A DNA stretch of 63,245 nt, the filler included, from Asterionella formosa (lineage: Eukaryota), in assembly GCA_002256025.1 (NCBI GenBank). It is 19 parts of 19 records of this genome, joined end to end, with 100 filler letters (N's around TTAATTAATTAA, not from the genome) between each part and the next. Parts side by side here need not be neighbours in the genome. Positions count along the whole stretch, not along the records: positions 1 to 3,247 come from NKIB01014322.1; 18 more parts are not named here. One strand, given 5' to 3'. Under the pieces are notes generated by a model. It worked only from the letters and a program-made list of their open reading frames with translations, was not told the DNA's origin and made no database searches. This document shows positions 1 through 63,245 of the stretch, in pieces. The position numbers and the translations under genes were made by a program. Within the stretch, counting starts at the first letter, position 1, and every line of letters begins with the position of its first letter.

Positions 1-867
1 ATACACCGTCAGTCAGGGGAGTTCGTGATCATTTCCGCGATGCGAAGATTTTATTCGCGTAATGAACAAGCAGTCTATTGTTGAATGGCTAAAAGTATGT
101 CATAGTAAGCTGTCAAATGACTTATCAAGATTCCATAGAAATATGAACCATGACAATTAGTGTGTACATAAAACTCACTACAAAATTGACGTAGAGGAAT
201 TTGTTGCATCTTGAAATGTTGTACCTTCTCCGAGAATACTGTCGCTCAGGCTTTCTCATCTATTTCTAAAAAACATAGAAAACCTTATCTAGTCAAAGTT
301 ATCAACAAGCTAATCATGGCGGACTCAACACTGTCGCTACTTTGGTCATATCTTCAAAACTGAGCAAATGACGACCAAAAACAACTTCCAGCGCCGATTT
401 TAACTTTTTGTTGTCAATACTAGTGCAAAAATTTTTATTATTGAACGATAATCTCTTCTATGTTAGTCTGAATACACATGCTAAATAGGAATTGTTCATT
501 GTCAATATTCGTGAAGATATTCAACTCCATAATTTCGTCATGGTCCAGATGGAATTGCTGTCTCATTGACCCTATACCACAGGCAGCTGTACTACAAACA
601 CAAATGGAAGTACTACCTGATGGTATCTGGTACCCAGTATTAAGTATGCCAAGCATATTCATTATGCATGCCAAGCATATATAATATACATCACTATATA
701 CATATGTTGTGGTACCAGCAGTTGGACGAATTAACATGTAATCCTGTAGGTCTGTCATTCCACTCGGCAGTAAAAGTCCACATAATACATAATATCGGCA
801 TTATATTTGGAATTGTCATGTGTATCCATGAATTACTTTTTGTCAAAAGTCGCTCCACAAATACGAA

Positions 868-2357
868 ATGTCTAGTTCTTCCAACTCATCTCAAAATTCA
901 TCCTCCTCTGAGGAGGGGGATGATAGCATCTTGCAGAGTTCAGGAGATAGTTCGTCAGATGATAGTGCTTCCTCTTCTGGGAAAAAAGGGGTAGATCCCA
1001 TTAACTTTTCCATCCTGCCATTGTCACCTGCAGGCGACACTCCAGCACGCACTGACGATTTTCCTCTTCCCCATGATGACACTCCTTGGTGCTGGGAACC
1101 GGACTCACCAGACTTTATCATACAGACAATGACTGATTATACCTTAGCTTGTCGCAAGGCTGTCAAGAAGATTTGGCCAAATGCTGAATTTACATTTGGT
1201 ATGTGCTCTTATCATGCCTGGAATGAATGGTTAAAGAAGCATAGAGGAAAGTTCAAGAAATACGACAAAAACAAGAAGAGAATGGGTGAAGACTTCGAGG
1301 CGTATAAAAGAAGTCCCTGGATACAGCTAGTTCCAATCCTCCGCGATTTGATGATTTTCAAGTGGATCAACACATACAAGGAAAAGAAAGTTGCATCTGC
1401 ATGGTTAAAACAATGGGGTCCCACCATTCACACCAGAATTGAATTGAACACCAGTTCCAATCTACTTCGTGGTGGTTTGCCTGCACACAACAACAATTCA
1501 GAGGGCATCAACAGTGGCGATAAATCATTCTTTGACCACAGGAAGCCTTTAACGGCTAACTTCATTCATAACATGTCGTACATGCTAGAGGATCGTTCCA
1601 AAGGGGATCTATCGCTCATTTTGCCCCACCTTACACTCATCGGTTCACTCGATAAATTTCTACAAGTCTATTTATAAGCTTCTTGAGAAAGCCAAAATGG
1701 AGAAGCTACATTTCTCACAGTGACATTTGATTTCAAGTGTGATTCAATTAGAATCGGAGAGGATTAATTGTTGATTGCAACATCGTCATTTGTGGACCTA
1801 AATATTATGTCCTCTATGCAAACAATGCAGTCCCAGAATACTGCAACTGCATTCTCACAGCACAGTCAACTATCCCAATCCAGAAAGAGATATCTTTATA
1901 TCGGGAACACAGAATCAGTTACTGCACTAACTGTTATGCAATTGATAAAGAAGAACAAAATCCATGATGAGTACAAGCGCCTTCTCCGAAATCCTGAACA
2001 GTATTATGCTAACCACACATTTGATGATGTCCTTTCCCTCACCCGCAGGTTTCACCTTATTGAACCTATTGTGTCCAAGAGTGAAAACGATGATGTTGCT
2101 CTAACATACTTTTTAGGAATTTTGGGAAGGTGTGGATTGGGACCCATTTCGATCAATAGCTTGAAAGCAATGGGCAATGAAGGCCTCATATCGTGCCATT
2201 GTCACGCGTATTTAGCAAATGCGTGGTGTAACATGCATGTGCTTTTGCATTTGACTGTGGAATTATTTCTACCTTACGAAAGACAATGCATCCAAAGCCT
2301 AGTATTAAGAATAAAGGTTCTGGACAAATCAAAATTCGAAACGAGGAGGTAACTTAG
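868..2357 (+). pseudogene. Mutator/MULE transposase, C-terminal half (second Asp, CxxH, catalytic Glu, SWIM zinc finger), frameshifted
   Basis: QTMTDYTLACRKAVKKIWPNAEFTFGMCSYH matches the MULE D...vfP...CxxH pattern; HNNNSEGINSGDK matches NNxxExxNxxxK; CHCHAYLANAWC-(frameshift at about 2230)-HACAFAF is SWIM; further frameshifts at about 1610-1700. Confidence 0.8.
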
Positions 2358-2454
2358 ATATTAAAGGATGATAACATGGAGGTAGCTTAGATATGAAAGG
2401 ATGACAAATTTAGAAAAGCACAAGTAGTAGTGCTGATTATAAAAGTTATCAATA

Positions 2455-3247
2455 CTAGATAGGAATATCATTAGTTTTCCTATATCTAACGAGTTCTTCC
2501 AGGGCAGACTTAATTGACGCAAATATGAATCTTTGCCCTTTGTGGTGTGTTCATGGCTTATCACTCCATATGCAATCGTTTTTGTTTGTTGAGCCAAGTT
2601 GGTTGTAATAAGTGGAAAAACGCCGCTTCCTTCTTGTGTCAGTCTGTAAGATGCATCAGCAGCAAAGAAGATTGGATTGCCCCAGAATTGCTGTGTGTAC
2701 GCATTCGAAAAAAATTCTCGGTTGTTAGTACAGCTACCAAAGAGTCGTCTTCTGGTCGACAGTCTATGCCAAGTAGGTAGGTACATCGAATGTTGGGTGA
2801 AATTAAAGATATTTTCCTTCTTATACAATTCAAGGACAGCAGCGATTACTCCCCAGTTATTGCCTTGACCATTTATTAGCCCAACCGATTTATTGCGTAA
2901 GCGAGTGAGTTGTCGTTTCATGCACTTTTTCAATTTTTCATCAACAGCCAGGAATTCCTTTTGCCCTAGACTCAGCAATGTAACGTGCTGGTTTCATGTT
3001 CAATTTATTCAGGGAAGTAATTAACACAGACTGATAGTATTTGTGAATACGTTTTCTTATGCCATCCTTGACAACATTATTTTGTGTGTGTTTTAGGTCA
3101 CCAATCTCAATTGTGGTCAAATTTGTTTTGGTATTGATTAATTCCCGAATTACAAAGGGACATTTACAGGAATGGAAAATGTGCATCTTTTCTTTGTAAC
3201 TCTAATGCCATCACCTCTAAGGTATGGACGATCTTTTGATATCCACA
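2455..3247 (-). pseudogene. Mutator/MULE transposase, N-terminal half (Cys/His DNA-binding-like region plus first catalytic Asp), frameshifted and cut by the contig end
   Basis: CKCPFVIRELINTKTNLTTIEIGDLKH; FFAADASYRLTQEGSGVFPLITTNLAQQTKTIAYGVISHE is the MULE first-Asp strand set; after a frameshift it reads HKGQRFIFASIKSALEELVRYRKTNDIPI*. Confidence 0.75.
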
Positions 3248-3347
3248 NNNNNNNNNNNNNNNNNNNNNNNNNNNNNNNNNNNNNNNNNNNNTTAATTAAT
3301 TAANNNNNNNNNNNNNNNNNNNNNNNNNNNNNNNNNNNNNNNNNNNN
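3248..3347. other. Artificial contig linker (N44-TTAATTAATTAA-N44); first of 18, the others at about 6592, 9936, 13279, 16620, 19960, 23298, 26636, 29974, 33310, 36644, 39978, 43308, 46635, 49961, 53287, 56607 and 59929
   Basis: Identical 100-nt spacer with stops in all six frames; contig lengths fall from 3247 to about 3217. Confidence 0.98.
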
Positions 3348-6300
3348 ACTCCACAGAAAACCACTTACTACTCAACAACAGAATGGGAAAAGCTTTCATA
3401 TGAGGAGCGTGATCGAGTCCGAAAGGAACGCGACAAGAAAGGAGAGCAAGGCGGATCGAAGCGTACCATTTCCGGGATGACAACAAAGCAACATGCTTCC
3501 GCCATCATCAGTTCTATCAAGGCAGCAGCACTTAGCGACTCCGGAACATGCGATGACGACCAGTCGGAAACGCCGAAGAAGTCAAACGCCGGCAATTCTT
3601 TTGGTGGGCGTGAAAGCGCAAAACGAAGCAAAAGCGATCGACTTGAGATAGCGGCATATCGTTCTTCTCATCGGAAGCCGCTCCCGCCTCACCAATTATC
3701 GATATCTGCACTTACACAACTAACCCAGCGCGCTGCGAAATGTGAACTTGACACTCACGCTGACACCTGTGCTCTTGGCTGTAATTTTGTACCTCTTTAC
3801 TTTACAGGACATGCCTGCGATGTCATTCCATACAACGCAGGTGTGGCCAGCGGAAGTTACAGAACCAACGGTTCTACACTGACACCATTTTCGGGAAATG
3901 CAAATCACTGACTAACAACACATGTGCTCAAATCTTTGCAAATGAAGCGTATTTCGTAAAAGCGTACCCGATGGAGAGGAAGTCTGGCGCGGGTCTGGAG
4001 CTCCGACAATTCATTTGTGATTACAGAGCACCTGAGTACCTCACGTCTGACGGGGCGTCCGAACAGACTGGACCGAAAACGGAATTCATTAAGAACGTAA
4101 GGAAGTATGGGATTGAGCATCACGTGAGCGAAACTAAACAGCATCGACAGAATCGAGCGGAGTCAGTCATTCGCGAAGTGAAGAAGCGATGATTTCGACA
4201 AATGATGAAGCGTCGGGTTCTGAAGCGTTTGTGGGATTACGGAATTGTGTGGGTGTTTGAAACAATGTCTCTCACTGCTAACTCATCATTTGCGCTGGAA
4301 GGTCGGACTCCTATAGAGCAGATCACAGGCGAGACACCCAACATATCCGAATACTTGGATTTCGGGTTCTACGATTGGGTGTGGTACAAGGATAATGCAG
4401 GGGTCGGCGAAAACATGTTCGGGCGCTGGCTTGGTGTGTCTCACCGAGTTGGTAACCTAATGTCGTATTGGATTCTAACCATTGCTTGTCGCGTTATCTC
4501 ACGCACTACAGTGCAGCGTATCACTCACCTGGAACTGACAACTAGCGAGGTCAACGACAGATGCAAGGAGTACAATGAGAGGATAAAGGAAATCATGCGT
4601 GACAACAACCACCAAAATGCAAGCGACGAGGAGGAGCAACAATTGCAGGATTGGGATGAATACTCGGATCTACAGGACAATTCAGTATTCGGCGAAGAGA
4701 TAAACAATGTTGTGAGCGATCACCAAATACCAGATGCCGATGACACTTTCACGCCCGATATTTTCGAGGATACTTACCTCAACAAAGAGATAGCGATAGC
4801 GAGGGGCGCTGGAGATGACAACGACGGTGTTCAATTTGGCAGAGTCACCAAGAGATTGCGCTATAGGTAAGGCTCACGAAAATCCTTTGCTTGACACGAG
4901 AGAGTATGAGGTCGAGTTCTTTGACGGACACTCAGAGGCATTGTCCTCTAATCTTATTGCTCAGAATTTGTTTTCACAGATAGACGAGGAGGGCGAACAA
5001 CACGTACTTCTCGACGACATTATCGATCATAGGCGGAATGCGACAGCACTCGACAAAGAGGACGAGTTCATCACAATGTCTAACGGTGTCAAGCGGCGGA
5101 GACAGACGACTCAAGGGTGGCAACTCCTGTGCCAATGGAGGGACGGGAGTACCACTTGGGTCGCACTAAAGGATATGAAGCAATCGTACCCCATACATGT
5201 GGCGGAGTACTCAATTGCTAATCGTATTGATGACGAGGCGGCGTTCGCGTGGTGGGTGCCGAATATTCTAAAGAAACGGTACCGAGTCTTAGCAAAGGTA
5301 AAGTCTAAGTATTGGCAGTGAACTCACAAATACGGTATACGGATACCGAAATCCGTCGAAGAGGCGTTAGCGATTGATAAAGCCAATGGCAACACATTAT
5401 GGTGAGATGCCATCTGCAAGGAAATGAAAAATGTGCGACCGGCATTTGAAAAGTGGGAAAAGCGAGAGGGAGACCTTCCGCCAGGGTACCAAAAGATAAG
5501 GTGTCATTTCGTGTTCGACATCAAAATGGGCGAAAACTTTCGGCGTAAGGCGAGACTAGTTGCTGACAGCAGCCGGACTGAAACGCCCGCAGCCCTGACG
5601 TATTTGTCAGTTGTGTCGAGGGACTCAGTGCGCATCGCCTTATTGGTTGCTTCATTGAACGACTTACAACTTCTTGCTTGCGATATTCAAAACGCTTATC
5701 TAACCGCAGATTGCAGAGAGAAAATTTACATAATTGCAGGGTCGGAATTTGGGTCGGAAGCGGGAGCTACCATGGTGGTAAAGAAAGCGCTGTATGGGCT
5801 CAAATCTAGCGGTGCGGCATTCAGAGCGCATCTTGCAGAAACCCTCCATGATTTGGGTTACTTGCCCACGAAAGGGGACCCTGATGTATGGATTCGACCG
5901 GAGGTAAAACCGGATGGGTTTGAGTATTACGAAATGATTCTTGTATATGTTGATGACATTCTTTGCATTTCAGCGCAACCTAGAGCGACTATGAGCGGGA
6001 TACAGTCGACCTTCAAATTGAAGGACGATAAAGTCGAGAAGCCGGAAAATTACCTGGGAGCCCAGGTAATGCAGAAAATAGTCGGCGGAGTTGAGTGTTG
6101 GGCAATGACTTCAGAGCAGTATGTCAAGGCGGCCATCGCCAATGTAGAGTTCAAACTTGACGAGTCGGGTCAGCGGCTTCCAACGAGGTGCACTACCCCA
6201 TTGCAGGGGAATTATAGACCGGAACTGGATATTTCTGCCGAACTCAAGATTGAAGGCGTGAGATACTACCAGGAATTGATCGGCGTGCTCCGCTGGGCAG

Positions 6301-6591
6301 TGGAGCTTGGATGAATAGACATTGCTATGGAAGTTTCTATGTTATCTACTCACCTAGCGTTGCTGAGAAGTGGACACTTACAGCAGGTATATCACATGTT
6401 CGGATATTTGAAAGCGAAACCCAAGAGGACGTTGATCTTTGATCCGACACACACCCCGATATAAACGAATCCAGGTTTGTTAAATGCGATTGGCACGACT
6501 TTTACAGGGGAGCGCAGGAGTCTATTCCAGGGGACGCACCCGAGCCCAGAGGTAATGTTGTAACTACTCACTGTTTTGTGGATGCGGATCA
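3348..6591 (+). mobile_element. Ty1/Copia LTR retrotransposon internal region (diatom CoDi-like), degenerate: gag end, protease, integrase, RT, start of RNase H
   Basis: Protease ELDTHADTC (about 3745); integrase FYTDT..LTSDGASEQ..QNRAESVIREVK; RT CDIQNAYL, KALYGLKSSG, LVYVDDIL; RNase H FVDADH at the contig end; INT-before-RT order; premature TGA stops and a deletion near 3840. Confidence 0.95.
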
Positions 6592-8015
6592 NNNNNNNNN
6601 NNNNNNNNNNNNNNNNNNNNNNNNNNNNNNNNNNNTTAATTAATTAANNNNNNNNNNNNNNNNNNNNNNNNNNNNNNNNNNNNNNNNNNNNGTTTGTTAT
6701 GTGGAATAGAATGCACTACCGGCATGAATTTCTTAACAATACCTGAACATTTCCTCTTCTTCAAAAAGTGTGTATAACATACATCTCTGTATGTCTAGTA
6801 ACTTTTTGAAGGAACATTCAAAACCCTACCAGTTTGTATGATTAGATAAAATATACAAGACTTAACAGGAATTCGAATACTCGGTACTGTGAAACTGTAC
6901 CTATTACTACGCTGATCTTTATTTAGAATGACACCAGGTATGACGAATTCCATCGGCTTGTCAGGAAAAAAGTTTCCCAATTTTGGCGGTGCTTCTCAAA
7001 TGGGGCCGTAATGGTGCAAAGAAGCATGTTCCTCTTTTCTTCTGTATCAATACCAGCACCAACAATATTAGTAAAAATACAGGGATCATTTGAAACGCCC
7101 CAATAATGGAGAAGTTTATCAACATCATTGGACTCATTTCGACAACCATTGTTGCTGTACGACATTGGAATCAGCTATTGAATAATTCGGAATGGCAAGA
7201 ACATATGTGTGGGACAAGCTACACTACGTATATATTTGCTATATAAATATAGCGGTCACTTTGTTGAAAGTATAGCTATGTGTGGCAATGGGTTAGCCGA
7301 TAAAGAGATTTCTTAAAACAATGGGATAGTACAATGCTATTAAGCAAAGTTACAATTGTTATTTCGAACCCCCTGCTATTCAAAGTTCATGTGGTGCTAC
7401 TATTTCCTGAATGTAATGAAGCTACTTCCTGATTAGTGATGTTGTGGCTCTAATTCTGCAGCATACAAACATGCTCGCCAATAGCTAGTCAATGAGAATG
7501 GAAGACCCATGATTAGTAAGGCCATGAGCAACAAACTGGGCCGCCATCTGTTCCATCTTAGCTTTGATCCACATCTCATCTTGAAAAACAGATTTGAAAT
7601 ACGGATCGATGTTCGCAATGGGCGAATTATGATCAAAAGGTACTATCTTCTTGATTTCGGTTGGAATTGGAATTAGAATTGGGTATTGCCTTCAATGCAT
7701 CATTCTCCAATTCTGTTGTATAAATTGACCAAAGCTTTTGATTTCGAGTAACAAACAAACAATCAAACTTCGCCAGCATATTTACCCATCAATATTGAGA
7801 CCATATCATTCGTTTTAGTAAGACTAAGATCATCGTCGTCCCACAAGAAGGTAGCTTTTAGGGGATTCAACAAACGCACATGGCTTGTAAGAAATTCGAT
7901 TACTGATATGCGAATGAAGAGATAATGACGAATACTACCGATACAAGAATTGGATCAAAGCATGTACCGGTAGAGCATTCAAATCGGAATGGCAACAAGG
8001 AACGCACCGTTGTTG

Positions 8016-8640
8016 CACAGAATTCATTCTGATAGCATTATCGGGTACAAGGTTTACATAGATGTAAGGTGATCTGTGTAAAATCATAACCTTCGCTTAA
8101 ACAATAATTGATCAAAGAACAACAGCTATTGATCAATCAAACAACGTATCAATATATCAAAGCATTTGGTTAGCATATTAAATTTGATAACTAATACGTC
8201 TGCAAATAAAAAGTATCATGCATACAGGATCAAGGGTATCGTACGCTAAGTGGCACAGGATTTTCGTATATATTATAATTTTTGGATCAAAAATAGGATC
8301 AAGGTATCTTGTAACTATGATGATTTATTAATGTTTTACCGACCTTGAAGTGTGATGATAATAAGAACATTATCATCACACAATGTATATAAACTGATCA
8401 ACAACATTTCCCATCAATATCATAAACCTTCTCATATTATTTTCACTTCTCGTGATCGCCCGATGTAAATTATAATTACAACGTATCCTAAAACCAGCTC
8501 AACTCTATGCTATCATGTGAATTGTTTCATCGTAAATCTATCGTAAACATGATCATAATTCTAATCACAAGCATTGTTCAAAATAGATTGAAATGGATCG
8601 TAATTTTACCATCAAATTAAGCAATGCTGACTATTAACGT
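8016..8640 (+). repeat. Putative DNA-transposon end (CACAGAATTCATTCTG) with GATC-rich subterminal region; inverted homolog at about 25800-26130
   Basis: 8205-8275 (GATCAAGGGTATC..GCTAAGTGGCACAGGATTTTC) matches the reverse complement of 26040-26100; both copies end at TTG|CACAGAAT(T)CATTCTG. Confidence 0.5.
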
Positions 8641-10535
8641 TTCTCTCTTTACTCAGCTCAATGTATATTGTTCCTGTCCCACCCTTTTCTTCCTCTTTTC
8701 TGAATCTTGTGCCAAGCTTGTGCCAAGCGATGCCTTACTAATGTTCTGTCTCTCTCCCTGCTGTTAGTGTCATTGTGAACTCTCCGGCTATTCTGTTTGA
8801 TCGGTTTTATTTTCCTATGCATGCAGTTACAGTAACAATGAGAAGGAATGATTTGTTAGCTACTCATGTTACATTGACACAAGAACACACAATTCCATCG
8901 TATCCTCTTGCTTCACTTACCACAAATCAATGCAACTGAGGATGCATAAGTCTGTAATAGTAACTTGTCAGTAAGCCAAATTCTTGAATAAGTAAGTTTC
9001 GGGTATCCAATGTTGTCAAATAAAACTTACCGGTTCATTTTTGTCAGCTTAACTTTGAGAGAAGGTAAACGTTTTGTCAGGTTTGTTCCAACAGAAGTGA
9101 ATAGGTCCAACGAGCAACAAGAGCACTTACGCAATTTGGTTTTGTTTTACATTGGTGCTCCCCAACAAGCGAAACGAGCTGTTGAATCAACTGAGAAAAA
9201 AGGAAATGTGGCTGCGTTTAGTTGACAATTTGTTGTTGTGCTGCCTGCCTTCCAACGATTGTCATCCAAGTACCACATTGATGGCTTCATTACCTTAATC
9301 ATTCTCCATCCTTCGAAGGCGCAATGTGTCGAAGTCACAATTTTTTCGTTATGTATTGCGTAAACTTTCTTTTCTTTTAATGTGCTTTACTATGACGTAT
9401 CTTTTCATGAAGCAGCAGGCATTGTTTGTTAACATGACAGAACAATTTCAAAAATATATATGCCATGAATATAGTAATAAAATTTGTAAATATATAGATA
9501 TATATTAAGTGTTATACATTTATAAAATTCAAAGGCGCTCTCGATATGGAACATCTGATATGGTTGGGATGATCATACTTGCATATACATAATTCGAAAA
9601 TACTCAATGCACTATATGTCCATTGTTTTCCACGACTACGTGTACCGGTATTGTTTCTGAAATTTGTTTGCATCGATATTTTCTACGTCCGTTGAAACTA
9701 ATTATTTAGACCATTCAATTGGTGTAAGTCATAACCGCCAGGGTTTTGGTAGCAAATTGTTTAAGCCCCTTTTTTGGTTGGGAGCTCTTCATGTGTACCG
9801 GTACATCATATGACAATAACAATATATCATATATATATACAGAGTACCAGTAGCAGGTAGTAAGTGATATACTGGGGGTAGTCGGAGTAGTAAACTAGCA
9901 ACAGAACACCATATGTTCAGGACTGTTGCTACTGCNNNNNNNNNNNNNNNNNNNNNNNNNNNNNNNNNNNNNNNNNNNNTTAATTAATTAANNNNNNNNN
10001 NNNNNNNNNNNNNNNNNNNNNNNNNNNNNNNNNNNGCATTTGACCCTCTCTGGTTGGGTAATTCTTGTCTGGAATATTTTGGGAATTCCCATGCAACAAG
10101 TGGTGTTGCATATTTTGTTTTTATACTTTGTGTGGTTTCCTTCAATAGCAATAATTATAACAATAGCTTCAGAATTCTTCCTATTTTCCATTTGATATGA
10201 GAATTACCTGTACATATGCGCTTCAGTGGCCATCATCCAAGGTAGACAAATACTGTTTCCATTCTGCAAGTAATAAACTATGATGTGGTTGAAAGGGCAC
10301 AGACACATGTCTTGGGTTACATTATAGTAGAAAAGTGTCTACATAGCTTTGAACCATTCATCTATTCAGTGTTGGTTTGAAGTAAAACCAGTCCAGGGTA
10401 ACTTGGATTAGCCAACAACGTTAATGTATTGCATCAAGTTCAGCCCCCACATGTTGTCCTTGCGCTTGCTGAGTCGATGGCCTCAAGTTTTTGATTTCTA
10501 TCTGATGAGTGTAGCTCCTGTGGATGTGAGGCTCA

Positions 10536-13278
10536 TCAGGACAAACTTTGCGACGTTACCACGCTGTAGAGGAGCAAGTAGGCAGTTCGTTGATTGCGAT
10601 CACTCTTGAGAAGACTTTCCTTGTTGGAGGGGAAGACAACCCCATCATCAAAGTGAACCCACCTTGACTCATTTCCATTGGTAACTCGAACTGCATCAGT
10701 TGTGTAGTGCCCTGATGATGCCGTGCTGCCTAAATGGTGAACAATGCTACAAATTGCATAGTTAGCAGAAACGTCAACGGTGTCATGCTCTGACTTGGTA
10801 CCGTACTGGGCAAGGGAAAGGGAGTCGTTGAGAAAAACAGGTGCCTTGATCTTTTGAATTATCATTTCTGCTCGATGGGCCTTTGTTGGTGCTGGTAGAC
10901 CTCCTTTTTCTTCATCGACGACTTCGACATTCTTCATGGCTGTTTCACTCTTGTCATTTCGTCTTTCGGTTGACGTTGTTTGGGCATTGCGTATGCGTTG
11001 TTTCTCAACAACAATGAAGCGTTTGAGGTGAACAAGAAGTGCTTTAGGTCTGGAATAATGAAATGAATGAAGTGAGTATTTACCTTGAGGATACCAGTTG
11101 CGAGATTCGCATTGCTTCTGCACCCTACCTGTTCATAACAGCCAAAGTTTGAGTTGCGGTGGTGCCAATTTTGCAATGTTCACATATCACATCTCTCTTT
11201 TCAGGTGCAAAGAACTTTTTGAGACCGTTCTGAACACTCCACTTGACTTCTGCTGGTTCTTCTCTGTCACCCTTCTCATTAGCAATAGGCTCCTCAACTT
11301 CAATGGAGAGATGACGATACATTTCTTCCTTGGTTCTGCAGTTGAAGAGATCTGTACAGTTAGATGAGCACAACAGCTTATCGAATCGAGCCATTAAGTC
11401 ACGTACCTTTCGAAACCACATGAATCGCATACTAAGCAGACCTTTACATTGAGTCGAAAGAATTCATCGGTTGGCAAATTATCGGATGTATCTCTCTGTT
11501 TATCTCCTTTCTGTTCTTCTTCAAGTTCATCGTGAACACGATCAATCAGGTCACTCAGAAACTCGTGGGCATCACGTTGTTCATACCCAGTGAATTTGTC
11601 TGTTGCGGCGTCAATGGCGGTTTTGATGATCCGAGGTGTCATGGATGTGCCTTCTGGATTTTTCATCAACTTCCCGGCCACCGTCACGAGACTGTTGGCC
11701 AAGTCGCCACCGTGACCTGATAGCCTCGAAATCAAGCCAGATACGGTAAAGAGCATTTGAAGACTGCTATTTAAGTAGCACGTGTTTCCCATGTTGCGAA
11801 GGCCCTTCCAAAGGGGAGGACTGGCCGAAGGAAATGGAGACTTTGTAGCATTCGATACCACGGAGTTGGGACATTTCTTATTGTAAGGCACAAGGATGGA
11901 ATCCACCTTGCTATGGGTTTGGGACTCGCCACTATCGTCCAATAGGTCGTCATCTTTGAGACCAGGATCTCGTTGCACTCTATTCGTAGGCGACCAATGA
12001 CGCTTCAAGGCCGATCCAGGCCGCATCACAAGATAAGGCTTACTATAGCATTTGAAGTCCTCTTCGGTTTCAGTGTTCGTAGCCACAAGGAGGCGGTTAA
12101 CCTTACTCTCTTGAGCATCGATTGTAGGCGATGCAACCACGGTTTCTTTTGAGGATGTATGACCATGTTCTCTTGGAGAATAGAAATCGCTCTGAGGAGA
12201 CTTGGAAGGCGTGTGGATCCATTCCGTGTCCTGTCGGAGAGTCTTTTTTTTCTGTTCAGCTTTGAGAAAACCTTTGGCAACATTTCGGCCGAGACCATTA
12301 GCAATAGAGGATGACTTCATTCCGTGACTTCTTATTGGAAGTCGTGCGGTAAAGTAAGTCGTGAGGGGCTTAGTGCCTTTAGCATCAGAAGGAGAGAGTG
12401 ATTTCTCATCCGATGATTCCGAGATCTTCTGGTTGATGAGTATAACCGAAGGTGGCTTATTGAGGTCCACATCATCCTCGTCACGAAGGGTTGTACACAC
12501 ATGAGGAGACACAACGCGGTTAAACTTCGGCGTGGTTGTGCTTGGAGCGTCAAACAGTGCATCGTCGTCTGATTCGTCAAGAAAAGCCTTTCGCTGGATG
12601 CGTGCTTTCTTCTTGGGTTGTTTGAGCTTGACTGGAGAATCGTGGTCGAAATCCTCCTCATCGCCTTGTTCTTCTTGAGATTCCTCTGCAATTACCGTGG
12701 CTTCTTCATATTCCATGTTTGCGTTGTTTGAGTAACTATCTTCCTTTCGCACTTCCTCGTGTACTGGCGTTGTATCATTCTGTTCGCCCTCGTCATCTGA
12801 GGAGAAGTAGTTTGACGCAATTCTATTTGTTCCCCAAGTCTGGTGGCGTTTCTGTAGCTTAGTCTTGTATTGACGACGACCATAAACTCCTCTGGTTTTG
12901 GTTTGCGTGATTGGATCTGGTTGTTTCGCTTCCGGGGGTTCCATCTTGGTCTGCAGCTTTGTCCATCGCCTTTGACAAAAGTCTCGAAAGGTGGAGAAGC
13001 CAACAGTTCCGTGGTGGTATTCCATACAAAACTTGGAAGTTCTGAGTCGCACACTAGTCCCTATGAATTCCAGCTCTTCCACAGACTTCCAGCGAATCTT
13101 CCAGTTGGCATTATGTCCAGCGAAGATGGCGGTATTGTCGGCCGTGACCGGCACATCACCACTGACTTCCTTTTCAGCAATGTTGCGATCCGACTCCCTT
13201 ACTGTGATGAACTCAAATAAAGCGCCGTTTGCTAATTCTTTCTTTCCCATGATGGAAGAAGCAATTAAATCTTTCCAA
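10536..13278 (-). CDS. Ubiquitin-specific protease (peptidase C19, USP37/26/29-like layout); 3 exons, introns 11406-11336 and 11128-11050; 5' end may be truncated
   Basis: Cys box GLRNMGNTCYLNSSLQ, QRDAHEFL, CxxC pairs, His box HHLGSTASSGHYTTD and WVHFDD; GT-AG introns join the three ORFs in frame. Confidence 0.93.
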
Positions 13279-15042
13279 NNNNNNNNNNNNNNNNNNNNNN
13301 NNNNNNNNNNNNNNNNNNNNNNTTAATTAATTAANNNNNNNNNNNNNNNNNNNNNNNNNNNNNNNNNNNNNNNNNNNNTGTATTCAGATAATATATAGAT
13401 ATATTCAAGTAAGCATTTTGATGTATTCAACTAATTCATGTGATCCATTCAAAATCAACTAGGCTTATTTACGTGATGGTCACTTCACGTAATACGCGGC
13501 TTAGATGCAGCTGAATGCAGTGAATATTATTTTAGCTCGTCCACTCCATTTCTCAACCTTTGAGCTTAATTATGATGTCTGAAATGCAATTAAAAATATG
13601 ACAATTGTTGTTCAGTATTGAAGTCGCTGTAACATTGGTTGAATAATTATGTTCTTATCTAGCATTTTTTTCCAAAACATCATAAATTTACTCGATTATA
13701 CATTGATTCTCAGTTCAAAATCTTCAAAACATTGGCCATCAGTTTTTAGGTGATACTTGCTTAAACATTACCATGAATCGGACTAAAATAATCTGAGTCG
13801 TAGCATGTGGTAAATCAAGATGACTGTCAGATTTTAGGTTGTACCAGGGTACATGGTACTCCTGGCTGAGTATGACCGCAACTTGTGGTCATTCATCTGA
13901 AACTGAAATTTTGCACCGGCAGGTAGTAAAATTCGATTCCTCCGGTAATATTAAGTCAATAAATGGAATTTCTAATGGCTGGCTCATTAATTTCAAGAAT
14001 GATTTTCTGAAAAAACCATTGGAGGTTGGTAAACAGTATGCATATTCAACTGTATGATCGCTCAACTATGCGCCGTTGCACGCACTAGCTCGCCAGCGTG
14101 TGTATTTTATTATTGGGTCACCAGGCATGAATATCCGCGATTTCAACATAGTTATTTCAGCTCATCTCCCATAACTTGCTGGTACCACCTAAGAATGACA
14201 CTCAAACCTTGCTTATGGGTCAGTTTTTACTTAGAGTCGTCATGAAACAGGGTAATCACACGTTGTGGGCCAAATATTTAAGATAAGTTGATTCTCTTTC
14301 AGACAAAGCCATTTATTGGAATGTATGAAGGAGAAACGTTCATACTTGTAAGCTAGACTTTCGTGCCCATTCTTGAGATGTTTATGCCGGAATGTTTTAC
14401 CTTGTTGAGCTGGCTGGCAATGTATTTTGATACTTGAGGGGATATTTCAGCTAATTTGATTGTTTGTTGATTCTTTGTTTATTATTTGGTGTCTTTTTTT
14501 CTACATTGATTGACATATATTGATCATCGATGTCACACGGGGTGATCCAGTGCGCCGTCCATTCCAGTGTATAAATAATCACTTTTTACATCATGTTTGT
14601 GATGATACCAGAAAAAATGCGTTTTTTATTAGTTATTTAGACATAAGTATACTAAACTCCTCGTCATCAATAATTTAATTATTAGCATCTAAATAAAATA
14701 TTCAAAACCAATAAACCAATTTAACATACATATATTGATAGCGTACATGTACTCAAATATTTTCAAGAAACTGAATGCAACTTGTCATTATGATATCTAT
14801 AACATGAATAGATCACATGTCATTTCATATCCATTCTTCGGTTGTTGCACTGACAAGGACCATACTACCACCGGACATTTAACGGGTCCAATAATCAAAA
14901 TGAGCATACTGTCGTTTTTTCCTTCCCGTCATCGCCACTTTCGCAGTTGCACATTCTATGTTCAAAGGCAAGTTAACGTTGTTCTACTGTTGTGTCCTAC
15001 TTAGTTTGTATGTCGAGAATAGATGGTTCGAAGAAAAACGGG

Positions 15043-15152
15043 TCCTCATGCATCTGCTTTTTCTCGAGATGGCCATAAGTGAAATCGAAAAAGCCCGTCC
15101 TCATGCATCTGCATTTTTCTCGAGATGACCATAAGTGAAATCGAAAAATCCC
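15043..15152. repeat. Two-copy tandem repeat of about 56 bp
   Basis: CCTCATGCATCTGC(T/A)TTTT(T)CTCGAGATG(G/A)CCATAAGTGAAATCGAAAAA occurs twice. Confidence 0.85.
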
Positions 15153-15419
15153 AAAAACGTTTTTATGAAAGGTAGTTGCCGATTTAAAATTATCTGCATA
15201 TATATGATACATGGATCTGTACCTAACAGCAAGGCACACATTAGGGCAATTAAACCGGAGAAAATCGTAGGAGTTAAAATGGCCTGAGAGAAATTTTAAG
15301 ATTTGACGCAATTTTTTTAGCCCAAATGGAGTACCAGGTACCATTAGTTGATAGACATCTAAAAACTGCTTTGAACCTCTATCGAAATTATTTCACCGCT
15401 TTTAACCTCTATACGTTAT

Positions 15420-16350
15420 GCATAGAATAACACGTTTTGTCATGAATTTCTGATACTTTACAAATTTGAATCTCTGACTTGCCAATATGCCATATTGGCA
15501 AGTCAGAGATTCCAGCCAGCAGAATGGAAGTTTCAAGATGAACATTGGTAAAGCAAAGAAACATTCACTTACAAAGAAGTTGCAGAAAGACCTCCCATAG
15601 TATTTAATTAAAAAGTAAAATATCATCAGCATTGTAAATTCGGCTTGGCGACTCTCCTTTGCCACAATAGCATCAAATTGTACTGCAATATGAGGCTGGG
15701 GACCCCTCAACTAAAGTTGTTTGCCGGAGACAGAAATACAGCTGACATCGTGTGGGGAAAAATATCCAATTGGCAACACAAATATACTACTCCCTGATGA
15801 TTTCAACCTTTCTACCGTACTTTCTGGAATGCTGACTTTTTTAATTGTTGAACACAGAAATCATGAGAGTGCAAGGAATGGAGTTAATGCGACAGAGCAG
15901 ATACAAAACAAGCGAAAGGCAACAGCACAAACAGCCATCGACAATCACAAGAAGCTTTCCTCAGGTTTGATTTTTAAAAGCGGCACCTGCAGATTGATTC
16001 CTGAAATGCTTGACAAGACGATTGAATCAAAACAGATTACAGCAAACGTCCAAACTGCAGAGGAGATAGCTGTCCAGCAACGATATGACGCCCTTCTGAA
16101 TCACGTGGATACTGTAAGAGCAAGCCCAAAGGAAAAAGAAGCCTTCAACAATTCTTAGTTGAGAACCATTGTGTTGTGGTAGAAACGTGATGTTGATGCA
16201 GCCATTCCGAAAAATGACTGGAGCTTCTTGAAAGGTACTATATTCCATTTTTTATGAGAGAAGAATTGTCCAGGCCCCCTTCCTTCCCTCCGACAGTGGT
16301 GGTGCAGGTAGAAGGAATGGAAGGGGGTAAGGGCCAGAAAGCGGTGTTCA
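15420..16350 (+). mobile_element. Internally deleted DNA-transposon derivative retaining the C-terminus of a Tc1/mariner-pogo-like transposase (copy 1)
   Basis: IISIVNSAWRLSFATIASNCTAI*GWGPLN..EIQLT resembles the AW..F..GW.P post-catalytic motif; high similarity to the reverse complement of 27990-28865. Confidence 0.6.
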
Positions 16351-16849
16351 ATGATGAATTTTCATTGGAAGAATGATATATATGTTTTTAAGTGATTTCA
16401 TAATAATAATTATGAAACCTTGTAATCCATCTTCCCTGTAGAACATAAATTAATTCTATGGTATTAAGATATTTTTATATACTGCTTTGAATCTCTATTA
16501 TGGATAAATGCATCATTATAAACAATCATATATTCTGTTGTTGATGGAATCTGGTTGAATCATTTGTCCAATCATAATCCCCCACCTCTCGTGAACATCT
16601 GGAGCATCTATGATGATTGNNNNNNNNNNNNNNNNNNNNNNNNNNNNNNNNNNNNNNNNNNNNTTAATTAATTAANNNNNNNNNNNNNNNNNNNNNNNNN
16701 NNNNNNNNNNNNNNNNNNNCAGAGAGCAAAAATTGCATAATGTTGCCTCAGCCTTGACCCTGACAAAGATTTGTTTACTACCTAAATTGTTATTAAATAT
16801 TTTATCTACTAGGCAGTAATTCCATGGTTTGCATGTTAACATGCATATT

Positions 16850-18700
16850 AGTACTCTTTTACTTGGACGTTCCAATTCTCTTTCAAGAATGATTCAAAAA
16901 CCGAAGAAGTTCAAGTGAGGGTAATGAGTCAGCCATTCCATGGAACTTGGGTATATGGTATGCGACAGAAGAAACCAGTTCACGTTGTTCTCCAGTTGCT
17001 CTTTTTGTCACAGTAAGATATCTTCGAATTTATTTGTCTAGGATTAGTACTAAACACTCTTCAGTGTAATAACCCCATATTCAGATTGTCATTAGATTAA
17101 ATACTTAGCCATAATAATATTGTTAAGTCTGACTCAACTTTTTAAAATTTGGGACCCATCATGCCACCCATGGCGAAGATTGTAAATAGACACAAGCCTG
17201 GAATTTCCTACCCGGAAATTTTTGTAATACTGTAAGTCCCGCCCTGTATGATGTTCTAGGAATGTTACGATCACTTTGTCTTTCTAGATGTCCATTGATC
17301 AATCTTGCTATCATTTCAAATTAAATTATCCAACTTCGGTCTTGACTGTTGCCAATGTAGGTATCTTTCTTGTTCTGAACGAGAATCACCAACAGTAATG
17401 GGTATTTTCCCCTCACTGTAAGTTTTCCTTGGATGTCTCCTTTTGTTCATTGGTTTCTTGTTGAGGTACATCTGGACATGCTCGTTTGTTGAAGAATTGT
17501 TTCCAAACATCAGTAACAGATCTGTAATTGTAAAGTGACTCTAGAATGTACGGCATCATTCCAATTAGAAATTGGTGTAGGGTTTCGAAAGGTGTGGTAG
17601 CACATGGACCCCTGTATATTACCACCGAAATAGTGGTAAAAAAGTGCCGGAATAATGGTGTTTTGTGATATTTTTCTACGCCATTCTTCTTTTGTCGCAA
17701 ATTTTTAGCGATTTTGCTTGATGTCAAAGTAAGAAGGTAAATATGGTAACTTTCCATCTGAATGATAACTGTTATTCGGAACCCAGTCCAAATATGGTTT
17801 AGTGTATGTCACAAGCCGTGGTTTGCATTTAGATTCTGGATTATCCAAGTCAGGAGTAGTAGTAACTGTACAATCTCTACAGGAATGAAGTCTGTATTTC
17901 CCATTCCCTCCTCTGACACCACATATTTTATTGTGTTCATCTGTATCACCAAATTATCATACCGATTTGAAAAAACCTTTGTTTTAACAAATCCATGAAC
18001 AAACAATTCGTAAAACTTGTCGGGATCACGAAATGGTTCCAATAGAAAGCCCGTGGATTGGTGAAATTGGGCTAAACATTCTTTGCTCAAATCTGATAGA
18101 TTTGATTTTTTCCAAGTCACCAACTTCTATGTCAGGTAACAACGACACCAACTGCCATGCTTACACCTTTTTCCTACATTCAATAGACAAATTGAGCATT
18201 GTTATTAGCAATGGATGTTCTGAATGTTTTTGCATTTTGTCAATTGCAGATCCATCATTAAATAAAAAGTATGATACCCACAAATAGGTGGCCGTTTTTG
18301 AGTTTCCCATCTTCTGAAGCTGGAGAATCATCAAAAGCAGAATGAAACCATTCTGCAGAAGTTGCTTCATCGTCTATGCATTTCCCACAAGTTGTGATTT
18401 TTTCTTGTGGGTAGTAGACAAAATGTTGCATGATGTCAGGATCTCGTAGCATGGAACTCAGTAAAGCAACATGATCAAAATAATGGAGAGTGCATGGCAA
18501 TTGAAATCCTGAATTAGTTTCACTATGCCATTGTTTTACCAGCAACTTTCCACCACTAAGTGATGGAGGAAACCATGTGTTCATATGTATTTTTAATGAC
18601 TGGTGTGATGGTGCATGATCCCTTTCTGGAAATAACCCACATCACGGACCTTAAAAGCACAATTCATTATATGATCAAAGAGTGAAGGTGGCAAGAAATT
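16850..18700 (-). pseudogene. Plavaka-type (CMC-related) transposase, heavily degraded
   Basis: YFDHVALLSSMLRDPDI, ATSAEWF, LFVGIILF/NDGSAIDKMQKHSEHPLLITMLNLSIECRKK..AWQLVSLLP, TPFETLHQFLIG; many frameshifts. Confidence 0.7.
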
Positions 18701-19039
18701 TTCGTTGAGAAATAACATGAGCTCCAACTCGATGGGTGGGGTCCATTGCTAATGTTTCCCTACTGGGAATGCCCAATTTTTTGGAGAGGAATATGTTCCG
18801 ATTGATCCAACAAAAATCCTTCTTTGTTCCTTGAAACGGAATCAGTGATACTGACGTTTTCACATTGTCAGGCAATTATCATTTCCGTTGTCTGCGCCTG
18901 TAGGGCACTAATTTTATTGGCATGTATTACTTCTTTTTTATGGTGCATACATCCAAGCAACACCATATATATCAATATGCGGCACCAGACAGAAACTAAT
19001 ATCTTTCTTTTTTCTTTGATACTAGTTGCCACTGACTTA

Positions 19040-19959
19040 CCGTATACTTCATTGTCCTGGACCCTCCAATGTACACTGCCGTGACTGAATTGACTGATTT
19101 TACTTAAGCAAGGGGGGTCCAGGACAATGGAGAGATTTCCCTTATACTAGTCCTAAGTTAATTTTATTAGTTCTACAGGATGGCGCGCATTTTTCTAATA
19201 TATATTAATATGATCACTGTTTCCGAAAAGTGAAAAATGAGAAAGCTCTTCACCTTGCAAGAAAAGCGCGACATCGTGGATGAAGCATGGGAACTCCCCA
19301 GCATCATCAAGGCTGTTGCACGTAAGTATGGCATTGGCGCCAGCAATATTCGGCGCTGGAAAGCTAACTTTCATGATTTCGACAATCGTTATTCTGATGT
19401 AGAAGGTTTATTGTCGGATGAGGGGCGTCTCCTTCTGAAAAAAAACTTTTCATTTAGGCAAGTCGCGTAGCAATAGTGCAACTGAATTTGCGGCGATTCG
19501 TCTCTTGTATGATCGCGCTTGTTCGATCATGTTGCTTGCTGCTGAGCTGAAGCGCTTGTTGGGACATGTTGTTAGCTTGAGCGTTATTCAACAGTGTGTA
19601 GCTCGTTGGTGCACATCCCAAAACATTGTGTATCGCCGTATCACCCACAAGGCATAAAACACGCGCTATGTACTGAGTGTCATGCAGGAGTATCTCCAGT
19701 ACATAAATGCACAGTTTCTTGAAGGGTCGTATCATCGTGCTAGTATCGTAAATATAGATGAGACAAACATTTATTTCGATATGGCAGGCGGGCTCACGCT
19801 AGCTGATAAAGGTGCGAAAACCATCAGTTTATGCACCAATGGTAGCAGCATGCGTTGCACAGTGTTGTTGGGTGTTACCATGTCTGGAGAGAAGCTTGCT
19901 CCTCTTGTTGTTTTCAAAGGAGTACCTGATGCCAGGATCCAGCGAGAATTCAACAATCA
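19040..19959 (+). mobile_element. pogo/Tc2-like (DDE_1) DNA transposon, left end with frameshifted transposase
   Basis: TA|CCGTATACTTCATTGTCCTGGACCC terminus; HTH LQEKRDIV..VARKYGIGASNIRRWK (19237); IVNIDETNIYFDM..RCTVLLGVTMSGEKLAPLVVFKG. Confidence 0.88.
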
Positions 19960-20059
19960 NNNNNNNNNNNNNNNNNNNNNNNNNNNNNNNNNNNNNNNNN
20001 NNNTTAATTAATTAANNNNNNNNNNNNNNNNNNNNNNNNNNNNNNNNNNNNNNNNNNNN

Positions 20060-22206
20060 CAAGAATGAATCTGACAAGGAAACAAGGGATAGACAGATGA
20101 GTTTGATCAACCCAATATTATCTGGCCAGATTCATGTAGCAATCACAGACGACCAAGGAATTTCACAGAAGAAGAGGGAAGCTGCTCCAAGAGTTGTTAT
20201 TAGGGAATGGTTGGACAAGGAGAATAGTCCTGCACCCTTTTATTTTAGTGGTATGGTCTATAAGGACTACACAACATACTTGAGCTCTAATTTGAAGAAT
20301 AATGGTGTGCCTTTGAAGGGAAAAGTTTATATGAACAAGTGATTAATCTTGAACAATCTGTTCAAGCGCCACAAGTTCAGGGCAAGTGACGATTTTTCAG
20401 AGAATGTGGAAAAGTACATGGAAGGAGTTGCACGCGTTGTGTCAATGGCTGCACAGGAAGGCCTGCCTTGGTTCTGTGGAAATGGGCAAACGAGAAATTA
20501 CTTTCGAGGTTTATGAAAAATCGATGATATGGCTACTTGAGGAGAGGTCACATGAGGGTATTTTTGGTCGTGCTTTCATGTCATTGACTTGGAATTTGAT
20601 GTGTAGGGGATTAAATACCTGTGTGTGCTTGAAGCATCTTATGTGGAGGGCTGATGCATTTGAAATTTCATTTTCACATGTTAAGAATGACCCTGCAGGA
20701 TCAAGGAACTGGCATCCCCGCCATATTTACACAAACCCTGACAATTATCATGTGTGCTGTGTGACTGCTGTTACAGAGTACCTGTTGTGCTTTCCGCAGC
20801 TCTTCCAGGATAGGAATGGTATGCTATTCCCAGGTCCCAAGCAAGAGGAACGATTTGGGGCTATCCTACTTCGTGTGCTAGAAAAGCACAAGGATGAGCT
20901 ACTTGAACTTGGCTATGAACCTAATGACATAGGTGTACATTCCATTAGGAAATGTGCAGGCACATATGCTTCTAGTGGTACAACTGCAGCTCCTTCTAGT
21001 GTTTCAGTCAATAACCGGGGTGGGTGGACTTTGGGAGGTGTACGTGATGTTTATATGCTGTATGAGCGTGCTGGTGACCAGTATGTAGGTCGAATTTTGA
21101 GTGGTATGAATGTACTATCTGCTAAGTTTGGCGCTTCTGCACCGGATTAAATTATCATGGTACTGTTGGTGTTCCCGAGGCAGTGGCTATTGTGAAAAAA
21201 AACAGATGGATTTGAATCAAAAGGTTTCTACCATGTTGAAAGCATGTTTTGGAGAACTACAGGGCAGCAGGATTTAGTGTGCATCAGAAAGACACTACAG
21301 TTTGGAATAGCATCAATGCTTCACCATTTTGATGCTGCAAATGAATTCCACACCAATTCACCACTTGCAATGTCGCCTATTTTCAGGAAACAAGAATTTA
21401 TTGAATTGCGGGATTCTGTCAGAGTAGTGTATCCTTGGGAAAATGATACTAGCATTGCACAGAAGTGTGTTATGAAGCTGACTGGAGTTCCGCCTCATGT
21501 TGTCCAGCTTGCTGCAATTGAGCAGATCAAGACCATTGTTTCAGAAATACAGCCAGGTGTATTAGAAGGTGTCGAAAAAATGTTGGATGACCGTACCATG
21601 GGTGGGACATTATCAGAGACTAGAATGAAGTCCGTTTTGGAAGAAAGTCGAAAAAAGTTTGTTGAGGAGCTACTAGATCAAAGGATGCCAACAACAGCAA
21701 ACAATATGCAATGGTCAGCTACTGGCAATGGTACAGATCATACTGAATTGATGGGTGAACACAAAATTTGGATTCACAAGGGAAAGTTTAGACGGGTTCC
21801 TCCAAACTGGAAATTCCCAAAATGCGGCCTCCTTGTTGCATACAAACTATGGCACACAAAGGATACAGTGTCGGGGCAGTGTGCCATGAAGTTTTCGAAG
21901 CCCATGGATGTTGATTTTTTGACATATGGGAGGCGAAGGCTAGAGGAATTCACGCTTCTTATGAGAAGGTTAGATTTGGCTGCACATGAAAAAGGGTTGC
22001 TACATCAGGAGATGTCAGATTTGCATTGTAGGAAAGCATTTGATATTTTGGCTAGTTCATTGGGAGTTCCTACATTTACTCCAAAGGGCCGACGCCAGCA
22101 TCTAGAGCGCACAAAGTGGCCTACCTATCTCAGAATCATGCCTAACAAGGTTCGTGTTCTTGGTGCAAAGCCGCATTTCTTCAGTAGCTACCAATCAGAT
22201 TTCTGA
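20060..22206 (+). mobile_element. Crypton (CryptonS-like) tyrosine-recombinase transposon ORF, disrupted
   Basis: WNLMCR (catalytic R), KND, RHIYTNP, DIGVHSIRK (HxxR), NRGGW, VRDVY (Y nucleophile), AGDQYVGRILSG; downstream LTGVPPHV and RRVPPNWKFP; stops/frameshifts at about 20340 and 21150. Confidence 0.85.
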
Positions 22207-22666
22207 CAAGCAATGCCTTTGAACATGGAGTTGGTCAAGAGGTTTAGGTGAATTAATTATCTTACAAATTCATATAACTGCTATTCAATTATTGAAGTAG
22301 ACATACCGGTACTATATTAGCTATATATTGAAATTTCACGAGGTGAAGCATAATATCAGTGCTTTCTGTATTAGGGTTGTATGGATGGGTGTGGTCTGCC
22401 CGAGGTAGAAGTCATTCTCGTGTGTACATTTTGTACTGACGGTTTGACCTAAAATTCAGGATGTGAATAAGAAGGTGGAAGTATACATAGGTTTGCCGGT
22501 AGTTCAATGGACCAGATATCTGGTGCCGGATATCTCCACGGATATAATAATCATAAGAATAAATAATTCCACATGGACATTAAAAGTCGCTACACATTGG
22601 TCGTTCCTCAGCTACATCTAAGACGCCGTTTACGGCACTTTTTCGAATTTATGTGTAAAGTGACGT

Positions 22667-22748
22667 ATTTATGCTACTTTTTTAAAATATTATGTTACTT
22701 TTCTAAAATATTATGTTACTTTTTTGAAATATTATGCTACTTTTTCCC
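22667..22748. repeat. About 21-22 bp tandem repeat, 4 copies (TTATG(C/T)TACTTTTT..AAATA)
   Basis: Visible directly; related ATTATGCTGCT motifs at about 22875 and 22896. Confidence 0.85.
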
Positions 22749-25700
22749 TAATTTATTCGGGTTAAACAAAAATTTATTTCACTTATCGAATAATTATGTG
22801 ATCACACCAATAATTATGTGTGTTCGTGACAATATATGTTGACCAACTAGCCATCGCAACAGTTTAAAAGCGAAATTATGCTGCTCTGCCGCAATATTAT
22901 GCTGCTTTCACCATATAATGAACGAAAGAGTCGCCAATTCCGATTCACTTTTTATTTTTTCCGCTCCGACATATTTCTTTGATCTGAACTGGCAAAGAAT
23001 AACACATGCAAGAGGAAGATTCACACTGTAGAATTCAGCACACGTAGTAGTAGTTGATGTTATAGACACATAATTAAGTCATTGTTGATTGTAGAGATTA
23101 CAATAGCCTGCCAGATTGGAAATAAAGCACCGTTGGTACTTGTTGAACATCGTTGAGCATTGCATGTCTCCGTAGTGAATCGAAATTGAGATGTGCCACA
23201 ATGGCCTTCTCCGTCTCGGAGCAGCTACAAATAGTCTACAGCGATAACTCTAGCAAGTACAATATAGAAAAAGAACCAGAGGATGAGTAGCTGACAANNN
23301 NNNNNNNNNNNNNNNNNNNNNNNNNNNNNNNNNNNNNNNNNTTAATTAATTAANNNNNNNNNNNNNNNNNNNNNNNNNNNNNNNNNNNNNNNNNNNNTTG
23401 ACAAATAGGTACCTACGGGAAAAGGAAGCAATGCTTTCAGCATCATCAATCTAGCTATACACAAGCCTGCGCCACCTGATGTCGTCAATATAGCTACCTC
23501 GACTTCATCAATGAAGAAGTCAATAGGTGGAGCATGTGAGGAAAATCGGGGTTGAGGTTTTCTTGACGCCAACGTGGACCTGCTTGGCTGAACTCCTTGC
23601 AGATGAAGGCATTGAGTAACCTGGGCCTGTGAAGCCAAAGGATGAAGAAAAATCTACGACAAGGGTGGTGAGATAGTGTTTAGGAGGAGGGGGGAGCTAA
23701 AGATTTCATAGCTGAATGCATTTGAAACTTGTATAGACAATAAATGGTGGAATACCATGGCTGCTCTTGCTTGGCTGACAGCTGCCAAGTCAAGTACAAA
23801 CACAACAAGAGAGGGTGCACAAAAGTAAAAAATCAACAGCAGGGCATATATGCTGATGCACTGCTCCTTGTGTATACTAGCTACATTTGATCATTTCCAT
23901 ATTTCATACTATACAGGTGCATGGATGACTCCTCCCGCCCTTTCATTAGATATGTAGCCATATTGCGATAATTCTACAGGACCTATAGGATTGGTAGTCT
24001 GGTGGTCATCATTTCCGCATTGTATATACCAGTAGGAGTCACCATGTATGCATGCATGCTGCGATAATTCTTACAAGACATAAAAATTTGGTAGCTTGGG
24101 GGTTATCACTTCTGGACTGTACACAGGGGGGGAAGGGGTTGCATGCATGAGCATCGAATACTATGGTATAAAATATGATCTTTAATCAATGAATTTAGAT
24201 TCGTTTATCCTATAACTTTGATCATAACATATTGATCATATGATGAACGGTCTCGTTGATGAGAAAATGAATGATCAACATTTATTTTCAAGGATCAGGA
24301 TCAATTGATCTTAGAAATATGATCAAATGATCCTATACACATGAGCATATTCAGTTTTTCTCTGCACTATTGTGGTATTTCCATGATGGAAGTAATTACC
24401 AGCAATTATACAGTACTACCGGTAGGCCATATGAATTTTGGCCATTATGTCTTTATACATAAATGTATGATTTCGACAATTTGAAAAATTTGTGATGACT
24501 CCCGTTTATTAAGGGGCTTAATTTAATCAGCCACTGACTTGTAGGTACAAGAATTGACACAACGCAAATTGAAAAAACTCAACAGGTCGTGGAAAACTAT
24601 GAACTCATCATGCATTGTATATATTTGAATTATGTATAATCAAAATTGATGAAAGTATACACAGGATGTGCCGTATAATGAGCGTGTTTCAAACTATGCA
24701 AATGTTCAACTTTATATACATTTAAACTTCTTACAAATCTTTATATATATGTATTCATGGCTGAAAAATTTGAAATCATGTTTTCATGTTCCTTGTCATG
24801 CATACACTTTGCTCCTGAATTGAAGGATTAACACAGATGATGACGCCGAAAACGAAAGTGATAATACAGCACAATGATACTTGCGGCTTAGAAGAGAAGG
24901 GCGGAATCAATTGATGGTAAGTCAAGAGCAAATGCCTTTCATGTCGTTCCTTGCCATGCTGCATCCACTTCCTCAAATGAAGGATCTCAAGCAACACATG
25001 ATGCGAAAAACTGAAGTGACAATACAGCACGATAAGAATGAGTGAATATGATAGAGAAGGGCGGAATCAACAAGCTGTGCATAGCATCACGGTTTGTCAA
25101 GAGCAAATGACAAGATGATCAATTTCTGGGATTACAATTACGGAATGACTCGTCCCCTTTCAGTGATTCAATAGCTCCTTTTCGATTTGGTGACTGGCCA
25201 ACCATCAATGGCTGTGGACAAAAGAAATCAATATGTGCTGCCTATCAGCCATCTTTGGATCAATCCACAACTGTTAGAAAAACTGACACATATGTGTTGC
25301 TTCTTTTAGGATAATGGTAGACAATCAGTAGTATTTGTAAGTTACAAACAGCAGTGTTGGAGCCCATTTATTGATCGATACTTTGCTTCTCATTCAATCT
25401 TCGTTTGACACATTCTTCTACAGAAATATGCATCAGTTACTTCCTCAATTTGTGGTAAGTGGAGGCAGATAGAAGCGACATGAATGTTGTTGTGTAAGCA
25501 AAACATGAACAGCTAACAATGAATTGCTTCTCTTTGTTAGTATGGCTGATTGGAACAACGAAACGGATTCAATAATAGTGCGTGAATGCAAACTCAGATC
25601 CATCAGGAGTAAATGGAACAAAGCAAGCAGTGGAACAACGGCAAGGCAACCAGTACAACAACCTTCAGAATTGGATGGGGGGGGAAGGTGGAAGTGAAAG

Positions 25701-26470
25701 CGGCACCAGTAATGATTGCGATGTGAGCATTGTAGAACATTCTGTAGCCACTTAAGATATACTAGAATCATAGAACCATTCTTAGCTAAATATAGTTCTA
25801 AATTTCGATCGATTTCATCCTATTTTAGACAGTGATATCGATGAGAATTATGATCATGCTAAGATAGATGTATGACAAAAGTATACACATCATATGACTA
25901 TGTTTAACTAATTATATGATGCAATGGTATTATAACTATGATAGTCTCATCATACTTCAAGCTTGGTAAAAGTTTACTGCATGATTATAATTATATGATA
26001 CATTGATCATATTTTTGATCGAAAAACTATCATATATTTGAAAATCCTGTGCCACTTAGCATATGATACCCTTGATCATATTTTCATGATATTTTTTATT
26101 TACAGACGAATATACCAGAATGATTCTGTGCAAAGAATATGAAGTAAATTGTTTCCCTGAAATTCGTTAAAAGGAAAAGAAAAAGGGGAGAGACATCATT
26201 TGGTGGCAGTCCTTTGTGACATGAGCAGATTCCTTACCATTGTCTATGCTCTCGTTCCTTTCTTATCTTCACCACCCTAGATATTCACAGTCCTTTTGCA
26301 GCGTTCATATTCAAAAGTATCCCCTTTCCCAGTCAACCACCTACAAGGTTGAACACAAGGAAAAGACAAGAATGTTCGGTATTTGCATGCGTTCTCACCT
26401 ACTCCCTCACCATGAACGTACTATTGTCACCTTCTCTCCATAGTCGCTTCTACCTAAAGCCTGTCTCGGT

Positions 26471-26635
26471 CTATTCTTGTACAATTCCAGGTATCGACTC
26501 AGCAAATACCACTCTCAATGGTCTCTTGTCGAACCATCAACCTGCAAGATTGGATGCTAACTCTTTAGCTTCCTTGGTATTTGAAAACGTTGTGTAACAT
26601 GCTTTCATGCTGGGTGAACTCTTCAGCCTTCCTTG
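26471..26635 (-). pseudogene. Fragment of a C-terminal RRM/UHM (RBM39-like) with an in-frame stop
   Basis: CYTTFSNTKEAKELASNLAG*WFDKRPLRVVF resembles the UHM signature L.GRWF..R; the stop is a TGA at the Arg position. Confidence 0.4.
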
Positions 26636-27989
26636 NNNNNNNNNNNNNNNNNNNNNNNNNNNNNNNNNNNNNNNNNNNNTTAATTAATTAANNNNNNNNN
26701 NNNNNNNNNNNNNNNNNNNNNNNNNNNNNNNNNNNATCATACTTTGGTGATGTATGCATCGATGTAACCTTATCATGATATCACAGTATCATCTTATCAA
26801 TCATGATGAGATGATTGGGAAGCAACTGTATTCTGCATTGTGCTACAGGGTATATTATTATATCACGCAATTTAGTAGCGAAGTCACTCCGCCTGTAATG
26901 TACTAAAGTCGACAGTGCACATACCGGTACTCACACGCTAATCAGGTTTGAGGCAACGGACAGTGGTTCCAATGAGCGAATGATGATACCACGGGTACCA
27001 ATTTTTCCAACGAAAGAACTTGTCTCTCTATTGATGAGGATGACACGGACACGGACACCGACTTTTTCAGGAGCAAACAACAATGAAGAGACCCACTTGT
27101 CGCTCTATCCATTGAAAACAAGTCGACAGTGTGTGCACGCACACGCCAAGCAAGTTTGAGGCAACGGACCATTCCAACAAGCAAATGACGATACAGATAT
27201 CAAATTCTTCCTACGAGCAAACAACAATGAAAAGAGCCACTTGCTTTCGCTCTCTTGATGGTATCAAAGATGCGGACAAGTTCAATAGTTAATTCAAGTA
27301 CAGTATGCCAAATGCAGAAACGAGCGAGCGATATGAAAATGAAATACATTCTAATCAGAATCATTCTATAACTATAGCTATGTGGACAGAAGTCTGTTAA
27401 GCACATTTTCGTATCTCTTTCTATGCTGAATCTCAATAGTAGATGTAGTATCATGTGAGAATTGAAAATGAGAACGAGAACAAGTAGAATGTGTTTGTTT
27501 ACGGGTTGATTGGCGAGATTGTCATGCTGAAGTGGACGAAACGGATATACGTTGTGCGCTGTTTGCGGAAACATAACGAGTTCGAATGGTTTCTTCTCTC
27601 CTGTAAAATCTTAATTGAATGATTATGAACAAAGGTTCACTGCACATGACGATTACTCGAAGATATAAAGATCACTTGACCAACAAATTGAAGACGTTAT
27701 CGCAAACATTCATTCCGCTTGTCATCGCTAGTATTTCGTTGTTGTTGCAAAAATCGGAGTGATGAGGGGCGGATGGAAATGACGAGCCAAATTACATTAC
27801 TTGAACTGGTACATTATCCTACCAAGAAATTCGAATACAGGAATCAAATAGAAACAATACATATAATAATTAAATATATGTAGTCAAAAGGGTTACTATT
27901 TAAATTACAAAGGCATTTATCACAATTATTAGATGATATAACGAAAAATTATGATCAGATGATCACAATCCTATGATGCATCATGGAAA

Positions 27990-28865
27990 TATGATGGTTT
28001 TTATTTGCAGACGTCACTTTCCACCTGCACCACCACTGTCAAAGGGAAGGGCCTGGCCAATTCTTGTCTCATACAAGTTGCAACATACCTTTCAAGAAGC
28101 TCCTATCGTTTGTTTGGAATGGCTACATCACCGTCATGTTTATACCAAAACACAAGGGTTCTCAACTCGGAAATGTTAAAGGCTTCTTTTCCTTTGGGCT
28201 TGCTCTCACAGTCTCCACGCGATGCAGAAGGGCATAATATCGTTTCTGGTCAGCTAACTCCTTGGCAGTTTGGACATTTGTTGTAATCTGTTTTGATTCA
28301 ATTGCCTTGTCAAGCATTTCAGGACCCAATCTGCGCGTGCCGCTTGTAAAAAGCATCCCTGAGGAAAGTGTCTTGTGATTGTCGATGGCTGTTTGTGCTG
28401 TTGCCTTTCGCTTTCGTATCTGCTCTGTCGCATTAACTCCATTCCTTGCACTCTCGCGATTTCGATGTTCAACAATTGAATATGTCAGCATTCCAGAAAG
28501 TTTGGTAGAAAGGTTCAAATCATGAGGGTGCATATTTGTGTTGCTAATTGGATGTTTTTCCCCACAAGATGTCAGCTGTATTTCTGACTCCAGCAAGCAA
28601 TTGTAGTTGAGTGGTCCCCAGCCTCGTTCAGATATTGCGTGTCGATTTTATCCAATTTTGGCAAAGGAGAATTGCCAAGCCGAATTTACAATGCTGATGA
28701 TATCTGATTTTTGTTGACATTGAAATTGAGGCTGCTTTGATTGCGCCCTTTGGCATTCCACCCCCAACAGCAGAACTAGAAGCTTCAGTAGTTACAACTG
28801 CTGTCCTTGTCGCTCCAGATTTGTAAACTATCAGAAATTCGTTACAAAACGTGTTATTCTACGTA
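27990..28865 (-). mobile_element. Second copy of the deleted mariner/pogo-like derivative seen at 15420-16350
   Basis: DIISIVNSAWQFSFAKIG*NRHAISERGWGPLNYNCLLESEIQLT..VEHRNRESARNGVNATEQIRKRKATAQ, nearly identical to the ORF at 15721. Confidence 0.65.
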
Positions 28866-28873
28866 TGCTAAAT

Positions 28874-29425
28874 AACGATGCAGGTCTACATTGGGTTGAG
28901 CTTTTTTTCTTCTTCTTTCGGTCTTCGATTGTATGGTGATGGAAAGTCAATGTTGCCTGTGTAAGTACTACAATGATTCACAATGCATACATCTCCATTG
29001 GAACTGTTATTTTTTTATTTCATTTCTAACCCACTTTTTTTTCTATTTCTCATTTGATGCTACTTATTACATCGCATTTCATACTTTGGTTGCTCCAAAC
29101 ATCATGTTCAATTTTCATTGATGTTGCATGTTGCAATCATTCTCGTGTGTTTTACGCTTGTTGTACCATCTCTATGCATATTACCATTATTCTGGTTGTC
29201 ATGCTAAAATCGGCAATTTTATTGCTGAATAATTTGATGTGCCCCGTATTGCCCTTAATTCAAAATTACTTAGAGCCTAAAATTTACTTAGAAGTACCCG
29301 AATGGCAAGACAATAGCTGGAGCGGGAATTGCCCTTAAATAAAAATTACTTAGGAAATTACTTAGAGCCTAAAAATTACTTAGAAGTACTACCCGAATGG
29401 CAAGACGATAGCTCGAGCGGGATTT
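28874..29425. repeat. Interspersed repeat, also at 57083-57562; ends in AAATTACTTAG-containing duplications
   Basis: Near-identical ~480 bp in two contigs. Confidence 0.9.
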
Positions 29426-30073
29426 GCTGTTATACCAGTACTGCTATGAATAAAACCTGGCTGGTACCAGTACACAGTCTGGTAGCATCACTAAATTCCC
29501 GCTGGAAGTATCATCATGGCTCCTGCCTGGTACCACAGAACCATCGTCTGATGGCTGGTAATACGGTAGGTACTACCAGGTACCAGGTACAAAGCAAGCC
29601 TGGTGGTACTGCTAGTAGCTAAGCATCACTAAATTCCTGCTGGCAGCCGTTGTGCAAACCAGTAGTACCTGGTAGTAAAGTGCTGCTCCAGCAGTATGGT
29701 GCTGCCGTCATTGACAGGGCAGAAGCGATTTAGCGCTACTGTTGGTAATATACCGGCATTGCTCCTAGTAGCTAGTACTACTAGTACATTAATGACCAGT
29801 ATACTGACTCCAAGGAATTAAATTATATCTACATTGATCAATCTTGATATAACATAACCGTCTTCATTCTTTTCTGAAATGTAACTCTGCTAATGTGGCA
29901 CCATTGTCTACTTAGTTTAAATATTCAAACAGGTACTACTTGCGTCCTCAGCATGGGAATACACAGAAACAAANNNNNNNNNNNNNNNNNNNNNNNNNNN
30001 NNNNNNNNNNNNNNNNNTTAATTAATTAANNNNNNNNNNNNNNNNNNNNNNNNNNNNNNNNNNNNNNNNNNNN

Positions 30074-33000
30074 TCGGGGCAGTGGTCGTCGGCGACTTGG
30101 TTGGGGTATTTGTTGTTGGTGTCTTGGTCGGGGCAATGGTTGTTGGTGCCTTGGTCAGGGCGTTCGTTGTCGGTACCTTTGTGAGGGAAATGGTTGTCGG
30201 TGTATTTGCTGGTGGAATGGTTGGACGAATGGTTGGCGTTGTTATTGGCGATGAAAAGAAAACGGGATCAACACAGGCATTACCGACACCAGCGGGATCA
30301 TCAATGCAAGTACAATTCACAGACCAATAGCCCTTCGTCGCAGGCGCGAAAGTAACTATCCCATTCTTCGTGGGCTCTTGAGGAGATTGGACATACCCCG
30401 ATGGAAGACTCGACGAGACTGACACCTTGTATTGGTACTCATAGATCGGAATAGGATACATGAATGTATTAGTTGCTTTGTAACGCCCACCTGCGTAGTC
30501 AGTGGGTGGAGTGGGAATCAATAAAATATAGATAGTCACAGGTCCAGTGGAGCCAGTCCCGATTACGACGGTTGCTGGTGTCTTGCCCTTGACCTTCCAG
30601 TATCGACGTTCACCGGTAGAAGGAGTGTGAACAACGACCATGCTATTGTAAAATCGAAGATCATTGTCACACCCTTTTTGCTGGACAGGGAGAGCCGGAG
30701 GGTTTGTATTAATCTGAAATCCCATACCATCACTCCAAGCAACGTCAATCATAACAAACCGGTTTGCAGCGACGCCATTCATAGTCAAGCAGTTCCAACC
30801 AAATGGGCCAGGTCGCAGTGCCATTGGACCACGTACCCAATTGGCGAGAGTTCCAGACGTAGGACTCAAGTAGACTGTCGTCTTACGATTTTCCAGAGTA
30901 GTGTTTGAGGGGAGAGGTGGATTAGTGTTCTTGAGAGTGTTGTCAAAATCTGATGCCTCGGCTATAATAAAGACATCACCCATCAGAAAATCCCAAGTGC
31001 GATAATGAGCAACAAAGATGCTCCACACATCGCCCAAATCCATGCCTTCGCCTTCCACGTACATTCGAACCATAGACAACACTCCATTATAATATCCTGC
31101 AGTGTACTTTTCGTTGCTGTACATTTGTCCTGCTAGATGCGGCATGCCTGCATGCTCTGCTAGAAACCACCAAAGGATCCAAGAGTTGTACAAGTGACCA
31201 ACACTGATTGCACCACTAAAGCTCAGTTCCGGGGTGAGAAAGTGGGCATTCGCAGTGGCCGAAGAAGGTGGATTTTCAAATCCCAAAGGGTAGGAAATGG
31301 CGAGTGGTAATGAAGCGTAGATGACGTTTGTACCTGGAAAGGTTAAGGAAGGACCAGAGCTAGCACCTGATTCTGACAGGAACCAACTCATTGATGATGA
31401 GTACGTTAAATATAGAGTTTGTTGAAACTCGTGGAACATCTCATGAGCAATATATTGATAGCCAGGACCACCGTGCTTGTAAAACATGTCTCGGAGGTCA
31501 AACACTTCATCCGAAGACTTTGCCACCCACTTGGGTACATAGTCGGTGTTGTACAGGGGGAAATCCCAGAGATTGTTGTTTTGGTTTAAGTACCGACAAG
31601 GATTGTTCCAAACTGAGGCAGCAAATTTTGGAACTTGACTGGTATTCTTGAAATAACGATAGGGCTCCATTGGAAAAGATATCATATCGCTTTCAAAGTA
31701 GTACTTTTCCCAAAGGTACGTTTGTAGCTTCTTGTGTTGAAAGAAGTATTCTACATCTAGGACCGGATGGAAACTCTTGTGCTCATAGTCTGGCGTACCT
31801 TCTGGGATATCGTAGAAGATTCCAGCTACAAAGGGATTCTCCTTTGGAGCCACCCACAAAGTCGCAAACGGTCCAGATCCATAGGTCTGACCTCCAGTTG
31901 TTGGCTCAGTGACATAAAGGCGAATTCTTGAATCGCATCCATTCCTATCATAGTAGAGGTCGAGGTCACGAGAGACTTTCATCGCAGCTGGATCATTCGG
32001 ATTGGTGCATTTGGCTCCCACTCGGCGAATTTGACTTGCACTTAGGGTACCTGAGTAGACTCGTACATCAAATAATTCACCCGGAAAATTACCCAGCGTA
32101 AGATCATGTGTATTAGTAGGCGAAGGCGATTCTACCCCCACAACTCGAGTTATGGCGTTCCCAGCCACAAATAGTGTTGTTGGTGTAATAACGACAGAAG
32201 TACAGGTCCAAATCTTCAATGGTCGAGGCAAAATGTAACGCTTTTGGTTGATGGAAATAACTTGATAAGAACCAGATGTATCAATAGTGACATTCATTCC
32301 TAAACCACTCATAATTGTGCCCACAAGAGGCATATCCATGTACAGGTAATGAAGCTTGAATGCGATCGTATAACCCGAGCTGATTCCATTGTACAGGGGT
32401 GACGTCACTTCAAAGTAGTATGTCAATTGGCGCGATGTAAAGTCAACTTTGGATATGAAAAAATTCTCATCATGGGGATGTTTCGTGTTTGCGTTGTTGG
32501 ACGGTGTCCAGTAGTATTCCGCGTAGGTCAATAGATTGGCGAACTTGGATATATCACGCGCAGTAACGGAAATAGGGACATGAAAGACAATACCGTTGGC
32601 ATAGTCCCCGCTACCTCCATGAAAGTCTTCTGTATTACAGACGCAATTCCCAATTTTCAAACACTTGGAAATCGGATCGATACGGCACTTGCCTTTTGAT
32701 CGAGAAGATGGAAGAAAAATCCATTGGCAATCTTCTCGAAACTCATTGGTGCAATCGCGATAATTCAATTTATTGGTGCAAAAGTCATTTGTTAACGGAA
32801 ACACATTCTTGGCATTTTTAATCACCGGTCTAGAGCTAAAGGGCGATGCCAGAACACTAAAGTCGTCGCCTGCCGCATTGCACGACGTTGGCGCATATGT
32901 TGGTTGTGGATAAAGGGAGGGTGGTGCAACAGTCGGGGCCGGAGTCAGAGGTCTAGTTGCGGTGAAGACAACAGAGTCCTGGCGACTGCCCAATACGTCG

Positions 33001-33309
33001 CTGACAAATTGGTCATTGTACACCAAGAGATCGTCGATGTTTGTTGGCTTGTTCCCGAAAAACACAGCGAAGTATCCGTTACGAAGGCCGTCTCCATAGC
33101 TGTCGAACATATTGAATCGGTACGTGGCTCCGAGAGTGACAGGAATGATTTGAGTTACATTCTTGAGACCGTCGCTGTATCCAGATCCGCTTGCAATGAT
33201 GACACTGTTGGCTTCGTCGGCGATGTTCCAAGAGTTATCCGAGGCGAAGTTGTCGAAGCGGATCTGGACAGTAACTGATACCGCATCGCTTCCAGAAGCA
33301 AGGGATGAT
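30074..33309 (-). CDS. Large extracellular-type protein (partial at both ends): Cys-rich region, LamG/concanavalin-like segment, zincin HExxH domain, Thr/Pro stalk
   Basis: Uninterrupted ORF of more than 1000 aa; FPGELFDVRVYSGTLSASQIR (LamG-like end); YIAHEMFHEFQ..WFLSESGA; PT(K)APTT repeats. Confidence 0.8.
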
Positions 33310-33409
33310 NNNNNNNNNNNNNNNNNNNNNNNNNNNNNNNNNNNNNNNNNNNNTTAATTAATTAANNNNNNNNNNNNNNNNNNNNNNNNNNNNNNNNNNN
33401 NNNNNNNNN

Positions 33410-35113
33410 GGAGATTTTCATCCATCGGATTATCAAGTGCGGCTCTCGATGTCACGTCCAATGATAAGGTGCAATCAATAGCCGTCAGAGGCCATGTCTT
33501 CAGTTCGCCTTCCCCATTATGTTGAGTTTCGTCTGACATATTTGCTCCTGTTGAAATCGTTGGCAGTTGTTCATCAAGATTTCCACTGGTTCCTGAAATC
33601 TTTGGGCGACGATTTTTCAATTTTTTTTACAACTGGCATCTGTTCATTGCCACCTTGAGAATGAGCGTGACTAGCTACTTTTGCCAAGTTCTGATAGGCT
33701 TCGTTCAACATCGATGGTAGAAGATATCTGTGTTGATTTTTTCAGCCTTCGTTGACCGTGATCGAACCGTTGTTGGGAAAGTCCTCGGCTTCGAGCTGGA
33801 GTGTCCCCCATCGTCCAATTGCAATTCGGAGCCTCTTTGTCTTCTTCAATGGCATCAGCGCTTGCCACACGATGCTGACCTGGCTGTAGAAAGGCCGTAA
33901 AGTAATCCAACTCTTCTCCACAGGGAAGCTTTGTCAGTGGGCATGTGTTACCCACATTGTCTGCCATGGGGGCCAAAGTACTGTGAGTCCACAACAACGC
34001 CATAAACTGACACGGAGTCATGCCTCGATCAATGAACCAATCATTGGATTCCTTCGTTGTTAAGGCTAAGCCAGGCAGCAGCTCGGTGGGACCACAAAGC
34101 GCCTTTCGCTTCCCTTCCTTCCACTTATAACGACATGCATCTTTGCGACCAAATAACATGGAAGGTGCTTCAAAATTGATGGAGTTGTTAGAGCTGGATT
34201 TTTCTTGGCGAAGGTATTTTGTGGCAGCAAGACATCCGTTGTGAAGCAAGTCTGCATTGGACAAATTGTACTTTCCAACCATGTTGGTCGGATTTCCAGC
34301 TGTGTTGACTATACCCTGAATGTCCTTACTCTGAAGGGAAAAGAGTACTCGTGAGGCCGTTCCTTCAAGGTTCTGGTTGGGATGGAATCGCTTTACACTG
34401 CACACTAGATTGGATGCATCAGCGCCAGACGTTTCTAGGAATTGCATGGGACCCGTCCACCTCGTTTGGTTGTGACTATCGATTCGAATGAAATTTTCTA
34501 TGTACTCTTGGAAATGTGGCTGTATTGGATCAATTGCATTGTCGTGAAAACACATTCGTAGAAACATTCCGGGCAAGCGGTTAATGGAAAGACCACCCTC
34601 GGAGTATCCTTGCAATGGCGGACCCATGGTGTTTTGAATTCCCCAATCAAAGATGTGCTGATAATCCTTATACAGTTCATTCTGGTCAATGACCGAAAAG
34701 TTTGTCCTGTATGGTTCGTTGAAGCAAATTGCATGCTTCTCTAGGGGGTCAAACTCCTGCTGAATGTAGTCGTCAGGATCTTCATCATCCAAACGTCGTC
34801 TCTTTTGCTGAGGCGTTTCAGCACTTGATGCTGTATTCAATCGGGCTCCTGTGTTGGCCTGAAGGTAGGTGCTTTGGTCCGGATACCAAGTGTTGGCATC
34901 GTTGAATGCTGGGTCTTCAATGTTGACCGTTTTGCGATCAACTAGCTGACGCAAGAGGTCAACATCGGCACCGACCTTAGCTGCATTGGTGTGGGGACGC
35001 TGGTCAATTACATTAGGATCTTCGATGACCAGCTTCATTAACCTGCTGGGGCGCTGTCCATACAAGTTCCTGATAGACAGAAAGACGACAAGTAGAAAGG
35101 CCGATTTTCTCAT
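33410..35113 (-). CDS. Secreted heme peroxidase of the peroxidase-catalase superfamily; 3' part interrupted (intron or lesion) and truncated
   Basis: Signal peptide MRKSAFLLVVFLSI; distal FLRMCFHD; SGADAS; LSNADLL; GRKDA; proximal MALLWTHST; WPLTAIDCTL lies in a downstream ORF (33620-33410). Confidence 0.75.
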
Positions 35114-36213
35114 GATCAGGCTTTTTGCGTGACAGTACACCAATATTTTGTGAGCCAATATGTTAGTACACCAATATTTTGTGAGCGATAATATGAAGGA
35201 ATTGTGATGATTTGCTTTGTTTCAATTCTTTTTTGGTCTGCGTGAGGATGGCAACAGGTACCTGGTACCGCCATAACCGGTATACATATGTATGGTACAA
35301 CTCAGAAACCGTTTTGCAGCAAATGGCACGCGCCATGCTTATGCAAAGGATGTGACATTATATAAGTATTATATGTCCCTGTATATATATTAACATAGAC
35401 CACCAAAATAAGAACAGCCCAGTTGAAAAGGGTTGGTATCATCACTCGGAGTATACATCGTATTCTAGATAAAAATATTCCGGTAGCTTACAAGTCGTAC
35501 ACGGTTCTACTACTGTACCTGCAGCATTATGTACGAATGCGTCGTTTTTTTCTTTTATGTATTATTACCGTACGCACCTGGTCAACTGCTATACCGGTAA
35601 ATCGCCCCATGTAATTGAACCGGTATTTTACCATCCATCAGGAATGTATGTACAAGTTATTTACACACGTATATTTTCGTGATTTCTAAACAGCTGTATG
35701 TACCGGAATAGTATGCAACACAATTACCGCAACTTGCAGGCACCGTGGTACTCCCTCCGTCCAATACTGTAATTGTTATACCAAGCTACCAGGTACCTAA
35801 TCATACATAACGACTGGCACCCGACAGGGAGGCAATAGCTTGTTGGGGACTCGCTCACCAGTGGATACCTGATACGCCAAGAGGTACAGTACCAGGTACC
35901 TGGCACATTCAACGGCTCATTTATCATGAGGATACGCACTATGATCATGTGTGCGCGCGTGTAGAATGCACTTTTAAAAGAGAGTGCGTGTGCCTTACAT
36001 GACTCCAGATATGTGATTCACAGCCATGCTGGAGTACTTGTCGTTATGGCTGGATGCAAATTCAAGAAAACACAGGGTAGCCTTGTGTTCGGCTAGTATG
36101 TCAGAAATTAATTACCAGTATAACCCTAAATTTTAGATATTTTGCGTCTTATTTTGCTGTCAAAATGCCGATCACCATGGAGCTCAGCACATGCAGCTGC
36201 ATTTCTCTTGTTG

Positions 36214-36643
36214 TCATTGTGCTAGATCAGTGAGACTTGTCAAGAGTCCAATCTCTGTGGGAAGTGTGCCAGTGAAAGTATTGTCATACAAATATAGCTC
36301 ATAGAGACTTGTCAAGAGTCCAATCTCTGTGGGAAGTGTGCCAGTGAAAGAATTGTAATTGAAGTTTAGACCAGTGAGACTTGTCCAGAGTCCAATCTCT
36401 GTGGGAAGTGTGCCAGTGAAAGTATTGTCATACAAATATAGATCATTGAGACTTGTCAAGAGTCCAATCTCTGTGGGAAGTGTGCCAGTGAAAGTATTTT
36501 CATACAAATTTAGATTATTGAGACTTGTCAAGAAACCAATTTCTGTGGGAAGTGTGCCAGTGAAAGTATTGTCAGACAAAACTAGATCAGTGAGACTTGT
36601 CAAGAGTCCAATCTCTGTGGGAAGTGTGCCAGTGAAAGTATTG
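36214..36643 (-). CDS. Leucine-rich-repeat protein, 3' fragment (24-aa plant-specific-type LRRs; 72-bp tandem DNA units)
   Basis: About six copies of LTSLxxLxLxxNTFTGTLPTEIGL. Confidence 0.92.
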
Positions 36644-36960
36644 NNNNNNNNNNNNNNNNNNNNNNNNNNNNNNNNNNNNNNNNNNNNTTAATTAATTAAN
36701 NNNNNNNNNNNNNNNNNNNNNNNNNNNNNNNNNNNNNNNNNNNTCCTTGACTGGGACCTGTCAAGGTGTTGAAGGGCCCATGAGACTGACGGTGGGGGAG
36801 GGACTGCTGACCGAAGTAAGGGCAGAGAGCATAGAGGCCAATGGGCTGGCACTGGTGCTGGCAGTGTTATCTGAAGAGTCCACAGCAAGTCGAAGCGACG
36901 GCACCTGCTTGATGCCTGGTAGGGGTGGTGGCACAAAGGTCTTGAGCAAAACAGCAGTGA

Positions 36961-37281
36961 TTAGGTCATCAAAGTTTGGTAAAGTTGCCTGGTAGCTACA
37001 GGAATCTGCATATGCTCGACTGTTTCGTGGGCAGCGCGAATGGTGAAGTGGTGTTGAATCACCTGTGATTGTTCATGCTTGAAACAATTTGCAAGGTCAT
37101 AGTACAATGGGGGAAGGAGTGTCTTTTTGGTCACTTCACAAACCTTTAATAACAATGGCAGGAGGCCGCCAAATTTGTGTGATGGCAGTTTTGGGATGAG
37201 AGATGCAGAGTCCTTGGTGTCCCGACCTGAACGATTTGCAAGGGCGGCTGTCATTGCGGCATCGAATGTGTCTGGTTTCAT
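36961..37281 (-). pseudogene. Fragment of unknown coding sequence, possibly a retroelement ORF1/gag-like protein
   Basis: Protein-like text LLLKVCEVTKKTLLPPLYYDLAN..IPVAT among broken frames; assignment tentative. Confidence 0.3.
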
Positions 37282-37929
37282 AATGTTTGTTAGCAGTAAG
37301 GAAGACGGTTGATCCTGGTTGACAGGAAAATCCAGTTGTATCTTTTGAGTGGCATAGGTTGCTAAAGGGCCGGTCTTTGCCGTTGCAGATGTTCTTTATA
37401 GCTATGTATTATATAATTTCCCGCCTGCCGGAATATAAGGAGGGTTCAAAAATGCAGTACGATGTTCTCCTTGTCGTTCTTTTTTATCCGGCTCAAGTCT
37501 GGACTGGCAAAGAGGTATCTCGAAGGTGCAGTCCAGGCGCTCTGGTACCAGATGACCGTTAGCTAAAGAGTAGATGGTATCGGGGTATACTGTGTACTAT
37601 TGGCAATACACCAGTGTGCCCTACAGAGTATCTGGTGTCGAAATGAAATTGAGAAGTGCTGCAGCATGACGACGCAGCCAACGGATGGGTTTGCTTTATT
37701 TGAATGACCTTCTCTGGGGTGTTAACACAGTGTTATCCTTTCGTAGGTTCCTGAGCTTGCTTTCGAAGTCAGCACTGGCTGCTCGAACCAGCCTTCCTTA
37801 ATATTTCACATGAGATTGCTTTCGAAGTCAGCGGTTTTGGTGGAATTATGATATCTCTGTTCTGTTCAACTGCCAAGGAATTCTGTACGTGTGGGTGTGA
37901 GAACGGTGTTGCTGCGTCACTCACTTCCC

Positions 37930-39268
37930 AGGCCACAGTATGGGTACCTTCAGGATGTACCGGGCAAAGGCCACAATAATCATGGTACCTGGTACATTCG
38001 ACTGGCTTGTAGAGCTTGATGAAGAATAGTTGCCTGACAATCCCATGCGCGACAGGCTGCATTGACAATAGCACGCGCTCTTCCACGACCAATTGGAGTA
38101 AAATTATTGTTGAAGAATTGACAACAGACATGCTGGTTTTCTTGACACATTACACGATTGCCTTCAGCAATACAAAGACGATTTGTGTGATTGTTTGAAA
38201 ACAGTTCTTAGGACGAAGGTGCTTGTTTTGATTTTTAAATGACTGTTGACTCTCAAAGTGAGCAAGAACCGAGAGACTTGAGTGGTCTGAAGTTTTAGCA
38301 TGCTTCAATTCAGACTCTTGTTGCCACTCATTGGGCATAGATCGGATGATGATAATCCGCATATCTTCTTTTGACAATCCGTGTTGATCTTCTGGATGAA
38401 GCATTAGTCGAAGTAGCCTGTTTGATGTTTTAATACGAGCTCCGAACTCCATTACCGGTTTAGATAGTAAGTAGCGTAGCATCCATTGTCATTGTCATTG
38501 TCATTGACATTGAAAACTCTCGTTTGGTAAATGATCATCTTACCATAAAACCATCACTTCATCGAAACTATTGTAGGATTGATCTTCTGGGTGTACTTCA
38601 ACATTCAACCAATCTGATAAGGCAATGTTGGTCAATCACGATTCACTCCAATCAACAATTCTTCCACAGAGCTTCCATTGATCATATCTTGATCAAACGG
38701 ATCAAACCTTCCACCGGTTAAAGCAACTCTGAATGTTTTAGTCTTGATAGTCATTACAATGTGATCTTTGATCAAAGGAATAACAGGAACCCTTGAATTC
38801 ATTACCATGTTTTTTTAATAATTGGACTCTTTTTGAATTCAAAGTGTATGGTCCCCTCAAGCAAATATAGAGTAGTTTTAAAGTGCGTAAGAAATTCAGT
38901 TGATTTGCAATATCGAATAAATCTATATGATCATATGCATAATCAAACAAGCAATACTAACACAAGGCTTCTTCTACCAATTCTGCAAAAGGGTTACTGA
39001 TACATTGTGCTACATATAGCTACTTGAGCTTATCAAGCCCTACTAGAAGGGCTTGACTACATAGGGAGGACAACAAGAGCGAGTTGTCCTCCCTTTTATC
39101 TACTACCCCAAAAAGTATTCAATGCCCAACACATATGGACCACTATTATGTCATCAGTAATTAGAAATCTTAAGGGACTGATCCATTGAATGCAATGTTA
39201 CTCACTCGTAGTGAATAAAGAGTTGCATTACTGAGTCCAGGCCATATTATTTCTGGTACTGTATGACA
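37930..39268 (-). mobile_element. Gypsy LTR retrotransposon 5' remnant: gag fragments plus putative LTR (about 39008-39268)
   Basis: YHDYCGLCPVHPEGTH and MLRYLLSKP..RSMPNEWQ; 38480-38850 is homologous to 41455-41900; the LTR-like block ends ...TGACA and recurs at 39795-39977. Confidence 0.75.
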
Positions 39269-39395
39269 AGAGTCCAATCTCTTTGGGAAGTGTGCCGTTG
39301 AGAGTATTGGAGGACAAATATAGATCAGTGAGACTTGTCAAGAGTCCAATCTTTGTGGAAAGTTTTGCCAGTGATTGGATTGTTAGACAAATCTA
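39269..39395 (-). pseudogene. LRR gene remnant of the same family as 36214-36643; a further trace at about 39758-39794
   Basis: AGAGTCCAATCTCTTTGGGAAGTGTGCC..GATCAGTGAGACTTGTCAAGAGTCCAATCT matches the 72-bp LRR unit. Confidence 0.85.
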
Positions 39396-39794
39396 AGAAA
39401 TGATAGAGACAAATCATACCACTTTCCGCTTCATAGAGCCGGAGCACAAAGACATCCAAGTAGCACAACACACACAATCAGGGCAGGTCCCATGGTCACA
39501 CACAGATAAAACACAACTGAGCAACCCAGAAAACACACCACAAAAGATTACAAAGCAATTCACAACAAAACTCAGAAAAGCGCAAGACAAAGAGCCAAAG
39601 GGTACAATCAAAGATACAGGCAACAACAAGAAATCCAGACATAGAGTCTCAAATCACATGGGGAGACAAACCCATAGCCATAGAGGACAGAACCCTCAGA
39701 CTCTAGTTCCAAAATATCAAGGGTCTACACCTCCAAAGGAAAAAAGTATTGTACAACAAATATAGATCAGTAAACATTGTCAAGAGTCCAATCT

Positions 39795-39977
39795 TGCCTA
39801 CATATTTTATCTAACACTAGCACTATTCTGTGCATAACACATATGGACCTCTATTATGTCATCAGTAATTAGAAATCTTGAGGGACTGATCCATTGAATG
39901 CAATGTTACTCAATTGTAGTGAATAAAGAGTTGCATTACTGAGTCCAGGCCATATTGTTGCTGGCACTGTACCTGTG
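39795..39977 (-). repeat. Second LTR-like copy (truncated by the contig end)
   Basis: 39836-39972 is a near-identical direct repeat of 39129-39262; begins TGCCTACATAT versus TGCTACATAT at 39008. Confidence 0.7.
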
Positions 39978-40077
39978 NNNNNNNNNNNNNNNNNNNNNNN
40001 NNNNNNNNNNNNNNNNNNNNNTTAATTAATTAANNNNNNNNNNNNNNNNNNNNNNNNNNNNNNNNNNNNNNNNNNNN

Positions 40078-41900
40078 TGTTCCACTCTTGCTTTTAATGT
40101 AGGGTGATAAAAATGTGTAGCAATTGTAGCATTTAATCTTGTCATACCCACATGAGCTGCCTAACATCTGATGATACCAATCAATAATAGGATCCAATAA
40201 TGATTTAGGAATAGCAATACGCCAAGTATCTCCTGGATTCTTCACAAAACATATCAAAAATATATCATGAAAATTGATAGAAGGAAATTTTAATGGATGT
40301 GTCTGTTGATTGAGAATCAATTGTATATCCAGCAATTGTCTATCATGTATCAAATTATAATCCAGAGGATATCAATATAAATTTCCACATAATCTAAATC
40401 ACTAAGGATCTGTTCCATAGTTTCTTGTCCAATATCAGAATCAAGTTTTGACTCTCCACATCCAATTCAAAAGTATAGTATTGCATGGAAACATCCAATT
40501 TGGTGAAAAATACATATCCAGCACGTTTAGTGAGAATAGTTTGTATTCAAGGCAAAGGATATATATTGCGATTGATGACTTTATTAAGTTCACGAAAATC
40601 TGATACCCATCGGACACCACTTCCATCTTTTTTTGGAATAATAAAGGTAGGAGATGCCCATTTAGAAGCACCACATTTTTGTAGGACTCCAATATCACAT
40701 AATCGTTGTAATTCGGTTTTGAAAACTTCTAAATGAATATGAGCGACCGGATATGCTTGCTGATGACAAGGGACAGCATTTGATAATAATTCCAAATGTA
40801 CCTCAGGTACGTCATGTCCATCAATATAGTTATATATGTCCCGCATTAAAGCAACAGCGGTATCCATAGTGTATTCAACCTGTAAGTAAACAATATTATT
40901 CAGGTAATGACTAACGTGAGATATACTCAATGAGTCATTATAAATAGCATCGCTATTATCGCACATACCTCTGTAATGGCGATCAGCAAGCTGCTGTTGT
41001 GTAGTAGGGACAAAAGTCACTATCTGGCCAGCAGGAGGGTTCGTGACCACTGAAATTTCCTGGGCAGATGTATTCTCGGTAGGATCGGCACGTGGCATGG
41101 TACCCCAACCGGATGGATGAGTATTATGACCCCATGCATTTAACATACGAGCATGTGGAACAGGCACAGGGTTAGCAGTGTCAGTATGATAGCTTTCCGT
41201 AGGATTGCTGTGTGAACCGCCTCCACGACCACCAAAATGTCCTCGTCTACCGAAACTGGAACGGCCATGTCCATTATGACGACCAGCAATGCGACCTGCT
41301 CGACCACCTTGAGTACGAGGATTCTGGAAACAATTGCCCCAAGGATGTGAACCTTCAGGATGTACTGGGCAAGGACCGCGATAATCATGGTACGTACGAC
41401 TGGCTTGTAGAGCTTGATGACGAGATCCGAAATCCATTACCAACGTAGAAAAGGGTTTAGATAAATAACGTAGCATCCAATGTCATTGATGTTGAAAACT
41501 CTCGTTTGGAAAACGATCGTCTAACCATAAAACCATCGCTTCATCGAAACTATCGTAAGATTGATCTTCTGGGTGTACTTCCACATTCAACCAATTCGAT
41601 AAGGCAATGTCGGTCAAACACCTTTTAAAGTAGGAAAAGGTATCTGCGGGGGGCTAAAGGCACATGTGTTCTTAGCCATGTCACGAATTTGACTCACTCC
41701 AATTAACAATGCTTCCACCAAGCTTCCATCGATCATATCTTGATCAAACGATTCAAACCCTCCACCGCTTAAAGCAACTCTGAATGTTTTTGTCTTGATA
41801 GTCAATACATTGTAGTCTTTGATCAAAAGAATCACAGGAACCCTTGAATACATTGCCATGTTTGTTGTCTTCTAATTCGACTCTTTTTGAATTCAAAGTG
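40078..41900 (-). mobile_element. Ty3/Gypsy LTR retrotransposon, multiply deleted (gag zinc knuckle, RT N-half, integrase-proximal region)
   Basis: [46 protein letters not shown]; next frame FFTKLDVSMQYYTFELD; WRIAIPKSLLDPIIDWYHQMLG. Confidence 0.92.
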
Positions 41901-42490
41901 AAGTATTTAACTAGAAGTAGTAGTATTTATTGAATATATGAGCTTTTAAATTAATCCTTATGTACAACTCATTTCCGGAACTGACATCAAAGTATAGAAT
42001 GGGTGTTAGTCGAGTTCTCTCATTATTGAATTCCGATATATTTGATATAACTCTACCCTATATACATCTGTATCGATGTGTAGGATTGCTCACAAGGTAC
42101 CGAAGCGGCATGTTGAGCTGAACATAATCTACATAAGAATACACCTGGTACCGGTACTGTCGCAGTACCAGGTTGCAGGGATGTAAATATTATATACCTA
42201 ACGTGCTATGTATAAATACGTAAGCAATTAAACAGATTGTAGTCCCAGTAGGTCTATGGTGGTGCAATCTGGTGCAGCGGCGACATGATGTCACGAAGTC
42301 ATTTTGAAATATTATTGTTGCGCATGTGCACCTTTTCAATATTCATCTCCAACGTTGCATCTTGCACATCACCACACAGAAATGCAAAAAAACAGCAAAC
42401 TCACCAAATGTGATGATTGAAAGCGGTCACTGGTTCTTGCTATCGCTAACATGCAATTTCTTTTGTTTTACTAACCAATTTACTCTACAA

Positions 42491-43102
42491 TCAACCTTTG
42501 CTACATCCGCAGCCTTTGGAGAATTTTGAGTGGAGGAACTGGGGATGGAGACTGTGGAAAGTGTCTTTGTTGCTGTCGCAATGATTCAGGAAGCATGCGA
42601 TGATCGGCTTGATGAATTTTACATCAAAGAGTCGCATCCTTTCAGTGACATCTGAGTGGAGGAGACGCTCCATTTTTCTTGCAAGATTCAAGATCAAGTC
42701 AAGCTTCTCATGAGAATTTTTCGTTTTTGCAACCTCAAAAATCTCGTCAAATTCTATGGACCCACTTTTCCTGTTTTTCTTTGGTGCTGTGGGGATGGTA
42801 GCAGCATCCGTTATTCCAATTGCATAAACTGTGTTAGTAGAACCATTTTCCTTTGTTGAATCTTGATAACTTGTAGTAGCAGCAATAGCATTAGAATACA
42901 TCCGATTTTCTTCCTTCTTCATAACTCGTGCATGTAGCACAATGTTGATCAGGCTGCGTAATTTTTCTGCACGAGGGGTAGCTAGCTCGTTCAAAAATAA
43001 CTCGAGCTGTTCATTGGCATTCTGCGGCCGTACGTAGCTCATAGCAAGGGTACATATGTGCGCAGGACTGAAGGAGCTTGGATGTGACCTTGGGACATTC
43101 AA
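42491..43102 (-). CDS. Hypothetical protein with C-terminal Cys/His motif, possibly the 3' end of a longer (TE-derived) ORF
   Basis: 203-aa ORF ending PIIACFLNHCDSNKDTFHSLHPQFLHSKFSKGCGC. Confidence 0.4.
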   Translation of the reverse strand: MNVPRSHPSSFSPAHICTLAMSYVRPQNANEQLELFLNELATPRAEKLRSLINIVLHARVMKKEENRMYSNAIAATTSYQDSTKENGSTNTVYAIGITDAATIPTAPKKNRKSGSIEFDEIFEVAKTKNSHEKLDLILNLARKMERLLHSDVTERMRLFDVKFIKPIIACFLNHCDSNKDTFHSLHPQFLHSKFSKGCGCSKG

Positions 43103-43508
43103 TCGATCATGTACATACCTTGTAGAAAGCTCCGAAATTTCTTACTGAAAAACCACCGATGGTAGGTTTAATACTAGTGCAGCTGTAGTCACCTTGACAA
43201 ATATAGACTTGAATGTACGCACTTTGTTTAAATGATTGTTGTGTATGTGGGCAATTGCTAGCTGGGCATCTGCATCCTCAACATATAACATTGCAGTCTT
43301 GAGTGACNNNNNNNNNNNNNNNNNNNNNNNNNNNNNNNNNNNNNNNNNNNNTTAATTAATTAANNNNNNNNNNNNNNNNNNNNNNNNNNNNNNNNNNNNN
43401 NNNNNNNTTCGGTCATGCAAATTTTTATCACAAATTTGCGTAAAATGAACGTATTATACTTTCCAATGGAGCCGTCTAATCAAAAATGATGTTTCCGCCT
43501 ATTTTACA

Positions 43509-44744
43509 TCACTTCTCTGCTTGTTTCTGGCCCTGAGTTGGAACCCCGGTTTTTTTCTTTGGTCGTTGTTTCTGCTGATTTCTTGGTTTTTGGTCACGAT
43601 TGTTCTTGAAATTGTTTGGTCCATCCTTTGAGGATGTGTTATTTTTGCTTTTGTTGTTGTTGCTTTTGATGGTGGTATCAACCTTGCCTCGACTATTACC
43701 ACTTGATGGTATGATTGGTTCTTTCTTGGCCTTTTTCCTTAAATTTTGTTTATTCTTTTGTTCTGTTCGCTTCGCACGAAGGTGCAAAACAATTTCCGCA
43801 AGTGGTTGTTTGTCCTGTTCGGTCGACAACGACGACAAGACCCCACCACCTGGAGCTGGTTTGGAGCGAGAGCGCAGATTCATCAATCGAGCTTCTTCTT
43901 GTTCCATGAACCTTTTGTAATCTGCGGTCGTGGAAATTGTTCCCTCTCTTGTACCTCTTCGAACTTCCAAATCATTCCATGCCTTACTAGACAACGATGC
44001 TTCAACGTTTCCAACTTTGGTTAAACTTTCCAATGCCAATGCCAATCGCAAACGCAGAATGGCAGTACCCTTAGCATTTTCTGCGGCTTTGAGGGGTACT
44101 GCGCCATCTGTTGTTGTATTTTCCTTTTGTTTCAATGGTGCTTGCAAAATAACATAGGCACATCCTAACTTTATTCCTCGTCGCTTGGACAGATGCGAAG
44201 GAACGACATACAAGATACGTGCAGATAGTACATGAGCAAGGTAATCTCCAGATTCTGTGGTAACGGTTTTAGTAGAAGTATCGGAGGAAGAAATTCGCTC
44301 TTCCTTAAATGGTACTTTCGGTAATGTGATTTCGTGATCGTTTTCCATTGATGTGATTCCGTCGGTCGCAGAAGGACGAGCCAAGGCCCTCTGTATTTTT
44401 TCGGCCTCCTCCTTGACCAATTCTTCTGTTCGAATCAACTTTTGAATACTCCCTTCCTCCAAGACAACTTTAGTGCTAAGCGTGAGATTGGCCTTGATTA
44501 TAGTCTCTCTAATGTTTTCACAAATTTCCTTGACTGAACCACTTTTCAGTCCTCGGAAGGTCACTTTGAGCGTTGGTGGTTGTGGTTGTTTTTGTTTTGA
44601 TTGTGGTTGTGGTTGTGGAATGCTACCATCAGCAGAGTATTTAGATACACGACTAGCATAGCAACGATGGTAACGTGGTCTACGGCCTTGTCTCTTGGGT
44701 CTGGGAACCTGAGTGTTCGGAGGAGGGTCCACCATGGCGCCCAC
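43509..44744 (-). CDS. Probable nonsense-mediated decay factor UPF3/Smg-4-like protein
   Basis: LKVTFRGL (beta-1-like), GCAYVIL (RNP1-like), REGTISTTADYKRFME resembling UPF3 GTIxxDxxYxxFLE, then PL..HLR and a Lys-rich tail; likely start ATG at 44735. Confidence 0.55.
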   Translation of the reverse strand: MGAMVDPPPNTQVPRPKRQGRRPRYHRCYASRVSKYSADGSIPQPQPQSKQKQPQPPTLKVTFRGLKSGSVKEICENIRETIIKANLTLSTKVVLEEGSIQKLIRTEELVKEEAEKIQRALARPSATDGITSMENDHEITLPKVPFKEERISSSDTSTKTVTTESGDYLAHVLSARILYVVPSHLSKRRGIKLGCAYVILQAPLKQKENTTTDGAVPLKAAENAKGTAILRLRLALALESLTKVGNVEASLSSKAWNDLEVRRGTREGTISTTADYKRFMEQEEARLMNLRSRSKPAPGGGVLSSLSTEQDKQPLAEIVLHLRAKRTEQKNKQNLRKKAKKEPIIPSSGNSRGKVDTTIKSNNNKSKNNTSSKDGPNNFKNNRDQKPRNQQKQRPKKKTGVPTQGQKQAEK

Positions 44745-45328
44745 ACTTCTGACGCTGTGTCATTCTGATTGCCCGGCAGTACATTCCTATTGATCACCAC
44801 GAACGACACGACATTCTTGGTTGAGAGATTTGTTTTAATACCGGCATATGAAAAATAACACATGTATGTAGGAAGTTAGTAGAAGTACAGATTCCTACAG
44901 ACCGGTATTCGTTATTAAAGCGTTGACTCGTCTGAGGTCCCATCTTCGTCCGAGCCACCATTATCTGGTACATACTCCAACATACAAGAATACCGGTATA
45001 TTAGGGCCGTTCGTTCCACGGGCCAACACCCCAACGGGTAGTAGGGCAGACCGCGTGCTGGTCAAGACTGGGGCTGTAAACAGGTTTTAGTGAGTGAAAG
45101 TCTCACACTACTTCGCCCAGATGATATGTGTGGGGTGCCTCACCAGATACCATGGCACTCAAGGATGATGGGGTGACTCAACACCACGACTCCCAAATAA
45201 GTGAATTGGTGAGAGGAGTTAGAATCCTAAAGTGACACCTCCCAGGCACCCCACATGGACAGGGCAGGTGGGCAAAACGGCCAGATAGGTTTTTGCCAGA
45301 CGCCTTGGAGCAGCCCCTGAAAATTTTT

Positions 45329-46295
45329 AGGGTCATTCTTGTCATTTTCATTGGGAATCACTTCATATGAAAATGTTTGAAAATGTATCAGTACTAATGG
45401 TAACTCAATGTGAACTGAATTTCCTCCATTCTCCACATCAAAATGTATCACCACCAATTATCATGGTCTAACACGGATCTTCAATGGAGACAGGCCAGCA
45501 ACAAACATCTAAATATATATGAGCAAGAATATAAATATATTTATACATAACAGCCGGAAATAACAAATATATCATCATGTCATGCAGACTGTGTATACAT
45601 ATTGGTGCTACTTGGAGAATCTTCAACATTTTGATGTCAATGCATCAACCATGTTGACTACCAGCAATTTCTCCATCAAAACGGCAAACGAGACGCTATG
45701 TCTTTGAGGTTGTATATATCATTGTATGAATAGTGCAATAGAAGAATACGCATGATAGATACACCTTTAAAATTGACTTAAGAAATTACAAATCTACAAT
45801 GGAAGAGAATATTCGTCAAATTAAAGAAACGCAAAGAGAACTTATGATTTGTTCCAGTAACGACTAAAGCTATGACCACTAATACATCTACAACAATACT
45901 ATCATATGACATAAGGGCTTGCACAAGTGGTGTGAGGGCAGAATTTGAATTACAAACGTAATTAGTACAATTGATTGCACCAGTGACGTTTTCATTTTGC
46001 ATTGTAATTCTGATGCTGATTTTCAACCACCAACAAAAGATGAACTATTTTAGTGTGATGCAGAGGCGTTGTTGACAGTTATTTTATTAGTGATAACGAC
46101 ATGGTGATACACATCAATCAATGGCTGTATCAGAGCATTGGTCAGGGGTCCAAAAACCGCATCAGTGATACTCCGGTGATGAGACCTAAGATCCCGTTGG
46201 TGATACAAAAATATGATACAAACCAACATTTTCATAACAAAACCCGGAGATGATACATCGATGACAACCAATGACAAAAAGATAAGAGTGGCCCT
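45329..46295. mobile_element. Non-autonomous TIR element of about 1 kb (PIF/Harbinger-like ends), copy 1
   Basis: Ends AGGGTCATTCTTGTCATT and AAAGATAAGAGTGGCCCT are imperfect inverted repeats; the body is colinear with 60029-61023. Confidence 0.7.
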
Positions 46296-46889
46296 CACTC
46301 GAAGTATCAGGTGCTAAATAATTTATGTAAAAGAATAAAAGAATTCATATTGGATGCTGACAATACCAACGGAAAAGATGATTGTTGATGTGTGCTTCAT
46401 ATATCCAGTTGCTGAAACAACATTGTTTCGATTTTCTCCATCAATTCATGGTGCCTGATTGCACTCAAAAATAAATTTGCAGTCGATACCAGACATTAAC
46501 CAAAATAGATATTTAGTCCAGTACTTTAAAGTTGATATGAAATGATTTGTTCCATACCTGTTTAGTTGATCATTAGGGTTGATTGTTGCTTGTATCATGT
46601 ATTATGTCGCAATATTTCTCGAGCTCCATTCTGCNNNNNNNNNNNNNNNNNNNNNNNNNNNNNNNNNNNNNNNNNNNNTTAATTAATTAANNNNNNNNNN
46701 NNNNNNNNNNNNNNNNNNNNNNNNNNNNNNNNNNGAATTATAAATACAATTTCTTTTTTCCTGTCCCGCCCTATCCTAGCAGGTGAACATCACACTTGAA
46801 GTTGGTCTCGCTGGCCGTATCCCAAATCTGTAATCACACTTTCATCTGCGGCGCTGTTCATTTTCAATAATAGCTGTTTATAGAACATC

Positions 46890-48005
46890 ATGACGAATGA
46901 AGAAGCCAATAATGGGCTCATAGAGCTTATCAAAAAGATCGAGTCGTCGTTGTTGCCAGCCATTGATGAACATGTAAATTCCGATAAATTCAATGCCAAG
47001 AAGGACGGTCTAGACTTTCTTCATGTCAAGAACTCGCTGTTACTTACTTATTTGATTGAGCTAGTGCTGTATAAGAAAGCAAAAAATGAGGGGGGGGACG
47101 TCGAGTCCAACCGATTGATCGAGTTAAAGACCGCCCTAGAAAAAGTTCGACCGCTGGAGAAGAAGATGCGATACCAGCTGGAAAAGCTTTTGTCGGCAAA
47201 CACAGATAGTGCCACGTTTGCTTCAGGGGATCCACTCTCTTTTCGGCCCAATCTTGAAGCAATGAAAGACGAGGGAGATGAAAGTGATGGGCTTTCCTCG
47301 GATGACAGTGACGGCGATGGTGGGGAACTTCGAATTGAAGGGGAGCCCGATGATGATGCGATGAATTTTGACGATGATTTGGAAGCTGCAAAGGCTACTA
47401 TTCAGCTTGCAACGAAAAACTCGAAAAATAAGGAGAAAGTTGAAGAAAATGAAGGGGTCTATAGAGCCCCGCGATTGGCGGCGATGCCGTACAAACCCGA
47501 GATTGACTATACAGAGAAGGACAAGAGATTAAAGCGAAAAATGCGAACAACAGAATTAGCCCAAGCTCTCAAAGAGCAGTTCAGTGAAGCTCCAGAACAA
47601 GACGACGTCCATGGTGGGTCCGCATACGGTAAACAGAAAGAAGCCGCTCGTCGCCTAGCTCAGCGCGAGAAAGAACGGACCGATTTCGAAGAAGGAGCGA
47701 TGATGCGTCTTACAATTTCTCGAAAGGATAAGAAGGAACAAAAGAGAATGATGCGAGAGGAATCGAGTAACTTATCAGCTATATCTGATCTTGGAAACAT
47801 TGTACGGGGAGTGCGTGAAGCGTTTGGAGACGATGGCGAATCTCGTGGCCGCAAACGAAACGGGCGCGAGGATATCTTTGAGGACGATGAACCCCAAGCA
47901 AAGGGGCGTAAGAAGAAAGGAGGCGTGGAAGCCAAAAATACCTTCCAAAAGGCGCTCTTTGCAGGAAGCGACAGCAAGGCCAAAAAGAAAAAGAGTAGGC
48001 GATAA
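46890..48005 (+). CDS. NGDN: Neuroguidin/Lcp5-like SSU processome protein (Sas10/Utp3/C1D domain)
   Basis: GLDFLHVKNSLLLTYL, LEKVRPLEKKMRYQLEKLL, DPLSFRPN, GVYRAPRL, FEEGAMMRL; intact 371-aa ORF. Confidence 0.88.
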   Translation: MTNEEANNGLIELIKKIESSLLPAIDEHVNSDKFNAKKDGLDFLHVKNSLLLTYLIELVLYKKAKNEGGDVESNRLIELKTALEKVRPLEKKMRYQLEKLLSANTDSATFASGDPLSFRPNLEAMKDEGDESDGLSSDDSDGDGGELRIEGEPDDDAMNFDDDLEAAKATIQLATKNSKNKEKVEENEGVYRAPRLAAMPYKPEIDYTEKDKRLKRKMRTTELAQALKEQFSEAPEQDDVHGGSAYGKQKEAARRLAQREKERTDFEEGAMMRLTISRKDKKEQKRMMREESSNLSAISDLGNIVRGVREAFGDDGESRGRKRNGREDIFEDDEPQAKGRKKKGGVEAKNTFQKALFAGSDSKAKKKKSRR

Positions 48006-48306
48006 TCCATTCAGTTGACACATTCTAATCTAGTAGTAGAAACGGTATATGTAAAGTGGAATTTATAGTGATCCCTCCATAGATTGGAAGTAGTGTCTGC
48101 AATTAATACTCCATCATATCCTTAATCCCGCAGCATGGACGCGACTATTATCTCTGACATTACAAGAGCTAAGACATGAGAGCACTTTCGGTGAATAATA
48201 ATTATAAATCAACCAACCCGATTTGTCCCTCCTCCGCACAGATAGCCAAGTGAACTCTATCGCCTCATGATGTGCACTTTCAGCGACCGGATGATTTATA
48301 AGGCAC

Positions 48307-49960
48307 CTATTCGATAGCTTTCAAAGACTGCTCTGCAGCAAGTGCACCATCGAGCATCGCAAGACCACAGATGAGGATCTCATGTTTCTGAATGGATGCC
48401 TCTCGGAAAAGAATACTTGTAGTTTGCTTGTCGTGTATAGCTATTTGGCGGCTCGTTTTCAACTCCATTTTAAGTTGGCAAAATCTTTCCATTTCGGCAG
48501 TCTCTGCTTCCTTCAGGCTAGTTACAATCTTATTCAATTCAGCAAGTTCCTTGGTAGCGGCTTCGCTAGACTCCTTGCTGATAAGGCGAAAATGCTCGAG
48601 CATGGTTCGCTTCTCGTCCAAGATGATAGCATCCTTCTTTGCTGCGTCAACAAGGGAAACAAAAAACTCTTCGCTTTCTTGCAACTCCTTTTCCAAAGAG
48701 AGCATCGGGGGCCGAGAATTCTGGTCCAATGCTGTCATGTTTGCTGCTAAATTTTCCTTCGCTTTTGTGAGCTCAGCATGCTCGAGCCGAAGAGCCTGAT
48801 GCTCTATCTCCATCTGATCGTTTTCGTCACGCATGGCTTGGACCTCAACCTTGGATATATTCGCCGCTTGCAACTCGTTTGCGGTTATCAAAGCAAATTC
48901 AGCCTCTTTTCCAGCACACATATGCTGAGTTTCAAATAACTTGGACGCATCTGTGAGTTCAGCCAACAATTTCGAAAGTTGTCGCCTCTTTGTGGAACGG
49001 GTTTCATTGAGACAATCGAAATCCGCAATAGATTTCAAGAGCGCCTCAACCTGTTGACTTGAAAATTCACATTCCGACTGCAAAGCGGCAATCCTTTCGT
49101 CACTTTCCCGGTCATCCGACACAGCCTTGGCCAACTCATCCGCCAAAACTAGCTCATCCTGGGAACTCTTAGACTTTTTGGCAATCAGCGCTTTAGTCTG
49201 ACAGAGTCGAAGTGAAAGTTGTGAGCTTGGTGAACCGATAACGAGAGTGTAATATTCCATTCGTCAAACTTACTCGATCAGCAATGTCCTGAGCGTGAAT
49301 TCCGCACTTTGTCCTAGCTTCGTGAACTGCAATCTTGATGGTCCTCTTCTGGTGTTTATTCTCGTCCAACACGTTTTCTTGATTCGACATTTCCATACTC
49401 GACATTGCGCTCCCACTTACAAGGTCATTCTGCGCAATTATCCTGTTGATTCTGTTCATATCTTCCACTAAGGCGAGCTTCTTAGACTTGATCGCTTGCA
49501 CCTCTGCCTTTTTTTTCATGGCTAACTGGACCATTTCCACCACGTCAGCATCTCTTTGTTCCACGAAGGACATGACGTGAGTAGTAGGCTGATTCATTAA
49601 ATCACTCTCCCCGTTCGTTTCAGATATTGAAGAAATGGTGTTCGAATTGGCAGAAGGCTTGCGCAATGGATTCAGGAGATCAGATTTTAGTGCTTCCATG
49701 AGGCGAGCGCGCAATTGGTCGTTCATGCTAGCATTATCCAAAACATCAGCCGCACCTCGGCGATAATTGGACATCTCAGCTCTTGCATGAGAGAGATCCT
49801 TGAGAACCTGAGAGGAGGCTCTTTCTTCAGATTTGACTTTGCCGTGAAGATTGGCAATGCTGTTGTCAATTTGATCGATTTCTTGGCGAATGGCTCGGCG
49901 CGAATCCTCGCAAACGTTCACAGATGATCCCCAGGATAGCAACATCGAATCAGTCGATCC
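48307..49960 (-). CDS. Coiled-coil protein of unknown function; 2 exons (intron 49273-49198), probably 5'-truncated
   Basis: A GTAAGT...TGTCAG intron joins the 250-aa and 317-aa ORFs in frame; E/K/L/A heptad composition. Confidence 0.75.
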
Positions 49961-50060
49961 NNNNNNNNNNNNNNNNNNNNNNNNNNNNNNNNNNNNNNNN
50001 NNNNTTAATTAATTAANNNNNNNNNNNNNNNNNNNNNNNNNNNNNNNNNNNNNNNNNNNN

Positions 50061-50338
50061 GGTGGAGATGCTGGTTCTTCATGCTCCACCACAACCTTGG
50101 AAGAATCTTGGAACGAGATGTTATGCCCTCGCCCAGCCTTATGGTCAAAAAGTTCCTTCTCATGAATGTCTCTGTCATGTGAAGAGTCAGAGTCCAGTAC
50201 TCGTTCGTCCTCCTTTGCTTCATCAGCAAAAGGCAAGCTGGCATCAATACCCTTCTTTTGGGCAGTGAGAGAAGGTTTGTGTGCACTTATTTGATCACTT
50301 GGGCTGCCTTTCTTGATATCCTTGCTATCGTCGTTCAT
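50061..50338 (-). CDS. N-terminal acidic, disordered fragment of an unknown gene cut by the contig end
   Basis: ATG in CAGCATTATG context after an AT-rich upstream region; frame open to the contig edge. Confidence 0.5.
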
Positions 50339-50780
50339 AATGCTGATTGAATATTGTGTTTAACGCACGGAATAAGCAAAACAGAAAGAGAAGATTATGT
50401 GAAGAATATAACATAATGCATTTATCGAACCAGCGAAATTTTGCATGCAATATTGCTCAAGAGTGATACGGGAAATGAAGATTGTTGGTGTGAGTTTTCA
50501 CTTTAAGGTTATTACCATGAGCTTAAGTAGGCTAAGTTTCCCTTAATCCCGGACCTCCCAGACAGAAATCTTTTTGAAATCCTTCTTCAAGACAGATACC
50601 AGGTACCATCAGGAAAGTACAAGTAGGTCTATGTACAGGCTTCTTCAAATTACTTGCAGCCGGAAATGCAGCCCAGGAAGAAATCTTGGGGACGCAGTGA
50701 CACATCACGAGGTCTGTGTTTTCCAAAATAATTTTATTATGTAATTCAATCTACACTGTACGTACAACCTAATAAAATAG

Positions 50781-51774
50781 TTAAAGGTAAAATTAGCTTT
50801 CACTAATTTGACACCTTTGCATATGCTTAGATACAGTCATTCCTCGACTTGGGGTATGATCTATATACAGATATGCTAAGGACCTCATTTCTGGAGAGAA
50901 GTGGCAGTTATCCCTCTTGGAATCATCACTATCCAAAAAATAGTCAAAAAAGGGGGCCATCAAGCTTTAAAAAAAATAATAACTGCCACTTCTCTGCAGA
51001 AGTTAAATCCTGACGTTATAGGGTAGACGGCTATCTATTTCATTCTTCATGAAACCCCGTAGATGTCGAGCAATCCTCCTTCAAAAAGTCGACCGGATCG
51101 GCTTTTTCAACAGTCGGCAAAATATTGGAATCAGAATTTGTACATAAGTCCCCGCGTCCCTACACATATTCTGATTGGTTGAATTGAATTTATTCAGCTG
51201 CTCCAGATTCGCTGAAGTATCCCGGTCTTGTAAAATCTCGCCAGCCACACTTGAGCCACAAGTATTAGATGTACTGAATACTGGTTGGTAAAATCAGTAC
51301 CGGTACTACCAGTAGCATATCCTGTCCTCCATCATGATGAACCAATATTATGTACTACCTGGTGCTCCGAGTACCAAAATACCGTTACGCTGGGACTCCG
51401 GCACTGATTTTCATACCCGTCTATAACTTTGTGCGTGGAGTGATATTGAAACTACAGACAGCAACGTAGATTCATTATGAACGTATAAACAAGAGCCATG
51501 AGAATACATGTTGGCATACTCCTAATTTATATAAGTGTTTTGCTGTTGAGCAAAATTATCTCTACTTTCAGTAACGTAGAAAAAGTATAAACATTTAAAT
51601 ATCATAATTTTTTAAATGGAACTCCATCAATCTGGCCCCGATTCCTATTTAATTCAAATATTCAAATGGACACTCGAATCATGAGAATTCATAGTAGGAA
51701 ACTCCCTGTTCCACGCCGTTTTTACAACCCTAAAGATATTTTCTCCGAACTAGGGTTAATCCGGGGCCGCAACC
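50781..51774. mobile_element. Diverged sister of the TTAA-flanked non-autonomous element at 55393-56602; right end CCGGGGCCGCAACC|TTAA, left end unresolved
   Basis: 50810-51140 aligns with 55520-55870; internal hairpin 50889-51001; the same GGTTGCGGCCCCG end occurs at 59516; 50781-50862 recurs inverted at 59318-59410. Confidence 0.6.
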
Positions 51775-51778
51775 TTAA

Positions 51779-51975
51779 GGTTCCTGCATTTTAATCCCTA
51801 GGCAAAAATTAAAATATTTCTTAGGGTTGCCGAAATTCCCTGGAACTAAGAACTTTTATGCGTAAATTTTGAATATCAATGATTCCGTTTGCAATATTCT
51901 TAGGGTTGCCGAAATTCCCTGGAACTAAGAATTTTTATGCGCTAATTTTGAATATCAATGATTCCGTTTGAAATA
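51779..51975. mobile_element. End of a TTAA|GGTTCCTGCATTT element with an internal ~79-bp duplication, interrupted at a TA
   Basis: Matches the reverse complement of 56525-56602 and matches 59805-59928. Confidence 0.8.
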
Positions 51976-52003
51976 CCGTATTTTTCATTGTCCTGGACCC
52001 CCC
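51976..52003 (+). mobile_element. pogo-like TIR related to the one at 19040
   Basis: TA|CCGTATTTTTCATTGTCCTGGACCCCCC versus TA|CCGTATACTTCATTGTCCTGGACCCTCC. Confidence 0.75.
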
Positions 52004-52441
52004 TATACATTTTTCTTGAGGTGGAACCAAACACCTAATAATTTTCTTGTTATAGACAAAGTAACGTGCTATAATTCTTTTTCTCCTCGTAGGCACTAGC
52101 ATATAAATATTTAGCTACCATTTTGCGATTCTTTTGTACATAGAAAACAGATGAGATGAAAGGTAGTGGCTGTGAGCAGCTGGAGAATCCTTCATGATGT
52201 TGTCGCAACCTTGACCATGACGAAAATACGAATTATCTCCACGAAAATAGAGAACGACACTTTGCTACTTGCTATCTGTATTGAGAACGACATGGAAAAT
52301 ACAATCGTAAAAGAAGTAAAGTAAAAACACTAATAATGACAACGAAAATTGAGATCGCCGATAACAACATGAAGTCGCGTTTTCCTTGCAAGATAAAGAA
52401 CTCTCTCATTTTTCACAAGACGGAAATAATTGCCATATTAA

Positions 52442-53286
52442 GGCCCCGTCTTACGGTGCCCGAGTTACGAAGATTCAGTCGCCCGGATACCTGTTGGGTG
52501 TTTAATCTTCGTATTTTCGTCCCTTACGGGCTAAATAACTCGCAAATCCCCCCGATCTCGAAGATTAATCTTCGTTTGCCCGAATATTTCGAGGGTCATC
52601 CCCAATATTAACCCAATCTTTTTATTTTCTTGAACAATCTTCGTTTCCTGAAGATTAATCTTTGGGCAAACAAAGATTGTCTCCACCAATTAGAATGGCG
52701 GAAACAATATAATATCATTATCACATATACTAATGATATAGTATTCGATACTTCGATACTTCTATTGTAGTATTATTGTCATTATTATTACCGTAGATAT
52801 TATTAATACAATAATTCTTACTTTTAATATTTTTGTTTTATGATAATAATTTGTAATATGACGACTCCGCCAACGCTATTGTCAACATTCTTACTTTTAA
52901 TATTTTTGTTTTATGATAATAATTTGTAATATGACGACTCCGCCAACGCTATTGTCAACCTTCCTGGCACATTATCAACAGTGTGTGCAGCCATGGAAGC
53001 AACCATGATTGTCATGGCAACTACCAGCAGCCTTGCCAGTTGCGTTGCAAAAAGAGCTGGTTTCTCAGTTCCATTTGGACGAAGCTCAATCTGAAAGAGG
53101 GAATCAGCAATCGCCGTCCAACAGCAATTGCCATCCAACAACATCTGCTAAGCGAAAAAGAAAGAAACGACCTCTGGTATCAAGGGAAGAGTCATTTTGG
53201 TGGAAAAATTTCCTAACAAACGAAAAGCGCATCTTACAATGGGACATTAACACATGGGAAGCAAGACTCTTTTGCAAAAATTTTCG
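52442..53286 (+). mobile_element. Probable PIF/Harbinger transposon left end with the start of the transposase
   Basis: TAA|GGCCCCGTCTTACGG end; subterminal GAAGATTAATCTTC palindromes; ORF SFWWKNFL..DINTWEARLFCKNF resembles the WW..FRRRFR N-terminus. Confidence 0.55.
52814..52959. repeat. Perfect ~73-bp tandem duplication
   Basis: ATTCTTACTTTTAATATTTTTG...CGCTATTGTCAAC occurs twice. Confidence 0.9.
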
Positions 53287-53386
53287 NNNNNNNNNNNNNN
53301 NNNNNNNNNNNNNNNNNNNNNNNNNNNNNNTTAATTAATTAANNNNNNNNNNNNNNNNNNNNNNNNNNNNNNNNNNNNNNNNNNNN

Positions 53387-54856
53387 CGTGAAGGCTTCAT
53401 GTGAGTAGTACCATGCTGGTTCGATGGTTCGAGATGCTTCAAGGGTGAGACCTTGGCGGAGATCCTCACTGTCTCCTATCATTGCAGGTGAAATGAGGTG
53501 TTTCGCACAGAATACTTCAAGTGCAACCTCGAAAGCTGTACCAACTTCCTCAAAAGCTGGCCATGACGGAATATCATCATTTGCAGAAATGGTACTTCCT
53601 GACATGCCTAGAAGCAACGCAAAACGAGCACTCAAAGCGAAGCATCCCGAAGTACGTATCATGTCAATCATGCCAGCAATGGCGCAGCTGTCAACCGAAG
53701 TCGGCATAGGAGCACCGGTCGCCTTGACCAACCAATCTTGGATGCTGTTGAGATCATAGTAAATACCGTTAACACGAAAGAAATCAAAGTCACCATTGTG
53801 ACAGATGTAATTCTCTACCTTCAAGCTGCTTGGTTTTGGACAACTGTTGGAATTCATGGCATTCCTGAGATACACTCGTCTGACTGTTGGAGGTGTCCAT
53901 TGATGAGGGTGTGTCCCGTCAAAAGTAGCCTTTGAAGAAGTAGCAAAGCGAGTGTGACCATAGAAGCCTTGGATACCTCCCTTAATCTTGCCGTGGGTAA
54001 ATGTGTCTCGCTTAACTTTGTCTTTGACGCCTTTAGATAAATCTGTCCGCTTGCCGTTGACAACTCTACTTCGAATCCCATAGATCTCATTGTTGTCATT
54101 CTTTGCCCAAGCAATCACTCCACCAGTCTGTGCACCTCGCATCATGGTGACACTAATCATCTTGGCAAGTAAATCAAGGACCTGTTTACTACTTTGGGAG
54201 CTTTCAGTCCAGAGTGGGTTGATGAGGATAATTCCAAAGTTGCCACAAAGGAAAGTGGACGAGCTCAAGGTGCCGTACAGGCCAAAGCCAAGAAGATCGG
54301 TACTTATCGCCTCGACTGCTGTAATCCAAGCAGCAGAGCGAGCTGAGTTGATCCAATTATTGGTTGCACTGTGTGTCCTTGAATGGATCAAATGGACAAC
54401 GAGACCCAACAGGATACTTGATATCCATCCGCTATGACGAATGATCATCACCGAGACAGGATCAGCATTGTAGAGTCCAGGAATGATGACTCCTCGTCCA
54501 AGGACAGCGAGAAGGATATCTTTGACAGAGACTTCGTTTCCGATTCCAATGGCCGCAGCAGCGAGGACATGGGAGACCTCATGCAACGCCCCGAAGAGCA
54601 AGTACCAGGTCAAAATAGCCACATGAAGGGCTGTGTCCTCTGTCTTATTTGCAAGAGGTCCTGATAGTTTTTCATCATGGTTTTGTTTCCGATTGATGCT
54701 ACTGATGTGACTTGCACCATTCGGAGGCCTTGTAGTTCTACATAGCCTTGTCGGAAAGTGGTTTTGCAATATCTTCATGGACTTGCACCGATCGAATATC
54801 GAGTTAATATTGTTGCGCAATCCTTTTTTCGAAAAGATATTTATTATATTCGTCAT
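53387..54856 (-). CDS. Fusion of a membrane HExxH (M50-like) domain and a class-II (Ntn) glutamine amidotransferase domain, GlmS-like; 3'-truncated
   Basis: Hydrophobic helices with GALHEVSHVLAA; internal CGNFGII; MRGAQTGG; GHTRFATS..THPH; CHNGDF; VDSCAIA. Confidence 0.85.
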
Positions 54857-55604
54857 TTATTTTATTGATTTGACGGCTGTGACGATGATGAGTCCTGCCA
54901 ATATATCATGCTTTGCTTTGAGCTTTTCTGTTGTATTTTGCATCGCAAAGAAGTCTTTAACATCATGTGAATGTGGAGCACGTCATATTTGTCTTCACTG
55001 AAATTCTAGCGAAAAAACCCAAGCGGGAATGGGTAATCCAGAAGTTATTCTTAGAAAATGCTGTCAAATACTTCATATAAAACTACATTCGATGTCGTAA
55101 GGTATATGAATTTCTGTCAATTAGGGCAAACAGTCGCATGCTCAAAGCTACTGGTTCCATGTAGACTATACTCCCACCTGTTGTATACTGGGAATAAGTC
55201 TGAACAAGGTTAGAAAAGTGGCTAGATAGAGATACGAGGTGACGACGGCGCACGACAATAATGACAGGCATTCTGAACTACCGGCACTTGCAGTCGGAAA
55301 TTCCGAAATCTACATCGAAAATCTCATACAGTGACTGTACTAAAGATATAGCACAGTACGCATTGACGAATCGTTGTCACAACTGGGGTTAAGGTTCCTG
55401 CATTTGAACCCCTAGCTCGAGGTAGGGTTAAAAAAATAATATTAAGTCAGAGTAGTCAAACATGGACTTCTTACGAGTAAAATGTAAATGTATATCGCTA
55501 AACGGAGCTTTCACCAATACACACCCTTTCCACATGCTAAAATACAGTCATTTATCAAAGTAGGGGTATAGGTCAACGCTATATATCGTCAGGATATAGG
55601 ATCT

Positions 55605-55727
55605 GGCGAGAAACTGCAGAAAGGAACTTCGGTTTTTTAACTATGCTGAAAATAGTGGATTTTACCGGGCTAACTCGTTTATTTGGCCTAGTAAAAAAAC
55701 CGAAGTTCCTTTCTGCAGTTTCTCGCC
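55605..55727. repeat. Internal inverted repeat, 38 of 39 bp paired, 45-nt spacer
   Basis: GGCGAGAAACTGCAGAAAGGAACTTCGGTTTTTTAACTA pairs with TAGTAAAAAAACCGAAGTTCCTTTCTGCAGTTTCTCGCC. Confidence 0.93.
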
Positions 55728-56113
55728 GAAAGTTAACTTCTGGGGCTATATGAAGATCACCTATGTACTTAACTCTTCTTCAAACCCTGCCAACGTTGAG
55801 CTATCGTCGTCCAAAAATTCGACGATATCGGCCTTTTCAACGGTCACCAAAACGTCGGAATCAGAATCACTAATCGCCGAAACGTCATCATCGGAATGGT
55901 AGTCTTGTGCTAAAATTTGTAGTCGTAAAATCTCGTGTACAAAAAGTTCCAATGTAATTGGCCGCTGTATTAATCATATTCTGATTGGTTATCCTTATAA
56001 CCGATCGATTGGCACGGTTTGCGAGGTCTTGCAATCCAACGCCGGCCACACTGGACACACATGAAGCATTTTCTTGGGTGTTGGCCGATCCTACCCGTAT
56101 ACCGGTATCCGTA

Positions 56114-56220
56114 CGGAGTAGGAATACCGAGTACCGGGTAGACCTATGCGAAAACCATATCTGTCCGGAGTAGGAATACCGAGTACCGGGTAGAGTAGGA
56201 ATACCGAGGACCGGGTAGAT
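56114..56220. repeat. Three copies of GAGTAGGAATACCGAG(T/G)ACCGGGTAGA
   Basis: Seen at about 56115, 56168 and 56193. Confidence 0.88.
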
Positions 56221-57082
56221 CTACCGGTACCAGGTACCTGATCATCATTGGTCATAGTACGAGGTAGTGCACGCTTACCAGTACGTTACTACCGTTAGTA
56301 TGCACATTCAAATAATTTTCGGAGCCGCCGGGTCTTGAATGTGAAACATATTTGTTGATACGAGTAGGTGTTACTATCGGTAGAAAAGCAATTTAAAACA
56401 TTCAGCGATGTAGAATCTATTTGTACATATTTAATGCATTTGAAATGGAATCTATACACGTACGCGCAAATTTCCACTCATTTGAATATTTCAAACTGAA
56501 TCATTGATATTCAAATTAGCACATGAAATTCTTAGTTCCAGGGAATTTCGGCAACCCTAAGCAATATTTTAATTTTTGCCTAGGGGTTCAAATGCAGGAA
56601 CCTTAANNNNNNNNNNNNNNNNNNNNNNNNNNNNNNNNNNNNNNNNNNNNTTAATTAATTAANNNNNNNNNNNNNNNNNNNNNNNNNNNNNNNNNNNNNN
56701 NNNNNNTACATGAGAACCAATGCATTTATCAATGACTACTCATTGAAGATGTGGTATTGTGCCGTTGTTGATCGTATTTGTTGATTTGTATAGTCGTTGA
56801 CAATGATGTCAATATTGCCGCCAAGCAATGCATTTCTTGTACTAACGCGCTTTGCGACATTTCTACTACAAGGTCGTATCAGAAGCTACATGACGAATAC
56901 TCAGCTAGAGAGAGTCAATAGTGCTGGAGCAGCGTGGCGATCACGCTTGCTCAGAATGGAATGATCAGGGTTGCTTGTTTGGTGGGCAGTGGAGAGGAAT
57001 GACTGTGGCGGAAATACTGCTACTGGTGTCAGGCTACTACAGCGATGCGCATGGTTGCATAAACCAAACCATTTACGCTACA

Positions 57083-57562
57083 TAACGATGCAGGTCTACA
57101 TTGTATTCAGCTTTTTTTCTTCTTCTTTCGGTCTTCGATTGTGTGGTGATGGAAAGTCAATGTTGCATGGTGTGTAAGTACTACAATGATTCACAATGCA
57201 TACGTCTCCATTGGAACCCTTATTTTTTATTTAATTTCTAACCCAAAACAATTTTTTCTATTTCTCATTTGATGCTACTTATTACATCGCATTTCATACT
57301 TTGGTTGCTCCAAACATCATGTTCAATTTTGATTGATGTTGCATACTACAATCATTCTCGTGTGTTTTACGCTTGTTGTACCATCTCTATGCATATTACC
57401 GTTATTCTGGTTGTCATGCTAAAATCGGCAATTTTATTGCCGAAAAATTCGATGTGCCCCATATTGCCCTTAAATAAAAATTACTTAAGAAATTACTTAG
57501 AGCCTAAAAATTACTTAGAAGTACCCGAATGGCAAGACGATAGCTGGAGCGGGAATTGCCAG
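57083..57562. repeat. Second copy of the interspersed repeat at 28874-29425
   Basis: Near-identical sequence. Confidence 0.9.
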
Positions 57563-59804
57563 TAAATATAGGTACGAATGGTTGACTGTTACTATGTGGC
57601 CGTGTTATTGCATGCCCTCCAGCATCAAGATACCAATGTTAGTTTGCCTGTACAAGAATGTGTTTTTGCGTACCCTGCATCGCCTATAGATAGCAATGTC
57701 ACGTTGTTTGTACGTGACCATGTTTTTAGTGTTCCAGTGTTAGTTGTTTTTATGTCAATGCTGTCGTCGCATCATTGGTATTCCGGCAATGGCTTCTGTG
57801 TGAATGTCATTGTCACATCATCTCTATTTTTACCGATTTTCATTTGTGTTGAGTTCATGAATCATCATAAAAGGAGCTTTTTGAGCATCAAAGCGACAAG
57901 GAATGGAATGCAGTTTGGTTGTGCATGCCCTGCACAACCTATCCTTCGTTGCTGCAACTGGGTTGCCGGCTCCTGTATTTCCAAAGAACATTGGGGGGGG
58001 AGGGGGGGGGGGGGGGAGGGGGGGCCGGGCAAGGGGGGGGNNNNNNNNNNCCCGCCCCCCGCCCCCCCCCCCCCCCCCCCCCCCCCCGCCGTGCAAGGAG
58101 GCACTGACAAGGGGCAGCAGGCAATGATGTGCGAAATGAACGAAGGGTCAAAACTCATTTATTCGATTTCTTCAGGAGGAAAAAGATGGTACAAGTTGGA
58201 CATGACCACAGGGTATAGAATATTCAATTACATTCATGAATAATTTTGTATTTGTGAAGCATTCTCCACATTGATGACCCTTGGACAATGGAAATTAAGG
58301 CTTCTTGCATACAATATACAAAATGTCGTTTGCAAGTCAATGATCAATAAAGTTAAGCCCCCACCAGTCTTTGAAGCCACTTCAGCTGCCATGAACGCTT
58401 TCAAGCAATTTGGAATTAAAAATTTGAAAATTTCGCTCTTGGTGGAGAAATTTTATGATTATGAGTATGATTGTGTGCATGAACATCTGGGTCCAACATT
58501 AGTTTCAAATTTGGGTTCGGAAATAAATGGGTTTGAGGATGATCTGAGTAACAAAGGATGCCTTGCTCTTCGAAAATCAATTGACAATAACACAGATTTA
58601 CCACAGAACAATCTAAAAACTTATCGAGTCACAAGGTTGCTTGCTTTAGTTGTCAAGAAAACTGGATTCAGCTAATCATAGTATTGGCAATGCAATCTCT
58701 ATGGTAGCTAGTAGAATGCATATCATTCAGAAAACTTCGATACTGGAACCACAATCATATGATGTGTCAATTCGAAGACAAAATTGATATTCTAATAATG
58801 CATACAACAAAAAACTTTGTTTACTTATTATTCGAGAAGGCATCAGGGCATTCCAAACAGCAACCCGATGGATTGAATTCGCTCACTATGAATGAATAGA
58901 AGCTGTGGTGACAAGAATTCAATTATACACTCAACCATCCTTGAAGAGGGACCTTGATTTCTTGGAATCTATGACCACCCCTGCCCACAACTGCAAGTGT
59001 CTGGGACAAACGCAATAACTTCTAGTCTAGCCTGCTGATGTTGGTGTATTATTGATGACAACTCCAGGTGAGTGACATTTATGCAGAATGATGTCCTTAG
59101 TGGCGAAATAAGAACACTACATCGAACTCAATTGGAATAGATTGCTGATCTTGCATCAAGAGGAGCTAACACCAATGGTAAAAACAATGTGAGCATTTTT
59201 TGCAGTAAGAAATTGAAACTACAAGACAAGGAATATAAGTCAAGGAAGGCAAGGAAGACTGGAAAGGCAAGGCAAAGCGCTTAATGCAAGTCTCTTGGGG
59301 AAGTGGGTTGACTAATAGATCATACCCCAAGTCGAGCAATGACTTTATCTACTGATAAACATACTGTATGCAAAGTGGTCCTATTGGTGATAGCTAATGT
59401 TACCTTTCACTTTTTTATTTAGTTGTCTGTAATGTGCTGATTGAGGTACATTATGAAATTATTTTGGAAAGAACAGACCTCACAATGTGTAACTGTGGGG
59501 CTGCAAACTAAGTAAGGTTGCGGCCCCGCAGTTGATAAGTAAAGTCTTGCACGAAGAGCAAGCCCGTTTCCCGAGCCATGAGTCAGCAGTATTGATAGCA
59601 TTAGTATTACTCTTTTACGAGACCCCCCACGACTGCAACTGTAGACAAATAGACCATGTCATACCGGTATGTACTATGGTGAGGACATTAACCAACAACA
59701 AAGTGGGGTGCCGGTACCTGGTACCCTGGTACCCTGGTACCTGTGGCAGTTTCGGTAATTTTACTGAGCAGCTAATGATTTAGTTAAATTGTTGATAGAA
59801 CTAA

Positions 59805-59928
59805 GGTTGCTGCATTTGAACCCCTAGGCAAAAATTAAAATATTGCTTAGGGTTGCGAAAATTCCCTGGAATTAAGAATTTAATTAGCTATTTTTGAATG
59901 ACGTGATTCCATTTGAAATATTTGAATC
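59805..59928. mobile_element. Further end of the GGTT(C/G)CTGCATTTGAACCCCTAG element (preceded by CTAA)
   Basis: Matches the TIR and subterminal sequence of the right end of 55393-56602. Confidence 0.8.
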
Positions 59929-60028
59929 NNNNNNNNNNNNNNNNNNNNNNNNNNNNNNNNNNNNNNNNNNNNTTAATTAATTAANNNNNNNNNNNNNNNN
60001 NNNNNNNNNNNNNNNNNNNNNNNNNNNN

Positions 60029-61023
60029 AGGGTCGTTCTTATCATTTTTTTTCGTGTATCACGGAATTTGAATTTTTTTGAAAATGTATCAGCAACGGTA
60101 ACTCGATTTGAACTGAATTTCATTCATTCCAAAAGTGTCACTGTATCACTAATTTGTGATCACAGTGTATCATGGAGTAACAAGGATTGTCAACGGTGAC
60201 AGGCCAGCTACGAGCATCTAGATATATATGAGCAGTAATATGCATATGCGTAGCTTAAATAAAAATAACAACCGGAATAAAAAACAAATATCATATCATC
60301 TTACGGAGCCTGTGCGGTACATGCTACTAGCCCCTGGTACCAGGTATTGAGAGACTCGTCAACACATTGACCATGTCGATAATCAGCTATTTCTCCATCA
60401 AAATGGCAAAGGAGTCGCTGCGCTTTTGCGGTCTAAGATATCATTGTACGAACGATGAAATAGAAAAGGAAATATAGATATATCTTTAAAATTGCATAAG
60501 AAATTACGAATCAACAATGTAGAAGAGGAACATTCGTCATTTTATATGATTGCAAACAGAACTATTGATTTGTTATGGCAACGACTAAAGCTATGACTGC
60601 TAAAACGACTACAATAATACTATTATATGACAAAAGTGCTTGCAAAAAGTGGTGTTAGGTTAGTCTTTGTGTTATAGACGCCATTAGATCAATCGATTGC
60701 ACCAGTGGCGTTTTCAAGTTGCGCTGTGTTGCTGATGTTGATTTTCCCATCCACAAAATAGATTATATAGTTGGCGCTGGCATGTCTACAGTTATTTTAT
60801 CAGTGGCAACGGACGTGATACACAGTGATCAACGGCTTGATCAGTGATACAGCATTGGTCAGGGGTCCAAAAACTGTATCAGTGATACACCCATGATACA
60901 CCGGTGATCAGACCAAAAAAACCGTTGGTGATACACAAAAAAAAACCAAACCGCCATTTTTGTATCATATTTCGGCGATGATACACCAATGACAACAAAT
61001 AACAGAATGATAAGAACGGCCCT
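60029..61023. mobile_element. Non-autonomous TIR element of about 1 kb (PIF/Harbinger-like ends), copy 2
   Basis: AGGGTCGTTCTTATCATT versus the reverse complement of AATGATAAGAACGGCCCT: 17 of 18 match. Confidence 0.78.
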
Positions 61024-61237
61024 CAATCTCTCCCGTTCGTTCACAAATTAGATGATTTACCGGTAATTTAAATTTTAGATATAGATTCAACAGATAATAT
61101 CAATATACTTTATTGGTCGCTCACCTGATCGAGTACACAGCTTTCGCTACACTTTTGACCTTTTCATCAACACACATCAGCATACTACTTATAAACCCTC
61201 CACTTAGAGTGCTCTTACGAAACAACATTAAAGCAAA

Positions 61238-62854
61238 ATGATGTTTCAACAAGTCTGTCGTCACAAGAAGGAAGGAGAGCTCCGAAGCGGGACAAATAAA
61301 TCAATTTCACCACGAGAACTGTCGCAAGATGCATGCTTGACGACATTTCGCCGCTGCTATGCTTCGGTCGGATTCTGTGCCATGCTTGTTGGAATATGTT
61401 GTCTTTTGGTGGCCCATCAAATTGACTGTAACCAATATCTGGTCCTGGCTATATCATTGTATGATACGAATAGCACCTCCGTCCACCTCAATCCCCTTCA
61501 TCTCATCGAAGACGCTGCAACTGTGACCGCCATACCTGTCAAGCCGAATCAAGGCAATGACGTTGCTGGGCGGATCATTCCGCATCCCAAGGACCGGAAG
61601 GACCGCTTCCCGTCCGTAGATGCTCGAATCCGATTGTACATGTCCAATTGGTTTCAAGCACCGTGCTCCGATACTACCAGGCTCAACTATGTGATGGAGG
61701 TTGACAAGGATGCCTTTCCAATCTTGAGATATACTGGTGACGTCGATGGGACCGAACAAACAGTGTACAGCAGTGTTGTTCGCGCAGATACAAAAATACT
61801 CCTGGAAAATGAAACCATGTCTGATTGTGGAAGGCCTAGGGTTGTTGGAGATCCTGGATGGGACAAACTAGAGAAATTCCCAAGGACCGAATCACGCATT
61901 AAGCAACGAGGGAATATGTGGAACTATTGTAGAGACTCGATTGAAATCTTGAACATAACCAGGACACTGAATGCCAAGGGAAGCCTTCCAGATTCTCCTC
62001 TTATCCTCCAATTTGGAGATCTTGAAACGTTGTCTCGTTCGATTCCAGTATTTGCCAAGTTTCGAGGAAGAATTTCTACGACCGAACTCCAACGCGTGAC
62101 GAATGCATCCACATGTGCAGATCGACCTTATGCCACAACCATGTCAATTACGAACCCAGGGTATGCTCCCATTATATGGAACTTAAATAGTGTCCGACAC
62201 TTTGGATGGTTTGAACGAGCCAGAAACCAGGATATTCCTTGGCATGAGAAAAAGCTTGGGGCGCTCTGGAGAGGTTTCATGACTGGCTTTATGGATATAT
62301 CTAAGAATGCAACTGAATTGGACCAGTGTTTGTCAAACCCACGATGCCGTTTCGTCTATGAGACTAAACTTCGAAACTCCAGCTTGATTGATGCGGCTCT
62401 AATTGGGGTTTACAGCCACTACAAGGGGGGTACATCCTGTAATGGTGTCCCATTGCGTGTTTCTCAACAGGCCACTCTGGAAGAAATTCAAAGCTACAAG
62501 GTGATTGTGTCACTAGAGGGAAATGATGTTAGTAGTGCCCTCAAGTGGAATTTGATGAGTAATTCTGTTGTCGTTATGCCACCACCAACAAAGACATCAT
62601 GGGCGATGGAAGAATTACTAGAACCTTGGGTACACTATATCCCTGTTCACGCAAATCTAAGTAATTTGGAAGAAATGATTCGCTGGGTTGGTGCTAACGA
62701 CAAGCATGCCCAACAAATAGCAGAACGTGCCACTTTATTCATCTTTGACTTGTGGATGTCTCCAGAAGCCAAAATTGACAATGAAGCTGTAAAATATGGG
62801 ATTGTAGACCGATACCGAAAGCTCTGGCGTTTGAAAGGGCAATCACTACTATAA
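61238..62854 (+). CDS. Glycosyltransferase family 90 (CAP10-like) type II membrane protein
   Basis: N-terminal TM helix; IPWHEKKLGALWRG; YKVIVSLEGNDVSSALKW..SNSVVVMP..LEPWVHYIPV..AQQIAE; intact 538-aa ORF. Confidence 0.92.
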   Translation: MMFQQVCRHKKEGELRSGTNKSISPRELSQDACLTTFRRCYASVGFCAMLVGICCLLVAHQIDCNQYLVLAISLYDTNSTSVHLNPLHLIEDAATVTAIPVKPNQGNDVAGRIIPHPKDRKDRFPSVDARIRLYMSNWFQAPCSDTTRLNYVMEVDKDAFPILRYTGDVDGTEQTVYSSVVRADTKILLENETMSDCGRPRVVGDPGWDKLEKFPRTESRIKQRGNMWNYCRDSIEILNITRTLNAKGSLPDSPLILQFGDLETLSRSIPVFAKFRGRISTTELQRVTNASTCADRPYATTMSITNPGYAPIIWNLNSVRHFGWFERARNQDIPWHEKKLGALWRGFMTGFMDISKNATELDQCLSNPRCRFVYETKLRNSSLIDAALIGVYSHYKGGTSCNGVPLRVSQQATLEEIQSYKVIVSLEGNDVSSALKWNLMSNSVVVMPPPTKTSWAMEELLEPWVHYIPVHANLSNLEEMIRWVGANDKHAQQIAERATLFIFDLWMSPEAKIDNEAVKYGIVDRYRKLWRLKGQSLL

Positions 62855-63245
62855 CCATAGTGATTCCATACAGATTGGACTCATGGCAACTATTCTCACA
62901 CTACCCTTCCTGCACATCTCCATCATGCAACATTTGGCAGCATTCCTTCCTATATTTTGGTCTAGTTACCATTACTGCTCACTGCTAATTTACCATAAAA
63001 CCTAGTGTCCTGTACCCGCTTCCCCCTTAATAGTGTTTCTGTTGCAACATTCCCAACTATTGTAAGTGTTCAAAAAAATAACAGCACATAAATTCCATAC
63101 TAATGTTACTTTGTGCATTTCAGATGCACTGGAAGAAGTAACATTGCACCTCTATTGTGACTAAATAGTATAGTAGAGCAGTGATATTGTTGTGGTGGCA
63201 TATATTTCACCTGTCAGAATGTGTCTATTGTTTTAGACTGTTGAT

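Follow-up and report, generated by a model that had tools for sequence, protein, structure and literature searches.

The contig at positions 1 to 3247 is probably a decayed copy of a high-copy Mutator-like transposon from a eukaryotic freshwater alga, whose transposase is a two-chain variant of the MULE type, encoded by two convergent genes. The window, that is the whole 63,245-nt stretch analysed, consists of 19 unrelated contigs of about 3.2 kb each, joined artificially in descending size, and positions 1 to 3247 are one small unplaced contig among these. The three catalytic residues are not on one polypeptide here, the two genes lying on opposite strands, and for this difference we file the element as a MULE variant and not as an ordinary member. 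An algal clade (marine and freshwater) may well work with a split DDE transposase made of two polypeptides from convergent genes, the result of a single fission that would have been kept down to about 27% identity in elements that are still multiplying. We refer to the two genes as the N-half (minus strand) and the C-half (plus strand). Their features are given in Table 1.

Table 1. Features of the element and its surroundings (positions in the window)
Feature	Position	Strand	Remarks
Region 5' of the C-half gene	1..867	.	Common to other family copies; includes a far higher-copy repeat at about 1-654
C-half gene, decayed	868..2370	+	Own Met, acidic/Ser leader, second Asp, CxxH, Glu, SWIM-like finger
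Leader: Met and Ser/Asp/Glu-rich stretch	868..1047	+	From translation; without counterpart in one-chain relatives
Second catalytic Asp codon (..WCWEP..IIQTMTD)	1135..1137	+	Column invariant in 31/31 C-half proteins
C..H motif (MCSYH) downstream of second Asp	1204..1215	+	C and H invariant in 31/31
Catalytic Glu codon (NNNSEG)	1501..1503	+	Invariant in 31/31; 117-140 residues past second Asp
SWIM-like CxCx8C..H motif	2194..2238	+	Damaged by a nearby frameshift
33-nt tandem duplication across the C-half stop	2340..2405	+	From repeat search; units 85% identical
Spacer between the two stops, genes tail to tail	2371..2454	.	Bridged by X20 contig
N-half gene, 3' two thirds, decayed	2455..3247	-	WRKY-like finger, first Asp, stop; 5' part off the contig
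First catalytic Asp codon (FFAADASYRL)	2655..2657	-	Invariant in 9/9 N-half proteins
Artificial contig joint, non-biological	3248..3347	.	N44-TTAATTAATTAA-N44; 18 such linkers in the window

The C-half is represented by ORFs at 868-1677 and 1768-2352 (+). An intact relative, P0185 (498 aa), is 90% identical to it over 928-2229, and other frames extend to 2368. The gene is interrupted by a stop at 1765-1767 and by frameshifts, two of them at about 1605-1690 and others near 2230 and 2330. The N-half, read from 3245 on the minus strand, runs through a WRKY-like Cys/His region, FFAADASYRL, IAYGVISHE and FIFASIKSALEEL to a TAG at 2457-2455. Residues 127-384 of the reference N-half, P0162, align to 3245-2470 (-), and the identity to another relative, P0001, is 47% over 135 residues. 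There are five frameshifts in this gene (near 3175, 2945, 2773, 2709 and 2545), and exactly these indels are missing from the other copies in the public runs. The contig ends at 3247, inside the N-half, with an N run and the TTAATTAATTAA linker beyond, and because of this about the first 126 codons of the gene and the right end of the element are absent; a tblastn search with P0162 gave no N-half coding within positions 1-867. The initial annotation had located both ORFs, described their content and called the copy inactive. Translation and the alignment of homologues bear out the location and content, and the frameshifts in both genes and the stop in the C-half agree with the loss of activity.

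There are two one-chain relatives, P0080 and P0129 (sizes 782 and 859 aa), which align with both halves in order. The minus-strand gene is homologous to the N-terminal 270-330 residues of the one-chain transposases, first-Asp strand included, and its relative P0001 aligns both to P0129 77-344 (E 3e-23) and, at E 2e-21, to P0080 in its N-terminal part. The C-half in the window aligns to P0129 351-530 and P0080 430-598, and the homology to P0129 begins at residue 55 of the window's protein. In alignment A9 all nine N-halves span the one-chain N-terminal part and end about 9 residues past helix 1; past this end the one-chain proteins go on with ..REDNDLFPH.., which is where the homology to the C-half starts. 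The catalytic residues of P0129 are D288, D385, C417/H420 and E515. Alignments A8 and A11, which set the N-halves against the wrong one-chain part (about 12% identity), were discarded. On the A9 and pairwise alignments the two ORFs complement each other without overlap and correspond to different portions of a chain that is single in related proteins, as had been proposed for them as parts of a MULE-type catalytic domain. A colinear ORF in other copies, which the initial annotation took as a sign against a split transposase, was found only in P0080 and P0129; these are distant (E 1e-6 to 1e-12 to the C-half in the window) and were unseen in the runs that contain the window's family, and the clade of the window is split.

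The position of the split recurs among the relatives. In all nine N-half relatives of full length, which have 27-57% identity to P0162, the C-terminus comes 65-67 residues past the invariant first Asp, and the stop in the window agrees with this. The word-seeded and length-limited search for N-half relatives gave 15 matches, a number that is no measure of family size. For the C-half there are 154 homologues at E<=1e-3. The 40 listed matches of at least 379 aa are those that include the second-Asp region, and 36 of them begin a short way ahead of the second Asp, with an alignment that opens no more than about 100 residues deeper than it does in the window ORF; the four exceptions are P0080, P0129, P0087 and P0100. 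We picked 31 of the long ones: the second Asp, the C, the H and the Glu are all kept in every one, a Met opens 28 of them, and the position of the second Asp ranges over residues 37-190 (median 80). The catalytic residues of both halves are invariant across identities down to about 22-30%, and the relatives with the conserved breakpoint come from many other contigs and sources. In these comparisons the breakpoint is conserved across deeply diverged relatives, both as the stop of the N-half and as the start of the C-half, and the split is not a one-off. Divergence of the C-half is third-position-biased; between L001 and L002 there are, in exon 1, 4, 6 and 25 differences at codon positions 1, 2 and 3 (of 289 each).

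Pfam profiles for MULE or SWIM gave no match at E<=1 on any of the five ORF pieces in the window itself, and all matches of the relatives are below the curated thresholds (27.6 bits for PF10551 and 19.6 bits for PF04434). At E<=0.1, PF10551 matches seven of the nine N-halves (best E 0.0016, 19.3 bits, sub-threshold), at their extreme C-termini and over profile positions 1-4 to 52-61 of 99. It also matches two of the 31 C-halves (best E 0.028, sub-threshold) and the one-chain P0129 (E 0.012), and residues 35-76 of the C-half P0019 match positions 56-96 (sub-threshold). The Pfam scan put forward with the initial annotation is empty for the pieces in the window, and in the relatives the halves match complementary PF10551 positions, 1-61 versus 56-96, below threshold. 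The SWIM profile PF04434 at E<=0.1 matches 7/31 C-halves (best E 6.9e-4, 19.5 bits, sub-threshold), and a CxCx8CxH pattern is visible in P0185 and P0188. The FLYWCH profile PF04500 matches two of the nine N-halves (E 0.011 and 0.017, sub-threshold). The nearest clusters in the ESM Atlas are MULE, SWIM, ZSWIM1-3 RNaseH-like, FLYWCH and FAR1 (scores up to 0.93), and a search by sequence among solved structures, with a profile of each half as query, gave nothing relevant.

An AlphaFold2 model was made for the one-chain P0129 from alignment A10 (mean pLDDT 66.9); the model from alignment A9 (mean pLDDT 39) was unusable. The order in the model is strands at 300-309 and 312-320, a helix at 325-349, a low-confidence loop, a strand at 379-382, Asp385 and the Glu515 helix. 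The low-confidence loop coincides with the split site, and the N-terminal part of the modelled catalytic core (strands 1-3) is also of low confidence (pLDDT 33-54). The best structural match is the transposase of ISCth4 (IS256 family), with a middling Z of 6.3 (153 residues aligned, rmsd 5.0). The matches to ISCth4 (Z 6.3 and 6.0) are over model residues 371-559, and Foldseek gives E 0.031 and prob 0.80. For residues 22-120 of the model the matches are to AFT2 (Z 5.7, 77 aligned, rmsd 3.9) and to AtWRKY18 (Z 4.7).

The two genes converge and their ends are 85-97 nt apart, close to the roughly 100 bp first described. The junction also occurs in independent data: a contig of a separate study (X20, depth 5.13) begins at or before 2371, crosses the spacer and extends to 2545 or beyond. 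It is the sole X20 contig in the bin 2399-2507. Depth across 2399-2507 is present in all four runs (X1, X2, X20 and X21), which are public assembled contigs (Logan) and mostly unitigs of 150-300 nt. The convergent layout was seen for the window's subfamily only, and L001 and L004 differ beyond the C-half. In L001 (6,246 nt) a convergent DUF6824 ORF of 1,419 aa lies 40 nt past the C-half gene; the 4.6 kb downstream of the C-half contain no N-half, and the upstream sequence is just 86 nt long. L004, a decayed copy that is 91.5% identical, diverges from the window straight after 2372, past the C-half stop, and its last 89 nt have only 8-14-nt chance matches to the contig. No N-half was found on the 5 loci from the metagenome contig search, and the searches of genome contigs with the N-half and with the C-half and of viral contigs with the N-half gave 0 confirmed loci each. 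From equal contig sizes, the DNA itself being unseen, we infer that the N-half P0162 and the C-half P0188 may share one 5,075-nt contig, and that P0168/P0169 and P0191 may share one of 26,878 nt.

We propose that gene N, on the minus strand, would encode a protein of about 340-420 aa with a WRKY/FLYWCH-type DNA-binding finger, strands 1-3 with the first Asp, and helix 1. Gene C, on the plus strand, would encode one of about 430-550 aa in which the Met and a disordered acidic/Ser-rich leader are followed by strand 4 with the second Asp, the CxxH, the Glu helix and a SWIM-like finger. The two proteins would associate through a pairing between strand 1 of N and strand 4 of C and so give one DDE active site, and transposition would need both genes. 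The fission is likely to have happened once, at the flexible loop between helix 1 and strand 4. Each gene is probably driven from one end of the element, as in MuDR, and the terminal repeats possibly drive both genes so that both subunits are made in step. In X21, a polyA library, there is depth over 873-3247 and zero depth over 437-872, even though part of the latter stretch is among the highest-copy DNA in X1, and this hints weakly at a C-half transcript that begins close to the ATG of the gene. X20 and X21 are contigs and not reads, and strand and transcript ends are not readable from them.

Both genes could be real and conserved but form no joint transposase. One or both would then be regulators (a DNA-binding repressor or a catalytic remnant), and one-chain MULEs elsewhere in the genome would move the elements in trans. 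Truncated transposases are known as repressors in other superfamilies, which speaks for such a role, as do the existence of one-chain relatives and the C-half gene of L001 without an N-half nearby. However, the first Asp is invariant in all nine N-halves, and the second Asp, C, H and Glu in all 31 C-halves, although a pure regulator would have no need of them. Additionally, the one-chain relatives found are distant and were not seen in the runs that contain the window's family, and we consider this reading unlikely.

It is very improbable that the layout is a local accident, whether an inversion, a repeat misassembly or a pair of elements truncated independently that came to lie tail to tail. 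Such an origin could be suspected because the contig, an unplaced 3.2-kb fragment, belongs to a very high-copy repeat and breaks off within the N-half, because L004 diverges right past the C-half stop, and because the contigs placed on the window are mostly 150-300-nt unitigs. It is contradicted by the stop and start at the breakpoint, which are conserved in relatives from many contigs and sources, and by the junction itself, which recurs in the X20 contig of the other study and has depth in four runs. The initial annotation had also suggested trans-splicing. The GTATTG directly after the N-half TAG is readable as a splice donor, and one chain might be formed after all, by trans-splicing of two transcripts or by a DNA rearrangement before expression. 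We give this little credence: a spliced-in exon would not need the Met found in 28 of the 31 C-halves, nor the leader of about 30-180 residues, and an N-half protein of 362 aa is encoded on each of 11 contigs that are just 1.2-1.9 kb long. There was no strand-changing joint among the 15 joints listed, of 40, for the two RNA libraries, and trans-splicing, with the N-half stop and the C-half Met and leader conserved, is left without support.

The hallmarks of MULEs are a D, D, E triad and a C/DxxH motif after the second Asp. The window's family is like MULEs (MuDR/MURA, Jittery, Hop and the FAR1/FHY3 relatives) and their IS256 kin in the D..D..E order and the C..H past the second Asp, and probably also in a putative N-terminal WRKY/FLYWCH-type finger and a putative C-terminal SWIM-like finger, for which the Pfam matches are sub-threshold. 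To our knowledge the three catalytic residues of described MULEs are always on one chain, whereas in the window's family they are divided, with the first Asp in one protein and both the second Asp and the Glu in the other. The mudrA and mudrB genes of MuDR converge, each read inward from a terminal repeat. In MuDR, mudrB is outside the catalytic domain and MURA alone has D, D and E; in contrast, the second gene of the window's family has one third of the catalytic fold together with a putative DNA-binding finger. A survey of MULEs describes maize MuDR as a two-gene element and gives each clade one or two ORFs, where a second ORF codes for a zinc finger, for MutB or for an unknown product (PMC6446971). 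A MULE in the UMPS gene of the diatom Phaeodactylum tricornutum is described as 3,707 bp long; it has TIRs that measure about 200 bp, a TSD of 9 bp and two transcribed ORFs, and its transposase ORF has full MULE and SWIM domains by InterProScan (bioRxiv 10.1101/2023.01.02.522487). The reported size would fit the need of two genes of about 1.1 and 1.5 kb. The second ORF, Phatr3_J50367, is read there as UBR-type E3 ligase-like.

There are other transposition machineries with two different proteins, namely RAG1/RAG2, ProtoRAG, PIF/Harbinger and TnsA/TnsB of Tn7, and among these the RAG1/RAG2-like genes share the convergent layout. A complete catalytic domain is present on one chain in RAG1, in the Harbinger DDE protein and in TnsB, and the partner proteins add another function or a second, separate active site (TnsA). 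We know of no case in which one RNase H-like fold is divided between two genes. A literature search gave no paper on a DDE core divided in this way, and its matches for heteromeric transposases were all Tn7. The catalytic triad of DDE transposases, retroviral integrases and RAG1 is, as far as known, on one chain. If the split transposase proposed here is real, an RNase H-like fold could be rebuilt from fragments in vivo, with the loop between helix 1 and strand 4 as a permissive fission site. Activity would be tied to the co-expression of two genes, a built-in control of transposition, and split, inducible transposase tools could be modelled directly on the pair. The pair would likewise offer a clean case for the origin of gene fission in mobile elements, and may prompt re-examination of two-ORF diatom MULEs whose second ORF was read as accessory.

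Finally, the family has many near-identical copies and deletion derivatives. Terminal inverted repeats above chance were not found in 1-3247 or in 1-900 (the best were 12-18-nt pairs, 78-92% complementary), and no TSD was found on the contig, which lacks the right end of the element. There are no further copies of the element in the 63-kb window by blastn and tblastx, and Rfam gave 0 matches on the window. In X1, 10,649 contig pieces were placed on the window, 2,898 of them at a minimum of 99% identity, and the summed contig depth is 155,000-836,000 over 1-654 in comparison with 40,000-187,000 over the genes. L005 aligns to 224-834 (84%) and 663-1367 (92%). Internal-deletion joints with filler letters are present, for example 1217>3121 and 1295>2593; apparent breakpoints at 121-125 and 305 proved to be merely small indels relative to the window. 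The number of 33-nt duplication units varies by copy: the second unit is absent in the X20 contig, and there is a further one in an X2 contig.

The putative split transposase sits on the first piece of the window (1-3247), where the minus-strand gene (N-half, 3247-2455) hits the contig end at 3247. The initial annotation had described two reading frames lying tail to tail, the plus-strand one (C-half, 868-2370) with its own Met, and our translation agrees; the gap is 85-97 nt. It had also called this copy inactive, which is borne out by frameshifts in both genes. Set against an intact relative, P0185 (498 aa, 90% identical), the C-half is out of frame over about 1605-1690, meets a stop at 1765-1767 and changes frame near 2230 and again near 2330. 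Five frameshifts interrupt the N-half, near 3175, 2945, 2773, 2709 and 2545. Versions without exactly these indels are present in contigs of public runs. The 33-nt tandem unit across the C-half stop varies between copies, with one unit in a contig of X20 (a public RNA run) and an extra unit in a contig of X2 (a public DNA run).

Features of the window and of the related locus L001
Feature	Position	Strand	Basis
Linkers, N44-TTAATTAATTAA-N44	3248-3347 and 17 more, e.g. 6592-6691, 9936-10035	none	artificial
C-half start, ATG, then Ser/Asp/Glu-rich leader	868	+	translation
Second Asp, ..WCWEP..IIQTMTD	Asp codon 1135-1137	+	translation
MCSYH	1204-1215	+	translation
NNNSEG	Glu codon 1501-1503	+	translation
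CxCx8C..H	2194-2238	+	translation
Tandem duplication, 33 nt, 85% identical, across C-half stop	2340-2405		sequence comparison
N-half: Cys/His region, FFAADASYRL, IAYGVISHE, FIFASIKSALEEL, stop TAG	Asp codon 2657-2655; stop 2457-2455	-
Copia-type retroelement fragment, RVT_2 (PF07727)	5406-6314, in second contig (3348-6591)		Pfam, E 2.9e-18
UCH protease fragment	11394-13277	-	Pfam, E 1.5e-21
Sas10/Utp3 fragment	46884-48005	+	Pfam, E 6.9e-8
Glycosyltransferase 90 (GT90) fragment	61232-62854	+	Pfam, E 1.3e-13
DUF6824 ORF, 1,419 aa	L001 1695-5954	-	Pfam, E 2.5e-15

With the C-half as query, exhaustive HMMER searching yielded 154 matches at E<=1e-3. In two of these, P0129 (782 aa) and P0080 (859 aa), the match lies well inside the protein (residues 351-530 and 430-598, respectively), and P0001, a relative of the N-half, matches their N-terminal parts (P0129 residues 77-344, E 3e-23; P0080, E 2e-21). 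In a combined alignment, nine N-half proteins match the N-terminal portion of the two one-chain proteins from end to end. Where they stop, the one-chain proteins run on with ..DFDFREDNDLFPH.., which is the start of the C-half homology (..APREDAFHLP..). The claim that the halves are complementary within one catalytic domain therefore stands, since P0129 and P0080 align with both in order, and by homology the halves are parts of one protein. In the proposed check with the MULE (PF10551) and SWIM (PF04434) profiles, Pfam found neither at E<=1 on the window's five ORF pieces, and relatives of both halves gave matches that agree with this reading but stay below threshold. At the extreme C-terminus of seven of nine N-halves, a match to PF10551 begins at profile position 1-4 and ends at 52-61 (of 99), and residues 35-76 of the C-half P0019 match positions 56-96. 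Also below threshold, 7 of 31 C-halves have a SWIM match and two of nine N-halves a FLYWCH match. The nearest named ESM Atlas clusters for both halves, taken as leads only, are MULE, SWIM, ZSWIM1-3 RNaseH-like, FLYWCH and FAR1.

Start and stop are conserved in relatives. The first Asp is invariant and the protein ends 65-67 residues later in all nine full-length N-halves, which are 27-57% identical to P0162, and the same stop is directly visible in the window. Since the contigs that carry these N-halves are 1.5 to 7.4 kb long and were drawn from several sources, contig ends cannot account for the shared C-terminal end. Among 40 C-half matches of at least 379 aa that include the second-Asp region, 36 have a match start that lies at most some 100 residues deeper than in the window ORF; the exceptions are the one-chain P0080 and P0129, P0087 (unrelated N-terminus) and P0100. 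In 31 long C-half relatives picked for a residue check, the second Asp, C, H and Glu are always kept, the position of the second Asp ranges from residue 37 to 190 (median 80) and 28 have a Met start. The leaders differ in sequence but share a richness in Asp, Glu and Ser. N-halves of the P0230 type (362 aa) were found on 11 contigs, each only 1.2-1.9 kb; this would fit a short separate transcript, and the contigs may be DNA or RNA.

A first model of P0129, with a pLDDT of 39, was discarded. The model made with an alignment that puts both halves in their correct place has a mean pLDDT of 66.9 (80-95 for residues 380-770, poor for 260-350). It shows strands at 300-309 and 312-320, a long helix at 325-349, a low-confidence loop, a strand at 379-382 before Asp385, and a helix with Glu515. 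This predicted order is RNase H-like, and the split would fall in the loop that links helix 1 to strand 4. Among solved structures, residues 371-559 are best matched by the IS256-family ISCth4 transposase (Foldseek E 0.031; Z 6.3 with 153 residues aligned at rmsd 5.0), and residues 22-120 by AFT2 (Z 5.7) and WRKY (Z 4.7) domains. These middling Z values agree with a MULE assignment of the model and fall short of proof.

The layout was checked by comparing two DNA and two RNA runs with the window contig at 85% likeness, and there is depth across 2399-2507 in all four. In X20, which is from another study, one contig (depth 5.13) links 2371 to 2426 with 19 letters between, a junction equal to the window minus one tandem unit. 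This contig is the sole one in the bin 2399-2507 (5.13 x 82/109 = the listed 3.86) and reappears at 2537 and 2545, so it spans the C-half end into the coding end of the N-half. Against this, the decayed copy L004 (on a metagenome contig, 91.5% identical) diverges from the window directly after 2372, and its last 89 nt have no match in the window contig. At the diverged locus L001, the convergent DUF6824 ORF, which may belong to the host or be another gene of the element, lies 40 nt past the C-half stop; the N-half is absent from the 4.6 kb downstream, and upstream there are only 86 nt of sequence. The convergent layout is thus established for the window's subfamily only. Elsewhere, N-half P0162 and C-half P0188 are each on a 5,075-nt contig, and P0168/P0169 and P0191 each on a 26,878-nt contig; the equal lengths, the only basis here, suggest shared contigs.

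Several signs point to function. The catalytic residues are invariant in N-halves and C-halves alike. Differences at codon positions 1, 2 and 3 number 4, 6 and 25 of 289 between L001 and L002 (intact C-half exon 1) and 13, 13 and 28 of about 395 between the window and L004. The element family is very abundant in DNA run X1, where 10,649 pieces match, 2,898 of them at >=99%. Internal-deletion forms join, for example, 1217 to 3121 and 1295 to 2593 with 2-12 filler letters (a single contig each, in this one run); forms of this sort are typically left by cut-and-paste elements and are expected of their non-autonomous derivatives. Summed contig depth over 1-654 is several-fold above that of the genes in X1 and X2, and this region is either a separate high-copy repeat or an end region common to non-autonomous copies. 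The polyA library X21 covers 873-3247 and 1-436, where its contigs reach 255 nt beyond the window start, with zero depth at 437-872. As this gap is partly among the highest-copy DNA in X1, DNA carry-over is an unlikely source of the cover. The pattern is a weak hint of a C-half transcript start close to the ATG, in contigs that show neither ends nor strand.

The C-half ORF of L001 and L002 is broken right after ..CYSHYK by a short stop-bearing stretch (at about 956-1040 in L001 and about 921-1000 in L002) and then resumes, and all 288-aa members of cluster P0004 end at this interruption. The stretch probably represents a short, conserved intron, absent from the window's subfamily.

The initial annotation's split-gene observation is confirmed, and its two-subunit interpretation is partly supported, namely in homology, the conserved breakpoint and residues, the layout in the window's subfamily and the abundance. 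We rather favour a mechanism in which the convergent genes yield two proteins that associate. The N protein would bind DNA and contribute strands 1-3, first Asp included, and the C protein would add the second Asp, Glu and SWIM region; strand 1 would pair with strand 4 to give one DDE site, and transposition would require both proteins. The promoters would lie in the element ends, and the fission presumably had a single origin. The main alternative, which we consider unlikely, gives the two conserved genes a regulatory role and leaves transposition to one-chain transposases. A local accident is highly improbable, the split being no one-off. Joining of the halves at the RNA level is hardly to be expected. 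Both of these last explanations are poorly supported.

To our knowledge, all described Mutator members carry D, D and E on a single chain. MuDR has two convergent genes, of which mudrB is non-catalytic, and in RAG1/RAG2, Harbinger and Tn7 there are two proteins, each bearing whole domains. The present element is of the Mutator kind but lacks D, D and E on one chain. It is a variant that is new in dividing them between two genes, and a full-text literature search found no report of a DDE core so split. A 3.7 kb Phaeodactylum MULE has two transcribed ORFs; the MULE and SWIM domains are both said to be complete in the transposase ORF, and the other ORF is read as E3-ligase-like (10.1101/2023.01.02.522487). 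Compared by this description only, it differs in having the full MULE domain on one ORF. Diatom MULEs with one ORF appear in a survey (PMC6446971).

The 18 linkers divide the 63,245 bases into 19 pieces, each 3,217-3,247 bases long and set in nearly descending order of length, so the window is a collection of small unplaced contigs, not a piece of a chromosome, and any feature spanning a linker is an artefact. Sequence comparison found no second copy of the element elsewhere in the window. The contig 30075-33308 has a 1,078-aa open frame across its full length with no Pfam match at E<=1e-5. Other contigs have ordinary eukaryotic content (Copia-type RT, UCH protease, Sas10/Utp3, GT90). In the Copia contig, integrase-like ORFs, judged by eye, lie upstream of RVT_2.
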